Positions 1 through 64,000 of a DNA stretch of 64,000 nucleotides are shown here, piece after piece. The notes below the pieces were generated by a model that was not told the DNA's origin, searched no databases, and saw only the letters and a list, made by a program, of their open reading frames with translations. Location of the stretch: NCBI GenBank assembly GCA_038087875.1, contig CM075988.1, forward strand, positions 8,868,001 through 8,932,000. Direction: 5' to 3'. Source of the DNA: Malacoraja senta. Taxonomy: Eukaryota. The position numbers and the translations under genes were made by a program. Each line of letters begins with the position of its first letter. The stretch's first letter is position 1.

Positions 1-758
1 TATCCTACACGCACTGGGGATAATTTACACTTGCACCAAGCCAATTAACCTACAGACTTGTACGTCTTTGGAGTGTGGGAGGAAACCAAAGATCTTGGAG
101 AAAACCCATGCAATCACGGGGAGAAGGTATAAACTCCATACAGACAGCACCCGCAATCGGGATGGAACCCGGGTCTCCGGCAATGAAAGCGCTGTAAGGC
201 AGCAACTCTACAGCTGCACCTCCGGGCTGCTCCGTTGTGTTTTAAGATTATCACCTGTAACTGCGGTGCTATTTTGATTTTCTTCACAGTGGAAAGGCCT
301 GCTCACAAATAAATGCACTGCGAATGTTGTTGTTCTTGGCAGAGTTGGGAAACCTTTCCAAATCAAAGCAAGAGCAGAAATCAATCAGATTTGTTTGTGG
401 CAGTCTGAGCAGTGAAGGGCAGTGGGATCACGCTGGACTCAATTCCATGGGTCAGTTGAAATAGATCGTTAAATAACTTTCGGTCTCTCTTTAATGTTGT
501 GAATTGCAGCTCGAGTGAACATTGAAGCTTCCCCATGACTTCATGCAAGGTCAAGGAATCATTCAAATAACACCTGCAGGCTGGGAGGAAGGCGGCGAAG
601 ATCATTGTGTTTCTCCACCATTTCACTTCAGCTGAAGAGGATTAGATTCAGCTGGTATGGTTGGATACAAGAGAGCTTTTTGCAGTTCAATGTTCATTGA
701 GATGGAAAACAAGGTCAATAAGGAGAGAAAGAACTTGAAGTCAAGAAGAATCATTCTG

Positions 759-877
759 TAGGAAGGAACCGTAGATGCTGGTTTAGAGATTAAAGATAGA
801 CACAAAATGCTGGAGTAACTCCACGGGACAGGCAGCATCTCTGTTTCGGATCAAGAACCTTCTTCAGTGATTCAGAC
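759..877 (-). mobile_element. Penelope-derived short repeat
   Basis: 13-bp TSD AAGAATCATTCTG (746-58 and 878-90). Reverse complement of the Penelope 3' tail. Confidence 0.8.
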
Positions 878-2354
878 AAGAATCATTCTGAGATCGGATG
901 TGGTGAGTCTTCCATCAAAAAAGCAGCATAAACTTATATGTGGCTCTGCAGAAAAACATTGAGTTGTTTTACTTTATTTTACTGCTTCTGCTTCTATTTT
1001 GCAATTAATTTATTATTTTATGTTTTCAAAAATTAAAAAAACAATTTCTAAATGTTTTAATGATCAGCGAGACCCCCCCCCCCCCCCCAAAAAAACAAAA
1101 AATGACCGCAGGGAACCATTGAAGGCTGTCAGGGAGTTCCAGGGGGCTTTGTCCCATGGAGGTGTGCTGTCTGAGAGACTTTGGAGTCCAGACTCTGTCC
1201 GGACACCTCTGGAGTGGCAGTAATTCAGCTCCTACAGCCCAACATGGAACTGTGCCCATGGTGGCGCAGCGGTAGAGTTGCTGCCTTACGACATCAGGGA
1301 CCCGGACTCGATCCTGACTACTGGTGCTGTCTGTATGGAGTTTGTACGTTCTCCTTTGTCCCCGGTATGTGTAGGATAGTGTTAGTATAAGGGTTGATCA
1401 CTGGTTGGTGCGGACTCATTGGGCCAAAGGGCCTGCTTCCACACTACCTCTAAACTAAACTAAACTAAACTAAGCTAAACTAAACTAAACTGCTTTTATA
1501 AGTGTGGACTGCGGGCTGGGTCCAGGATCTCAGCCCAGGGAGATGGAGAAAAGTTAAGCAAACATTTGTTGCTGGCAACTTGACTGAAAATGCATTTCAG
1601 ACTGGCAGAGCTTAGTGTTGTTGTCACCTATAAATGATCTCTTCCTCCACCAGAGGGAGCCTCTGCCACACTAAACGTCTCAACAGAAAAAAAACAGTGG
1701 TTGAGAAATACCATCAGGATAATGCAGTGTGCGTGTGTGCCGTGTGGAAGCAATTTGCCAGACAGCTGATAATTAAACAGTGATCCAAAAGACTTGAGCC
1801 TCACGGCAGCATCCTCTGTGTCAGTGCGGCTTGGTTTGTGAATTGGCCGCTGTAAATTGCCCCAGTGTGTAGCTGACTGATACAATCTGAGGGAATTGAT
1901 GAGAATATGGGAAGAATAAAAATAAATGGGATTAACATGGGATTGGTGTGACTGTGTGGTTAACAGTTGACATGAACTTAGTGGGTAAAAGAGCCTGTTG
2001 CCTCCTAAGCACCACTAACTTATCTGCCTCCACCAACATCCCAGTAGTACGTTCCAACACCCTTTAAAAACCTTGCCCTGCACATCTCCTTTAAACTGAC
2101 CCTCTCACCTTAAAACCATACCCTGTATTGTTTGATGTTTCCATCCTGAGAGAGCGAGGCTCTGATTGTCTACCTCAGATCTGAAGAAATGGGATCATGT
2201 TACATAAGAACATTCAAGAGTCCTCCAGAACTCACCGATCACTTCCACCTGAGTCCACATGAAGGAGGGCAGTGCTTTAACCTCCAGGATGCTGTTTTTT
2301 CTGTGAAACCAGGGCCTCTTTCCAGGAGTTTGCTTAACAGTTGGGGATCCAACA

Positions 2355-3108
2355 ATTCAAAGGTTTCAAAGGTTTTTTATTGTCATATGTACCAATTAAG
2401 GTACAGCGATATGCGAATTACCATGCAGCCATACTAAAAAAAAGCAACAAGACACACAACTACATAAAAGTTAACATAAACATCCACCACAACAGATTCC
2501 CCACATTCCTCACTGTGATGGAACGCAAAAAAGTCAAATTTTCCTCTTTATTCTCCCGCGGTCGGGGCAGTCGAACCATCTATCGGGGCGATCGAAGCTC
2601 CCGCAGCCTGCGGTCGAAGCTCCCGCATCGGGGCGGTCGAAATCCCCGCATCGGGGCGATCGAAACTCCCGCGTCGGGGTGGTCGAAGGTCCTGCGGCTT
2701 GGAGTCGGTCTCTGACCAGAGACTACGAGCTCCGTGATGTTAAGTCCGCAAGCACCCATGGTTGGAACTCCAAGGTCGATCCCTGGCAAAGGAATCGCGG
2801 GCTCCACGATGGTAAAGTCCCGTAGGCTCCCAGCGGTGGAGCTGTCAAAAGTCGGTCTCCAGCAAAGGCCGCCAACTCCTCGATGTTAGGCCGCAGTGCG
2901 GACGGACATACGATCCGGAAAAAAATCGCATCTCCTTTTTAGGTAAGAGATTAGAAAAAGTTTCCCCCAACCCCCCCCCCCCCCCACCCCGCCACGTAAA
3001 ACAAGCTAAAGAACACTAAAATCATAATTTCACACATACTATTAAAACGCAAAGAAGGAAGGGACAGACAGACTGTTGGTGAGGCAGCCATTGCTGGCGC
3101 CACGCTCT
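2355..3108 (-). mobile_element. GC-rich non-autonomous retroelement, family X (second copy about 49145-49848)
   Basis: Two homologous copies with internal ~20-bp repeats and a LINE-like tail ...GACAATAAA(CCTTTGAAA)n. Confidence 0.65.
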
Positions 3109-3744
3109 CAATTGAGAGGGAGATCATGAGAACTTACTGAGTTTTGTGAACATTTGTGAACATTTGTGAACAATGGAACAAAATTTAACAGCAGCCTCAT
3201 TATCCACTCACAGCAAGAACAGAGACAGTGATCCCGAGGAGAAAAGGTAATAGTGACTCTCAAACGATGGAGAAAAAGTGTGTCAAGGGGAGAGAGGACA
3301 AGATGGAGTTTTTTCAGGAGGAAGAGGAGAGAGGCTCTCTCTCAAAGCAGGATCAATCAAAAAGAGGACTTTCCAATGGGGGAAAGTGGGAAAAGAGGGC
3401 AGAGAATGTTGTGCGAGGGTACTGAGGATTGTCATACATGTTTAGCGTGCAGTGTTGGAAAAGAGAAAATGAGAGAGAAATAATCAGGTTATTTCAAACC
3501 ATAATAGGAGAGTAAGGTTTGAATAGCAAATCTTTCAGAAGATAAATAAATTTAATATTGAAAAATGGAAATGCCGGAAATCTAAAATAAAACCAGAAAA
3601 TGCCACAGGGAGACACAAAATGCTGCAGTAACTCAGCGGGGCAGGCATTTTGTGTCTACCTTTGATTTAAACCAGCATCTGCAGTTCTTTCCTATACACA
3701 TTGTACACAGGGAAATAGTTAACAATGATGAAGAGTCCTGGACA

Positions 3745-3972
3745 AGGGCCTGTCCCACTTTCACGACCTAATTCACGACTTCTGCCGAGTTTGCCTTTGA
3801 CTCATACTCGCAGCATGGTCGTCACGAGGTCGTAGGTAGGTCGTAGCAGGCCATGATGCTAGTCGTAGGTACTCGTGGCATCAAGTAGGTCGGGGCGTTT
3901 TTTCTAGCATGATTAAAAATGTCCACGAGTAAAAAAGGTCATGAATTAGGTCATGAAGGTGGGACATGCCCT
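3745..3972. mobile_element. Harbinger-type MITE
   Basis: TIR AGGGCCTGTCCCACTTTCACGACCTAATTCACGAC with imperfect inverse at the right end, followed by TAA. Confidence 0.75.
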
Positions 3973-4383
3973 TAACTGTTTCTTTTTCCAATATCACAGA
4001 TGCTGTCTGACCTGCTGAGTCTTTCCAGCATTTTCTGCTTTTATTTCAGATACATAGATTACTTCATTGGAGCAAAATGCATGACCTTCCTTGTGGTAAC
4101 ACAGGGTTTTACCCAGTACTGAAAAGGAGTTTCGATTCCTCTCAGTCTTGTTATTTACTAAGATTAGTCATTCTTCATGAACAAAAGTGGCAGCAACTTA
4201 AACTGTAGCCATTGTATGTTATCAGATGGAAATTGTAAATAATTTTTAAAACTTAATATAAAATAATAATATGAAAATATATAACTCCATAAAATGAAAA
4301 ACTGAGTCTCCAATTTGAGAGAACGGTGAATGAATAACTAGCTGCTCTGTTGGTTCCATTCTGTTTGGTTACTGCGTTGGACC

Positions 4384-4439
4384 GTAAACATTAAGTGAAA
4401 TGTTTGCTCAAGGCCTGGGAGAGATAAAGCCCCTTATCA
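4384..4439 (+). promoter_or_regulatory. Proximal promoter motif cluster of VSIG2 (FOX, NKX, GATA)
   Basis: GTAAACA 4384-90, TTAAGTG 4391-97, TGTTTGC 4401-07, AGATAA 4422-27 and CTTATCA 4433-39, all within about 150 bp of the ATG. Confidence 0.5.
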
Positions 4440-4531
4440 CAAAATGAAACACTTCCATGCTTTAGCCCCGGACAACAGTGGAAGGGAGAGTTTCATGAAG
4501 GGGGCCGCATCAGAACGAGCTTTCCCTCAGA

Positions 4532-4577
4532 ATGCTGCGGAAATGTATTCTGATCTTTTCTTCTATCCTGTACTTTG
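4532..4577 (+). CDS. VSIG2: VSIG2-like exon 1 (signal peptide)
   Basis: ATG at 4532 reads MLRKCILIFSSILYF+G, then donor G|GTGAGT. The phase-1 end joins exon 2 in frame to give MLRKCILIFSSILYFDPALS|IYV, a plausible signal peptide and cleavage site. Confidence 0.75.
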
Positions 4578-4670
4578 GTGAGTAGATATTGGCAACTTGC
4601 AATGTTCTAAACAATGCGATCAGTGTCCTTGACATAAATAGCAGAGCCAAAGGTACTGCAAATCAGCCAG

Positions 4671-5078
4671 GGGTTTGGTCAGACAGTCCCATCGGTCAGT
4701 GTTGGTGTTGTACTGTGCTGGGCATTTGGACAGACATAGACCCATTGGCCAGTGTTGATGTTACACAGAGCTATGCTGGGCATTTAATTCAACACAGTCC
4801 CATAGGTCAGTGGTGATGTTATACTGAGCTGGGCAGTTGGTCTGACAGTTCCATTAGTCTGTGTTGATGGTACAATGAGTTGGGCATTTGGTCAGACGCC
4901 GACTTATTGGTCTGCATTGATATTACAGTGTACTGACCGTTTGTTCAGTCATAATCCTCATGATCAGTGATGGTGTAACACTGAGCTGGACATTTGGTGA
5001 GATTCGGTCAACATAGGTGTTACATTGAGCTATGCTGAGCATTTGGTCAGACACAGACTTATTGGTTTACATTGGTGT
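4671..5078. repeat. Degenerate minisatellite, about 8 copies of a 49-58-bp unit
   Basis: Consensus approximately GGGCATTTGGTCAGACACAGTCCCATTGGTCAGTGTTGATGTTACACTGAGCT. Confidence 0.8.
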
Positions 5079-5719
5079 GTTCTGCTTTACTGTAATTGTT
5101 TTCCTCTTGTTTCTACCTCCACTGTAAGAAAATCATTTTAAAGAAACAATTCAGGGGGAACATCTCAGTGCTTCTGGGTTGCTGATGTCCATGAAATGTT
5201 TAGTGGTGGCAAGTTGCGCAATGACCATGGTCACCTGAGGCTGGGCCATTGAATAGAACGAACTGGTTGCCACAGCTGGACATTACAGAATGAGTCCGAC
5301 AACGGGGATGTTTTACTTCCTCCATTTTGTATTGAAGGAATAGGTTCCTTTCGAAATCATTACATTTTGAATGGAACCCACAAGATAGTTGCCATGGTTA
5401 CGGCCACCTCTCGCTGATGGTGAAGGCAGTTGCTCCAACATTTAGTTTTAAATTGCCGTCAGAATCTTGTTGATGTCTTAACATGGATTTCATTTTTCAA
5501 ATGTATGAGCCAAGGAGTATGCGCCATAAATCATACTCATCGGATATTCCATATATTAACCATTTTACACAAATTGTAACACCAACACGGACCATCTTAC
5601 ACAAATCACATTTCATTCATGTCACAATTGTACGGTCCATGTTTCGGTCCTTATGAGTTCAGAATAAGGAGAAGTTATCTTAATGAGAGGTTATCTTACT
5701 GAAAATGGTTCAATGGGTG

Positions 5720-6027
5720 GTCACGGTGGTGCAGTGTTGCTACATGACAGTGCTTGTAGTGCCGGAGATCCAGATTCGATCCTGACTACGGGTGCTGTCT
5801 GTACGGAGTTTGTACGTTCTCCCCGTGAGCGCGTGGGTCTTCTCCGAGACCATCGGTTTGCTCCCACATTCCAAAGATGTACAGGCATGTTGGTTAATTG
5901 GCTTGGTGTAACTTGTTCCTAGTGTGTGTAGGATAGTGTTAATGTGCGGGGATCGCTGGTCGGTGCGGACTTGATGGGCCAACGGGCCTGTTTCCGCGCT
6001 TTATCTCTAAACTTAACTAAACTAAAT
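5720..6027 (+). mobile_element. tRNA-derived V-SINE (HE1-like). Other copies at 1-222(-), 1255-1490(+), 10440-10665(+), 14178-14488(-), 28343-28645(+), 30700-31005(+), 33735-33935(-), 34545-34813(-), 42997-43310(+), 45940-46440(-), 62054-62375(-)
   Basis: A-box GGTGGTGCAG, B-box TTCGATCC, V-domain GTCTGTACGGAGTTTGTACGTTCTCCCCGTG and (CTAAA)n tail. Confidence 0.85.
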
Positions 6028-7727
6028 TGCCTTTTATTTCTTAGCTGAATCTCACAAAGTGTTAATAACAGCATGATTGGATAGATGAATAGTCTATGGT
6101 ATAATCCAATTTTATTTCTGTTTATTAATATGACATTAAGTTCCCATGAATATTACACTTAACTACAACTGGTTATACCGTAAGCTTGGAGTAGCAATGT
6201 CGTTGCAATGTCTATTAGGAATGCATTGTGTAGGGTTTAGATTTATTGTGAGCATTGTTGTTAAGGAGTGCATTGGTAAATAGTTGTTAGAGTTAGCATT
6301 AAATACAACAACATTAAGTCAATCCCAGAAACCTTTGTCAGTGGTTGTACCCTTCTTAAAATATTTGTCGAGGCCAATTTATGCTCCATTGATGGATATA
6401 GTGTCTTACTTTCAGGCCACTTGTCCAATTATTAGCCTGCACACTAATAGAGCATGCCCACAAACCTCATTCCTGCAACGTAGTCAAGAATCCCTCATGG
6501 AATGTCATTGCATATGATCCCTGGAATAGTGATTAACACAGGAAAACACTGTGAGGTGTCAAGGGCTTGCATTTGTTCATAGACCCTTTATCCTCACCCC
6601 AAACAATCAGTATTGTTTATTGTCACGTTACGTATACTGGGGTACAGTGAAAAGCTTTTGTTGCATGCTAATGCACAATAGTGCCTGTAAAACTATAACA
6701 TAGACACCTTGTATGATGCACTTTAAATGCTTGGAGCAACGAAGATCGAACATAGAGCTTTACAAGAAAAAAAAGAACAAGCTTTACATTTGAAAACTGG
6801 TAAACCAAGTAATGTATATTGCCTCTGTCAAAAAGAGGGCGATACATCTGAAAGGTCTGGGGCTTGAAACTACTTGGACCATTTTCATGACTTTAACAAT
6901 TGCTCGATGCAATCCTCGTGGACTCATTCTAAAGCTGTGGGGAAACTCTGAGGAGATTCACTCACTTCATGACTATTTGCAGCAGAACTTTACTTGACAT
7001 GGGTCAGCTCCTGGGACTGTCCAAGAGCTCAGATTTGACGTGTGAGGTTCAAGCCACCACATAAAGCTTGATTCAGGATGTAAGACTTGGAAAGGTGTTG
7101 CGCACAACCTCATTCTTTGTTCAAAATCTCTCTTCAGAACATTTGAATTATTTGCATTGAGGTGGCTGCCTGTATTTGGATTGTGTGTATCATTAAAAAG
7201 TACTCCATTTCATAACCCAGTCTCTCGGCATTTCTCTCCTCACACAGACTGCCTGCTGAGTAGTTCCAACATTTTCATTTTTATTACATCTTCAAACACA
7301 TGCTGCCAAGAAGCCTTTAACTCCCCACTTTCTCAGAATAACATTCAGGAGTCTGTGATATTTTGTTCTTGTAATTGGTTTTTCTTCCCTCTTGCATTGA
7401 AGATACCCGATGGATCAGGGTGAAGGTGTGAGGACACCTATTCAAAGAGCTACCATCCCTAAGCAGGGTTGGTGTCAGGAGGTTATTCATTATGTGAGCA
7501 TTTGGGTAATGATGTATGATTTTGCACATGTGCTTTCCATCAGGAACTATCATGAGTAGACACAAGGAACTGCAGAAGCTGGAATCTTGAGCAAAAAACA
7601 CAAAGTGCTGGAGGAACTCAGCATCTCTGGAGGATATGGGTAGGCCATGTTTCAGGTTGGGGCCCTTCTTCAGATGGATTGTAGTAGTAGATAGAAAGCT
7701 GGAACAAAGGTAGGGCAGGACAAAATG

Positions 7728-7953
7728 TGTAGGAAGGAAGTGCAGATGCTGGTTTATACCAAAGATAGAAACAAAATGCTGGAGTAACTCAGCGGGTCAG
7801 GCAACATCTCTGAAGAAAAATGATGTGACATTTCGGGTCAGAATCCTTCGTCAGTCTTGATGAAGAAGGGTTCCGACCTGAAACATCACTCATCCTTTTC
7901 CTATAGAGATGCTGTCTGACCCATTGAGTTACTCCAGCACTTTGTGTCTACCT
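7728..7953. repeat. Head-to-head inverted pair of Penelope 3' tails (similar pairs near 17483-17640, 21183-21390, 31373-31572, 52757-52950)
   Basis: An antisense copy is followed directly by a sense copy, meeting at the CTGAAGAAGG...GAAAC core. Confidence 0.75.
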
Positions 7954-10900
7954 TAAGCAAAACAAAGCCAGGCGAGTGATAGGTGGATACAGGCAAGAGG
8001 GTGTTGATTGGCAGATGGGTGGACAAAGCCCAGAAATAAAAAGAAGACAAAAGATCTATCTTTGACCTGGCCAACCTTCAGTCTGATCCAGGTCAAATGC
8101 ATTAAAGTTAATTTAATTTACAACCATAGCTACTGCTGTAAGGTAGATAATTAAATATGAATTCTTAATCTCTAAGGTCATAGAGTCATAGAGTGATACA
8201 GTGTGGAAACAGGCCCTTTGTGCCAACTTGCCCACACCGGCCAACAATGTCCCAGCTACACTAGTCCCACATGCCTGTGCTTGGTCCATATCCCTGCAAA
8301 CCCGTCCTATCCATTTATCTGTCTAACTGTTTCTTAGTCCCAGCCTCAACTACCTTCTCTGGCACCTTGTTCCATACACCCACCACCCTTTGTGTGAAAA
8401 AGTTACCCCTCGTATTCTTTATTGTTTTGCAGTGACCTACTCTTTCTGATTGTGAATTAAAGTATTTCAGCCCAGCTCCTACTACGCTGACCCATAGATG
8501 GGTCTATGATAATCTACGACTAGTTCACCCAGCACTGTTGAGCATGGGTGTCTCAAACACTGAGGTCTGAAAATATCACTGCATAACTAGAGCTGCTATA
8601 ATTAGTTCTCATAAACTTTCTCTGACAGAATTGGGCCACATCCTGCTGTGAGGAGAAGAGAATGTTCTTTTTCAATTCCAAACTTATACTCGTCTTTATT
8701 CCTTTTGCAGCAATACTTAACTGGAGGGCCATGTTCTAAACAGACCAACTCAGTAAATCTATTCCAGCTGGAATTGGACTATTCTGTCAGTGAAAGTAAC
8801 ACTTTGTAGGTCCCCACAGTTCAGCTATGGAGTTGAGCACAGTACAAGTGACCCCATAAGTTATGCTGGTGGCTGCTGCCCATAACTGAAGAACGGTCTC
8901 GACTCTTGCAAAAGTTCCTCAGGGCAAAGTCCCAAGTCCAACCACCTTCAGAAGCATCTTCACTTTAGAAATGGGTTTGTTTACTGATTATTATATTGCA
9001 CAGTACTCAGTTCCATTTGAATATCTTAAGGTAATTAAGCAGATCTGTGCCCCCTGCAGTAAGATGGAAATTATTTTCAGGCTTGGGCCCAGGACCAAAT
9101 CATGATAACACTTGCAAACACCAGGGCTTCTCATCGCCAACAAGCAGAAGCTAATTGCCTCACTCTCGCCAAGTGGCACATCTACAGCATCGTGGGGGTT
9201 GTGGGGCGGTCAACTAGAAACTTATCTGGACCAGGTATATATACACTCTCGTGTTTCCAGAGCAGTTTAAAATCTGGATATTCTTACAGCAAGTAAATCA
9301 CCTCCTGATTCCCAAAGTATTTGTAGCATCCATCAGTCTGAAGAAGGATCCCGACCCGAAACATCGCCTACCCATTCCCCTCCACAGATGCTGCCTGACA
9401 CATTGGGTTCCTCCAGCAGTTTTTTTTTTGCCACAGTTGGACACATGTAAAAAATGAGCAAATGCAAGTTGTGGAGAGCATTGTCTACTTGCCTGGGTGA
9501 GTGAACATCTGGCATCACTCAAAGAAATGGAGGCCAAATAGACCACAGGATTTGCTTTATCTCCACAACTTGCATTTGCTCATGTTTCATCTGGTACAAT
9601 GTGGTTGCAGTGTGCACAATGTGCAAGATCTTTTCATGACACCTCCAAAATGCCCTAACTCTCCAGTTGAGGAAGACAAAGACAGAGGTGCAAGGTACCT
9701 CAACATCTCCAGGTATCTTCTCCAGGTCGTATGCTATTCTGACATGGAAATATATTGCCATTCCTTCACCTGAGAGATTGCCATGGATCAAGAGATGGCT
9801 TACCCAACACCTTAAGGACATTAATGATGCTAAAACAATGCATTTTATTTCCAATGAAGACCACGTGAATAAAAAAAGCAAAGCAGCTTTTATTGCATTC
9901 TTCCAATTGTCACTCTTCTATGTCTGACCCATACTGAATAGGATTTACTAGGGCAGTCTACTGATATCTGTCGGGATCAAGTCCAAACTAATGCTGGCAG
10001 ATACAAAGGAACGAGAGGAGCCATAAATTAAAGACAATGCTGGAAATACACAGCCCTTCAGGCAGTATTTGTGAAGGGAAATAGAATTAATGATTTAGGT
10101 CCATGGCTTCATATCAACTCTGCTCTGCTGAGTATTTTCAATATCTTCTATTTATTTTTTCGACTTCAAGCAATCACAGTATCTTTCATTTGATGGGAAT
10201 CATATTTGGAATCAATATATTTCTCCTTTCCAATATACAATTCTCCACAGGTTTCTCAAGGCGGTCACCAGGAATGTGAATCAGGCCTTTCCTCACATTG
10301 CTCAGCTCACAAACTCCCCTGACTGGAATCAACTTACTTTTTGTCATGTACTACATTGGTGATTCTTCTCATGGTTGGTCTTGGTGCTGCTGTCATACCC
10401 TTTGAGAAAACAACAGATGGTGATGGAACACTTTGGGGAAGCACAGTGGCGCAGCTGGTAGAGCAGCCATCTTACAACAGCAGAGACCCAGGTTCGATTC
10501 TGACCTTGGGTGCTGTCTGTGCGGAGTTTGCACGTTCTCCCTGTGACCGCATTGGTTTCAGACTAGAACTAGATACCAGAAGTAGTGTAAACAAGTGATT
10601 TGATGGTCAGCATGGATTCCGTGGCTGAAGGTCTTGTTTCCATGCTGTATTTTTAAACTAAGCTAAACACTCAGTGGGTCAGACAGCATCTATGTAAAGA
10701 AGGTTGACATTTCAGATTGGAGAGCTTGCATCTTTGACTTGAAACATTAAATTTGTTTCTCTTTCTAGATTTAACCTGACTTGCTGAGTGTTTCTAACTT
10801 TGTCTGTTTTTATTTTGGATTCCCAGCTTCTGCAGTTTATTGATTTTCATTTGCTATATTGTGTATTGCAGAAGGCACCTGTGTTTTTGGTGCTAATCAA

Positions 10901-13679
10901 GTGAGTCTTCCCACCACTGACTCCATCTACACCATGCTGCTGTGGAAAAGCAGCTAACGCAGTTAAAGAGTTGTCCCACCCTACATCATTCTCTCTTCTC
11001 CCTGCTCCCATCCAGCAGAAGGCACAGAAGCTTGAAAACTCACACCACCAGACTCAAGAACAGTTTGTCCCCCCCCCCCCCCCCGTTATAAGGCTTCTGA
11101 ACGGCCCTTCCATATACTAGGGTACTGTCCGATTTACCTCTACCCCATTGCGTGCTTTGAACTTTGTCTATGGAACTGAAGCGCTACAATGCTGAGAACT
11201 GTATTCTGCACTTTGTATCATCCCCTTTGCCCTATCTAGTACTATCTATTGTACTTGACCTTGAATTGATTATATTTACGTAGGGTATATTTGATCCATT
11301 TGGATATCATGCAAAATAAAGCCTTTCATTGTACCTTGGTATGTGTAATAATAATAAACCTAATTCTAAATAATATTAAACCTAAAAAACCTAAACCTAA
11401 ATTACTGCATTAGAACTATCCCTTAAGGTGCCATTTACCCAGTGGTTAAATTTCCGCTGACATGTAGGGAGGAAGAATTAAGTTTTACAGGAAATTACAT
11501 TTCATGAAATCTGATCCCAGCTGAACAGTGAAAGGAGAAAGGAATTAGTGTGCTGATTAACAGACTATTGCTGTTGGGATCAGTTTTGGATTCAATCATG
11601 TGGTTTTACTGTGGCTTTATGTACATACTTACTCTATCAGTGAGTGGGCTCACATTGTTAATCCTGAAAGTCATTTGAAATGGTTGAAAGGCAATGAACT
11701 CCTTACAATGATTGAGCAATACACACAATATTGTGTGTATTATGGGGACAAAGCATCTTGGGGAACGGCTGCTAATCAGCAGCCGTCCGTTCAATTCACT
11801 TTTTTATTTAGTTTTTAGGGGTTTTTTCTTCTTTTTTTTCCTTTTTTTCCCTGTCTATGTCTAGGGGAATTTTGACTTTTAATGTAGGGGGGTAAGGGGT
11901 AAACTATCTCTAGGTCCCTACCTGGTCGGTGAGGCAGCTTTTTCTCTGGGCTGCCCCGTCGACCCGTCCTCGTGGCCTACCAGCGGGCCTGGAGCTGCGT
12001 TTTCCTGCGGGGACTGCCCTACACCTTCAGCTTCGGTGGCGGCACAGTGCTGGAGCGCTATCGCAGAGCGGGCGATGCCTTGCCTGGGTTGCCGCGCTGG
12101 ATCGACGCGCTGGAGCTCCGGTGAGCTGGACCGCCGAGCTCAACACCTCCGGGCTGCTGGACTGTGGAGCGGCCAGCTGCGGGCGGCGGTGCCGACTCTA
12201 ACATCGGGAGCCTCAGAGCTCCAAATCGGCGCGGCCTTGTCGGCTTCAGGTGCCACGGACTCCGGTAGGAGATCGGCTGTTCCAGCCGTCCCAGCCGCTG
12301 TGAGGACTCTCCCGACGCCGGGGCAACAACACCCGGCGAGAACGGCCAGGAACATCGGGCCTCCGTAGAGGCAACTGTGGAGGCCTCAATAGGCCTGACT
12401 TTGGGTGAACTGGGGTTGGGGACTGGACATTGTGCCTTCCCCCACAGTGGTAATCATTGTGGGGGGATGATTTTGTGTGTAATGTGTAGTGTCTATGTTA
12501 GTCTTTCTCCAAGATGGCGGTCGGAAGGGAGAGTGGACGCTGGCGCGCTTTAGCAGCCGCTGATCTCTCTTCCATATTGTGTTTTTGATTTTTGTTATTG
12601 GATTTAATTCTATCTTTAATTTGTGTTCTGGTGATGTCTTTGCTATTTATTTCATTCCGCTTATATGTTTCTACACTATTTGTTAAACTTTGTAAGGTGT
12701 CCTTGAGACTTTGTGAAAGGCGCCCATAAATAAAATCTATTATTATTATTATTAATATTTGTTGGCTGAGAAGGATTGGCTGAAAAACTGAGGGGATTAA
12801 ACAATGCAACAAACTTGGAGACAAAAAATCATCATCACCTTACCTCTAAGATTATAGCCACAATCATACTTTTCACACTTCATTGGGGAATTCAATACGA
12901 TTATTTTTATCACAATTAAACTCATCATATCTTCTTTCTATTTATAAATGTATAGATTAACTAGTTTCAAAATAAGACCAGATTCAGCTGATGTGAAAAC
13001 CACAGCTCCAAGATCCTTGCAATGCTTCTTTATGATATGATATCTACTATGTTGTCAGAATCCAGACAAATGAAGCTATGGGAATTAATCAGCTTTGTAG
13101 TGTGTGAGAGGGGCCTTAGAGGTCCTTAACATTGAGCACTAACTCGATCCTAAATACTGTTAAAAAGTAAGTCAGTGCTAATACATAGGGACACTTGAAG
13201 GTAGACACAAAATGCTGGAGTAACTCAACGGGACAGGCAGCATCTCTGGAGAGAAGGAATGGGTGACAGTTTGGGTTGAGATCATTCTTCAGACATATTC
13301 ACACTTGACTTTTATTCTGCAAAGCGTTACTGAAAACAGGTCAGGTTACTGAGCTAACCATGCAACAGTTCGGGAACGAAGCTTGTTTTAATCTAACGGT
13401 CTGATCAGTTTGCTGACCTGTTTTGAAAAACATTTAATAGAGTGCAAGATAAGGTGGCTTTTAAAAACTTGGTGAACTTGATTGCTCCCATTTTCCATTC
13501 TTCTGGTCAAATAAAATCTCTCTCATCTGGATGTGATATTACCTGGAAGGATGAAACATTGTAATTAAGGACTACAGTGGTGCAAAAGACTCACTAATAT
13601 TCTGATATTGCTACTACAAGGACTACTAAACAATGAGAGACAGGCAATACTGTCAATGTGGAGCATCATGTGCATTGTG

Positions 13680-14122
13680 AGAAACATAGAACATAGAAAA
13701 TAGGTGCAGGAGTAGGCCATTCGCCCCTTCAAGACAGCACCACCATTCAATATGATCATGGCTGATCATCCAGAATCCGTACCCCATTCCTGCTTTCTCC
13801 CCATATCCCTTGATTCCATTAGCCATAAGAGCTATATCTAACTCTTTTTTGAAAACATCCAGTGGATTGTCCTCCACTGCCTTCTTTGCCAGAGAATTCC
13901 ACATATTCATAACTCTCTAGGTGAAAATGTTTTTCCTCATCTCAGTCCTAAATGGTCTATCCCTTATTCTTACACTGTGACCCCTGGTTCTGGACTCCCC
14001 CAACATCGGGATCATTTTTCCTGCATCTAGACTGTCCAATCCCTTAAGAATTGTATATGTTTCTATAAGATGCCCTCTCATCTTTCTAAATTCCAGTGAA
14101 TATAAGCCCAGTTGATCCATTG
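13680..14122 (-). mobile_element. CR1 3' fragment
   Basis: Reverse complement of the CR1 3' end with (GAAACATA)n tail. Confidence 0.85.
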
Positions 14123-14891
14123 TTTTGATTGAGAATGGAAATTATCCTGTCACATGATGCTGTCACGGGGCTTCTGTATTTAGTTTAATTTAGTTTATAC
14201 AGCCCGAAACAGGCCATTGAGTCCGCCAAGTCTGCGCCAACCAGTGATCCCCGCACACTGACACTATCGTACATGCACTGGAGACAATTTACAATTTTAC
14301 CAAGCCAATTAGCCTTCAAACCTGTATGTCTTTGGAGTGTCGGAGGAAACTGGAGCACTTGGAGAAAACCCACGCAGGTCACGGGAAGAATGTACAAACT
14401 CCATTCAGAGAGCAACCCTAATCAGGATCGATCCCGGACTCCGACACTCTAAGGCAGAAACTCTACCACTGCGCTACAGTGCCGCCCTGTGTTTTGAAGC
14501 ATAGATACCGCTGCTCTTCCCTGAAAATTGAGTACAAATGAATAAGCTCAGCTGAGAATTAGATGTGAAGGAATGGAATGGCCATCAGCATTGAAAGACT
14601 GCACCTTGCAAATTATTCGGTTGTAATGTATAAATGACCAAAAACAGCTACAATTTCATAAGAATATAAAAGACAAAAATAATAGGCTATTCAGCAATTT
14701 GTGCCCACTCTAACATTCAGAATATCAAAGGCTCACCTCACTCTGGGTGAAGAAAGTTTCCTTCATCTCTGTGCCGAATGGCCAGCTCCTTAGTCTAAGT
14801 TTGTGACTCTTATATCCAGATTCAACAGCCTGGGCAGCATCAATTTGGCATTTGCCATCTAGCCCCACAATGAACATGTACATTTCAGAGA

Positions 14892-15143
14892 CCTCATATT
14901 TCACTTGAATAATTTGAACATTGACTTCTCCAATTTTAGGTAGTCCCTGCTTTCTCCTTCTTTCCCCTCTCCTTCCCAGCTCTCCCACAGCCTACTGTCT
15001 CCGCCTCTTCCTTTCATCTTCCCGCCACCCCCCGACCCCCACATCAGTCTGAAGAAGGGTCTCGACCCGAAACGTCGCCTATTTCCTTCGCTCCATAGAT
15101 GCTGCCTCACCCACTGAGTTTCTCCAGCATTTTTGTCTACCTT
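14892..15143 (+). mobile_element. Penelope-like 3' fragment
   Basis: 15-bp TSD TGTACATTTCAGAGA (14877-91 and 15144-58). Contains CTGAAGAAGGGTCTCGACCCGAAACGTC. Confidence 0.85.
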
Positions 15144-16199
15144 TGTACATTTCAGAGAGATCACTTCTTAGCCAATTAAACTGCAGTCAATATCAGCCAA
15201 TATGTTTACACCACTACATATTTGACAAGGAATCACTCTGGGCAATCTTCATTACACTCTACCGTCTTTACACTGTATTCTATGCAAGACTCCAGCATCA
15301 GCTGTTCCTTATGTCTCCACCTCTATGTTTGTGCTCGTTTTGATTTTGTATTAAAGGCCAACATATTGTTTGGCTTGCCTGTTGCTTGCTGAACTACATT
15401 CTCAAGGAAGGCCAGGTCACTTTCAGCACAATTAATCCATCTATCTATGTGGTAGCTGGTAGTCAAACCTAGATTAATTAATATGTGTATTACTGATTCC
15501 TGGTACCCGCTTGGAATGAGGGATGCAGGCCTGCCCTATCAATTCCTGTTCACTGATGGTTAATGGCAAGTGAAGAGAAAGTCGATATTCTTATGCTGGC
15601 AGCTCAGTCAATGCCCCTTATTTATCCAGTTTATTGTAACATGGTGACAGCTCGCAACCAATATCACAGGTAAGTTGCTACATTGTGCTATGAAGTTTCT
15701 TCACCTTGATCACTTCACTCTGCTGAAGAGTAGCTTGAGCAGCAAACAATAAGATACTTCAAAGAAAGTGGGAATTGACAATGATGGTCCTGACAAAGAG
15801 GTGCAGTTACTAGTTAGTCACAGCTGCAGTGACCCAGTTTAAATCCTGACCTTGGGTTTTGTCTATGTGGAGGTTGCATGTTCTCCTTGTGAATGGGTTG
15901 ATTTTCCCTGAGTGCTCCAGTTTCCTCGCCAATTCCAAGAACACGTGACTTGGTAGAGTAATGACTCCAAGGTTGTAGGTGATTGATATAATCTCGGAGC
16001 AGTTGGATGTAAATGCAGGGATGCAAGGCAATGTACTGTGGAGATGGGATCATTTTGTGAGCTGGGATGGAATCAATGGGCTGAAGGGCCTCCCTCATTA
16101 TCATATGGAGATACTGTATAAAGACTGAGTTCCAGGAAATAATTAATTTTTACCACGAATTGTCGTGTGCAAGTAATTCTCTCAAATTTACTTTTCCAG

Positions 16200-16363
16200 A
16201 TCCTGCACTATCAATATATGTCACAACAAGTCACCCGCATGTAATAGTAAACATTGGCAACAATGCTACCCTTGACTGCAGTTACAAAACAGTCGTTGAA
16301 TCCCAGTTCTCTCTTGAATGGCGATTTACACCAGGGCCAACTGAAAATGCACAAGCAGAAAAG
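16200..16363 (+). CDS. VSIG2: VSIG2-like exon 2 (first half of V-type Ig domain)
   Basis: Acceptor cttttccAG at 16198-99, donor AAG|GTAAGT. Encodes PALSIYVTTSHPHVIVNIGNNATLDCSYKTVVESQFSLEWRF...AEK with the B-strand Cys and C-strand Trp. Confidence 0.92.
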
Positions 16364-16615
16364 GTAAGTTTTAGTTTTGCGTCATTCATTACTCCACATC
16401 ATAACATATCTCCTACTCACAACCATATGCCAGACCACAGGGAAAATAGGAACACTGTATTTATGGGGAAAGTTCAGCGATGTCTCACAGAATTATCTGC
16501 ACAGCTCTTTGGAAGGTGTTTACTAATACACAAACATTTAAGTTTGTAAATGTTACTGTTGAAAGTGAAATAAGGGACAGAACAGGGCACTGGGGAACTG
16601 AGAGGTGAGTTAAAT

Positions 16616-16925
16616 GTGTAGAAGGGAACTGCAGATGCTGGTTTATACCGAAGATAGACACAAAATGCTGGATTAACTCAACGGGTCAGACAGCATCTCT
16701 GGAGAAAAAGGATAGATGACGTTTCGGGTCGGGACCCTTCTTCAGACTGAAAGTAGAGGGGAGAGAACTGAAGGTAAGAAAAGGCCATAACAAAGCAGGG
16801 CCGGCAACAAATAACCAAGGAGGAGTGGAGCCCATAATGGCCCATTGTTGGTTAGGGATGAGGGGATAACGAAGGGAAACAAGGATGTGAACAGTGGAAC
16901 TAGTAGGACAACTAGGGTGGGGGAA
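16616..16925 (-). mobile_element. Penelope-derived 3' fragment
   Basis: Same tail and hammerhead-like core as the other copies, in reverse orientation. Confidence 0.7.
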
Positions 16926-17214
16926 GGGGTGAGTTAGATGTGCTTGATTAAGAGAATACATTGAAAGGTATAGATAGGCAAAGCTCAGCATTTAAGGAAA
17001 GAATGCATCAGTTGCAAAAAAAATCCTTCAAGGCATTAAAACCCACAATGAAAAATTATTAATCCATGGCTGACAAGAGAAATTGAAGTCAGCATTAAAT
17101 CCAAAGAGGAGGCTTATAAAGTTGCCAGAAATAGCAGTAGGCATTTACGGACTCAGTAAAGGAGGACCTAGAAATTGACAGATACAGGCAAGCTAGGATA
17201 TGAAAGTAGGATGG

Positions 17215-17357
17215 TAGGGTGGGAGATTGCAACGTTCACGTGGTCCGCCCTGTTTCGACGAATGCAATCAACCTGGCGTGCACAATCAAATAAGATCAAA
17301 TAGAACAAGTTGTCCGACAACTTTAGGCTGTGCAACTTTAGCCATACGCAAGAAGAA
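17215..17357 (+). mobile_element. Short non-autonomous ribozyme-headed retroelement (possibly Ingi/Vingi-derived)
   Basis: 13-bp TSD GAAAGTAGGATGG (17202-14 and 17358-70). 3' end CCATACGC(AAG)n. Inserted in an old CR1 fragment. Confidence 0.75.
17216..17269 (+). ncRNA. Minimal HDV-like ribozyme fold, copy A
   Basis: P1 AGGGTGG/CCGCCCT, P2 GATTGCA/TGCAATC, P3 ACG/GGT (1 mismatch), L3 TTCACGT, GT-TTCG-A in place of P4, J4/2 CGAA. Confidence 0.8.
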
Positions 17358-18260
17358 GAAAGTAGGATGGCGAGAAGTATAAAAATGGGGTGTGAAACCT
17401 ATACACTTTCTTAAAAAGGAAACTATGTGAGGATGAATATGGGCCCTTTACAGAGAGAGAGGCAGCAGAATTTATGGAAATACAAGAAACAGCAGACGCT
17501 GGAATCTGGAGCAGAATGTAAACTCAATGGATCAAACAGCATCTGAGGACTTCTGATGTAAGGTCTCGACTCGAAACGTCAACCATCATTTCATTCCCAC
17601 GGATGTTGTTTAACCCATTGAGTTCCTCTGGCAGTTGTTTTTTTTGCGACAGGAGAACTCATGATGATCTACAAGAAAAAAGCAGAGGAATTAAACAACC
17701 ACTTAGCATTTGTCTTTGCAGAGGCATGAGTTAGAGAATCAAAGGATAGGAAGAATGAGCTATTGTTCTAAAATAAGCACAGCTACAAGGTGGAGTGCTG
17801 GCAGTTCCACATTGGAATCCATACAGAGAGAAAGGATTAACAAATTGGAAGCAATTGGCTACTAAATCTTTGTACTGGATCAGAAGCCTCAGAAATTGTA
17901 GACTTTAGGAAGTGCAGATGCTTGTTTATCAAAAAAAGAGACAAAGAGCTGGAGCAAACCAGTGGGTCAGATGGAAAATCTGGAATACATGGATAGGCAA
18001 CAATTCGGGTCGGGACCCTTCTTCTCCCATGACTAAAGTCCACCAAACCAGAGTGGAGTGGGGCTACATATTCTGAAGAAGGGTCCCGACCTAAAACGTC
18101 ACCTCTCCATGTTCTCCAGAGAAACTGGCTGATCCGTTGTTACTCCAGCACTTTGTACTTCTAGGAGATTTATTATCTTACAAGGACAATGGTTAGACGG
18201 AATGAATCAAGATAATGTATTTTAACAAATGATTTCTTTAACATCATTTCATCTGTTTAG

Positions 18261-18468
18261 ATTCTTTACTACACCGATGGAAAAGTTTATAAACTTGGGC
18301 CTCAAGCGAATAGAATCAATCTGATTGATCAGGAACCAACCAAAGGAGTTGCTTCCATTAGAATTGAAAACACCAAGTCATCAGACACTGGCAGGTATTC
18401 TTGCGATATCAACAATCCTCCAGACTTCACTGGACCGAGTGAGGCATTTGTCAATTTAATTGTGCGAG
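18261..18468 (+). CDS. VSIG2: VSIG2-like exon 3 (second half of V-type Ig domain)
   Basis: Acceptor ctgtttAG, donor G|GTAAGG. Encodes ILYYTDGKVYKLGPQANRINLIDQEPTKGVASIRIENTKSSDTGRYSCDINNPPDFTGPSEAFVNLIVR, with the DxGxYxC motif and the NNPPDF motif of VSIG1/VSIG2. Absent from the ORF track (no ATG). Confidence 0.93.
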
Positions 18469-18548
18469 GTAAGGAGGGGAAACTGTTCTTATTGGTTTCT
18501 TAAGTATTGCTCCACATTTAAATGTCAAAGCACAGCAGATATCCCTTA

Positions 18549-19144
18549 TGCCCCTGCCCCACTTAGGTGATTTTTTAGGCGATTATAGGTGACTAGACTG
18601 TCTCCACATGGTCACCGGGGTGTCTCCTGTTTGGTCGTGAGTGGTCTCCTCAGTCGCCCAAAGAATCGTAGCGTTTTTCTGGTCGCCGCTGGGTTTTGAA
18701 ATGTTCAAAACTTTTCGACGACAGTCTGCTTGATGCCAATGAGTGTACCTTGACTTCTCCTGACATAGGTGCTGTCGTAGGTTGTCGCCAAGATGACACA
18801 GGTTGTCGCCAGGATGAAGTAGGTTGTCGCCTGTGCTGACTTCGGTGAATTCTATTGGCGACTACCTACGTCAACTGGCGACAGGTACCAGCGACTGAAT
18901 TGTCTTATCTTATCTTGTCGTAGCTTGTCGCGGGTGGACGTAGGTTAACGTAGGTGTGGTCGTATGTGGACGTCCTAATGGGACGCCGGTTGTCGGTAGC
19001 TTGCCGTAGCTTGACGTCGACTAGGAGGTAGGTTGTTGTAGACATTGTCGTAGGATGGTCCAGTCGCCAGTTTTTCGGCGACCTGCTACAATTATAATAG
19101 TCGCCAGCAGTCGCCGAAAAAATCGCCTAAGTGGGACAGGCCCA
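18549..19144. mobile_element. Harbinger-type MITE (VSIG2 intron 3)
   Basis: TIR ...CCTGYCCCACTTAGGYGATTTTT at both ends, flanks TTA/TGA. Confidence 0.75.
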
Positions 19145-19514
19145 TGAATGTCTTTCAAACAATGAATAGATAATTTAAAGAAATTCCAAATATTCCAACA
19201 AAATAACTATCACGTCAATTTAAATGAGTAGATTCACATGGTTTAATGGTGAATGAAAGATGTATATCCTACATAAATGATCACTTCACTGTTGGTGTTT
19301 GTTATGATTTATAAATCTGCTGATATTTATAAATATTTTGCCAATGTCCAAAAAAAAACCCACCAGAGATTATTCTGAAAATTTCTCCAATTTATCTGCC
19401 TTCAGAAATCTGTTACCCTACTGGTACCTGACCTTCATATATGCTTTGCCCATGAGGTCAGGCAATACTCTTCATGCGTGATACTGATGTATGTCCTTTC
19501 CTCCCAATTGGCAG

Positions 19515-19676
19515 TTCCACCATCGATTCCAGAGTGCAAAGTGATTGGAAAACCGTACATAGGAAATAACGTTACATTGCTCTGTCACTCAACGGTGGGT
19601 CGCCCGGCACCTCAGTACAAATGGTCGGAGGTCCGCTCTGCTACTGTGACAGCTTCACCGAGAATCACGTTGAAAG
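19515..19676 (+). CDS. VSIG2: VSIG2-like exon 4 (first half of C2 Ig domain)
   Basis: Acceptor ttggcAG, donor G|GTATCC. Encodes VPPSIPECKVIGKPYIGNNVTLLCHSTVGRPAPQYKW..., including the extra Cys typical of the CTX family. Confidence 0.92.
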
Positions 19677-19849
19677 GTATCCCACATGGTGCTTCTCTAT
19701 TGGCATCTTCAGGCAATCCAAAGCCTGTAGGTTTTGTAGTTAATCAAGTTAATGAGGTTGACTTTGAAGTTATTCAAAGTCGCAAGTGTGGAAGTGTATC
19801 AAATTGGCCCACGGTTCCCTCCGTCTCTCTTGTAATCTATTTTAAACAA

Positions 19850-20292
19850 ACAGAGGGGACACAAGGGACTCTATAGGACTTTGGTTAGGCTGTATTTGAA
19901 GTATTGCATACATTTCTGTTTGCCCCATTAGAGGGAAGATGTGGAGGCTTTAGAGAAGGTGCAGAGGAAGGTTGCTGCCTGGATTAGAGGGTTTCAGCTA
20001 CAGGGTGAGATTGTGTCGACATGGATTGTTTTATCTGCAGCATCTGAGGTGGAGGAGAGACTTGATCGAAGTACATAAAACTATGAGTGGCTTCGATAGG
20101 ATAGACAGAACCTTTTTCCCGGGGTGGAAATGGCCAACACTAGAGGACGTAGCTATAAGGTATGAGGGGGAAAGTTTCATGGAGTACGTTTTCTACCCAG
20201 AGAATAGTGGGGGCCTGGAATGCACTGCCAGGGTGGTGGTGGAGGCAGATACAATAGTGGGGTTTAAGAGGCTTTCAGACAGGCACATGGAA
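19850..20292 (+). mobile_element. Degenerate CR1 3' fragment
   Basis: MLPGLEGFSY...DLIEVHK motifs. Confidence 0.75.
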
Positions 20293-21509
20293 GACATACA
20301 CCAAATAGTTTGTAGCTGGTCTTTACAGGGTCCATTCAATGCAGCACTTTGTAAATATATTCTTGTTTGAGCAACAATTTCACTTTTGATATAGCATTTT
20401 GTAGTCTATTTATTTGTCCTTTGGACGACCAAATGTTATCACTCCATCAGTCGCACCCTTCTCCAGTATGCATTGTTGTTCAATGACAAATTCTCTCAGC
20501 ATATGACTCTATGATTCACTGTGAATGTAAATGAAAATTCCAAATGGTCTCAGCACCCATTGTGCTAGTAGGCAAGGCACTGTGTACATAGGTTGCTTGT
20601 AGCCCTGATAATGAGTGGTGGTATCATAAGTTTGAATAATAGTCCTAGCAAATAATCTGGTTTCATATTTCAGAGAACTACAAAAATTGTTTGTTTGAGT
20701 GTTATAGCAGATTTTATTCACGAATGTATTTACAGTGTTTGGGCATTTTTAAAGTGGAGATTGACAGGTTCTTAATTAGTAAGGGTGTCAAAGGTTACAG
20801 GGAGAAAACAGGAGGATGCGGTAGAGAGGGAAAGATAGCTCAACCATAATTGAATGGCAGGATAGATTGATGGGCTGAATGACCTAATTTGGATTCTATG
20901 ATTTATGACATAAACGTATGCTGTACATTCTCAGCAACATTTTTGTAATGGATGGTAAACAACAATGGGTCCAGCACCGATCCTTGAGGTACAGTATTAG
21001 TCTCAAGCATCCAGTTCAAGAAGCAACCTTCCACCATCACCCTCTGCTTCCTACACTCAAGCTAATTATGTATCCAATTAACCACCTATCCCTAGATCCC
21101 ATACGATCTAAACTTCCAGAACTAACTACCATGCAGAAACCTATCATAGGTCTTGGTGGATTCCATATAGACTATAGAAAGTGACAAAAAGCTGGAATAA
21201 CTCAGCGGGACAGGCAGCATCTCTGGAGAGAAGGAATGGATAACATTTCGGGCTGAGACCCATCTTCAGGGTCTCGACCCGAAAAGTCACCCATTCCATC
21301 TCTCCAGAGATGCTGCCTGTTCCGCTGAGTTACACCAGATTTTTGTGAATATCTTTGGTTTAAACCAGCATCTGCAGTTCCTTCCTACACACTCCTCCAT
21401 GTAGAATATGTCTGCTGGCTGGTTCTCATCGACATTCTTCGTTACTTCTTCAAAACACTCAATCAAATTTGTGAGCCAAAATCTAGCCATACTGACTATC
21501 CCTAATCAG

Positions 21510-22430
21510 ATAAGATAAGATAAGATAAGACTTTATTAATCCCCTTATTCAGGGGAAATTAAGATGTCCTTGCAGCACACTAATAAAAATACAACATAGT
21601 GTTCAAAAAGAAGTTCAACACAAAAACATCCCCCACAATGGTTCCCACTGTGGGGGAAGGCACAAAGTCCAGTCCCCATCCTCTTGTCCACCCAGAGTCG
21701 GGCCCACTGAGGCCTCCACAGTCCCGCCACGGCGCCCGATATTCTCGCCCAGGCTCCGGGATGTACCGTTCAGCGTCGCAGCTGGGCCGCTCCACAGAAC
21801 TGCGGCTCCACGATGTTCCCATCGGCGGTCCCAACATACTGGAGTCCCAGCGCGGCGACCCAGGAAAGGCATCGCCCGCCCCACGACAGCGCTCCAGCGC
21901 TGCACCGCCGCCAAAGCTGATGTTCTGCGCCGCCGCCAAAGCCGGTGTTCTGGCCAGGTCCCCTCAGGGAAACGTCTGTGCCGCCGCCAAAGCCGGTGTT
22001 CTGGCTCCACGATGTTCCCATCGGCGGTCCCAGCATACTGGAGTCCCAGCACGGCGACCCAGGAAAGGCATCGCCCGCTCCACGACAGCGCTCCAGCGCT
22101 GCACCGCCGCCAAAGCCGATGTTCTGCGCCGCCGCCAAAGCCGATGTTCTGGCCAGGTCCCCCAGGAAAACGCCGCTCCAGGACCCGCTGGTAGGCCGCA
22201 AGGACAGGTCGAAGGCGCTGCTCGGAGGAAGGCAACCCCTCCGACCAGGTAGGGACTCGAAAAGCAGTTTCCCCCTTCCCCCCTTCCCCCCCTCCCTCCC
22301 ACCACCCCCCACACATAAAAAGATGAGGCCCCCTGACTACACACTAAACGTACCAAAAATAATAAAAAAGAAGGGAAAAAGACGGACAGCTGCAGGACAG
22401 GCAGCCGTTCAGGACAGCGCCTCCTCCTCT
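21510..22430 (-). mobile_element. GC-rich non-autonomous retroelement, family Y (homologous copy 11810-12495 on +)
   Basis: Shares the CCCTACCTGGTCG...GGCCTACCAGCGGG and GTGCCTTCCCCCACAGTGG blocks with 11900-12470. About 190-bp internal duplication and a (CTTAT)n tail. Confidence 0.65.
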
Positions 22431-22447
22431 GAATCCCTCCTATAACT

Positions 22448-23265
22448 ACAACAAGTGATCCTCCGTCAGTTTCGCCACCTCCAACGTGACCCCACCACTC
22501 GCCACATCTTCCCATCTCCCCCTATGTCTGCCTTCCGCAAAGACCGCTCCCTCCGTAACTCCCTTGTCAATTCTTCCCTTCCCTCCCATACCACCCCCTC
22601 CCCTGGTACTTTCCCTTGCAACCGCAAGAGATGCAACACTTGTCCCTTCACTTCCCCCCTCCACTCCATTCCAGGACCCAAGCAGTCGTTCCAGGTGCGA
22701 CAGAGGTTCACCTGCATCTCCTCCAACCTCATCTATTGCATTCGCTGCTCTAGATGCCAGCTGATCTACATCGGTGAGACCAAGCGGAGGCTTGGCGATC
22801 GTTTCGCCGAACACCTCCGGTCGGTCCGCAATAACCAACCTGAACTCCCGGTGGCTCAGCACTTCAACTCCCCCTCCCATTCCGTATCTGACCTCTCTGT
22901 CCTGGGTCTCCTCCATGGCCACAGCGAGCAACACCGTAAATTGGAGGAAATGCACCTCATATTCCGCTTGGGCAGTCTACACCCTGGTGGCCTGAACGTT
23001 GAATTCTCCCAATTCTGCTAGCCCTGGCTGTCCCCTCCCCTTCATCAGCCATCTGGTTGTCTCCTCCCCTCCCCCAACCCTCGGGCTCCTCCTCCTCCTT
23101 TTCCTTTTTTCCTTTCTTCTCCCCACCCCCTATCAGTCTGAAGAAGGGTTTCGGCCCGAAACGTTACCTATTTCCTTCGCTCCATAGATGCTGCTGCACC
23201 CGCTGAGTTTCTCCAGCATTTTTGTGTACCTTCGATTTTCCAGCATCTGCAGTTCCTTCTTTAAC
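22448..23265 (+). mobile_element. 5'-truncated Penelope-like element with GIY-YIG endonuclease ORF
   Basis: ORF 22455-23021 has a Cys-rich linker and LIY...YIGET...RFAEH...HF...E...GLN motifs. 13-bp TSD CCCTCCTATAACT (22435-47 and 23266-78). Hammerhead-like core at 23138-65. Confidence 0.92.
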
Positions 23266-23607
23266 CCCTCCTATAACTTATCTACTCTCCACACCTGCAA
23301 GTGAAATTTAGTAAGAAAGTTTAATCAATGTTTTTTTTACCTTTTAAATTATCTTTCTTTATTCCATATCCCAGTGACATTATATGGCAGATCTGCAGAT
23401 GATGCAATTCTAGGGATTTCTGAGTAATTGAAACCAATTAAATTACAAAATTACAAAAATTTGGCTGAGAATGTACAGCATACGTTTATAAGTCATAGAA
23501 TCCAATTAAATGTAGTTTACTAATTTACTACTGTAATGATAAATTATTTTACATGTTCTTTTCTTGACTGTGAATATCTAACATTTTATTTTGATCTTCT
23601 TCTCTAG

Positions 23608-23733
23608 CAGTAGATTCCAAAAAGGGAACCCTGATTCTGAGGAACCTCACAATGGAGGATTCGGGAATATACCGATGCATGTCATCCAATGTCCTTGGGG
23701 AACAATCATGTCAGCTGACTTTGTCAGTCACAG
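23608..23733 (+). CDS. VSIG2: VSIG2-like exon 5 (second half of C2 Ig domain)
   Basis: Tandem acceptors TAG-CAG-TAG (exon start 23608, 23611 or 23614), donor G|GTAATG. Encodes DSKKGTLILRNLTMEDSGIYRCMSSNVLGEQSCQLTLSVT (DxGxYxC plus the second extra Cys). Confidence 0.92.
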
Positions 23734-26700
23734 GTAATGGGCAAATCTCTATTCCAATTTGGACACTTAAAACATCAGAAACAGAGTTAATTATGGCTAT
23801 GAGCAAACACTAACAGATGGTGTTAGGCAAAACTATTTACAACATCATTTTTCTGGATAGGTTTGAAACACCGTGCTTCACTGTCCTCTGACATCTTGTG
23901 AATGCGTGGGCGGAATTCAGTAAGATTTAGGACGATTATGGAAAATTGATTTTAATAATCCCAATATTAAAAAAGAGTCCGGACCAGAAATCAGTTTGTA
24001 CCTGTTCCTGGTGTGCTTAAACATTGTTGTGTTCAATATTACTGCCTTTGAGGTATGCTCAAAATATTGTAGCTGGTTAAACATTTCCATCTTCTTAGGC
24101 AGTCCCTCGGGATCGAGGAAGGCTTGCCTCATTATGTGTGAACCGCAAACTCATTCACGTATAATGAAGGTGGAGCCTGACAGGATGGGCAAGTGGGTCA
24201 TCTGTGAGGCGTGCACTCTTTCCACCACTAATGCAGGGATTGTGTGTGGCCCTCATGAATGGACTCATGGTTCTCAATCCTAACATATGCTCCTTCTCCA
24301 TTTTGAGTGATCTGGAGTCAAACATAGAGCAGTACAACACAGGAAAAGGTCCTTTGGCCCACAATATCAGTGCCAGACATAATGCCAAGACAAACTCTAA
24401 TCTGTTTGTGAACAATATCCCTTCATTCCATGCATATCCATGCACACACCCAATAGCCTCTTAAATGCCATCATTGTATCTGCCTCGACTACCACTCCTG
24501 GCAGCGTGTTCCAAGCACCCAGCACCCAGTGTGTAAAAACCTGCCCTGCACATCTCCTTTAAACTTTGCCCCTCTCACCCTAAAGTTGCTACTAGTATTT
24601 AATATTTCCATCCTGAGAAAAATATTTTGACTTTCTCACCTCTCTAGGCCTCCTATGATAATGTTATATACTTCTATGTCTCCTCTCAACTTACAGCATT
24701 CCAGAGAAAATAATCCAAGTCTGTCCAAACTCTCCTTGTAGCTAATACCCTCTAATCTAGACATCATTCTTGTCAATGGGAAGGTTGCGTTTTTTTCAAG
24801 GAGACTTTAAGGACATGCTTGAATTTTTTTCCTCTGCGGGTTTTTTTGTAACAGAGATTGGAGGTGAGTGCCTATTTTTAAGAGTCCAATGTTAAACATC
24901 CACACAACATGGCCTGCCTAACTCAGTCGATAGAAGATAATTAGGGGCTCATTGCTAAGATGTTAGCCTGGGGTGGGATACTGATATCAGTTTGTTGATT
25001 CCACCTGTGAAATTGTAAGATTTTGCTGAGTCAATATTGAGAGTCAAGAGTCATGTGTTTAATTATCATTTGCATCAGGAATAGAACTATGGAAGGGAAT
25101 ACAAAATGCTGGAGGAACTCAGCGGTTAGCAGAGAGGGAATTGTTTACAAAAGCTGTTTCCCTACCTTGGGGGTATCATATATAGTGAGTTCAGTGGATG
25201 TTACTGTTATATATGGTATTTTAAATGTCATGAATACTGAGATATTACCAGCTGGTGTTGTTTTCCACCTATTCTGTGATAAGTCAAGGCAAATTCACAA
25301 GAAGATCTCAGATTCATTTCCTATTCTGCGCCAAGCTAATGTTAAGTGATTTCAATCATAGAAGAAAGGCCCCACTACGTCAGGAAGGCTGCCAACGCTC
25401 AGTGCAAGTAAAGAACGGGTTGCAATCACATCACCAGAGGATTGTCAGAGAGAAAATAGGTCACACACGATGGCCCCTGTATTGACGGCAACTAATTCAT
25501 ATCTTTCCATGGAGGTTGCCAGAATTTTCAAACTAGCACCATAACTGCACATAGTCGATAGTATTCCAAGTATTGATGGACAACTAAACCATTCCTGAGG
25601 ACTGCTTCCATGTCTGAACTACTTGAGCACTACAGCAAAAAAATGGATTGTAAAACTGACAATGATTTTCCAATGTTGCTTTTCTTGTTTGGCATTAAAC
25701 TCTGCTTTTATTAGACTCCCCCACATAGCCCTTAGTCTTTGACGATTGAAAGCAGTCACTTTTGTGGAGGACAAAAGGTTTCTAACTGTACATTTACTCA
25801 TAATTATTAGGTATTTTCAACTCTAAGAACAGTTAGCTATCAGCAAGCAGAAATTACATACATTTATAATTTCTATGCTTTTCACAAACCTGCCTAGATT
25901 TAAGTCAGACAATATTTTCAATTAGCATTTACTTTCGCCTGATTATACCTCTGTCAAGGACATTTTAATGCAATAAGGTGTTATATTGTTCATTCTGGAG
26001 AAGATCATTCTCACAGACAATGTTGTCACGTAAAATTGGTCGAAAATTATATGAAAAAACATTAATTTTTATTTTTATTATTGTTTAAACAGAGGGTCTG
26101 ACATAAGGGGATGCCGATTCAAACTAATGAAAGATAATTTTAGGATTAAACTCAGGGGATATGTTTCCATGTGGATTGTGAAGTGATTGGGCAGAATGTG
26201 AAAATTAAAAATCCCCCTGTAAACTCTCTTATTCCCTTTGTGCTCTCTCTAATCTTATCCAGTCAATGACATCAGCTTTATGGATTCATGGATTCATAAG
26301 ATTCACATGGACAGAATGTCGTACAAATGGCACACCATGTGACTGTGATAAAAGTAAACTGTCGCTGCTAATTCTAGATCCATTAACAGGTTTTGACATG
26401 AATTAATTACAACATGCTCCTACAATTTTCTCCCATCAATATCCAGTTAAATGTGTGTAGTTCCAAGGACAAGGCCAAGACATCATCAAAAATGTTACTT
26501 CTGATGACCGCATGGTTTATCCTTCCATTATATGCAGCAACATCGTTGAAACCTAATGAGAGATGTCACATGTCTCTTTTTGACCTGTAACTCCACGTCC
26601 CTGCTACATCTCAGGACAACTCCAGAGTCTTTGCGCTGTGAAACTGTCAGAACTGCATGTGCAAAAAAAGACACAAAGTGAGGACAACCTCTTAAGAATG

Positions 26701-26849
26701 TCCCCCATGCATCTGGGTCTACTCAGAGCCTGGGCTGACCCCAGCCCTTGACCCTGTTGGGTTTTCATCATCACCTCCACCCCACAGTCCCCCTCCTTTC
26801 GAATGCAGAATAGCCAGTCCTAAGCAGTGGTCTTACCTTCGCATCCTTA

Positions 26850-27290
26850 AGGTCCTGTCTCACTTACACAATTTTGGTGATTTGCCAGCACCTGTTATAG
26901 TCACAGCAGGTCGACGAAAATTTTCATCATGTTGAAAATCCAGCGGCGACCAGAAAAAGGTACGACTCTTTAGGTGACTACTTACGACCATACAAGTGTC
27001 ACCACAACCATACAGTCTGAAGAAGGATTTCGGCCCGAAACGTTGCCTATCTCCTTCGCTCCATAGATGCTGCTGCACCCGCTGAGTTTCTCCAGCATTT
27101 TTGTGTACCACAACCATACAGGTGACATGTTGTGGGGTGACGCCTGTATGGTCGTGATTAGTCGCCCAAAGGGTCATACCTTTTTCTGGTCGCCGCTGGA
27201 TTTTCAACATGTTGAAAAATTTCGGCAACCTGCTGCAACTAAGACGGGTGCTGGCAGTAGCTGAAAAAATCGTGTAAGTGGGACACCCAC
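26850..27290. mobile_element. Harbinger-type palindromic MITE
   Basis: TIR TGTCYCACTTACAC with long internal inverted symmetry. Confidence 0.72.
27016..27106 (+). mobile_element. 91-bp Penelope-derived mini-insertion inside a Harbinger MITE
   Basis: 15-bp TSD ACCACAACCATACAG (27001-15 and 27107-21). Starts at TCTGAAGAAGG. Confidence 0.85.
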
Positions 27291-28753
27291 ACCTCAACAA
27301 TCAATCTGCAGAAGAGTCCCAATCCAAAATGTACTTCTCCAAAGGTGCTACCTGACCTGCTGAGTTACTCCAGCACTTTGTATCTTTTTTTGTAAACCAG
27401 AATCTGCAGTTCCTTGTATCTCTTTTAAATTGTAAAATCTGGTATTTTTCACTAAGTAGTGGAAAGATCAGCCTTGGTGCATGGTCTTTTGGTGATTATA
27501 CCCCAGTTTCTGGCAACTGCTAAGACTGAACAATAATGTTCAAATTGTTATTTCCAATCCTGAACACATATCTGTCTTATCACTAAGTATTTGTTTCCAG
27601 CTGTCTAGCTTTGCCTACTCTACCTCTGTCTCTATCCACATGTGCCTGAAACCTTCAATCACTTTGTTGTTGTCTCTAAACTTGCTTTCCTCATTCTAAC
27701 CTCTGTCAGTTTGCTGCTCCCATCTTGTGTGCCAACAATCCCACTCACCTACATCCAAGATTTATTCATCTACATTTGCTCATGCTGAAGCAATGCTTCA
27801 ATTAAAAAAAAAATTCACTCCTGTTTCCAAATCACTTCATGCACTCACCACTACCTAACTCCGTCATGTCTTTTGGCACTTTAACTCTTTGATATGCCTG
27901 CATACCTCCAATTTGGACCCTTGACTGTCCGTGAATTTAATTGTCCATCATCATTTGGCTAGGCTTTCGTGACAAGGTCCTGAGTCTTGGCGTTTTTCCC
28001 CCTGCATCTCTGACCATCTACCTCAATTTCCTCCCTTAATGCACTGCGTACAATTTACCCCTTTAACCAAGTTTCTGGTTATGTGCACCCAAACCCCCTC
28101 TCCCCCATATGCTTCAGTGTTACATCTTGTATGATATTACTTCTCTGAAAGTCCGAGGAATGTACTCTCATGAAAGACTCTCCAGCCATGTATATCATCG
28201 TGGAGTCACTGATGTGCAGCATTACATGAGTGTAATGGTTTGTGGCTGCATTCAGGCGGGCTGGATAACTGCCTTTTGCTGTAAGGAGGTTGTGACCTTC
28301 TGAAGGACAAAAATGAGCTGTCCTATCTGCAGCGAGAAGACCTGGTGGAGCTGCTGCCTCACAGCGCCAGAGACCCGGGGTTGATCCCAACCTCGGGTGC
28401 TGCCTGTGTGGGGTTTGCTTGTTCTCCCTGTGACTGCTTGTTTTCCTCCAACTGCTCTGGTTTCCTCCCACAATTCAATGACATGGGGGCTTGTGGGTCA
28501 ATTGGTCTCTGTAAATTGCCCCTAGACTGTAGGAAGTGGGAAAGTAGGATACCATAGAACTAGTGGGAACAGATGATCAACAGTCAGTGTGGACTCGATG
28601 GGCCGAAGGGCCTGTTTCCATGCTGTATCTCTAAACTAAACCAAATACTAACTATCATCTGATCAAACAAAGCTGCGTCTGAACCACATGTGGTGCAATG
28701 GACAACATTTCTACCTATTTTGTCTCACTGAGTAATAATTAATTTTCCCACAG

Positions 28754-28892
28754 TGAACAACAAGGCTGGAGTGATTATTGGCGCTGTGATTGGTACCCTT
28801 ATGGCTCTTATCCTGATCGCCGTCGTTGCCTACTACCTTTTTCATCAAAAGAAGGAGACGTCCAAGGACCACTACACGGGACATGAGTTGAG
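28754..28892 (+). CDS. VSIG2: VSIG2-like exon 6 (transmembrane)
   Basis: Acceptor ttcccacAG, donor AG|GTTTGG (phase 2). Encodes NNKAGVIIGAVIGTLMALILIAVVAYYLFHQKKETSKDHYTGHEL. Confidence 0.92.
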
Positions 28893-31800
28893 GTTTGGAT
28901 GCTTATGTTTTGTCTCAGTTGTTCTGACAAAGGAAGAGGGTAGCAATCTCTCTATACCATGGCCAATATATACATTACTGGAGTAGGGCATCTAATGATA
29001 TGCTCTGTAAACATAAGAAATAGAAGTAAGCCATGCAACCCATCTCATCTGTCTACCACTCAATAAATTCAAGGCTAATCTTTCACCGTAGCATCACCTA
29101 CCTGAGCCAACCACGTATCCTTTGATTCCCTTAATAGTTAAAGTCTACTGATCATTTTTTTGGATGTAGTCCAGAATTGAGCCTCCACAAGACGAGAATT
29201 TGAAAGATTGGCTATTGTTTGGGTGAAGGAAGCTTACATTTTTGTCCTGAATGGCTGACTCCTTATGTAGAAACACTGCTCTCTGCTCTTAGATAGCACA
29301 GCTAAGAGAAACATTTTCTCAACTTCTATTCTATCAGTCTGGTACTTGGATGAGTTATTGGACTAAAAATATTTGTTGTGCATAAAAAGGAAGTAAGCTG
29401 AATTAGAATGTATTTGGATTCAAAACGAGAAATATAAAGAGTGAAGGAAATATGGGGTTAAGTATGAAAGGATAAAAATACTGAAATTGTAAGAATATTA
29501 AATATTTGAATTATAAAAAATAATGTCTAGCATCACCTTGGTACTGAAAGAAATGAGACACAGTAGTTTTAATTATTTTCTTTCTAACCTTCTAACGTTA
29601 CACATGTCATATTAGTCAATGCTTACATTGTTTAGCATTAGCCCTACATTTCTGCATTGTATTTCTGGTGAAAAACCAGCAACTTCTTCAAACACATTGG
29701 GAAATCTTGTTTTATGAGGCTAACAGCAAGGTGTCACTAATCATTGCAGCAATTTATGTTGAAGCACAACTCACAGACTAATGCTTCCCTGCCAAATATT
29801 CCACGGCACCGATAGTTTAACTCAGCATTATTGTGCCAGCAGATTCTGCCCATTGAAATGTTTACATCATTTCCTTTCTGCACTAGTTTACTCAACCATT
29901 ATTTTTTTACTAGGTCATTGAGCAAAAGCAGGCAAGCAGACTGCTTGAAACAGAAGTAGACATGAGCATGATCCTCAAAGGATTTAGTCCCAAGCAAAGT
30001 TAAATGCTTTTATTGATATCCAGTGACCCTGACAGAACAGGTTAAGGCACTGCTTTGAACATAAAAATATATATTTTTTTACATGAAGAATGCCAACCAC
30101 CATGAAATATTAACAAATCATGGTTCTTTGAACTCGTATATTAAAAATTGTGGATATTTGATACAATTACAGGCAAGAGAAAACTGTTTATCTGGAGAAA
30201 TGTTCGTAACTAAAGAGAAGAAGTTTGAGATCATTTTCAAAAAGTGCTGAAATGTTTTGATTCATGTGAGTTGGGTGGCACTGTGGCATGGCTAGTAAAG
30301 CCACTGCCCCCATCATGGCAGTGTGCCGGGTTCGAACCCAACCTCCACCATTTTCTGCGTGGAATTTGTATATCCGCCCTTGCGACCATGTGGGCTTCTT
30401 CTGGTACACCAGTTACCTCTCACATGCCAAAAACATACAAGTTAGTAGGTTAATTTGTCCCTAACATGCAGATGAGAGGTAGAATCTGGAGGAATATGAT
30501 GGGAAAGTGGGGAGAGTAAAATGGGTTAGGGTAGAATGGATACTTGTTGAAGCGTTTGGTTGAAGAGGCCTGTTTCTGTGCTGTGTCACTCTGTGACTCT
30601 GAGTTGTTGAGAACCAGAATGCAATGTCTGAAGAGATAGGAAATACATTTTTTATCTCAACCTTCGAAAGATAATTGAGTATATTTTTGTAAAGGACATA
30701 GGGCAGCACAGAAGCGCGGCTGGTAGAGCTGCTGCCTCACAGCACCAGAGACCTGGGTTCGATCCTGTCCTCGGGTTTTGAGTTTGCAGTTTCTCCCTGT
30801 GACTGCATGGGTTTCCCCCAGGTGCTCCGCTTCCTTCCCACATCCCAAAGATGTGTTGCTTTGTAGGTTAATTGGCCTCTGTAAATTGTCCCTAATATAT
30901 AGGGAATGAATGTAAAATTGGAATAACAAAGAACCAGTGTGAAGATGGTCAGCATGGTCTCGGTGGGCCAAAGGGCCTCTTTCCATGCTATATCTTTAAG
31001 TTCAGTAAGACACAGTAATTGGAACATAGAGAAAACAGCGGAGTGAGACTAACTGTGTGGCTCATGGTAAGGTTGCCCCAGGCATAATGAACTACATGAA
31101 CTCCTTTTGTAGCTTGCTTCTATAATAAATAGCTCATTTATAATTGGTGATGATTTCTAATACTGTTAGTTTATTTGTGGACAAGGCAGTGCAACATTTT
31201 GTTGTCAAGGCAACATCAGGCCTCTGCCAATGGATTCATTTCACTAAAGGATGTCAGTCCAATAGTATGGGAATAAAATCTGTAACCTATTTTGATATGC
31301 CAGCACACAGTAAATTAAGCTTTTAGAGTAAAAGTATACCTTAGTAAAAATAACCATAGGAGGCAGCTGAGAAACAAGGAGCAGCAAATGCTGGAATCTT
31401 GCGTAAAACACAAAATGCTGGAGTAACTTAGCGGATTAGGCAGCATCTGCGGAAGAAATGGGTAAGCAACGGGTCTTCAGATTGGAGAAGGGTCCTGACC
31501 AGAAATGTCACCTATCCATTCCTTCCACAAATGCTGTCTGACCTGCTGAGTGACTCCAGCATTTTTGTGTTTTCTAGAAGGAAGGCATTTGGCCCATTAG
31601 GTCAATGCATTCCCATTATTCTTGTTCCCAACTTGTTTCCTTGTAACCTATTCCATTTCACTTGCCCGACAGCTCACATGGATTCTTCAGCTGCCCGCCT
31701 AATTTAGGGGTAATTTACCGCGTCCAGTTAACTAACATTCTGCATATCTTTGGGAGAAAGCCAGAGCACCAGGGAAAATAGTGAGAACATGATATTCCAC

Positions 31801-31917
31801 TCAGGCAACATTATAGCTCTGGACTGAACTTGGGTACCAGCAAACTGTGAAATATTAGTGCTTAAGTAAGTGTTACTTGCATCTTTGTTCAATGGTTGAA
31901 TCTTTTGTTGCTTTCAG

Positions 31918-32032
31918 AGAGGATGCAATGGCTCCTGGTAAAGAAACAAATTCCAATTTACTGCCATCATCTGCACACAACCAAGGAACCAGGTCAAACA
32001 GCATGAACTCAAAGTACAATATTGTTGTATGA
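31918..32032 (+). CDS. VSIG2: VSIG2-like exon 7 (cytoplasmic tail and stop)
   Basis: Acceptor ctttcAG. Encodes (R)EDAMAPGKETNSNLLPSSAHNQGTRSNSMNSKYNIVV-TGA. The LREDAxAPG motif and C-terminal xVV match recalled human VSIG2. Confidence 0.9.
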
Positions 32033-32164
32033 CCTCTCTCTAACCTCCAGCTCCATACTTTACAAAACTGAGAAATTAAGAGTTTAGATATTTAGAAAAG
32101 AAATCTCATTGCCTTTTTATATTTGTTTTGCACCTTAAAATTTCTTCGTATACATTGTTGTTAT

Positions 32165-32170
32165 AATAAA
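32165..32170 (+). terminator. Candidate polyadenylation signal of VSIG2
   Basis: AATAAA about 130 nt after the stop codon, in an AT-rich 3'UTR. Confidence 0.55.
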
Positions 32171-34844
32171 GCTGTTTTTGGCCCTGATCAAGACAATTGT
32201 TCAATGAATTCAGATGTACAAATATGACATTACATAAGGAATGAAGCCTAAAAATCACAACTCAATGAACTAATCATTATTTTTGCTTCTTGCTTTCCAA
32301 GACTTCTTTCGCACAGTGCTGCAATGCTAACTGCAGTAAGATAGCCCTCGCCACCTCCAGTCTCCCTGCAGTCTTCATCACATTCAAATGTTACCTCCTC
32401 CACCACATTTAGTGTATAGATGATAATGATACAGTTCAGAAATAACTTTTCTGAACACCTTCTCTTCAACTTAAATCTCGACAGTCAGAACCTTTTTCTC
32501 AGGGTGGAAATGTCAAAGGGTAGAGGGCATATCTTTAAGGTGGAGACAATTTATATTAAATGAACATGTACATTTAAACATACATGCCGACCAGCACATT
32601 GTCACAAAAATAGGATTGAGCATCGATAGATACATGAAGATAGACACAAAATGATGGAGTAACTCAGCGAGCCAGGCAGCATCTCTGGATAGAAGGAATG
32701 GGTGAGGTTTTGGGTCGAGATCCTTCTTTAGACCGATAGGTACATGATGGGTCGCACTGGCATGTAGGGTGAGGCCTAGTTTGACTCTATGATTCAATCA
32801 CTCACAGTATTAACACTGTATCAATTCACTTGTTATGATTTCAAGGTCAAAACATGGTGAATAGATCTATCATCCCTGAGTTTGCAGCTAATCCCGCTTC
32901 AAACACGGAATGGAATTGGTCCTGGCATCATGTTTGGCATAGGCAGCCTGTAATGTCATCGGGCATTTATATGGGGAAGGCTGAGTGTTTTGCCATTGGT
33001 GATAAATGTGGCAATCATTCAAAAAGGTTGGGAACCACGAGATCTGTCCTTTTAGCCTGGGGCATCCTCAGAGTACTTTCATTTGGAGTTCAAACATGGT
33101 GTAGAAGTACGTAAAATATGGTCTGTTGGGATAATAGAAAAGCTCAGGTCAGACATACAAAGTACTGAGAGCACATCAATGAACTCCATTTCAGTGACCT
33201 GTACCATGTACTGTAAGGAGTATGTGTTTGTGAACAAGCAGCATTTATTCATTGAAACTGCAGGCTATCATTTCATGAAATGTACCTCCCAAATTAATTC
33301 AGGCACATAGGTTGGAAAACACTGAACCTGTTACCAATGCCATCTGTGGATAATGCAGGAAACAGGCCCCCTGGCAATGGGCAAGACTTTCTTATCAAAA
33401 GCACTGTGTGATAAGGCAGGAAATTTGGCTCTTGTGAACTGCTGCCTTGGAACATGAAGAAGGAATTGTGAATTTGAAACAGATTTTCAACATCATGCAT
33501 GTTTCGGATTTGTTTTGAACATTTCCTGCTTGACCATCAGATTGGTAGCCTGTAAGGACCTTTAAGAAGGCCGAGTAGCGGAGATAGTGATGAAGTAGAC
33601 AACCCTAGGGCAGGCTGTGGAGCTGGTGGTGTGAAGAGAACGCTGGAGGATGAAAGGGTTATGGATGGGAAAAATCTGAAATCAGGATAGGAACTGGTGG
33701 TTGTCTAGTGCAGGAAAGTTTTGAGAGATTAATTGAAAAACATAGCATGGAAACAGACCCTTCGGCACACCGAATCCGCACCGCCTCAGGGCAATTTACA
33801 GAGGCCAATTGTGGGAAGAAACTGGAGCACCGCAAAGAAACTCATGTGGTCACAGAGAGAATGTGCAAACTCCACACAGACACCACCAGAGGTCAGGATC
33901 AAAGCCAGGTCTTTGGCGCTGTGAGGCAGTAGCTCAAGGATGAAGTGGCTTCCTCTGTTAGAGATGAGAAAAGAAAGTGCTGATTTTGCTATTAGTTGGG
34001 CCAAGAGATTATGAGGCTAGCTATTGACAGAAAGACCAGCCACATCGTCTTTCTTTCAATTATATCGTTATTCTACAGCACCTCATGACAAAATCCTAGT
34101 CCGTCAATTAAATGGTATGTAAGTCAGCCTCCACCAAAGTGAGGACAGGTGAAGTCTGCTACTGTTGTCTCTAGTCAAGGATTACTGCGTGACTGGAATA
34201 CACTTTATATACAAAGGGCAATATAATATGGGATACTTTTTCATGTGGATGTTCGTGACAAATTGATCACAAGGGACAAAAATAAACTGGTTGGTGGCTC
34301 CATATATTGTCTGCATGTCAAAGAGTGCCAAATAATAAAATCATTTGATTCAATCGATAAAAGTATGCCTGTTTCTACTGTACCTTTGACCAAATATTTA
34401 CATCTATTTCTTTCACCTGATATATATTATTTTTAGTTTTCAGCTGAACTTAAAATGAGAACACATAATTCATTTCATAGCTGTGACATTAGTGCCAACA
34501 TGAAGTATGCAGAACATATATCAAAAGTTTTGATTGATGATTGAAAGATATATGTTGAAAATGTGCCCTTTGACCGACGTCAACAACCGATCACTTATTC
34601 ACATTAGTTCTATATCCCACTTTTGCATCCACTCCCTACACATGAGGGGCAATTTACAAACACCAATTAATCTACAAACCTGCACATGTTTGGGATATGG
34701 GAGCAAACCCGTGTACCCAGACACAAGTAAAATGTGCAAACTCCACATGAGGTCAGGATGGAACCTGGTTCCCCGACGCTGTGAGGCACCAGCTCTACCA
34801 GCTGCACCACTGTGAGAGAGGCCGATGAAAATTCAGCATAATAA

Positions 34845-37800
34845 TGGCCCTGTCTCACGGTGCGAGTTGACCCACGAGGTACCCCGAGTGAAAGACTCGT
34901 GGTTGTGTACGAGATTCCAAGTGTATGATCGAGAGTTTAACCGAGTTCCCACGGGTATGACTACGTTTGCCGTTAACTGTCATTTCTGCGATGTTCCAAG
35001 TTCGTCTCCCGAGTTACCAAGTTCCTCTCCCGAGTTACTCTTGAGCCAAACGTGAATGTAGGTCTGTTTTAATAAGCAACAGTGTTACTGAAGAAGGGTT
35101 TCGACCCGAAACGTCGCATATCTCTTCTCTCTGTAGATGCTGCCTCACCCGCTGAGTTTCTCCAGCATTTTTGTCTGCCTTTGCATAGTTACAAGCCTAG
35201 TTACCACCGTTTTTAAACAAAACAATATTCATGCTCAACATTATGTTTATCCAAGTATGTTCACTGTACTTCCTTTACTGTAATAGACGTTGGAACCTCC
35301 TGAGTTTGTGATGGGCGCTATTTAAATACAGGGATGTCTTTTCATTGCTGGACGTTTTTCCCTGTAACATATTTAATAGAATTTAAACTTTATAATTAAA
35401 CTATTCGCATCCGCATATAAAATCTGAATTAAGCCGAATTACTCATTGAACTGGCAATCGTGACATGGAAGCCATAAAGACGGAAATGGCAGACACAGAC
35501 GCAGAATATTTGTATCTGCATTGCATTTACGTGCAGTTCATTTGGACCACAGTCTATGGCCCTTCCGCTGCAGGATATTGAATTGGGGACACCCGTCAGA
35601 CAAGGGTAGGGATATCACCCCAAGGGGCACATAGCGACAAGAGAGTTTTGTTTAAATATAGATGGAAACACTCCTAAGTATGACACTATTGAATGTATAG
35701 ACACTGATAATGCATTGCACTGTTTTTGTTTTGTGCACATTTCTTATTCTGAGTAAAGTTTATTTTAGAAAAATACCGAAGGCATTAACCACTGAGAATC
35801 TATGAAAAGATTTTGCATGTTTTTTGTTTTATACATATTATTATTCAGGAGAAAGATTATTTTTGAAATTACACATGGCATTGGTGTATTGCATATCCTG
35901 TACATCTTTTTATGAATAACGTTTTTTTTTTAGAAATAAATCCACTGAAGGCACTGTTGTGTTTCTACAAATATAGCAAACTCTCAAAATATTGTTCCTT
36001 TGGCTAGTTTATAGTCTTTAACTATTTATTTTTATAACTGTGGTCTAATGTATTAAACTATTGGTAACAAAAAAACCCAAAGGAAATATGCAGGATTATG
36101 TCACTTTTTAATATCTGCTGGCAGAAAATATATTTACTACTCTACATATATTTATCAAAAAAAAGAGTGTATACGTTATATATTTTACAAATGTCACTCT
36201 TGCTGTAGGATTTTGTTCGGAAATAATTAAAATAGCAAGTGAAATGTAGTTATATTGCCAGGGAATGGCTTAAAATTGCTTGCTAAATTTAGGTTAGCAA
36301 TAAAATACAGCAACGATTCAAATAAATTATAGAAAAATGTGTTTATTATTTCATTATTGTCATGTGTACTGAGTGAAAAGCTTTGTTTTGCATACTATCT
36401 TATCAGATGGATAGCATCGGTTTGGAAGGATATGGGCCATACGCTGGCATGTGGGGCGCCATGTTCCGCATGGAGAAATTGGACCAAATAAGCTGTTTCC
36501 GTGTTGTATGACTGACTCTATGAGATCAAATAATATTATACTTCATTATAATGAAGTCAAACTCAAGTACGAATCGAAGTGCAGTATACAGAGTGCAGAA
36601 TACAGTTCTCAGCATTGCACCGCACCAGTTGCACAGAGAGTCCAAATGTCTGTAATGAGGCAGAGGTGAATCAGACAGTACCTTCGGTTATAGAAAGACC
36701 TTAAAGAGACCTGATAATAGAGGGGAAGAAGCTGTTCCCGAGGCTGGGAGTGCGCGCTTTCAAACTTCTGTACCGCCCGCTGGACGGGAGCAAGGAGAAG
36801 AAGAAATGACCGGGATGGGACAAGTCTTTGATTATATATGTTGTGAGGCAGCGTGGAGTGTAAATGGAGTCAATGGTGGGAGACCTGGTCTTTGTAAAAT
36901 AATATATCCTATAAGATTTTTTTCTCATTTTGAGACGTATAGTAAAAGACTGTGTTCCGATACTAACTATTAAATCCCTTAAACTTGCAAAATAACTGTT
37001 TATTAGTTCTGGCGAGGACAGCTGACCCTTTACTTGTGCAGTGACAAGGGGAGGAGTTCTCGTAATTAACATAAGGAATGGAAATGAAACGTTCACAATA
37101 TAATCACTGTGAAATAAGTTGATTCCTTTCAACCAACTAATGCTGCAGGGGACGAAAGATTTTGACGGTGTCGTCCAATTTAGAGAGCATTAAGATGTCT
37201 TAAATCACAAGAGAACTTGTTCATGAAATATTAGTGTTTATCTGAGTTACAAGAAGCAACTATCAACAAAGTTGTTGATCCGACGAGAAAACGATGTTGG
37301 AATACATGAAAATAACCATGGAAAATGAAATACAGTATATAGCCTCTTAAAACTGCAGCTGTCTCGAGGAATCATTGCTAATCTGAAGATATTAAATTCA
37401 TGGTTTATGAGAAACTTTCTTGGTTGGTTTTCGGCTTGCCTTCTCTTTGGACTGCTTTATGCTTGACTAGTCTCACAATTCCTTTCAAACTTTGAGACCC
37501 GACATAAATCAAACATTTCAGCGGTAGTCTTATCATTATTTACCACATCAGATTAGTGCAACTGTGACAAAGCTTTGCAAGGAGATCATTATCAATTTAC
37601 TCCATACGTACAAAGGTTTGAGACTTTTTTTTAATTGATCTATATTCACGGCAAAGAATGAGGAAAGTGGGTGAGTTTATATGTATTTTTGACATTTCAT
37701 GAATTAAAGCAAAATAGATCATATTCCGGAAGAAATTGTAACTGATGTCAAAATACCGTGGCTGGATTTATTAATTAAACGGGGCTCTGATGAAAGATCG

Positions 37801-38121
37801 CACTCGAAACGTTAATCCAACACGGTAGACCCAAGAGTCACTAAGTTTAACTCAAGGGCCACCAAGTTCTTACAACGAGTTTAAATGTTTCAATTTTTAA
37901 CCTCAAGAGTAAATTTTACTCGTGGAAAACTTTAAACATGTTTGAACTTTTTCAAGAGTTAACAAGTTTCACGTGTACCTGCCGTTAGCGCCACGAGTCG
38001 CTAAGTTGCGTCCACGAGTTCCGACGTTCCCACTACGTTAATTGTACGTGATTACCATGAGTTAAATTTGTTTTAAACTCGGGGTACCCCGTGGGTCAGC
38101 TCGCACCGTGAGACAGGGGTT
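34845..38121. mobile_element. 3.3-kb non-autonomous PIF/Harbinger-type DNA transposon
   Basis: About 45-bp terminal inverted repeats (TIRs; CCCTGTCTCACGGTGCGAGYTGACCCACGRGGTACCCCGAGT) and TAA TSD at 34842-44 and 38122-24. Confidence 0.8.
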
Positions 38122-39071
38122 TAAGGCAGTGAATCTCCTTGATAATACAAGCAAGAGAAATGGACTGCCCTACTCTGTACTGATGTAATTTTTCATTAAT
38201 AGGAGCACTATAAATCTTAGAATATTACATAGTTTAATGAATGCGTAAAAGTACACAGGAAGATAAAGAAATCCATACAAGACTTTTATAAAAATGCACT
38301 GTGCAATATTTCCTTTATTCAATTAATTTTTAATAGTTGTGCACATATTTTATTTTATATATTATTAATACATGCAATTTTGATTTCAGCTGAGCCATCC
38401 CCGTGATTACGTATTGATTTACCTGCAGTTTTATATTGTCTGTATATCAAAGAATGCTGAATAATAAGATCATTGAGAAAACGAAAATAGATGCGTGTTC
38501 CACTGGCAGTCGGATATTATTTATTTTTTGAACACATTTACATGCTTATTTTTTTACCTAAACATATAGGTTTTGTTTTATTTTTCAGCTGGATCTAAAT
38601 CTATGCACTATTAAAGATAGCTGTATCATGAATGCCAGCATGTAGTATGGGTGAGAACTATATATGTCAGGCTAGTAATAATAAGGCAGTGACTCTCCTT
38701 GATAAGACAAGCAAGAGAAATGGACTACCCTACTCTATACTGATGTAAATGCAAGGAATCAATGCAGGGGGTCACAGGGCCTGTTTTGCCATGAAAGATG
38801 ATGATGATCGAACATCTACACCATCTACTTCCCTGGCTGCAACCATGTCCCTTGATTCCCATTGAGTTAAAATTAAATATTGGTGGGTGGGTTCAGATGA
38901 TGGAAAGGCTAATGGGGATAATTACACTGGGGGTTGTTTTGCAGTAAAATTCGAGTGGGGGTATTTACTGCAGGGGTAATTTTGCAGTAGCCAAATAATA
39001 TCCCAAACTTTGATATATGGAAGGAACATAATCTAGTCAAAAAGAGAACAGGCGATGGAGTGTGATGATAT

Positions 39072-39562
39072 TAGGGTTGCCAACAGTCCCGTATTAGCCG
39101 GGACATCCCGTATATTGGGCTAAATTGGTTTGTCCCATACGGGACCGCCCTTGTCCCGTATTTGACTGCTACTACTCGGGTTGAGGGGCTGTCGGGTCAG
39201 AGCGCTGCGTCCGGACCCGCCTCACCCGTCGCTACGTAATGCAGCCCCTGGAGTGCAGCAGCAGTGTCACGCCTGTGGCCCCGTTGGTTGGCAGCCCGGC
39301 CAGTTGTCCAACCTTCGGACCTTCGCTTACTGCCGACACCACCGCCGCTCCTTCCCATGGCCGATCATCGGTTCTTTGCGCACGGCCCTGGCCAAAACAC
39401 CTCAGCTGGGCTGCCGGTTGGGCTTTGTGTGCAGTCCAGCACCTGGGCCAACTCATCATTCACCCAGCCACAGCCGAGTTGGTCAACAAATTGCCGTTGG
39501 GAATCTGTCCCTTATTTTGACCTTTTGTCCCTTATTTGGGAGTGAGAAAGTTGGCAACCCTA
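39072..39562. mobile_element. hAT non-autonomous element (Tip100-like termini)
   Basis: TIR TAGGGTTGCCAAC and perfect 8-bp TSD GATGATAT. Confidence 0.9.
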
Positions 39563-39861
39563 GATGATATGGTGGCACAATGATTAATAGAGCTGCTTCT
39601 CAGCTTCAGGGACTCCAGGTTCAATCCTAACCTTGGATGCTGTTTGTGTGCTGTTTGGCTGTTCTATCCGTGACAGGGTTGTGTTCCTTCCATATCCTTA
39701 AAACTGGTAGAATAATTGACAAATGTAAAATCCCCCCCAGTGTATGTGGGTGATAGGAGAACTGGGGGGAGTAGATTGGCATGTGAGAGGGAACAGATCA
39801 CTGGGAAATGAGTTCCTATTGTTAGGGTGGCAATAAAGCTAATGATAACAAGGGTGTAATG

Positions 39862-40475
39862 CAGGGATCGGCAACCTTGTTCTGCATAGGGGCCAGGACG
39901 CATGTCTGAAAGCAGATAGTAGGCCACATCTATCACGTGTACACATGGATCCTGCCCCCATCCCGCCCCGGATGGCAGGCCTCAAATCACGTGTTCACAG
40001 AGATCCCGCCCCTTCCAGCATGCCACCTGGAGCACTGACCCCTAGTTACAGGCGCTCGCGAACATGGCATACCTACAGACCATTGCCTTGGCTCTCTCCT
40101 TAAGGCGGTGGCTCAAATAGTCACACTCACTCGTCCCCGGCCTATTGACAACCCCGATCCTGACAGCGAAGCCCAGACACAGAAGGTGCGCGGCCGTGCC
40201 GGCGGCTTTGAACAGGATGCGGTACAGCCAGAGCTCGGCCGTGCTTGGTGCTCAGCCGTGCTCGGTGGCACTCGGCGGCTCTGCCAATGCGGCCGCCAGC
40301 GCAGGCCTCCTTGCGTCACCGCGCCAGGGCGCCACAACCTCAGGCCCAGGAGATTCCGGAGATGATGGAAGTCTGCGGGCCAGATGATTACAGAAAAATA
40401 ATATACACCTGCGGGCCGGATGATTTTGGGTTATGGGCCACATTCGGCCTGGGGGCCGTAGGTTGCCGACCCCTA
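39862..40475. mobile_element. hAT non-autonomous element (Charlie-like termini)
   Basis: TIR CAGGGATCGGCAACCT / AGGTTGCCGACCCCTA and 8-bp TSD GTGTAATG. Confidence 0.9.
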
Positions 40476-41014
40476 GTGTAATGGGAAGAGAAAGAACATG
40501 CAGATAAAAGTATTCACCTGGAAGGATAAACAAAATTAGCCACAAAGGGATCTTTATTGGATCACATTTAACCTTCATAACAAGGCAAATGAACTGATGA
40601 CACAATTAGGAATAAATTGATATAATCCGTGTGGATTTACAAAATTGTGGGGGAAGGTGACCGCTGTTATACTTAGCATGATTGTGCTTAATGTACGGCA
40701 GGATTGTCACTGAACTGTATGCAAAAAAAGAATGTCATTGTACTTGGGTACACAGGATAATAAAGTACCATTGAGAGTGAGAACTGAACATTCTCATGTC
40801 AGTGATATTACAGAAGACAGGCAGAATGTAAAAGCATGTGTTACAAACGGATAAGATCGGTACAGGAGTGAGAAGTGATCTTGACTTGAAAGATAAGATG
40901 TAGAAACAGTTTAGGTGGAAATTAAAAATAGGTGAAAGCATTTACTGATGATAGAAGTTAACAGGCTTCCCAATAAGAGCTAATACGTAGGGCAGTATAA
41001 AACAAGAATTGTTA

Positions 41015-41654
41015 AGGGGCTGTCCCACTGCGGCGACCTAATCTGCTAGTTTAGAAGAGTGTCTTCGACCTTCAAACTCGCAGCATGGTCGATACGTGGT
41101 CCTAGGAGGTCCTATGAGGTCACTGGAACTCTCCTTCATGCTCGACGGAAGTTCCTGAATAGTCGTGGCCTCAGCTAGTTTGCCAAAGATTTTTCAGCAT
41201 GTTGAAAAATTTTCCGCGAGTAAAATTTGGTCAGCATGGGTCTTTTTAACTCATAGTGCAGTGGAGTGAGGTAACTATTTAGTTACAGGCAGACGAGGGG
41301 AGCCGTAGGCAATCTCCTTCGCTGACCGGGCATTTTGATTGGCTCATTGGAGTTTTCAGGACCAAGGAAAACCTACTGGTAGTTAAAATGCCGGCTAAAC
41401 TTTATTATACTTCTTAAAAGTGTCTCCACTCCTTCACCCCCCCCCACTCTCCCCTTCTCCCCCCCTTCTCTCCCCCCTCTCCCATTCTCTCCCCTTCTCT
41501 CCCCCCCCCTCCGCGCTCTCTAAAGGACTTACCGTACACTGTGGCAGCCGTTTTACCTTCCTCTTCATCACAGGTGTGAATATCAGACAGTGCTCCCCCA
41601 CTTTCCCTGGCCCCCACCTTCGCGATAATAAAGTGTGTGTGTGCGCGCGTGTGC

Positions 41655-41689
<35 letters not shown>

Positions 41690-41826
41690 GTTGGTCGATT
41701 CAGCTCGCGGTTTCAACGCGGACGGTCGATCCAGCTCGAGGCTTTCCAGGTGAGTGCCCTCGAGCTTGAAGGTCGAAGACACTCTTCTGGACTCGCGGAT
41801 TAGGTCGCCCAAGTGGGACAGCTCCT
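41015..41826. mobile_element. Harbinger-type MITE with internal (GT)n and pyrimidine tract
   Basis: AGGGGCTGTCCCACT...AGTGGGACAGCTCCT, flanks TTA/TAA. Confidence 0.75.
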
Positions 41827-42139
41827 TAAGAAAGTTAATGCAAAACTGTTTGGGTGAATTTAATTTCCATATAGGGTTGCCAATTTGATTTGTCTAAAAC
41901 AAATGAAGACATTGTCACAAGGTGAATTTTGGAGAGTTTCAAAGAACAATACATTTTTAATCTCTATCCAACTGGATCCTCAACTTCCTCCTTGCCATAT
42001 CCCAATCAGTAAGAATTGGCAACAACACTTCCTCCTTGATACACATCAGCTGTTACCCACGAATGTTTAGCTAGACATTGTTCCAATGCTGTCTTTAAAT
42101 TCGCCATTATACCACCGGCGAATAATGGGTAAGATTTAT

Positions 42140-42765
42140 TCGAGTATAGGAGGGAAATTGAAAATCTGATTAAAAGGTCCCAGAACAACAACATTACTCT
42201 CAATGCTAGCAAGACCAAGAAGAGTAAACAACTTCAAGTTCCTGGGCATGTATATCTCTGAAGGTCTGTTCAGGGCCCAGCACATTGATGTAATCATAAA
42301 GAAAGCCAATCGATGCCTCTATTTCCTCAGAAGATTGAGGAGATTCGGCAAGTTGATGAACACTGTCTTGAACGGTAGTGAATGCATCACAGTGTCGTTC
42401 AGCAACTCTGGCTGAACGACCACCCTGGCCTTGTTCTCATTTCACTCCTACCAAAAGCTATAGGAGTCTGAAGGTATAAAGATTTTTACCACCAGGTTCA
42501 AGAATAGCTTCTTCCCAACAACCATTGGGCTCTTGAACACTAGACAACATTAACCTCAACCATGAACTTCTATCGATTTTCTTTGATTGCATCAAGGACC
42601 TCGGGTTATTTTTTTTGCACTAGTATTGGGGTTATTGATTTATTTAATTTTTGTTGATTATTTATTATTTATGTGCATTGTGTTTGCAGGCCTGTTATGC
42701 TGTTGCATGTGACATTTCATTCTTCCTTTGTAAGTACATGTGGCAACTAACACTTTTGACTCTCT
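42140..42765 (+). mobile_element. Degenerate Rex1/Babar 3' fragment (others about 10900-11380 +, 36340-36890 -)
   Basis: FKFLGMYISE...KKANRCLYFLRRLRRFG and SFFP motifs. Confidence 0.7.
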
Positions 42766-44204
42766 CTTACCCAGGCAAGGAACAGGATATTTTAGTTCTG
42801 GTCATGTGTAACAAAACACTTGAGAGATCAGGTAGAATCTGTGGAGAGGGAAATAGATTTAACATTTAACTTATTATATATCACACTGGTGACTCATCCT
42901 AAATTAAGCCTAGGTCCACCTGGAGTCCTTTGAGGAGAATCTGACTTTGATGTTAAGCCTGATGGTGAAAGTAAATTATAAAGAGGTGGGATAGTGGGGG
43001 CATGGCGGCGCAGCAGTAGAGTTGCTGTCTTACAGCGTTGCAGCGCCAGAAACCCAGGATCGAACCCAACTATGGGTGCTGTCTGTATGGAGTTTGTACG
43101 TTCTCCCCGTGGCCACGTGGGTTTTCTCCGAGATCTTCGCTTTCCTCCCACACTCCAAAGAGGTACAGGTTTATACCAATTGGCTTGGTATAAATGTAAT
43201 TTGTCCAAAATGTGGTAAGATAGTGTTAATGTGCGGGGATCGCTGGTCGGTGCATAGTCGGTGGGCTGAAGGGCCTGTTTCCACGCTATATCTCTAAACT
43301 AACTAAACTAATCCAGAAATAGTCATGTGAGCTGAATTTTTTCGTAAGTTCAAATCATAACTTGTTCATTTAATTGCAGGACTCAGTTGAAACCTATATG
43401 ACGAGAACAGTAGCATCTATAGATCTCTTTAAAAAAATGCTGGCATTTCTGAAATATGAGCAGAATATGGAAATTTGTGAGAAAATATAATATAAAATCC
43501 CAAAGCAGATGAAACAGAATTGTACATTAAGTATGTTAATAAGGCAGACAGATTAATAATGAATGCATTCTTTATGAGAATTCCAACTCGCCAGAAGATC
43601 TGACCAATGACTGTCTGTTACTAAATTAAAAAAAGAAAATTGGTATTTATATAACTTTTTTTATCAAGTTCTCATGACATCCCACACTATTTCTCACCCA
43701 TTGAATTTACAATTTGAAGTGTCCTGCAGCCAAAATGCACATAGCTCCGCGACTGAGATGAGATACTGTACACTTGGTGAGATGAGCCCAACACTTGAAG
43801 ATTCACCTCCCTTCCTGTCAACCATGTCACTTGCATGCCCCAAACTCAGAGGCACATGCAGCATGGACACAGACACTGAGTGTGAATTATTTCCACAGGG
43901 CCAGCTCCAGTTTGCCTGCATCAAGAATTAGATATTTTAGTTGAGATGTGAAAAAAAAGTAATAGGAACCTGAGGGGTACCCTTTTCACACAGAGGGTGG
44001 AGGGTATATGGAACGAGCTTTCAGAGTTATTAGTTGACGCAAGTACAATAATCACATTAAAAAACAAACATTTGGACAGGTACATGGATAAGAAATGTTT
44101 TAGAGGGATATGATCCAAACGCAGGTGATGGGACTAGTTTAGTTGCTTGGCATGGGCGAGTTTGACCGAATTCACCCACTTTAGCGTCATCCTTGTCTAA
44201 TGAT

Positions 44205-45290
44205 CATAGAATCATAGAATCATAGAAAATAGGTGCAGGAGTAGGCCATTCGGCCTTTGAGCCAGCACCGCCATTCAATATGATCATGGCTGATCATCCA
44301 ACTCAGTATCCCGTACCTGCCTTCTCTCCATACCCCCTGATCCCCTTAGCCACAAGGGCCACATCTAACTCCCTCTTAAATATAGCCAATGAACTGGCCT
44401 CAACTACCTTCTGTGGCAGAGAATTCCAGAGATTCACCACTCTCTGTGTGAACAATGTTTTTCTCATCTCGGTCCTAAAAGACTTCCCCCTTATCCTTAA
44501 ACTGTGACCCCTTGAACTGTGATGATTCATATATCTCAACTAGGGGTTTCTACAATTTCTTCTCTAGCTTTCCAGTGTCCGTGGATACATCTAATCAGGC
44601 CTGGGAGTTTTATCTACCTTTATACGCCTTAGGACTTGCAGAACCTCCACGGCCATAATACAAATTGTCCTCGACATCACCATTAACTGTCCCAAGTTCA
44701 CCAGTCTTCATGTCTCTTTCCATGATAAAAACAAAGGAGATATACTCATTGAGGAACTTGCCCATCTCCTGTGACTCCACACAGAGATGACCGTTTTGGC
44801 TTCTGAGGGCTTTATTCTCTCTGTGGTTTCCTCTTTGCCTTAATGTACTCACTGATCTCTTTGGATTTTCCTTAATATCCAGAGCGCTCTCCTACCCCAC
44901 TTGTGCCTTCCTATTTTCCTTCTTAAGTATGTTCTTCAGTTCCTGAAACTCTTCCAGGGATACACTTGATCCCAGCTGTGTATACCTGTCCCATACCACC
45001 ACCCTATTCCTCATCAGAGTCTCAATCCAGGCTTCCTTGTTCCCACCTGCCTTGCCCTTCACTCTAACAGGAACATGCATACCCTGAACACCTGTCACCG
45101 CACTTTTAAGATACCCATTCCTTCCTTCTCTCCAGAGATGCTGCCTGTCCCGCTGAGTTCCTCCAGCTGTTTGTGTCTATCTCCACTTTCCAAATGTTCC
45201 TTTGCCCCTAAACAGCCTACTCCAAACAAAGTAAGTACATTTCTGTCTAATACCATCTAAGTTGGCCTTGTCCTATTTCACGATTTGAAT
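44205..45290 (-). mobile_element. CR1 fragments (young 3' end at 44205-44515, older internal piece 44540-45290)
   Basis: 44225-44512 is closely similar to the reverse complement of 56885-57175. Confidence 0.8.
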
Positions 45291-45964
45291 TTAGCTCAAG
45301 AAATTTTTCTCTTCTTCAATTAGGACTAAGGTTCTTCATTACTTCCATCTGTCCTTGCTGACAGATGCTTATTTTAAACTTAATGGGAGTGTAGAATCTT
45401 CAACAGCTCGATCAATAGTGCATTGAAATGTCAATCTTAGATTATGTGCTCAAATTCTGGATTTTAAATTAGGTAGTTAAATCCTAAAGTAGGGATTTAA
45501 TGAAAAGCCTCTGATAGTGGTGAGAGTGAGACTAAGCCAACACATTACTTTTAATTCAGTTTAGCTTCAGGTGGAAGTGGATTAGGAACACAATCATTTG
45601 TTGGATATACCTGCATGTGTTTATTGTAGGCACCCAGGAGATTTCTAAGTAACAGATAGAATGCTTTTGTACATTACATGTGTACAGTGAAGAATAAATG
45701 CTGCTCCTATGGAATCCCTTAATGGTTGCTTTGCTGAGAGTTAGAGTGATAATGGCACTCAAGTTTTCCAGGTCAGCTCTGTCGCGTAACTTTTCCAAGC
45801 AATTTTTTGTAGCTGGTATGAAGAACAAGCAAAAGGTAGGAATGAAAAGAAAATTAGGCTCAGTGCAATTAGGAGATTTTTGTTGGCTGGGAATATTGAA
45901 GGGTGAGCAGCTGAGAAAGTTGGAGTTCAGATATAGATCAGTTAGTTTAGTTTAGTTTAGAGAT

Positions 45965-46017
45965 GGGGGTCAAGGAAAGAGCATTCACGTCGCGGCCCTG
46001 TTTCCACCAATCTTTCC
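45965..46017 (+). ncRNA. Minimal HDV-like ribozyme fold, copy B
   Basis: P1 GGGGGTC/GGCCCT, P2 GGAAAGA/TCTTTCC, P3 GCA/CGC (1 mismatch), L3 TTCACGT, GT-TTCCA, J4/2 CCAA. Confidence 0.8.
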
Positions 46018-46135
46018 ACCACCATGCACAAGAAGCACAAGAAACACAAGACAGACACCATTGTGCAGATGCCGAGAAGTGTGTTCAGCTCTGGCTGAAC
46101 AACTTCTAATCTTGTACGTGGACTTGATAAGAAGA
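45965..46135 (+). mobile_element. Short non-autonomous ribozyme-headed retroelement, second subfamily
   Basis: TSD AGTTTAGAGAT/AGGTTAGAGAT (45954-64 and 46136-46), (AAG)n tail. Inserted into the tail of a minus-strand V-SINE. Confidence 0.72.
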
Positions 46136-46834
46136 AGGTTAGAGATACAGAATGGAAACAGGTCATGCGGTGAAAGGAGTTCATGCCGACATCTTCACAC
46201 TAGTTCTATGTTATCCCACTTTCTCATCCATTGCCTACACACGAGGGGGAAATTTACAAAGGCCAATTAACGTACAAACCTGCACGTCTTTGGGATGTGG
46301 GAGGAAACCGGAGCACCCGGAGGAAACCCATATGGTCACAGGGAGAAGGTAGAAACTCCACAGAGGCAGCACCTGAGGTCAGGATGGAACCCAGGTCTCT
46401 AATGTTGTGAGGCAGCGGCTCCACCAGCTGCACCACTGAGCAGCATTAACCTGAATGTCACCTATGTGGTTTAGTGTGCACTTTAATAGAACGCTGGCCG
46501 TTGACAATAATAAAGGCTAGGAAAATAATATGTGGCAACTAGCAATGAAGGGAAAGGAAATCCAGAGTATAGGAGTGATTTCAGTGATATTATCATTGTC
46601 TCTGTGTTAGGACATTGAGTCCAGAACTAGGGGCCACAGTTTAAGAATAAGGGGTAAGCCATTTAGAACTGAGATGAGGAAACACTTTTTCTCACAGAGA
46701 GTTGTGAGTCTGTGGAATTCTCTGCCTCAGGGCGGTGGAGGCTGGTTTTCTGGATACTTTCAAGAGGGAGCTAGCTAGGGCTCTTAAAGGTAGCGGAGTC
46801 AGGGGATATGGGGAGAAGGCAGGAACGGGGTACT

Positions 46835-48213
46835 CAGGGTCGGATTTAGATGAAGAGAGGCCCTAGGCTATTCCACTTGTGAGGCCCCTCCCAATCCCCC
46901 ACCCCCACGACGAGAGGAAGATGGAAGAGTCCACCAGATTGACACCAGATGTGTAGCCGAGCATGGCCAATGAGATAAGGGCTGGAAAGCTGCGCTTTTT
47001 ATTTATTGCCACTGCTAGTGTCGAGTTATCGGCTTAAAACACTATTATTCTGAAATAGATGGCAAAGAAAATTTCTGAAGTGTTGTTTAGAGACTACAGT
47101 GTGTTGTGACAGCATATGTAAGAAAGGCCTATGACAGTCAAAAATATTATACACCAGGCCCATACGAAGCTTTTCAAAGAGGGGGTTGGCATGGCAGGAT
47201 TACACAAATTTTATGTGAAATAAGTGCACGCAGCGTATATCACAAGCGTGAAGCTCAAAGACCCTTGCGGCCGGGGTACAGGGCCCGCTTAAGGGCCCTG
47301 GAAGCTCTGGGGTTTTAGATGCTCTCTGGTGCATTCTGAGACTTATTTTGGAGCATTTTTGCACCAGATTTATGACCAATATTTCAGAAGTCATTTTGGT
47401 TGAGTCAAGAGTAATGAGTGGTTGGAATGGGATGATTGGGGTCATTGTTGTATACATTTTTTTAAATCAAGAATTGAAGCTGTCCTTATTTTAATAATCA
47501 AGTTGTACTGTAAAATGTTATGTCAAATGTTATAAAGGAGCATGCAAACTGCAAATAAAATACTGTAAGTTTTTGAAGTAAATAAAACCTTTTTTTTTAG
47601 AAAATGTTTTGTGTGTTGATTTGATTGCCTGTTACTGTCCGACTCTGTTAGTGTGTGCACATTAAAAATATGATTCAAAATGAAAGTCGCAAACTATGGA
47701 ATACATATTTTTCAGTATTGTTATCAAGGAAAAGAAAGCAGTTTCAATTGTTTGATATTATTCATATGGAGGAGAAAATATAATTGCTCTAAAACCTACC
47801 TTAATTTTGCAATCTCACTAAAAGAATCCCCCTTTCCCTCCCCCCTCCTCCTTCCCCCTCCTCCTTCCCCCTCCCTCTCCTCCACCTCTCTCTCCCTCCC
47901 CCCTTCCCCTCTCTCTTTCTCCCCTCCCCTCCCTCTCTCTTCCCCCTCTGTCTCAACCCCCCCCCTTTCCCCCTCTCAGATCCCCCCTCTCTCTCCCTCC
48001 CTCCCCCTCTCTCTCCCTCCCACGCAGCGAGGCTCTGACACCGCGCCACAGAACCAGAATTTCGGGTGATTTCCGTCAAAGTGGAAATGCTGATAGCTCT
48101 CCAATTTTACTTTTCTCTGGATTGTGTTTACTCTGGGGAAAAAAACGCTTTGACTCCCTAGATTTTGAGGTCTAAGCTTAAGCTTGTGAAGCTTATACGT
48201 AAATCCGGCCCTG
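46835..48213. mobile_element. 1.38-kb hAT non-autonomous element inserted into a CR1 3' end
   Basis: TIR CAGGGTCGGATTTA / TAAATCCGGCCCTG and 8-bp TSD GGGGTACT. CR1 sequence resumes after the TSD. Confidence 0.9.
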
Positions 48214-48747
48214 GGGGTACTGATTGGGGATGATCAGCCATGATCACATTGAATGGCGGTGCTGGCTCGAACCCAGTGCACTGGAGCCGTGAGGCAACAG
48301 TTCCATTAACTCAATAATATAATTTGAGGGAATGCTCAGATATAACTAAACCAGAGATATTTCTGCCCTTTCAGATGGATATAAATGTTCACATGAGATC
48401 ATTCTAAAAAACAGAGTGTTCTCTTCAATGTTCTGTCTGTATTTATTCCCCAAACAACATTAGTAGAACAAATTACCTTATCTGTTTAGGGAAATTTGCT
48501 GTGATGCCCTGTTGAAATGTATTGTTCAACAAAATACAGTATAAATGCAACTAGCTTTCTTTTTCTGCCTATGCCAGTCTAAGGCATTGTTTTGTCAATG
48601 TAGAATAATGTAACATTGAATCTTTCATAAAAACTCAACAACATTCACATTACAAGTATGCCTGGTGGAGCCATAGTCATAGTCACTGAGTCATACAGCA
48701 TGAAAGACAGCCATTCAGCCCACCATGTCCATGCTAACTCGTTGCAG

Positions 48748-50742
48748 CCAGTAGTGGGGAAGATGCTGGAGTCGATTATTAAAGATGCTATAGCAGCGCA
48801 TTTGGAAAGCAGTGACGGGATCGGTCAAAGTCAGCATGGATTTATGAAGGGGAAATCATGCTTGACAAATCTTTTGGAATTTTTTGAGGATGTAACAAGT
48901 AGAATGGATAAGGGAGAGCCAGTGGATGTGATGTATCTGGACTTTCAAAAAGCCTTTGACAAGGTCCCACACAAGAGATTAGTGTGCAAAATTAGAGCAC
49001 ATGGTATTGGGGGTAGGGTATTGACATGGATAGAGAACTGGTTGACAGACAGGTAGCAAAGAGTAGGAATTAACGGGTCCTTTTCAGAATGGCAGGCAGT
49101 GACTAGTGGGGTACCGCAAGGCTCGGTGCTGGGACTCCAGTTGTTTAAAGGTTTAAAAGGTTCAAAGGTATTTTATTGTCACGTGTATCAATTAAGGTAC
49201 AGTGAAACTTGATTTACTATACAGTCATACTAAAAAAAGCAACAAGCCACATAACTACATAAAAGTTAACATAAACATCCACCACTGCTGTTTCCCCACA
49301 TTCCTCACTGTGATGTAAGGCAATAAAGTCTAAACTTCTTCACTATTCTTCCGCGGTCGGGGCAGTCGAACCAGCCGCAGTCGGGGAGATCCATAACCCC
49401 ACGTCGGGGTGGTCGAAGCTCCCGCGATCGGGACGGTCGAAGTTCCTGCGGCCTGGAGCTTCCGAAGTCAGTTCAAAACCAAGGGATCGCGAGCTCCATA
49501 ACATTAAAGTCCACAGGCTCCCGCGGTTGGAGCTCCAAGGTTGACCCCCAACAGGGACCACGAGCTCCACGATGTTAAGTCCGCAGGCTCCCGCGGTGGA
49601 GCTCCCAAAGTCGATCCCCAGCAAGAGGCCACCAGCTCCTCGATGCTGGGCCGCAGTGCGGACGGAGATATGATACGGAAGAAATCGCATCTCCATCGAG
49701 GTAAGAGATTATAAAAGTTTCCCCCAACCCCCTCCCCCCCTCCACCCCCCACATAAAACAGCTAAAGAGCACTAAAACATACATTTAACACATACTAAAA
49801 ACAACAAAGAAAGAGAGAAAAGGACGAGAGACTGTTGGTGAAGCAGTATATATTTACAATATATATTAACGATTTAGACAAGGGAATTAAATGTAACATC
49901 TCTAAGTTTGTGGATGACACAAATCTGGGTAGCAGTATGAGCTGCGAGGAGGATGCTATGAGGCTGCTGGGTGACTTGGATAGGTTTGGTGCGTGGGCAG
50001 AAGCAGTATAATGTGGATAAATTTGAGGTTATCCACTTTGGTGGCAAGAACAGAAAGGCAGATTATTATCTGAATGGTGTCAGATTAGAAGGAGAGGAGC
50101 AACGAGACTTGGGTGTGCTTGTACATCAGTCACTGAAAGTAAGCATGCAGGCACAGCAGGCGGTGAAGAAAGCTAATGGCATGTTGGCCTTCATTGCGAG
50201 AGGATTTGAGTTTAGGAGCAAGGAGGTCATATTGCAGTTGTACTGGGCCCTGGTGAGACCGCACCTGGAATATTGTGTGCAATTTTGGTCTCTTAATTTG
50301 AGGAAGGACATTATTGGTATTCAGGGAGTGCAGCGCAGGTTAATTCCTGGGATGGCGGGACTGACGTATGATGAAAGAATGGGTCGACTGGGCTTGTATT
50401 TGCTGGAATTTAGGATGATAGGAGATCTTATAGAAACATATAAAATTCTTAGAGGATTGCACAGAGTAGATGCAGGAAATATGATCCCGATATTGCGGGA
50501 GTCCAGAACCAGGGGTCACAGTTTAAGAATAAGGGGTAGGCCATTTAGGACTTAGATGAGGAAAAACGTTTTCACCCAGAGAGTTGTGAATCTGTGTAAT
50601 TCTCTGCCACAGAAGGCAGTGGAGGGCAATTCACTGGATGTTTTCAAGAGAGAGTTAGATTTAGCTCTTAGAGCTAAGGGAATCAAGGGATATGGGGGAA
50701 AAAGCCAGAACGGGGTACTGATTTTAGTTGATCAGCCATGAT
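48748..50742 (+). mobile_element. CR1 RT fragment, interrupted by a GC-rich element at about 49145-49848
   Basis: ORFs 48658, 49971 and 50556 are homologous to the CR1 at 55800-57100. Confidence 0.9.
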
Positions 50743-53619
50743 GGCAATTGAACAAATACAATGTGGACAGAGTCAAACATATTTGCCTTGATTTTTGCAT
50801 TGATGTATGTTCTGGAAATGTAGTGAGGTCTTTACCTGAATGTATATTTTTCCCCCCATTCCACGCCCCCCCCACCCCTCCAATAAAAGTTGGTTAAACA
50901 GTTCCACAGTTCGCAATGATGTATCCCCCTTGAGATCACACTGTCTGTAGCACTGTCAGGGAAACAACCGGCCTAAGATCATCTTTTGCCGGCCCTGATT
51001 TGTCCTGGTCTTAAGAACCCAAAATGTCACCTCTCCATTTTCTCCAAGGAAGCTGCCTGAATAGAGGTGGGGAGGGGAGGGGTGGGGGAGTGGTGCAATG
51101 TTTGATGTTGCTTTCTCCCACGTTCAGAGACTTGTGTTCAAACCTGACCTCTGGTGTTGTCCATGTGAAGCTTCTACATTCTCCCAGTGACTGTGTGTTT
51201 CCTTCCATACCCCAAATATATGTAAATTGGTAGATTAATAGGTCACTCTAAATTACCTGTAGTGTGCCAGCAAATGGTTGAATCTAGTTGATGGAAATGG
51301 GGGTGAATAAGTAACCCTATAGGTACGTTCATGTTATGTTGTGGCAATTTCAGGGTTGATTCACTTTATTTATCGGCTTCAGATCATGGCTGAATACTCA
51401 CATGAGTCTGATTCAAGCCACATACCAGCATGTGAGAGTAAATAAAATACTGCTGAACAGCAATGTTGCTGAAAAGTCTGCCTTCCAACAATCACATTGT
51501 GCCTTTTCAGACAAGCATAAAAGCTCTAATAAAGAGGAATTGACCAGGGATGTTAACTCTGCTTATCTCTCCACAGATCTGTTTGGTATTTCTATGCATT
51601 CTTGTTTTTACTGGAAGTGTCCTGGTGGCTCGCACATTCATCTGAGGTGGAGTTCATTGCCACAGGTGGCTATGGAAGCCTTTGGGTCAAAAAAGTTCAA
51701 TGCCATTGGGTATTTTTAAAGCAAAGATTGATAGATACTTGATTAGTAAGGGCGTCAAAGGTTAGATCATAAGATCAGAAGTGATAGGAGCAGAATTAGG
51801 CCATTCGACCCATCAAGTCTACTCTGCCATTCAATCATGGCTGATCTATCACTCCCTCCTCACCCCATTCTCCTGCCTTCTCCCCATAACCTCTGACACC
51901 TGCATTAATCAAGAATCTATCTATCTCTGCCTTAAATATATCCACTGACTTGGCCTCCACAGCCTTCTGTGGCAAAGAATTCCACAGGCTCACCACCCTC
52001 TGACTAAAGAAGGGTGAAAAGGGGAAAAGGCAGGAGAATGGGGTTGAGAAGAAAAAATAGATCATCCGTGCTTGAATGGCAGAGTAGCTTAATGGGCCAA
52101 ATGGAATAAATTCTACTCTTATGTCTTATGGTATTATGGTCTTATTGAGCCATGGTGTGATTGCAGGGGCCAGTGCACTCCAAAGTATGAGTGGCTTCTA
52201 GATCACTACTGCAATCCTATCAAAACCACAGTCCCTCAACCCAAATTATTCAATATAGTCTCTTCCCAAGCTTGCTGCTTCGCACTAATAACTCATCAGT
52301 ACAGAAGGCAATTGTACCCATTCAATTCTCTCAAAGATCCAACAATTCATTTCCCCAGAACTTGGAGAATCCTTCCTTTATACATGGCCCCCATGTTGAT
52401 TAGTTTCACTTCAATGGAACAGGATAGAGATACTTTATACATATCCTGGTCAAAAACGGACCCACTGCAAGATATTCATGCGCATTTTTATGATTGATTG
52501 CTCAATCAACATGTAAGTGTATGAGCTAGAGACTATCATTATTAAAGACACCAATTCTCAGCTAAACTGCACTGTCTGGTTTAATAATATACGAAGATAT
52601 ATACCACATATAAATCAATTCTTAATGTATAATAGTTTTTTTTTCTAGTTCCAGCATCACAGAGTGGAGTGAGAATTCTCTTGTGATTCCTCTTATCTCA
52701 AAAGTTGGATTCCAAGAAATTAAGGTAACATGGTTTTACAGTAGTTAATGCATTGAAGATAGACACAGAAAGCTGGAGTAATTCAGCGGGTCAAGCAGCA
52801 TATCCGTAGAAAATATATAGGTGACATTTCGGGTTGAGACCCTTCTTCAGCCTATTCCTTTTCTCCAAAGATGCTCCCTGATCCACTGAGTTATTTCAGC
52901 TTTCTGTGTCTATCTTCGGTGTAAACCAGCATCTGCAGTTCGTTCCTGCACAGTTAGTGCATTGAGCTAGGTTAGATCCTGACCTGGGATGCTGCATGGA
53001 GTTTGCGTGGTATCCCTGTGACCATGTGTGTCACCCAGGTGTTGTGGTTTCCTCCGTGACCCAATGATGTGCAGAATGCTAGGTTAATTGATTCTGTCGG
53101 GGTGGGTAGCAGACAATTTAGGTAGGGGGAGATAGATCAGCACATGAGAGAAGTGATTACGGGGAAAAAAGTGAGCTCATGGGACTGATGGTGATACTCT
53201 GGGAGCTAGCAATAGACTTGATGGGCTGAATATCCTTCTGTGGTGTGAGAAAGAAAAATGATTGACGTAAATTTCTTCAGATCACTTCAAAATGTAAATG
53301 TTGTGATTTCAGTAATGGGATCCCATTTAAGCTTTCACCCACCATTTCTATCCAAAAATATGAATGAGAAAAACACAGTTACAGTACAGGTTGCAATCCC
53401 TTTCACCAGCACTTTGTGCAAGAACTCTAAACTACTCCAAAGGTCCCAAGTTTACCTGTGGCTCTGGCTGGTGTTCAGGGTGAGCAAAGTAACTGGTGTA
53501 CCTCCACTGATTACAATTGTCTGCTTACATTTTACAATCACATCGACCGCACTGGACCACTTGCCCAATAAAAATACTTAGGTTATGGACTACAGCTTGG
53601 TGTTCAGTACCATCATCCC

Positions 53620-53935
53620 CTGGAGGACTGGTGACGGGATCTAGGGAGTGGGTAGGGTCGAGGATGTCCTGGTTAGGTTGCTCCAAGGCCTGGCCAAGCT
53701 GCCATCCGCGAGTCACAGCGGAAGAGGGTTTTGCCCGAGCCAGATGCTTGCCCCTTTTGCGGGGTTACGTTCACGCCCGGGTGGTGTTAGAGAGGGACAT
53801 GGTTGTTTAATAGATATTTAGTATATTCGTAAGGATTGTAACATAGTTGTTTGAAAATGTAATGTCTAGATAATTTGGTGATTTTGTACTATGGTGGCGG
53901 GTGTGTAACCATGGTTTTGTTTTGTACCATTGCAG
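53620..53935 (+). mobile_element. Tx1-clade LINE 3' fragment
   Basis: Translations GLAKL / AIRES and CLPLLRGYVHARVVLERD resemble the recalled Tx1 ORF2 C-terminus, followed by an AT-rich UTR. A-rich tail resumes at 57204-57241. Confidence 0.55.
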
Positions 53936-56900
53936 ATATCCTGGCGGGGAGATCTGCAAAGGCTACTGGGGAGACTTTAAACTAGAATGGTTGGGGGGAG
54001 GGACTCAAATAGAGAATGCTATTAGACAGTGTGTGAGGCAGGAGGCAGAGAAGGAAAGCACTCAGACACAACATGTAGGGGGGAAAGAAGAAAACAATAA
54101 TAAACAGAGAATAAGAGGTGGTGGGGTTCTTAAATGGGTGAGCAGAGAAACAGAGGGGTGTAAAATGCGGGCTGAAGCAATAGGTAGCAAGGTGAAAAGT
54201 AAAAGTGGCAGGCAGACAAATCCAGGGCAAAAATCAAAAAGGGCCACTTTTCAACATAATTGTATAAGGGGTAAGAGCATTGTAAAAACAAGCCTGAAGG
54301 CTTTGTGTCTCAATGCAAGGAGCATTCGTAATAAGGTGGATGAGTTGAACTTGCAGATAGCAATTAATGATTATGATATAGTTGGGATCACGGAGACATG
54401 GCTCCAGGGTGACCAAGGCTGGGAGCTGAACATCCAGGGATATTCAATATTCAGGAGGGATAGAGAGAAAGGAAAAGGAGGTGGGGTAGCGTTGCTGGTT
54501 AGAGAGGAGATTAACGCAGTGGAAAGGAAGGACATTAGCTTGGAGGATGTGGAATCGGTATGGGTAGAGCTGCGAAACACTAAGGGGCAAAAAACGCTGG
54601 TGGGTGTTGTGTACAGGCCACTTAGCAGTAGTAGTGAAGTTGGGGATGGCATCAAACAGGAAATTAGAAATGCGTGCAACAAAGGCAAAACAGTTATAAT
54701 GGGGGACTTCAATCTACATATAGATTGGGTGAATCAAATTGGCAGGGGTGCTGAGGAAGAGGATTTCTTGGAATGTATGCGGGATAGTTATCTAAACCAA
54801 CATGTAGAGGAACCAACGAGAGAGCAGGCTATTCTAGACTGGGTATTGAGTAATAAGGAAGGGTTAGTTAGCAGTCTTGTTGTGCGTGCCCCCTTGGGCA
54901 AGAGTGACCATAATATGGTTGAGTTCTTCATTAGGATGGAGAGTGACATTGTTAATTCAGAAACAACGGTTCTGAACTTAAAGAAAGGTAACTTTGAGGG
55001 TATGAGACGTGAATTCGCCAAGATTGACTGGCAATTAGTTCTAAAAGGGTTGACGGTGGATATGCAATGGAAGGCATTTAAAGACTGCATGGATGAACTA
55101 CAAAAATTGTTGATCCCAGTTTGGCAAAAGAATAAATCAGGGAAGGTAGTGCATCCATGGATAACAAGGGAAATCAGGGATAGTATCAAAGCAAAAGATG
55201 ATGCGTACAAATTAGCCAGAAAAAGCAGCATACCAGAGGACTGGGAGAAATTCAGAGACCAGCAGAGGAGGACAAAGGGCTTAATTAGGAAAGGGAAAAT
55301 AGATTATGAAAGGAAACTGGCAGGGAACATAAAAACTGACTGCAAAAGTTTTTATAGATATGTGAAGAGAAAGAGATTGGTTAAAACAAATGTAGGTCCC
55401 TTGCAGTCAGAAACAGGTGAATTGATCATGGGGAACAAGGATATGGCGGACCAATTGAATAACTACTTTGGTTCCGTCTTCACTAAGGAAGACATAAATA
55501 ATCTGCCGGAAATAGCAGGGGGCCGCGGGTCAGAGATGGAGGAACTGAGTGAAATCCAGGTTAGTCGGGAAGCGGTGTTGGGTAAATTGAATGGATTAAA
55601 GGCCGATAAATCACCAGGGCCAGATAGGCTGCATCCCAGAGTACTTAAGGAAGTAGCTCCAGAAATAGTGGATGCATTAGTGATAATTTTTCAAAACTCT
55701 TTAGATTCTGGAGTAGTTCCTGAGGATTGGAGGGTAGCAAACGTAACCCCACTTTTTTAGAAGGGAGGGAGAGAGAAAACGGGGAATTACAGACCAGTTA
55801 GTCTAACATCGGTAGTGGGGAAACTGCTAGAGTCAGTTATTAAAGATGGGATAGCAGCACATTTGGAAAGTGGTGAAATCATTGGACAAAGTCAGCATGG
55901 ATTTACGAAAGGTAAATCGTGTCTGACGAATCTTATAGAAGTTTTCGAGGATGTAACGAGTAGAGTGGATAGGGGAGAACCAGTGGATGTGTTGTATCTG
56001 GACTTTCAGAAGGCTTTCGACAAGGTACCACATAAGAGATTAGGATACAAACTTAAATCACACGGTATTGGGGGTTCAGTATTGATGTGGATAGAGAACT
56101 GGCTGGCAAACAGGAAGCAAAGAGTAGGAGTAAACGGGTCCTTTTCACAATGGCAGGCAGTGACTAGTGGGGTACCGCAAGGCTCAGTGCTGGGACCCCA
56201 GCTATTTACAATTTATATTAATGACCTGGATGAGGGAATTGAAAGCAACATCTCCAAGTTTGCGGATGACACTAAGCTGGGGGGCAGTGTTAGCTGTGAG
56301 GAGGATGCTAGGAGACTGCAAGGTGACTTGGATAGGCTGGGTGAGTGGGCAAATGTTTGGCTGATGCAGTATAATGTGGATAAATGTGAGGTTATCCACT
56401 TTGGTGGCAAAAACGGGAAGGCAGAATATTATCTAAATGGTGGCCGATTAGGAAATGGGGAGATGCAGCAGACCTGGGTATCATGGTACACCAGTCATTG
56501 AAAGTAGGCATGCAGGTGCAGCAGGCAGTGAAGAAAGCGAATGGTATGTTGGCTTTCATAGCAAGAGGATTTGAGTATAGGAGCAGGGAGGTTCTACTGC
56601 AGTTGTACAGAGTCTTGGTGAGACCACACCTGGAGTATTGCGTACAGTTTTGGTCTCCAAATCTGAGGAAGGACATTATAGCCATAGAGGGAGTGCAGAG
56701 GAGGTTCACCAGACTGATTCCTGGGATGTCAGGACTTTCATATGAAGAAAGACTGGATAGACTTGGCTTATACTCGCTAGAATTTAGGAGATTGAGAGGG
56801 GATCTTATAGAAACGTACAAAATTCTTATGGGGTTGGACAGGCTAGATGCAGGAAGATTGTTCCCGATGTTGGGGAAGTCCAGGACAAGGGGTCACAGCT

Positions 56901-57203
56901 TAAGGATAAGGGGGAAATCCTTTAAGACCGAGATGAGGAAAAACTTTTTCACACAGAGAGTGGTGAATCTCTGGAACTCTCCGCCACAGAGGGTAGTTGA
57001 GGCCAGTTCATTGGCTATATTTAAGAGCGAGTTAGATGTGGCCCTTGTGGCTAAGGGGATCAGGGGGTATGGAGAGAAGGCAGGTACGGGATACTGAGTT
57101 GGATGATCAGCCATGATCATATTGAATGGCGGTGCAGGCTCGAAGGGCCGAATGGCCTACTCCTGCACCTATTTTCTATGTTTCTATGTTTCTATGTTTC
57201 TAT
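53936..57203 (+). mobile_element. Near full-length-ORF2 CR1 (HER1-like) LINE, disabled
   Basis: APE endonuclease motifs (LNARS, GITETW, MGDFN, SDHN) and RT motifs (LDFQKAFD, GVPQGSVLGP, FADD). One in-frame stop at 55758-60, a frameshift near 56470, and a (TCTATGTT)n tail at 57174-57203. Confidence 0.95.
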
Positions 57204-57241
57204 GATCGTAATTAAATAAATTATTTTTGATTAAAAAAAAA

Positions 57242-58385
57242 TCTGGTTACCAAGCTCACGGAACTGGGTCTCTGCGCATCCCTCTGCAATTGGATCCTCG
57301 ACTTCCTCATCCACAGACCACAGTCTGTTCGAATTGGCAGAAATACTTCTTCTTCATTAACAATCAGTATGGGAGCACCTCAAGGCTGTGTGCTCAGCCC
57401 CCTGCTCTACTCACTCTATACTTATGACTGTGTGGCCAGACTCCATCTTCAAATTCGCCGACGGCACCACCGTCGTTGGACGAATTACAGATGGTGATGA
57501 GTCAGAGTATGGAAGTGAGATCGACAGCACAACAACCTGGCTCTCAAATTCAGTAAAACCAATGAACTGATTGTGGACTTTGGAAGAGGGAGGATGAGGA
57601 TCCACAATCCTGTATATATCAACGGGACGATGGTGGAGAGAGTCAAAAACTTTAAATTCCTGGGCGTGCATATTTCCGAAGATCTTTCCTGGACCCAGCA
57701 CACTGATGCAATTATAAAGTAAGCACATCAACTCCTTTACTTCCTGAGAAGATTACAGAGATTCGGTATGTCAAAGAGGATTCTCTTGAACTTCTACAGG
57801 TGGACAGTAGGGAGCGTATTGACTGGTTGCATTGTGGCCTGGTTCGGCAACTTGAATGCCCAGGAGCGGAAAATACAGCAAAAAGTTGTGAACACTGCCC
57901 AGTCCATCACGGCTCTGACCTCCCCACCATCGAAGGGATTTATCGTAGTCGTTGCCTCAAAAAGGCAGCCAGCATCATCAGAGACCCACACCATCCTGGC
58001 CACACACTCATTTCACCCCTGCCATCGGAAAGAAGGTACAGGAGCCTGAAAACTGTACCGTCCAGGTTCAGGAACAGCTTCTTCCCGACAGCCATCAGGC
58101 CATTAAACACTACAACCTCAAATAAGCTCTGAACTACAATAGACTATTATTATTTTTATTATTATTATTGCACTACTATTGTTTGTTTTTTGTGTGAACG
58201 TATATGTGCATGTATATATATGTGTGTGCGTGTGTATTTGTGAATATGTGTATCAATACACACTGAACATTTTTTTCTCTCGTTTATCATATTGTTCATA
58301 GTGTACTATGTTTACAAATTCTGTTGTACTATTAATTTCATTGTTCTATCTGGGACATATGACCATAAAATACTCTTATCTCTTG
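57242..58385 (+). mobile_element. Rex1/Babar-type LINE 3' portion (upstream piece at about 53520-53620)
   Basis: LVTKL..LGL...[36 protein letters not shown] and FFPTAIR motifs. Confidence 0.8.
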
Positions 58386-58564
58386 ACATAGGAATGACCT
58401 TCTCTATTAATCTGATTGTGGGTCACATTACCACAGCCAACCCCAGAGCTGCGACAAGTGACTGCTCCGAAGTCTGAAGAAGGGTCGCGACCCAAAACGT
58501 CACCCATTCCTTCTCTCCAGAGATGCTGCCTGTCCCGCTGAGTTACTCCAGCATTTTGTGTCTG

Positions 58565-58765
58565 TCTTCAGCACAAGTACCTGCTCCGTCCCGACTCCAG
58601 CGTTTCTCCGGTTTCGACCCTTGCGCGCTCCGTAGGTGAGAGCCCGAGCCGCCGTTTCCAGGCAACGATTCAACAACTTGACAACGGAACAGCGGGGCCT
58701 AGCAACGGCGCCTAGCAACGGCGGGCGGGTCGAGGACAAACAGCGGGGAGCCGGGAGCGACGGAG
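58565..58765. promoter_or_regulatory. CpG-rich promoter of SPA17 with RFX X-boxes
   Basis: Non-repeat CpG-dense island with X-box GTTTCCAGGCAAC (58654-66) and two CCTAGCAAC half-sites (58698-706, 58711-719). Possible non-coding exon donor TAG|GTGAGA at 58635/6. Confidence 0.7.
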
Positions 58766-58767
58766 GG

Positions 58768-59780
58768 AGAGAGGGGTAGACCTGGCTAGAGAGGGGTAGA
58801 ACTGGGATAAAGGGGTAGAACTGGCTAGAGAGGGGTAGACCTGGCTAGAGAGGGGGTAGAGCTGGGATAAAGGGGTAGAACTGGCTAGAGAGGGGTAGAA
58901 CTGGGATAAAGGGGTAGAACTGGCTAGAGAGGGATAGAACTGGGATAAAGGGGTAGAACTGGCTAGAGAGGGGTAGACCTGGCTAGAGAGGGGTAGAACT
59001 GGGATAAAGGGGTAGAACTGGGATAAAGGGGTAGAACTGGCTAGAGAGGGGTAGAACTGGGATAAAGGGGTAGACCTGGCTAGAGAGGGGTAGAACTGGG
59101 ATAAAGGGAGAGACCTGGGATAAAGAGAGAGAGATCTGGGAGAGGGAGAGAGACTTGGGAGAGGGAGAGAGACTTGGGAGAGAAGGGTAGACCTGGGAGA
59201 GAGGGAGAGATCTGGGATAAAGGAGTAGACCTGGTAGAGCGATAGAGACCTGGAAGAGAGGGAGAGATCTGGGATAAAGGGGTAGTCCTGGGAGAGGGAG
59301 AGAGACCTGGGAGAGAGGAGTATACCTGAGAGAGAGGGAGAGAGATCTGGGAGAGAGACCTGAGAGAGAGAGGGGTAGACCTGGGAGAGAGGGAGGGAGA
59401 TACCGGAGAGAGACCTGGGAGAGAGGGAGAGACCTGGGATAAAGGGAGAGACGAGATTAGGAGAGATCTGGGACAGAGAGGCAGTCCCAAGACGAGACAA
59501 GCATAAGGATAAGGAAGGAAGAGGGAAAAACCTGGGACAAAGGGAGAGAAAGACTTAGGATAGGTATAGAAAGAGGGAGGGACCTGGGGCAAGAACAGTA
59601 ATTGAGATACAAAGGTCTAGACAGAGAAGATACCTAGGACAGGGAAAGGAAAAGCCCTAGAAGTGGGAGAGGAGATATCTGGGACAAAGAGGTAGAGCTC
59701 TGGGATAGGGAGACGAGGCAAGTGAGAAAGGGAGGAAGAAAACCTGGGTCAGAAAGAAGAGATTCCTGGGATAGAGAGGC
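58768..59780. repeat. Purine-rich minisatellite (19-20-bp units) in SPA17 intron 1
   Basis: Alternating CTGGCTAGAGAGGGGTAGAA and CTGGGATAAAGGGGTAGAA units that decay progressively to the right. Confidence 0.9.
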
Positions 59781-59910
59781 TTATGACGAGAGATTACATA
59801 GTTGGCCCAACAGGTTTCTGAGGAATAACAAGCTAAGGCTAATATTCAGGTTCTCGTTCTAATTAGCAGAGGGTTGGATATTGTATCTTGGTCTCAGAGC
59901 TTGTACCAGT

Positions 59911-60064
59911 ATGTCAGTGCCATTTTCCAACACCACTCTCCGAATTCCCCGTGGCTTTGGGAACTTGTTGGAGGGGCTGTCCAGAGAGGTGCTGAGGGAT
60001 CAGCCAGCTGACATCGTAGGGTTCGCTGCTGCCTATTTTGATGATCTGCTCAAAAAGAGAATGG
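59911..60064 (+). CDS. SPA17: Sperm autoantigenic protein 17, first coding exon (RIIa-type dimerisation/docking domain)
   Basis: MSVPFSNTTLRIPRGFGNLLEGLSREVLRDQPADIVGFAAAYFDDLLKKRM. Acceptor gtctcAG ends 59897, donor G|GTAACT. Confidence 0.95.
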
Positions 60065-61062
60065 GTAACTCCAATTATTCCTATGCCTTAAACTCTCTGA
60101 CCTACATTGTCTTCCAATCTCCTAATTCAAAGATCTTTGCCTTTGCATCCTGATACCTTCGCGTCCTCTGTCCTCTCTATGTTTGTTGCTTTACAGTTCA
60201 CTAGTATTTGTTCCTGCTTCAACTATAGCTGATTGCATATTCCACACTGCTGTTGCCTTCACCGTCTCACCCCTATGTTCTGGGATTTGCTTCTTCGCAA
60301 ACTCTCATCATTCAAGTTCCATGCCACAGGTTCTGGACTGCATGATCTCTTTCTGGACTGAATGTCACCTACAGTATCATAGGGCTGGTTGCATGATTGC
60401 TTTCTAGGTTCTTGTTAAAAGGGAGAGTGAAGTTTATTGTAATATGGAATAAAATATGCTTCATGCCTTTCCCATTAAGTCTTGTGGCATGTCAAACAGG
60501 ATGAATGAACACCTACCCATGTTGAATACACATGGAAGAAGCACCAAAGGTATAAAGATCACAGCCTCTGCTCTGGGCATGAGATTGAAATGTCCACAAC
60601 CTAGAGTGCCTCTGTATCACCAACGTTAATCGAGTTGGCTGAGCCCTGAAACTAATTACCTGACTGGGTCTGTGGCAGGTGATGTATTAACCAATGAGCG
60701 ATGAACTCACTTGACCTCATCCTCATCATTCTATCAATTTAAGATGATCTTCCATGACAGTATTAGTGGAGACTCAAGGAACAAGAGGGAAAGGTAGATC
60801 AGCCGTGTTTGAATTGCGGAGTAGACTTGATGGGTCGAATGGCCTAATTCTGCTCCTATAACATGCTGATTTACAGAAAAAGACACAAAGTGCTGGAGTA
60901 ACTCAGCAGGTCAGGCAGCATCTCTCGAGAACACGGATAGATGACATTTGGGTCGGCAGCCTTCTTAGAAGTCTTTACAGAGCCATTTTTATTTACACAA
61001 CCTAGTTTACAGAGCCATTTTTATTTACACAACTCTACTTTACAGAGCCATTTTTATTTACA

Positions 61063-61470
61063 CTCCCCCCCGCCCCCCCTTCCATTCCGTATCTGGCCTC
61101 TCTGTCCTGGGTCTCCTCCATGCCCACAGTGAGCAACACCGTAAATTGGAGGAAATGCACCTCATATTCCGCTTGGGCAGTCTACATCCTGGGGGTTTGA
61201 ACATTGAATTCTCCCAATTCTGCTAGCCCTTGCTGTCCCCTCCCCTTCATCAGCCATCTGGTTGTCTCCTCCCCTCCCCCAGCCCTCGGGCTCCTCCTCC
61301 GCCTTTTTCCTTTTTTCCTTTCTTCTCCCCACCCCCTATCAGTCTGAAGAAGGGTTTCGGCCCGAAACGTTACCTATTTCCTTCGCTCCATCGATGCTGC
61401 TGCACCCGCTGAGTTTCTCCAGCATTTTTGTGTACCTTCGATTTTCCAGCATCTGCAGTTCCTTCTTTAA
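61063..61470 (+). mobile_element. Penelope-like 3' fragment, same family as 22448-23265
   Basis: Closely similar to 22876-23265. 14-bp TSD CATTTTTATTTACA (61049-62 and 61471-84). Confidence 0.88.
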
Positions 61471-61554
61471 CATTTTTATTTACATACTGGTTAACAAAAT
61501 CACTTATAATTTAATGTCCATTTCTACTTGTCTCTGACCTGAAGAGGCAATTAA

Positions 61555-62720
61555 TAGACAATAGACAATAGGTGGGAGGAGTAGGCTATTCGGCCCTTCG
61601 AGCCAGCACTGCCATTCAACGTGATCATGGCTGATCATCCACAATCAGTACTACTTTGTTCGGCCTGGAGAAACATACAAGTCAGAGCAGGCAAGGATAG
61701 TCATAGAGGGAGGGAACAGGCCCTTCAGCCCAACTTGCTCATGCCGACCAACATACCCCATCTACATTAGTTCCACCTGCCTGCTTTTGGCCCATATCCC
61801 GCCTGTCCTATCCATGTACCTTTCTAAATATAGCTTAAACGTTGCGATAGTACTTGCCTCAACTATCTCCTCTGGCAGCATGCATCATACATTCACCACC
61901 TTTTGTGTAAAAAAGTTACCACTCAAGTTCCCTTTCAATCTTCCCCCCCCTCACCCTAAAACTATGTCCTCTGGTTCCCGATTCCCCTACTCTGTACAAA
62001 AGATTCTGTGCATTTACCTGATCTATTCCTCTCATGATTTTATACACCTCTATGTTTAGTTTAGTTTAGTTTAGTTTAATTTAGGGATACAGCACAGAAA
62101 CAGGCCCTTCAGCCCACCCTGTTCGTGCCGACCAGCGATCCCCACTTATTAACACTATCCTACACCCACTAGGGACAATTTTTACATTTACCAAGCCAAT
62201 TAACCTACATACCTGTACACCTTTGGAGTATGGGAGGAAACCGAAGATCTCGAAGAAAACCCACGCAGGTCACGGGGAGAACTCCATACAGACAAGCACC
62301 TGTAGTCGGGATCGAACCCAGGTCTCTGGCGCTGCATTCACTGTAAGGAAGCAACACTATCACTGCGCCACTGTGCAGATCCTTCATCCTCCTGCACTCC
62401 AAGGAATAAAGCCCTAGGTTGTTCAATCTCTCCCTATAGCTCAGTCCCTCGAGTCCTCGCAACATCCTGGTAAATCTTTTCTGAACCCTTTCAAGCTTGT
62501 GAATATCGTTCTTATAGCATGGTGACCAAAACTGAACACAATACTTTACTTGTGGCCTCACCAAAGTCTTGTATAACTGTAATATAACCTCCCAACGTCT
62601 GTACTCAGTATTCTGACTGATGAAGGCCAATGTGCCAAAAACATACTTGACCACCCTATCCACCTGTGACGCCACTTTCAAAGAACTTTGCATCTGTACT
62701 GCTAGGTCCCTCTGTTCCAC
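61555..62720 (-). mobile_element. CR1 fragments interrupted by a V-SINE (62054-62375)
   Basis: ORF 62205-62828 contains LYKTLVRPQVKYCVQFWSP and LERVQKRFTRML. Confidence 0.8.
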
Positions 62721-63393
62721 AGGGTGGCAGACTGAAGAAGAACAACAGTGAATGATAGAGTTTTTGAATGATAATCTATAAAATTCATGTTTGTCATTCC
62801 TAATACTAAATTGTTTTATTCCAGACATATCAGATCAAACCTATACAGTCACAGTTGTGAATGGTGGTTCTTAACTGGATGAGCTGCTTATGTATGGATG
62901 AGGTAGCACACCTCTGCTCTGGTGCTGAAGGAGGAGGTTCCAAAAAATATCCTTCTCTTCATCACGATAGGACCAGACAACCTCCTGACTATAATTCCAG
63001 AGATGTACTGGAGAATTAACAGCACCTCTAGTTAATCTGTTACAGCAGTGTTACAACACTGGCATCTAACCAACAATGTGCAGCGTTTAGTCACATTGTT
63101 CAACTTGCATAATGCAACCACATGATACACATTTATTTATATATACATTGAAGTTAAGCAAAATATTAATCTTCCTGCACTTGCACTTGCATGCCTTGCT
63201 GCACTAAATCTTGTAGGATGAAAAGCCGTACGATTAAAAGATTAAGTATTTTGTAAGCACAGAAAATAATGAAAGAATAAAAGTTTGTTGCACTATTTTC
63301 AACTGAATGCACTCCTCATACTTATTTCCATATTAATCTTCAGAATGTAATTCTCTTTTCTCTCCTCTCCCTACCACCTGCTATTCAATGCAG

Positions 63394-63464
63394 CCATTGG
63401 TCTAGACCCTGCAGATTGGGCAGCACAATTAGAGGATCGATTCTACAACAACCATATATTCAAG
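63394..63464 (+). CDS. SPA17: SPA17 second coding exon (gene continues beyond the window)
   Basis: Acceptor atgcAG, donor AAG|GTAAGT. Encodes AIGLDPADWAAQLEDRFYNNHIFK with the DPxxW...EDRFYNNH SPA17 signature, in frame with the previous exon. Confidence 0.93.
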
Positions 63465-64000
63465 GTAAGTGCTTGCACGTTTTGACACTTTGGGAGATTG
63501 TGTTATATTTTTAAGTTCCCAAATAAGTGAAACACAATTTAAGACATACAGTATTGGAAAACCATTTATGGCACATTTACCCCTATAGTGGTGTAGAATC
63601 TCATTTTGCATCTTCTATTGCCAGAAGGGTGAAGCCTTTGGAGAAATTGATATACAATATTACAATACAAAGCCTTAATCATTGTCTTAAAAATTAGTGG
63701 GGGTTTGATCAGGTAGGCAGAGAAAATAGCTTTATTGCAGGAGAATCAATGACCAAAGGTTTTAGGCCTTTCTACTTTTTGTCTGAAGGTTTACTCAAAG
63801 CCATCTGCAAGTTGAATTAATCCTCTAACAGTTTAAATTCTGCAAGCATCATATTTATACAATCATATAAATTGGGCTACTTGTTTGCTTGGATTATGTG
63901 AGAGTCAGATGGGAGTGGGTGAACAGTCCGGATGCGGATGTGGTCAAGACGCAAAGGCCTTGCGGTATCCTATGGATAGCCGTTCCTTTAGCTGTTCCTT

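What the first reader, a model, noticed from the sequence alone, without database searches (positions are those of the whole stretch)
17202..17370. Ribozyme-headed mini-retroelement: minimal HDV-like ribozyme at the 5' end of a 143-bp insertion (copy A)
Seen: a 143-bp insert with a 13-bp TSD and an (AAG)n tail, with no tRNA A/B boxes. Its first 55 nt follow the HDV nested double-pseudoknot order: P1 17216-22/17245-51, P2 17225-31/17263-69 (7/7), P3 17232-34/17242-44, L3 UUCACGU, and catalytic-position C in CGAA at 17259. P4 is reduced to a UUCG loop. The predicted cleavage site lies 1 nt from the 5' insertion junction. Known: Ingi/L1Tc, R2 and some RTE retrotransposons use 5' HDV-like ribozymes, and trypanosome RIME/NARTc are short derivatives of such elements. 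Inference: this is a Pol III-independent SINE analogue that cuts itself out of host transcripts and is mobilised by an Ingi/Vingi-type RT. It is in sense orientation in VSIG2 intron 2, so an active copy would cut the pre-mRNA.
Basis: partly seen in the sequence, partly recalled or inferred. Interest (0 to 1): 0.88.

Follow-up and report, generated by a model that had tools for sequence, protein, structure and literature searches.

The report
Ribozyme-headed short retroelement, decayed copy
A 142-base jumping-gene copy in an intron of a cartilaginous-fish VSIG2 gene belongs to a family of thousands whose first 54 bases fold like the self-cutting HDV/CPEB3 ribozyme, which most likely trims the RNA to its exact start before a partner LINE copies it back into the genome.

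Summary
Copy A (17215-17357) has a 13-bp target-site duplication (TSD), an (AAG)n tail and the stated HDV-type helices. The fold alone is within chance: a loose descriptor gives about 1.7 hits per shuffled window. The family evidence decides it.

- The genome holds 5,796 pattern matches against 0 for the reversed control.
- TSDs end within 2 nt of G1 in 54 of 69 copies.
- A second P4-less family, B, also has a copy in the window (45966-46137).
- A 3.1-kb LINE has the same head with a full P4, a 940-aa APE+RT ORF and an (AAG)n tail. Its head scores 64 bits on Rfam's CPEB3 ribozyme model, whose cut-off is 35.
- Six families covary in all four helices.
- Published Repbase Vingi 5' ends carry the same sequence.

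Verdict: a non-autonomous, probably Vingi-mobilised retroelement whose 5' end is made by a minimal HDV-like ribozyme. This copy is probably crippled. Cleavage itself is untested. The mechanism is known; the P4-less vertebrate form and the link to the mammalian CPEB3 ribozyme appear new.

The parts
17202..17214 (+). 5' copy of the target-site duplication GAAAGTAGGATGG
   Evidence: identical to 17358-17370
17215..17215 (+). one extra T between the TSD and ribozyme position 1 (untemplated base or microhomology)
   Evidence: T at -1 in 40 of 78 copies against 28% background
17216..17269 (+). 54-nt P4-less HDV-like (CPEB3-type) ribozyme head: P1 17216-22/17245-51, J1/2 17223-24, P2 17225-31/17263-69, P3 17232-34/17242-44, L3 17235-41, GU 17252-53, P4 remnant UUCGA 17254-58, J4/2 CGAA 17259-62
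17216..17216 (+). position 1 is A here and G in the family-A majority sequence, so the G1.U wobble at the cleavage site is lost
17234..17234 (+). G here and C in the family-A majority sequence; breaks the P3 pair next to L3
17259..17259 (+). C at the catalytic position of J4/2, aligned with the CPEB3 model's C in CGAAU
   Evidence: the column is at least 90% conserved in A2
17270..17349 (+). element body, with hairpin AAGTTGT-CCG-ACAACTT at 17307-17323 and a 5-nt insertion plus one substitution near 17335-17341 relative to the family
   Evidence: most contigs leave out 1+4 letters at 17335/17337 (table 4)
17350..17357 (+). (AAG)n tail
17358..17370 (+). 3' copy of the target-site duplication
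16364..18260 (+). host GT-AG intron between the two half-exons of a V-set domain (VSIG2-like); copy A lies in it in sense orientation
   Evidence: (run X1, record 1 joins 16361 to 18259)
45966..46137 (+). copy of sister family B: 52-nt P4-less ribozyme 45966-46017 (P1 GGGGTC/GGCCCT, P2 GGAAAGA/TCTTTCC, P3 GCA/CGC here and GCG/CGC in the family), body, (AAG)3 tail 46129-46137; TSD TTAGAGAT at 45957-64 and 46139-46

Best explanation
Copy A is a slightly decayed member of a young, abundant family of about 136-nt non-autonomous non-LTR retroelements ('family A') in an elasmobranch genome.

Proposed mechanism:
1. The element has no promoter of its own. It is transcribed as part of longer host transcripts.
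2. Its first 54 nt fold into a minimal (P4-less) HDV-like double pseudoknot of the CPEB3 type. This cuts the RNA immediately 5' of G1, giving a defined 5' end.
3. A compact, single-ORF APE+RT LINE of the same genome ('family C') reverse-transcribes the RNA by target-primed reverse transcription, starting from the (AAG)n tail. This LINE is probably of the Vingi clade. It has the same ribozyme type with a full P4 at its own 5' end and the same (AAG)n tail.
4. The cDNA runs to G1. It joins the target through 0-2 untemplated bases or G/T microhomology, leaving 6-16-bp TSDs.

Shown: insertion anatomy, family size, 5' ends at G1, covariation of all helices, and a LINE with the same head and tail.

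Inferred: catalysis, read-through transcription, and which LINE mobilises it.

Copy A itself (A1, P3 mismatch, 5-nt insertion) is probably weak or dead as a ribozyme, so it is unlikely to cut the VSIG2 pre-mRNA efficiently.
For: - Anatomy of copy A.
- Family size. One search found 796 first-look candidates, of which 40 were scored, at 94-95% identity to copy A. The core pattern has 3,164 + 2,632 matches in the genome against 0 + 0 for the reversed control. By my count, the first 100 rows hold 87 distinct elements: 73 A and 14 B.
- The family-A majority sequence restores G1 and P3 ACC/GGT.
- 5' ends. Of 81 distinct loci, 69 have a TSD of at least 6 bp. The TSD ends at 0 (21), -1 (15), +1 (11), -2 (4) or +2 (3) nt from G1, which is 54 of 69. 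Sequence upstream of G1 is unrelated between copies.
- Family B has the same layout, but P1, P2 and P3 are changed in a compensatory way.
- Rfam CPEB3_ribozyme (cut-off 35 bits). B copies score 27.9-43.7 bits. In the genome, 39 of 59 scored places are over the cut-off, best 64.2. All 12 sources rescanned lie over the cut-off.
- LINE C has the ribozyme at its 5' end, a 940-aa ORF with Exo_endo_phos and RVT_1, an (AAG)4 tail and the 12-bp TSD GACAGAACAAAA.
- B shares its first 36 nt (83%) and last 17 nt (15 of 17) with LINE C.
- Covariation over 18 sequences of six families: 89.3% of cells are paired against 37-46% when the partner is slid. 18 of 25 pairs change on both sides against 1-5 when slid. 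0 of 500 shuffles reach these values.
- P4-less HDV-like ribozymes are an accepted class: 'Minimal drzs ... lack the P4 domain' (passage of PMC10879173).
- HDV-like ribozymes are known to make the 5' ends of non-LTR elements and their non-autonomous derivatives (passages of PMC6765202, and PMC5786205).
Against: - No cleavage assay was run. No run is on record as RNA, and contigs cannot show RNA ends.
- The fold of a single copy is within chance for a loose descriptor: 1.7 hits per shuffled window.
- Family A is not recognised by any Rfam model. The window copy scores 10.6 bits, and near-majority (consensus-like) copies L002 and L016 give no hit at E <= 10.
- The nested MFE fold is no better than shuffles, z = -0.28.
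- Family A shares only motif-level similarity and the tail with LINE C, so its partner is inferred.
- In L1Tc the same 77 nt are both promoter and ribozyme (abstract of PMC3383444). A transcription start at G1 therefore cannot be excluded.
- The loci were chosen as best full-length matches, or by a pattern that demands GGGG. The absence of 5'-truncated copies is therefore due to selection.
- Double changes GTG/CAC in P3 of family B occur at about the rate expected from independent CpG decay. Within-family variation therefore gives no extra support.
Confidence: 0.8

Rival explanations
1. The 54-nt head is mainly an internal promoter or a protein-binding 5' module. The RNA begins at G1 because transcription starts there. 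The ribozyme-like fold is retained for another reason, such as stability against 5' exonucleases or recognition by the LINE protein. It would work like Pr77 of L1Tc, where one sequence is both promoter and ribozyme.
For: The L1Tc/NARTc first 77 nt are an internal promoter as well as an HDV-like ribozyme (abstract of PMC3383444; passage in PMC8256844). A review describes the folded ribozyme as giving 'cap-like protection' in R2-based templates (PMC13708176). No RNA data are available here.
Against: All four helices covary, while L3, the GU linker and the C-N-A-A-U of J4/2 stay fixed. That pattern fits a catalytic core better than a DNA promoter. The LINE head scores 64 bits on a model built from a proven self-cleaver. 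No tRNA-like head was found. This rival also does not exclude cleavage, since both functions can coexist.
Confidence: 0.12
2. The P4-less heads of families A and B are catalytically dead relics of the LINE ribozyme. The copies spread for another reason, for example template switching of the LINE reverse transcriptase onto a structured end.
For: P4 is absent. Family A fails every Rfam model. No assay was done.
Against: Thousands of copies lie only 2-12% from the family-A and family-B majority sequences and begin exactly at G1. Their helices are intact and compensated relative to LINE C. P4-less HDV-like ribozymes are a recognised class (PMC10879173). A dead head would not explain a precise 5' end without a promoter.
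Confidence: 0.06
3. Chance resemblance: an ordinary short retroposon whose 5' end happens to fit an HDV descriptor.
For: The loose descriptor hits shuffled windows 1.7 times on average. Copy A reaches only E = 8.4 on the CPEB3 model.
Against: Family consensus, a second family, a LINE head well over the Rfam cut-off, and covariation.
Confidence: 0.02

Closest known systems
Mammalian CPEB3 ribozyme (Rfam RF00622)
   Same: Same nested double-pseudoknot layout. L3 is UUCACGU, followed by a GU linker and C-G-A-A-U in J4/2. Family B shares AGCGUUCACGUCGCGGCCC with the model consensus. LINE C scores 64.2 bits. The old family E has the model's P1, its P4 stem CAGAUUC/GAAUCUG, and its P2 except for one compensated pair. 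Like CPEB3, copy A sits in sense orientation in an intron.
   Different: It is multi-copy and retroelement-borne, and it lies in a cartilaginous fish rather than in the CPEB3 gene. Families A and B lack P4. Family A has other P1, P2 and P3 letters and does not reach the model's cut-off.
L1Tc / NARTc (Ingi clade, Trypanosoma cruzi) 5' HDV-like ribozyme (Pr77)
   Same: An HDV-like ribozyme forms the very 5' end of a LINE and of its short non-autonomous derivative, releasing them from longer transcripts (PMC3185411 and PMC3383444 abstracts).
   Different: The host is a protist and the tail is poly(A). The 77 nt are also a promoter, which was not tested here. Here the short elements have a P4-less head that differs from the LINE's.
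R2 ribozyme and R2 SIDEs (Drosophila)
   Same: A 5' ribozyme gives the precise 5' end from a co-transcript. Internally deleted non-autonomous copies keep the ribozyme and the 3' end (PMC3414825 abstract).
   Different: R2 is site-specific for 28S rDNA and uses a restriction-like endonuclease. The present elements are dispersed, and the LINE has an APE endonuclease.
Vingi-clade LINEs and their bipartite derivatives (Repbase Vingi-2_Gav, Vingi-4_Crp, Vingi-1_BF, Vingi-2_SPur; SINE2-1_AMi)
   Same: The published alignments show 5' ends GGGGCCATAGCAGAAGCGTTCACGTCGCG.CCCCTGTCAG...CTGCGAATTCTGC, which is the same head (supplement of PMC5786205). Vingi-2_Gav is 3,128 nt and LINE C is about 3,138 nt. 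Both have a single ORF without RNase H. Vingi is one of four clades reported to make bipartite non-autonomous LINEs.
   Different: Clade membership of LINE C was not tested by an RT tree. [quoted passage not shown]
Minimal P4-less HDV-like ribozymes (drz-Mtgn, theta ribozymes of gut phages)
   Same: P4 is missing and the total size is about 50-55 nt (PMC10879173).
   Different: Those come from metagenomes and phages, next to tRNAs. These sit at the 5' end of a vertebrate retroelement and have a CPEB3-type core.
RTE and Baggins HDV-like ribozymes (Ruminski et al. 2011)
   Same: Promoter-less LINEs in introns, processed by 5' HDV-like ribozymes (passage of PMC6765202).
   Different: The original paper is not held, so no sequence comparison was possible.

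Membership tests
HDV-like (drz) self-cleaving ribozymes | Nested double pseudoknot in the order P1-P2-P3-L3-P3'-P1'-(P4)-J4/2-P2' | tested here: met
   for copy A; 89.3% of cells are paired over six families, 18 of 25 pairs change on both sides, and slid controls give 37-46%.
HDV-like (drz) self-cleaving ribozymes | G1.U wobble closing P1 at the cleavage site | tested here: met
   Met in the family: G.U in 7 of 13 informative rows of A2 and in the family-A and family-B majority sequences. Not met in copy A itself, which has A-U.
HDV-like (drz) self-cleaving ribozymes | Catalytic C in J4/2, followed by N-A-A | tested here: met
   C17259 in CGAA. The column is at least 90% conserved, and the A and T two and four columns further on are invariant, in A2.
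HDV-like (drz) self-cleaving ribozymes | Site-specific self-scission giving 5'-OH at +1 | not testable with these tools
   Indirect only: retrocopies start at G1.
Rfam CPEB3_ribozyme RF00622 | Score of at least 35 bits on the covariance model | tested here: not met
   Copy A scores 10.6 bits. A copies L002 and L016 give no hit at E <= 10. The feature is met by relatives: B copies up to 43.7 bits, and LINE C and families D, E and F at 38.4-64.2 bits.
Rfam CPEB3_ribozyme RF00622 | Single-copy element in an intron of the mammalian CPEB3 gene | tested here: not met
   It is multi-copy, and the host is an elasmobranch by the names of the nearest VSIG2 homologues.
Classical SINE (Pol III head from tRNA, 7SL or 5S) | Small-RNA-derived head with an internal promoter | tested here: not met
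   ARAGORN finds nothing. No Rfam family reaches gathering score.
Bipartite non-autonomous LINE (NARTc / SIDE / Vingi-N type) | The 5' end and 3' end of a parent LINE joined, with no ORF | tested here: inconclusive
   B shares its 5' 36 nt (83%, E 1e-5) and 3' 17 nt (15 of 17) with LINE C. A shares only the core motifs and the (AAG)n tail.
Vingi clade (for the partner LINE) | RT phylogeny as sister of Ingi; single ORF with APE and RT, no RNase H | tested here: inconclusive
   The architecture fits. The 5' head matches Repbase Vingi 5' ends by eye. No tree with reference RTs was made, and RTE is not excluded.
Minimal (P4-less) drz | P4 replaced by a few linker nucleotides | tested here: met
   Five nt lie between the GU linker and the catalytic C: UUCGA in A and UUCCA in B.

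The most novel reading that the evidence does not exclude
Families A and B are living, minimal offshoots of the retroelement lineage that gave mammals the CPEB3 ribozyme. On this reading the CPEB3 ribozyme is a domesticated 5' head of a Vingi-type LINE, or of one of its short derivatives.

Evidence:
- Family E here has the CPEB3 model's P1, its P4 stem CAGAUUC/GAAUCUG, and its P2 except for one compensated pair, although these helices vary freely among families A-F.
- The published 5' end of Vingi-2_Gav is the same as the Rfam CPEB3 consensus at all but 2 positions outside distal P4, by my count by eye.
- The alligator SINE2-1_AMi has the same P4 stem.

[quoted passage not shown] It also lists ribozyme-bearing LINE clades without Vingi (PMC5786205).

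A second novel point: a 52-54-nt P4-less form appears to be enough for 5' processing in a vertebrate.
Probability: 0.7. Interest if true: 0.8.

Novelty: new variant of a known kind. Interest (0 to 1): 0.72.

Why it matters
Ribozyme-made 5' ends of non-LTR retrotransposons are known in insects, trypanosomes and some other invertebrates. This finding adds three things.

1. It is a vertebrate case with thousands of young copies and a LINE copy with an unbroken 940-aa ORF.
2. It shows that a P4-less, 52-54-nt form, so far described from metagenomes and phages, sits at the 5' end of a successful eukaryotic retroelement.
3. It gives the mammalian CPEB3 ribozyme both relatives outside mammals and a plausible source. 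That ribozyme has been studied for its link to memory and has been described as lacking outgroups.

The last point makes the ribozyme's origin directly testable. Sense-oriented intronic copies such as this one are also natural experiments on what a self-cleaving intron does to splicing.

Tried and rejected
- **RNA evidence.** No RNA holder is listed. I laid contigs of four runs. They cannot show RNA ends. They did not settle whether the orthologous site is empty in related species, because contigs stop at the repeat boundary, for example at 17214 in run X11. Two contigs of X1, whose 'RNA?' label is a guess, carry A copies inside longer sequence, which is uninformative.
- **Nested MFE fold of copy A.** z = -0.28. 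This is uninformative for a pseudoknot.
- **My covariance model R1.** It could not be run on this genome.
- **Search for a LINE by ribozyme A followed by non-SINE letters.** 0 matches.
- **Search for further families with another middle pair in P3.** By my count of the 42 listed rows, 40 are family-B copies, most with GTG/CAC. One is a family-A copy with a deletion in P3, and one has a small insertion.
- **GTG/CAC as a sign of selection.** Single changes occur in 2 + 2 of the 14 B copies listed. The doubles therefore fit independent CpG decay. I rejected them as evidence.
- **(AAG)n tails in 344 kb of loci plus the window.** No LINE end was found.
- **The LINE in the window (53.9-57.2 kb).** It is CR1-like with a (CTATGTTT)n tail, so it is not the partner.
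- **ESM Atlas.** It gave only generic RVT_1 clusters.
- **Earlier findings of this scan.** None.
- **Papers not held.** Kojima 2011, Ruminski 2011 and PMC3256348.
- **Kojima 2018 supplement.** It has no Vingi-2_ACar 3'-end alignment.
- **Not in print, as far as searched.** 'HDV-like' + ribozyme + shark gave 2 unrelated papers. 'Vingi' + ribozyme gave 6 papers, none assigning a ribozyme to Vingi. 'CPEB3 ribozyme' + retrotransposon + origin gave 19 papers (18 listed); from titles and abstracts, none names a source element. Subscription journals and patents were not searchable.
Full report
**1. The observation**

- GAAAGTAGGATGG occurs at 17202-17214 and again at 17358-17370.
- A 143-nt insert lies between them and ends in AAGAAGAA.
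- The stated helices are there: P1 17216-22 with 17245-51 (seven pairs, A-U at position 1); P2 17225-31 with 17263-69 (7 of 7); P3 17232-34 with 17242-44 (two pairs and a G x G mismatch).
- L3 is UUCACGU, and C17259 sits in CGAA.
- ARAGORN finds no tRNA, and no Rfam family reaches its gathering score anywhere in the window.

Taken alone, the fold is not beyond chance.
- A loose descriptor of my own finds copy A and one other site in the window. It finds on average 1.7 sites in each of 30 dinucleotide-preserving shuffles.
- Rfam's CPEB3 model gives copy A 10.6 bits, E = 8.4.
- The nested MFE is no better than shuffles, z = -0.28.

What that alignment did show is that L3, the GU after P1 and CGAAU match the CPEB3 ribozyme letter for letter. 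The fold also starts one base from a boundary that the TSD defines independently.

**2. The family**

The window lies in a 1.94-Gb genome.
- Copy A has 796 first-look candidates there. The 40 that were scored are 94-95% identical to it.
- The majority sequence of 30 loci begins GGGGTGG... and reads ACC TTCACGT GGT.
- Copy A carries three private defects: A1, the P3 mismatch, and a 5-nt insertion plus one substitution near 17335-17341 (table 4).
- A pattern for the core (GGGG, TTCACGT, CCTGTTTC) has 3,164 + 2,632 matches, against none for the reversed control. By my count the first 100 rows are 87 distinct elements, 73 of family A and 14 of a second family.
- Pattern-selected copies lie 3-12% from the family-A and family-B majority sequences (mean 6.7% for A, n = 18). 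The best-hit sets lie about 2% from it.

**3. A second family in the same window**

A weak BLAST hit led to 45966-46137, a copy of 'family B'.
- It has 1,507 candidates, of which 40 were scored at 93-97% identity.
- It is 172 nt long with an (AAG)n tail. Here the TSD is TTAGAGAT.
- Its head has the same layout and the same fixed letters: UUCACGU, GU, a 5-nt stand-in for P4, and C-N-A-A-U.
- Its helices differ: P1 GGGGUC/GGCCCU, P2 GGAAAGA/UCUUUCC, P3 GCG/CGC.
- B copies score 27.9-43.7 bits on the CPEB3 model, whose cut-off is 35.

**4. The 5' ends**

Of 81 distinct loci, 69 have a TSD of at least 6 bp. It ends 0 (21), -1 (15), +1 (11), -2 (4) or +2 (3) nt from G1, which is 54 of 69 within 2 nt. 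In several of the 15 others (for example L002, L016, L017, L030, L046, L085, by eye) the TSD has an internal mismatch, which my exact-match rule cut short. Nine loci had no TSD and three were truncated or disrupted.

Sequence upstream of G1 is unrelated between copies.

One caveat: the loci were chosen as best full-length matches or by a pattern demanding GGGG. The lack of 5'-truncated copies is therefore due to selection. The end of similarity at G1 is not.

The base before G1 is T in 40 of 78 copies, against 28% background. It usually lies inside the TSD. I read this as microhomology with an untemplated A on the cDNA; that is inference.

**5. The autonomous element**

A search of the genome with Rfam's CPEB3 model gave 59 scored places of 102,231 candidates. 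Of these, 39 are over the cut-off and the best scores 64.2 bits.

The top places are the 5' ends of a LINE ('C').
- The head is GGGGAUC AA GGUAGAA GCG UUCACGU CGC GAUCCCU GU, then an 8-bp P4, then C GAAU UCUACC.
- About 26 nt of leader follow, then an ORF that opens with an APE endonuclease.
- One copy, read through, has a 940-aa ORF with Exo_endo_phos and RVT_1 and no RNase H hit. It has a 220-nt 3' UTR, an (AAG)4 tail and the 12-bp TSD GACAGAACAAAA, about 3.14 kb in all.
- Family B shares its first 36 nt (83%) and its last 17 nt (GACTCGATAAGAAGAAG against GACACGAAAAGAAGAAG) with this LINE. Family A shares only the core motifs and the tail.

LINE C is the likely partner because it has the same tail, the same TSD size and the same kind of head. 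That partnership is inferred, not shown.

**6. More families, and covariation**

Other places are three further families: D, E and F. All 12 rescanned sources lie over the Rfam cut-off, at 38.4-64.2 bits.

I aligned 18 sequences of six families.
- 89.3% of cells form standard pairs, against 37-46% when the 3' partner is slid by 1-3 columns.
- 18 of 25 pairs change on both sides, against 1-5 when slid.
- 0 of 500 shuffles reach the observed values.
- P2 was not used by MAFFT or by any model. It is 94.6% paired, and 6 of its 7 pairs are compensated.

The double pseudoknot is therefore under selection in this lineage.

**7. Which LINE clade**

The LINE protein has 48-58% identical relatives in sea urchin, lancelet, starfish, insects, Anolis and a notothenioid fish.

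In the text of Kojima 2018 (PMC5786205) I read passages, not the whole text; of its one supplementary file I read only the matched passages.
- The supplement prints alignments in which the 5' ends of Repbase Vingi-2_Gav (positions 2-74 of 3,128 nt), Vingi-4_Crp, Vingi-1_BF and Vingi-2_SPur, and the middle of the alligator SINE2-1_AMi, read GGGGCCATAGCAGAAGCGTTCACGTCGCG.CCCCTGTCAG...CTGCGAATTCTGC. That is this head.
- The paper says that bipartite non-autonomous LINEs are reported only for RTE, Ingi, Vingi and R2.

LINE C is thus probably a Vingi element, my estimate about 0.75. An RT tree was not made and RTE is not excluded.

**8. Host gene**

A contig of run X1 joins 16361 to 18259.
- The genome there has AAAG|GTAAGT and TTTAG|ATT, which is a GT-AG intron on the + strand.
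- The two exons are the two halves of a V-set domain.
- The nearest named proteins are VSIG2 or VSIG2-like of 15 elasmobranchs. The best is 96% identical, from a skate.

Copy A is therefore in sense orientation in a VSIG2 intron of a cartilaginous fish. The intron number was not checked.

**9. How it most likely works**

The element is transcribed by read-through. The head cuts itself 5' of G1. The LINE reverse-transcribes from the (AAG)n tail and runs to G1.

P4-less HDV-like ribozymes are a recognised class (PMC10879173 passage). 5' HDV-like ribozymes of promoter-less LINEs and of non-autonomous elements are textbook (PMC6765202 passage). The mechanism is therefore of a known kind.

Not shown here: catalysis, RNA ends in vivo, and the partner. 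No run is on record as RNA.

**10. The wider point**

Here the Rfam model for that ribozyme is matched far above its cut-off by retroelement heads of a cartilaginous fish.
- The old, low-copy family E has five places at 83-88% identity.
- It has the model's P1, the model's P4 stem CAGAUUC/GAAUCUG, and the model's P2 except for one compensated pair.
- These helices vary freely among families A-F, so convergence is unlikely.
- The same P4 stem is in SINE2-1_AMi. Outside distal P4, Vingi-2_Gav differs from the Rfam consensus at two positions, by my count by eye.

I therefore think the CPEB3 ribozyme descends from a Vingi-type 5' head.

I found no statement of this in the library. Subscription journals, patents and the unavailable papers may hold one. 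The HDV-like ribozymes that Webb et al. reported in sea urchin, lancelet and lamprey (listed in PMC8256844) may be the same elements under another name.

**11. Verdict**

The mechanism is of a known kind, in a new variant: P4-less, vertebrate, CPEB3-type. Copy A itself is an ordinary, probably inactive copy. The interest lies in the family and in its link to CPEB3.

Noticed in passing
window 45957-46146: Copy of a second P4-less ribozyme-headed family (B). TSD TTAGAGAT, (AAG)3 tail. P3 reads GCA/CGC here (a CpG change).
   Followed up: yes
L092+L094 (G000:C1:217550415-217555200): A 3.14-kb LINE copy with a CPEB3-type ribozyme at its 5' end (5'-truncated by 2 nt), an unbroken 940-aa APE+RT ORF, an (AAG)4 tail and the TSD GACAGAACAAAA.
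   Followed up: yes
L098, L099, L101, L105, L107: Old low-copy family E. Its head has the mammalian CPEB3 consensus P1, its P4 stem, and its P2 except for one compensated pair; L3 is UUCUCGU. Copies share only the head plus about 30 nt. L107 runs on into ATGATGTCC, like the LINE's start codon region.
   Followed up: partly
L095-L097, L112 and L100, L103, L106, L108: Families D (long P4, J4/2 CUAAU) and F (short P4). F looks like an element of about 100 nt ending CCAACTGTAA, a different tail from A, B and C. In B, D, E and F the head is followed by ACCAC.
   Followed up: partly
loci L001-L090, position -1 of the elements: T precedes G1 in 40 of 78 copies (background 28%), mostly as the last base of the TSD.
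   Followed up: partly
window 53901-57204 (+): CR1-like LINE with APE and RT ORFs (619, 228 and 204 aa) and a (CTATGTTT)n tail. It is unrelated to the (AAG)n elements.
   Followed up: partly
window 16605-16766 and 58470-58570: A very abundant short repeat (GGTCGCGACCCAAAACGTCACCCATTCC...). Summed contig depth there is about 10^5 times the flanks in all three DNA runs.
   Followed up: no
window about 23689-23785 (-): The only other match to my loose HDV descriptor. One or two such matches are expected by chance.
   Followed up: no
window 58765-59481: Minisatellite of about 19-20-bp units (AGAGAGGGGTAGAACTGGCT)n, about 700 bp. There is also a 199-bp tandem duplication at 21804-22172.
   Followed up: no
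family B copies genome-wide: About two dozen B copies have P3 GTG/CAC instead of GCG/CGC. It looks like a compensated pair, but it occurs at about the frequency expected from two independent CpG decays.
   Followed up: yes

What the first reader, a model, noticed from the sequence alone, without database searches (positions are those of the whole stretch)
45954..46146. Second ribozyme-headed element with a fully compensated P2 and a CPEB3-like core (copy B)
Seen: the insertion starts exactly at G1 of P1 (45965), immediately after the TSD. Compared with copy A, P2 changes sequence yet stays fully paired (GGAAAGA/TCTTTCC vs GATTGCA/TGCAATC), and P1 and P3 also change on both strands. L3 TTCACGT and the CTGTTTCxACxAAT segment are retained. 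Both copies also keep TGCACA...TGTGCA pairing, a 3' AAGT...ACTT hairpin and the (AAG)n tail. From memory, GGGGGTC...GCATTCACGTCGCGGCCCTGT is within a few nt of the mammalian CPEB3 intronic ribozyme core (GGGGGCC...GCGUUCACGUCGCGGCCCCUGU). Inference: selection acts on structure, and such elements are a candidate source lineage for the CPEB3 ribozyme, though convergence is possible.
Basis: partly seen in the sequence, partly recalled or inferred. Interest (0 to 1): 0.9.

Follow-up and report, generated by a model that had tools for sequence, protein, structure and literature searches.

The report
CPEB3-like ribozyme heading a retrotransposon
This is a decaying copy of a short mobile element whose first 52 bases fold like a self-cleaving HDV/CPEB3-type ribozyme, and sister families in the same genome carry near-CPEB3 sequences, which points to a retrotransposon origin for the mammalian CPEB3 ribozyme.

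Summary
Window 45966-46137 is a target-site-duplication (TSD)-flanked copy, 93.7% identical to another copy, of an abundant (over 1,000 copies) non-autonomous non-LTR retrotransposon of about 170 nt, which I call B. Its first 52 nt have the HDV-like double-pseudoknot layout without P4, and it ends in (AAG)n.

Copy A (17216-17358) belongs to a sister family. That family is an internal-deletion derivative of a single-ORF LINE of about 3.3 kb (APE-RT-CCHC, Ingi/Vingi group) that carries the same ribozyme at its 5' end. Insertions start at G1, the predicted cleavage site.

The same genome also holds four more ribozyme families (C-F) that have P4 and pass Rfam's CPEB3 cut-off (38-64 bits against 35). 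C heads a second Vingi-like LINE. E shares its P1, P2 and P4 letters with the CPEB3 consensus. Across the six families, 18 of 25 base pairs change on both sides.

The CPEB3 likeness is therefore family-level, and a retrotransposon origin of the CPEB3 ribozyme becomes the leading reading. Catalysis, expression and the host's identity are untested.

The parts
45957..45964 (+). 5' copy of the target-site duplication, TTAGAGAT
   Evidence: The same 8 nt recur at 46139-46146. The element sits inside another interspersed repeat. Uninterrupted paralogues of that repeat read ...tttagtttagagatacagc... (flanks of L007 and of L080), which gives the empty site.
45965..45965 (+). extra G between the TSD and the family start
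   Evidence: The family head is GGGGTC directly after the TSD in most copies. The window copy has offset -1 in the TSD analysis.
45966..46017 (+). 52-nt P4-less HDV-like (CPEB3-type) ribozyme motif. P1 45966-45971 with 45994-45999. P2 45974-45980 with 46011-46017. P3 45981-45983 with 45991-45993 (A.C mismatch at 45983). L3 45984-45990. J1/4 GT 46000-46001. Linker TTCCA 46002-46006. J4/2 CCAA 46007-46010, with C46007 at the place of the catalytic C.
   Evidence: cmscan alignment to RF00622. Family comparison. Covariation.
46022..46033 (+). 5' strand of the long-range stem (CCATGCACAAGA; the family has CCACGCACAAGA)
   Evidence: The MFE folds of four natural B copies and of the window copy pair it with 46110-46121.
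46075..46107 (+). internal hairpin AGAAGT-GT-GTTCAGC...GCTGAAC-A-ACTTCT. It also reads ...DAEKCVQLWLNNF-stop, which resembles the C-terminus of LINE-A.
   Evidence: Folds. My translation of the sequence, compared with the LINE-A ends.
46110..46121 (+). 3' strand of the long-range stem (TCTTGTACGTGG; the family has TCTTGTGTGTGG)
46129..46137 (+). (AAG)3 tail
   Evidence: The same tail is on B copies, A copies, LINE-A and LINE-C.
46139..46146 (+). 3' copy of the TSD, TTAGAGAT
17216..17358 (+). copy A: sister-family element (54-nt P4-less ribozyme 17216-17269, body, (AAG)3 tail 17350-17358). G1 is changed to A, and P3 is ACG instead of ACC.
   Evidence: It is 92.3% identical to the L006 copy.
17204..17214 (+). 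TSD of copy A, AAGTAGGATGG (3' copy at 17360-17370)

Best explanation
**What it is.** Copy B is a dead insertion of a bipartite, ORF-less non-LTR retrotransposon. The element consists of:
- a 52-nt 5' ribozyme module;
- a short body, in which a long-range stem joins the sequence just after the ribozyme to the sequence just before the tail;
- a 3' piece that still reads like the C-terminus and 3' UTR of a LINE;
- an (AAG)n tail.

**How it most likely works (inferred).**
1. The element has no polymerase-III head. It is transcribed as part of longer host or read-through transcripts.
2. The HDV-like fold cuts the RNA immediately 5' of G1.
3. The released RNA is copied into new sites by target-primed reverse transcription. 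The enzyme comes from a compact single-ORF APE-RT-CCHC LINE of the Ingi/Vingi group that carries the same kind of ribozyme, panhandle and (AAG)n tail.
4. Complete copies therefore begin at G1 and are flanked by 8-17-bp duplications.

**What is shown.** The anatomy, copy number and TSDs; the start at G1; the parent LINE of family A; the covariation of P1, P2, P3 and P4; and Rfam CPEB3-level similarity of sister families C-F.

**What is inferred.** Catalysis, co-transcription, mobilisation in trans, and the role of the panhandle.

**This locus.** The ribozyme here is not under selection and is probably impaired (P3 A.C mismatch).
For: **Abundance.**
- The B core 37-mer (up to 1 mismatch) occurs 513+561 times, control 0.
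- The B tail 42-mer (up to 2 mismatches) occurs 787+864 times, control 0.

**Start at G1.**
- A TSD was found for 31 of 45 B copies. The junction is at G1 (offset 0, or +1/+2 where the target continues with G) in 26 of those 31.
- For A, a TSD was found for 20 of 26 copies, and 14 of 20 are at offset 0 to +2.

**Parent of family A.**
- 12 of the 22 loci found with the LINE N-terminus carry the A-type ribozyme about 50 nt before the ATG.
- The ORF holds APE and RT domains and a C-terminal CCHC.
- The LINE 3' end in L086 equals the SINE-A tail.
- 3' ends are far commoner than heads: 151 matches came from 150 scored of 3678 candidates.

**Second LINE (C).** A ribozyme with P4, then an ATG about 30 nt later, then APE. 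It is 3,140 nt from G1 to the (AAG)n tail, with TSD GACAGAACAAAA. Its RT is 57.7% identical to LINE-A over 111 aa.

**Fold.** Covariation result, and cmscan alignments.

**Panhandle.** Found in three unrelated letterings: A, CGTGCACA/TGTGCACG; B, CCACGCACAAGA/TCTTGTGTGTGG; C, CTTTGAAGC/GCTTCAAAG.

**Literature.**
- Bipartite non-autonomous LINEs are known from RTE, Ingi, Vingi and R2 (PMC5786205, passages).
- P4-less HDV-like ribozymes exist (PMC10879173, passage).
Against: - No cleavage assay and no RNA data were obtained.
- Copy B has a broken P3 and scores below Rfam's cut-off (27.7 against 35). A-type copies barely register: 10.6 bits, and 0 of 6 SINE-A loci and 0 of 4 LINE-A heads at E <= 1.
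- The parent LINE of family B was not found: 0 of 20 tail-selected places ran into coding sequence.
- 14 of 45 B copies and 6 of 26 A copies gave no TSD with my script. 5 of the 31 B junctions carry 1-3 extra bases.
- A start at G1 would also follow from an internal promoter that starts transcription there, as is known for Pr77 of L1Tc (PMC3383444, abstract).
- The clade assignment rests on comparison by eye, not on a tree.
Confidence: 0.85

Rival explanations
1. The CPEB3 likeness is convergence. These are HDV-like ribozymes of retrotransposons that reached similar letters independently, because G-rich P1, GC-rich P3 and the L3 and J4/2 cores are constrained.
For: - Within this one genome the helices change freely between families A-F, so helix letters are not stable over long periods.
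- A-type copies share L3 with CPEB3 yet score only 10.6 bits.
- No mammalian sequence could be examined here. The comparison is with the Rfam model consensus only.
Against: - HDV-like ribozymes as a class are said to share only six invariant nucleotides (PMC8256844, passage).
- C copies reach 59.7-64.2 bits, E about 1e-16 (4 of 4). D, E and F copies reach 38.4-59.7 bits (12 of 12).
- The decayed E copy L112 matches 54 of 67 model positions by my count, including the P4 stem CAGAUUC/GAAUCUG and P2, which differs only by one compensated pair.
- No other HDV-like Rfam family is hit at E <= 10.
- The same search rings in 0 of 14 control genomes.
Confidence: 0.22
2. The conserved 5' fold is not a working ribozyme. 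It is a structured 5' UTR that serves as an internal promoter, a translation or stability element, or part of the RT recognition site, and the G1 start is a transcription start.
For: - The first 77 nt of L1Tc are both promoter and ribozyme (PMC3383444, abstract).
- The panhandle next to the fold suggests a role in template recognition.
- A and B lack P4.
Against: - Every element of the catalytic layout is kept across six families: the G1.U pair, L3, J1/4 GU, the C in J4/2, and P1/P2/P3 covariation.
- P4-less HDV-like ribozymes are known.
- The two roles are not exclusive.
Confidence: 0.1
3. Copy B is a host-domesticated ribozyme that regulates a local transcript, as CPEB3 does in mammals.
For: None beyond the fold itself.
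Against: - It is one of more than 1,000 near-identical insertions.
- It lies inside another repeat.
- It carries a P3 mismatch and other copy-specific changes.
- It is 93.7% identical to an unrelated copy.
Confidence: 0.02

Closest known systems
Mammalian CPEB3 ribozyme (Rfam RF00622)
   Same: - Same fold. Identical L3 (UUCACGU) and P3 (GCG/CGC), J1/4 GU, and the C-N-A-A-U segment before P2'.
- The common B sequence shares 18 contiguous letters, GCGUUCACGUCGCGGCCC, with the model consensus.
- Sister families C-F pass the curated cut-off.
- E also shares the P1, P2 and P4 letters.
   Different: - These are multi-copy and sit at the 5' end of mobile elements, not single-copy in a CPEB3 intron.
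- B and A have no P4 and a 6- or 7-bp P1.
- Copy B scores 27.7 bits, below the cut-off.
- The host is, from my recall of its repeats only, not a mammal.
L1TcRz of L1Tc/NARTc and the ingi-clade ribozymes of trypanosomatids
   Same: An HDV-like ribozyme occupies the first tens of nucleotides of a single-ORF Ingi-group LINE and of its ORF-less internal-deletion derivative (PMC3185411 and PMC4035085, abstracts).
   Different: - The host is a vertebrate.
- The LINE lacks RNase H (no Pfam hit) and is about 990 codons, as reported for Vingi (993 aa; PMC3708506, passage).
- The sequence is of CPEB3 type.
- No promoter function is known.
R2 ribozyme and R2 SIDE non-autonomous elements
   Same: A 5' HDV-like ribozyme defines the RNA 5' end, and internal-deletion derivatives keep the 5' ribozyme and the 3' end (PMC3414825, abstract).
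   Different: R2 is site-specific in rDNA and has a restriction-like endonuclease. The elements here are APE-type, dispersed, and flanked by variable TSDs.
Minimal P4-less HDV-like ribozymes (metagenomic drz, phage theta ribozymes)
   Same: The A and B motifs replace P4 with a 5-nt linker, as minimal drzs lack the P4 domain (PMC10879173, passage).
   Different: Those come from metagenomes and phages, next to tRNA genes. These are in a vertebrate retrotransposon and have sister families that still carry P4.
Vingi LINEs and their bipartite derivatives (hedgehog Vingi-1_EE derivatives, Anolis SINE2-1_ACar, alligator SINE2-1_AMi)
   Same: - A compact single-ORF LINE that spawns ORF-less 5'+3' derivatives.
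- The first 74 nt or so of a Vingi are reused in a SINE (PMC5786205, passages).
- The RT core of LINE-A matches the hedgehog reference at 58 of 88 positions, by my count by eye.
   Different: - In the papers I could search, no ribozyme is reported for Vingi.
- No RT tree was built here, so clade membership is provisional.

Membership tests
HDV-like self-cleaving ribozymes | Nested double pseudoknot: P1, P2, P3 (and P4), with P2 crossing P1 | tested here: met
   90.3% of cells paired, and 18 of 25 pairs change on both sides. Per helix, 3 of 7 pairs (P1), 6 of 7 (P2), 2 of 3 (P3) and 7 of 8 (P4) change on both sides. Copy B itself has P1 6/6, P2 7/7, P3 2/3 and no P4.
HDV-like self-cleaving ribozymes | Cleavage site 5' of G1, with G1 paired to U at the base of P1 | tested here: met
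   G1/T pairing is seen in families A-F. Element 5' junctions lie at G1, and 4 of 5 C heads start with GGGGATC after unrelated flanks. The cleavage itself was not tested.
HDV-like self-cleaving ribozymes | Catalytic cytosine in J4/2, just before P2' | tested here: met
   C46007 aligns with the C of CGAA in the RF00622 consensus. That column is at least 90% C in 23 copies.
HDV-like self-cleaving ribozymes | Self-scission in vitro or in vivo | not testable with these tools
Rfam RF00622 CPEB3_ribozyme | Covariance-model score at or above the gathering score of 35 bits | tested here: not met
   - Copy B scores 27.7 bits.
- Seven intact B copies score 28.7-33.1.
- Four other B copies score 37.4-43.7.
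- Families C-F meet the cut-off: 59.7-64.2 bits and 38.4-59.7 bits.
Rfam RF00622 CPEB3_ribozyme | Single-copy element in an intron of the CPEB3 gene of mammals | tested here: not met
   These are multi-copy and TSD-flanked, at the 5' ends of mobile elements.
Vingi clade of non-LTR retrotransposons (partner LINEs A and C) | Single ORF of about 990 aa with APE and RT, no ORF1 and no RNase H | tested here: met
   In L103 the ATG is at 401 and the stop near 3366, read in pieces because of frameshifts. Pfam finds APE and RT only. The figure of 993 aa is from PMC3708506.
Vingi clade of non-LTR retrotransposons (partner LINEs A and C) | RT groups with Vingi in an RT-domain tree (RTclass1) | tested here: inconclusive
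   Comparison was by eye only, with reference RTs printed from the supplement of PMC3708506. The closest are the metazoan entries labelled Ingi (hedgehog, amphioxus). RTE and trypanosome Ingi are clearly further. No tree was built.
Bipartite non-autonomous LINE | 5' end plus 3' end of a parent LINE, no ORF, TSDs | tested here: met
   Met for family A. For family B the layout, the TSDs and a C-terminus-like 3' piece are seen, but the parent LINE was not found.
Classical SINE | Head derived from tRNA, 7SL or 5S RNA with an internal polymerase-III promoter | tested here: not met
   No such Rfam family matches 45900-46200 or 17150-17450 at E <= 10. The head is the ribozyme.

The most novel reading that the evidence does not exclude
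The mammalian CPEB3 ribozyme is the domesticated 5' ribozyme of an Ingi/Vingi-group retrotransposon.

- CPEB3-type ribozymes are the ordinary 5' processing module of this LINE group in vertebrates. They come as full versions (C-F) and as P4-less minimal versions (A, B).
- One insertion, of an E-like lineage, in the CPEB3 intron of a mammalian ancestor was then kept by the host.

A second, independent novelty concerns the panhandle between the base just after the ribozyme and the base just before the tail. In these elements it is part of what the reverse transcriptase needs. That would explain why just the ribozyme-bearing LINE clades give rise to "bipartite" 5'+3' non-autonomous elements.
Probability: 0.55. 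Interest if true: 0.9.

Novelty: new variant of a known kind. Interest (0 to 1): 0.8.

Why it matters
**Origin of the CPEB3 ribozyme.**
- This ribozyme is tied to memory-related regulation of CPEB3 (PMC10919898, abstract and passages). Rfam describes it as mammalian.
- I found no paper tracing it to a mobile element in eight full-text searches. Subscription papers are not covered by those searches.
- This genome shows the same ribozyme family doing the standard job of a retrotransposon 5' processor, in at least six co-existing lineages with graded likeness to CPEB3. That makes the origin directly testable.

**Other consequences.**
- It would add Vingi-type elements to the LINE clades known to use HDV-like ribozymes. 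Vingi elements are now being used as gene-insertion tools (PMC13708176, passages).
- It places P4-less minimal HDV-like ribozymes in a vertebrate, with a clear biological role. The origin and role of such minimal ribozymes were called open in PMC10879173.
- It gives a natural series of six covarying sequences for studying which parts of the fold are needed.

Tried and rejected
- **Parent LINE of family B.** I fetched 20 places that had the B tail but no listed head. 17 were B copies with mutated heads, 3 were 5'-truncated, and none ran into an ORF.
- **A third family sharing L3 and CTGTTTC.** The pattern that excludes A and B gave 72+66 hits, which were mutated A or B copies. The further families were found only through the Rfam model.
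- **ESM Atlas on the RT.** It returned only generic RVT_1 clusters.
- **Earlier findings of this scan.** There were none for this genome or these words.
- **Kojima et al. 2011 (the Vingi paper).** It is not held, so what I say of its content is taken from later papers or recalled.
- **Readings rejected.**
  - TGCACA/TGTGCA as a conserved pairing in B.
  - An N-terminal 2A peptide in LINE-A: NPNGP is not the NPGP motif, and PMC3708506 found none in Vingi.
- **D, E and F as complete elements.** Their 3' ends and TSDs could not be settled from the short stretches I could still fetch.
- **Host organism.** I did not establish it with any tool.
Full report
**1. The observation.**
- The eight bases TTAGAGAT (45957-45964) recur at 46139-46146, just after an (AAG)3 tail at 46129-46137.
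- The stretch between them starts with a G run and ends with the tail.
- The element lies inside another interspersed repeat. Uninterrupted paralogues of that repeat read ...tttagtttagagatacagc... (flanks of L007 and of L080). The empty site is therefore known and the insertion limits are firm.
- The motif TTCACGT-N(3-12)-CTGTTTC occurs twice in the window, at copy A (17235) and copy B (45984), and in none of 100 shuffles.

**2. It is a repeat family, not a single locus.**
- The same motif occurs 3547+3594 times in the 1.94-Gb genome, against 369+476 for the reversed control.
- The hits fall into two kinds:
  - A: GGGGTGG-GA-GATTGCA-ACC-TTCACGT-GGT-CC(G/A)CCCT-GT-TTCGA-C(G/T)AA-TGCAATC
  - B: GGGGTC-AA-GGAAAGA-GCG-TTCACGT-CGC-GGCCCT-GT-TTCCA-CCAA-TCTTTCC
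- The B core 37-mer (up to 1 mismatch) occurs 513+561 times (control 0). The B tail 42-mer (up to 2 mismatches) occurs 787+864 times (control 0).
- Copy B is 93.7% identical over 174 nt to an unrelated copy (L045). Copy A is 92.3% identical over 142 nt to L006.
- A whole-window Rfam scan in E-value mode finds no further copy.

**3. Where the elements start.** I searched each copy for a duplication that joins the sequence before the head to the sequence after the tail. The 10 LINE-head rows were left out because their tails are not in the loci.
- B: a TSD of 7-15 nt was found for 31 of 45 copies. The junction lies at family G1 (offset 0: 13; +1: 9; +2: 4) in 26 of those 31. The + values arise when the target happens to continue with G. 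The other five carry 1-3 extra bases.
- A: a TSD was found for 20 of 26 copies, and 14 of 20 are at offset 0 to +2.
- The window copy B has offset -1. The family head has four G, so 45965 is an extra G and G1 is 45966.
- With four G, P1 (GGGGTC/GGCCCT, with G1 opposite T) is complete.
- Both window copies have a point change in P3: B has GCA where the family has GCG, and A has ACG where the family has ACC. In the 17 B copies with heads that I had picked by their tails alone, CpG-type changes in P3, L3 and P1' are common. Individual insertions therefore decay freely.

**4. The parent of family A.**
- One odd A-like locus (L014) ran on into an open frame that begins like an APE endonuclease.
- Searching the genome with that 78-aa piece gave 22 places. 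In 12 of them the A-type ribozyme lies about 50 nt before the ATG. Seven others that I looked at are 5'-truncated or rearranged.
- One copy (L103) shows the layout: ATG at 401; APE and RT domains (Pfam); a C-terminal C-x-C-x8-H-x4-C motif; and a stop near 3366. It is read in pieces because this copy has frameshifts. No RNase H and no ORF1 were seen.
- The 3' end of the LINE in L086 reads ...CTACAACTTTAGGCTGTGCACGCCATACGC(AAG)n, which is the SINE-A tail letter for letter. The stop codon lies about 25 nt before the tail.
- 3' ends are far commoner than heads: 151 matches came from 150 scored of 3678 candidates. This is expected of a LINE.
- Family A is therefore a bipartite internal-deletion derivative of this LINE.
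- The 3' part of family B still translates as ...PLYADAEKCVQLWLNNF-stop, which resembles the LINE-A end ...HPVTDAVLAWMSTLDLQL-stop. Its own parent was not found.

**5. Clade of the LINE.**
- A supplement of PMC3708506 holds the RTclass1 reference RT domains. Searching it for short motifs of the L103 RT printed several references.
- By my own count by eye, the L103 stretch from ASYRPISLL to GLLLK matches the entry labelled "Ingi-1_AAl Ingi hedgehog" at 58 of 88 positions. The RTE and trypanosome Ingi entries shown are clearly further.
- Vingi is described as a sister of Ingi that lacks RNase H (PMC13708176, passage). It has a single ORF of 993 aa (PMC3708506, passage) and spawns bipartite non-autonomous derivatives (PMC5786205, passages).
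- From recall, the hedgehog elements are the ones later named Vingi.
- I therefore file the LINEs under the Ingi/Vingi group, probably Vingi, pending a tree.

**6. The CPEB3 link.**
- Rfam's CPEB3 model is the only HDV-like family that touches copy B (27.7 bits).
- Seven of seven intact B copies score 28.7-33.1 bits. Zero of six SINE-A loci and zero of four LINE-A heads reach E <= 1.
- I then ran RF00622 over the whole genome. It gave 51 matches at E <= 0.001 among only 59 candidates scored, out of 102,231 in the first look. 39 were over the gathering score of 35, the best was 64.2 bits, and 0 of 14 control genomes rang.
- I fetched 21 of these places, which fall into four more families, all with a P4:
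  - C: GGGGATC-AA-GGTAGAA-GCG-TTCACGT-CGC-GATCCCT-GT-CAAGTAAT-loop-ATTACTTG-CGAA-TTCTACC. It scores 59.7-64.2 bits (4 of 4 scanned copies).
  - D: a longer P4, and CTAA in J4/2.
  - E: L3 is TTCTCGT.
  - F: a short P4.
  - D, E and F score 38.4-59.7 bits (12 of 12).
- Four further places were B copies scoring 37.4-43.7 bits.
- C heads a second LINE. The ATG lies about 30 nt after the ribozyme, followed by ...SLNVEGLSATKEELVAQLCREHQCDILCLQETH. The element is 3,140 nt from G1 to an (AAG)n tail and has TSD GACAGAACAAAA and a C-terminal CCHC. Its RT is 57.7% identical to LINE-A over 111 aa and visibly like the amphioxus "Ingi" references.
- Only 8+7 C heads exist at up to 2 mismatches.
- E is old and rare: 2+2 hits at up to 3 mismatches, with copies 80-88% alike. 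It is nevertheless closest to CPEB3 in its helices: P1 GGGGGCC/GG(C/T)CCCT, P2 AGCAGGA/TCCTGCT (one compensated pair from the consensus AGCAGAA/UUCUGCU), and P4 CAGATTC/GAATCTG. The decayed copy L112 matches 54 of 67 model positions by my count.
- HDV-like ribozymes as a class are said to share only six invariant nucleotides (PMC8256844, passage). This degree of likeness is therefore hard to put down to shared constraints.

**7. Is the fold real?** I aligned 23 natural copies of the six families and counted pairs for P1, P3, P4 and the crossing P2.
- 90.3% of cells pair, against 72.7% in shuffles (0 of 500 reach it) and 36-47% with partners slid by 1-3 columns.
- 18 of 25 pairs change on both sides, against 3-5 when slid.
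- The covariation score is 0.451, against 0.05-0.10 when slid.
- L3, J1/4 GT and the C-N-A-A segment hardly vary.
- The rows are related, and MAFFT misplaces one F copy by a column, so the shuffle figure is not a probability. The slid controls make the case.

**8. A second shared structure.** In all three families for which I have both ends, the bases starting 4-5 nt after P2' are complementary to the bases ending 6-7 nt before the tail.
- A: GGCGTGCACA/TGTGCACGCC in the SINE, and CGTGCACA/TGTGCACG in the LINE.
- B: CCACGCACAAGA/TCTTGTGTGTGG.
- C: CTTTGAAGC/GCTTCAAAG.
- The letters differ but the geometry is the same.
- This panhandle would put the ribozyme-made 5' end beside the tail. I infer that it is part of what the RT needs. 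That would explain why these elements must keep both ends.

**9. Mechanism.**
- Shown: the anatomy, the copy numbers, the TSDs, the start at G1, the parent LINE for A, the covariation, and the Rfam-level kinship of C-F with CPEB3.
- Inferred from the known ribozyme-bearing LINEs (R2, RTE, L1Tc; papers): co-transcription with host RNA, self-cleavage 5' of G1, and target-primed reverse transcription from the (AAG)n end, by the LINE protein in trans.
- Not tested: catalysis and expression.

**10. Caveats.**
From recall only, its other repeats look like those of cartilaginous fishes. If it were a mammal, the weight of section 6 would change.
- No mammalian sequence was compared directly; the comparison is with the Rfam consensus.
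- The element structure of D, E and F is unresolved.
- Prior reports in subscription journals, Dfam, Repbase or Rfam's own full hit lists could not be checked.
- Supplements of bioRxiv papers were closed.

**11. Verdict.**
- The finding is real.
- Copy B is an ordinary dead insertion. Its family is a new variant of a known kind: ribozyme-headed non-LTR elements, here of the Vingi type, partly without P4, and with CPEB3-type sequence.
- Through its sister families, it makes the origin of the CPEB3 ribozyme testable.

Noticed in passing
L104-L107, L125; L108; L109 (G000:C1:217550496-217553635 for one whole copy): A second autonomous LINE (C) of 3,140 nt. It has a 73-nt ribozyme with P4 that scores 60-64 bits on Rfam's CPEB3 model, a TSD, an (AAG)n tail and a 9-bp pairing between its 5' UTR and 3' UTR.
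   Followed up: partly
L112, L113, L115, L118, L121, L127-L130: Family E is an old, low-copy dispersed repeat: a 68-nt ribozyme sharing P1, P2 and P4 letters with the CPEB3 consensus, plus about 35 shared nt after it. Its 3' end and its means of spread are unknown.
   Followed up: partly
L127 (G000:C3:83740410-83740800, minus strand): An E-type copy whose TSD ATAGTTGT abuts G1 and recurs after a poly(A) run about 250 nt downstream. It looks like a poly(A)-type retrocopy of an RNA that began at G1, which would be independent evidence for an RNA end there.
   Followed up: no
L131, L132: Two F-type copies also share 25 nt upstream of the ribozyme, at different distances. F may therefore sit inside a larger repeat, or one copy has lost its P1 strand.
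   Followed up: no
L103:245-300: In this LINE-A copy, about 52 nt resembling the start of another interspersed repeat are inserted in J1/2, between P1 and P2 of the ribozyme.
   Followed up: no
L081 (=L014), L086, L091: LINE-A 5' pieces lie inverted next to LINE-A 3' ends (N-terminal hit on one strand, C-terminal hit on the other). This is the pattern expected of twin priming during insertion.
   Followed up: no
L103:401-445 and L014: The LINE-A ORF starts MP-VT-NPNGPSQGQ. NPNGP is one residue away from the NPGP of 2A skipping peptides, which Ingi elements carry at this place. It is probably not functional.
   Followed up: partly
window 46150-46440 and 45930-45964: Copy B is nested in another abundant interspersed repeat (...tttagtttagagat|acag...ggaggaaaccggagcacccggaggaaaccc...). 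The same repeat flanks or interrupts many of the fetched loci.
   Followed up: no
window 48830-49150 and 55780-56230: Weak translated matches to reverse transcriptase (27-46% identity to LINE-A or LINE-C pieces). These are fragments of other, more distant LINEs.
   Followed up: no
L117, L119, L124 and G000:C1:6208103-6208165: A minority of B copies have GGCCCCT (four C) in P1'. This raises their CPEB3-model score to 36-44 bits and is probably homopolymer slippage.
   Followed up: partly
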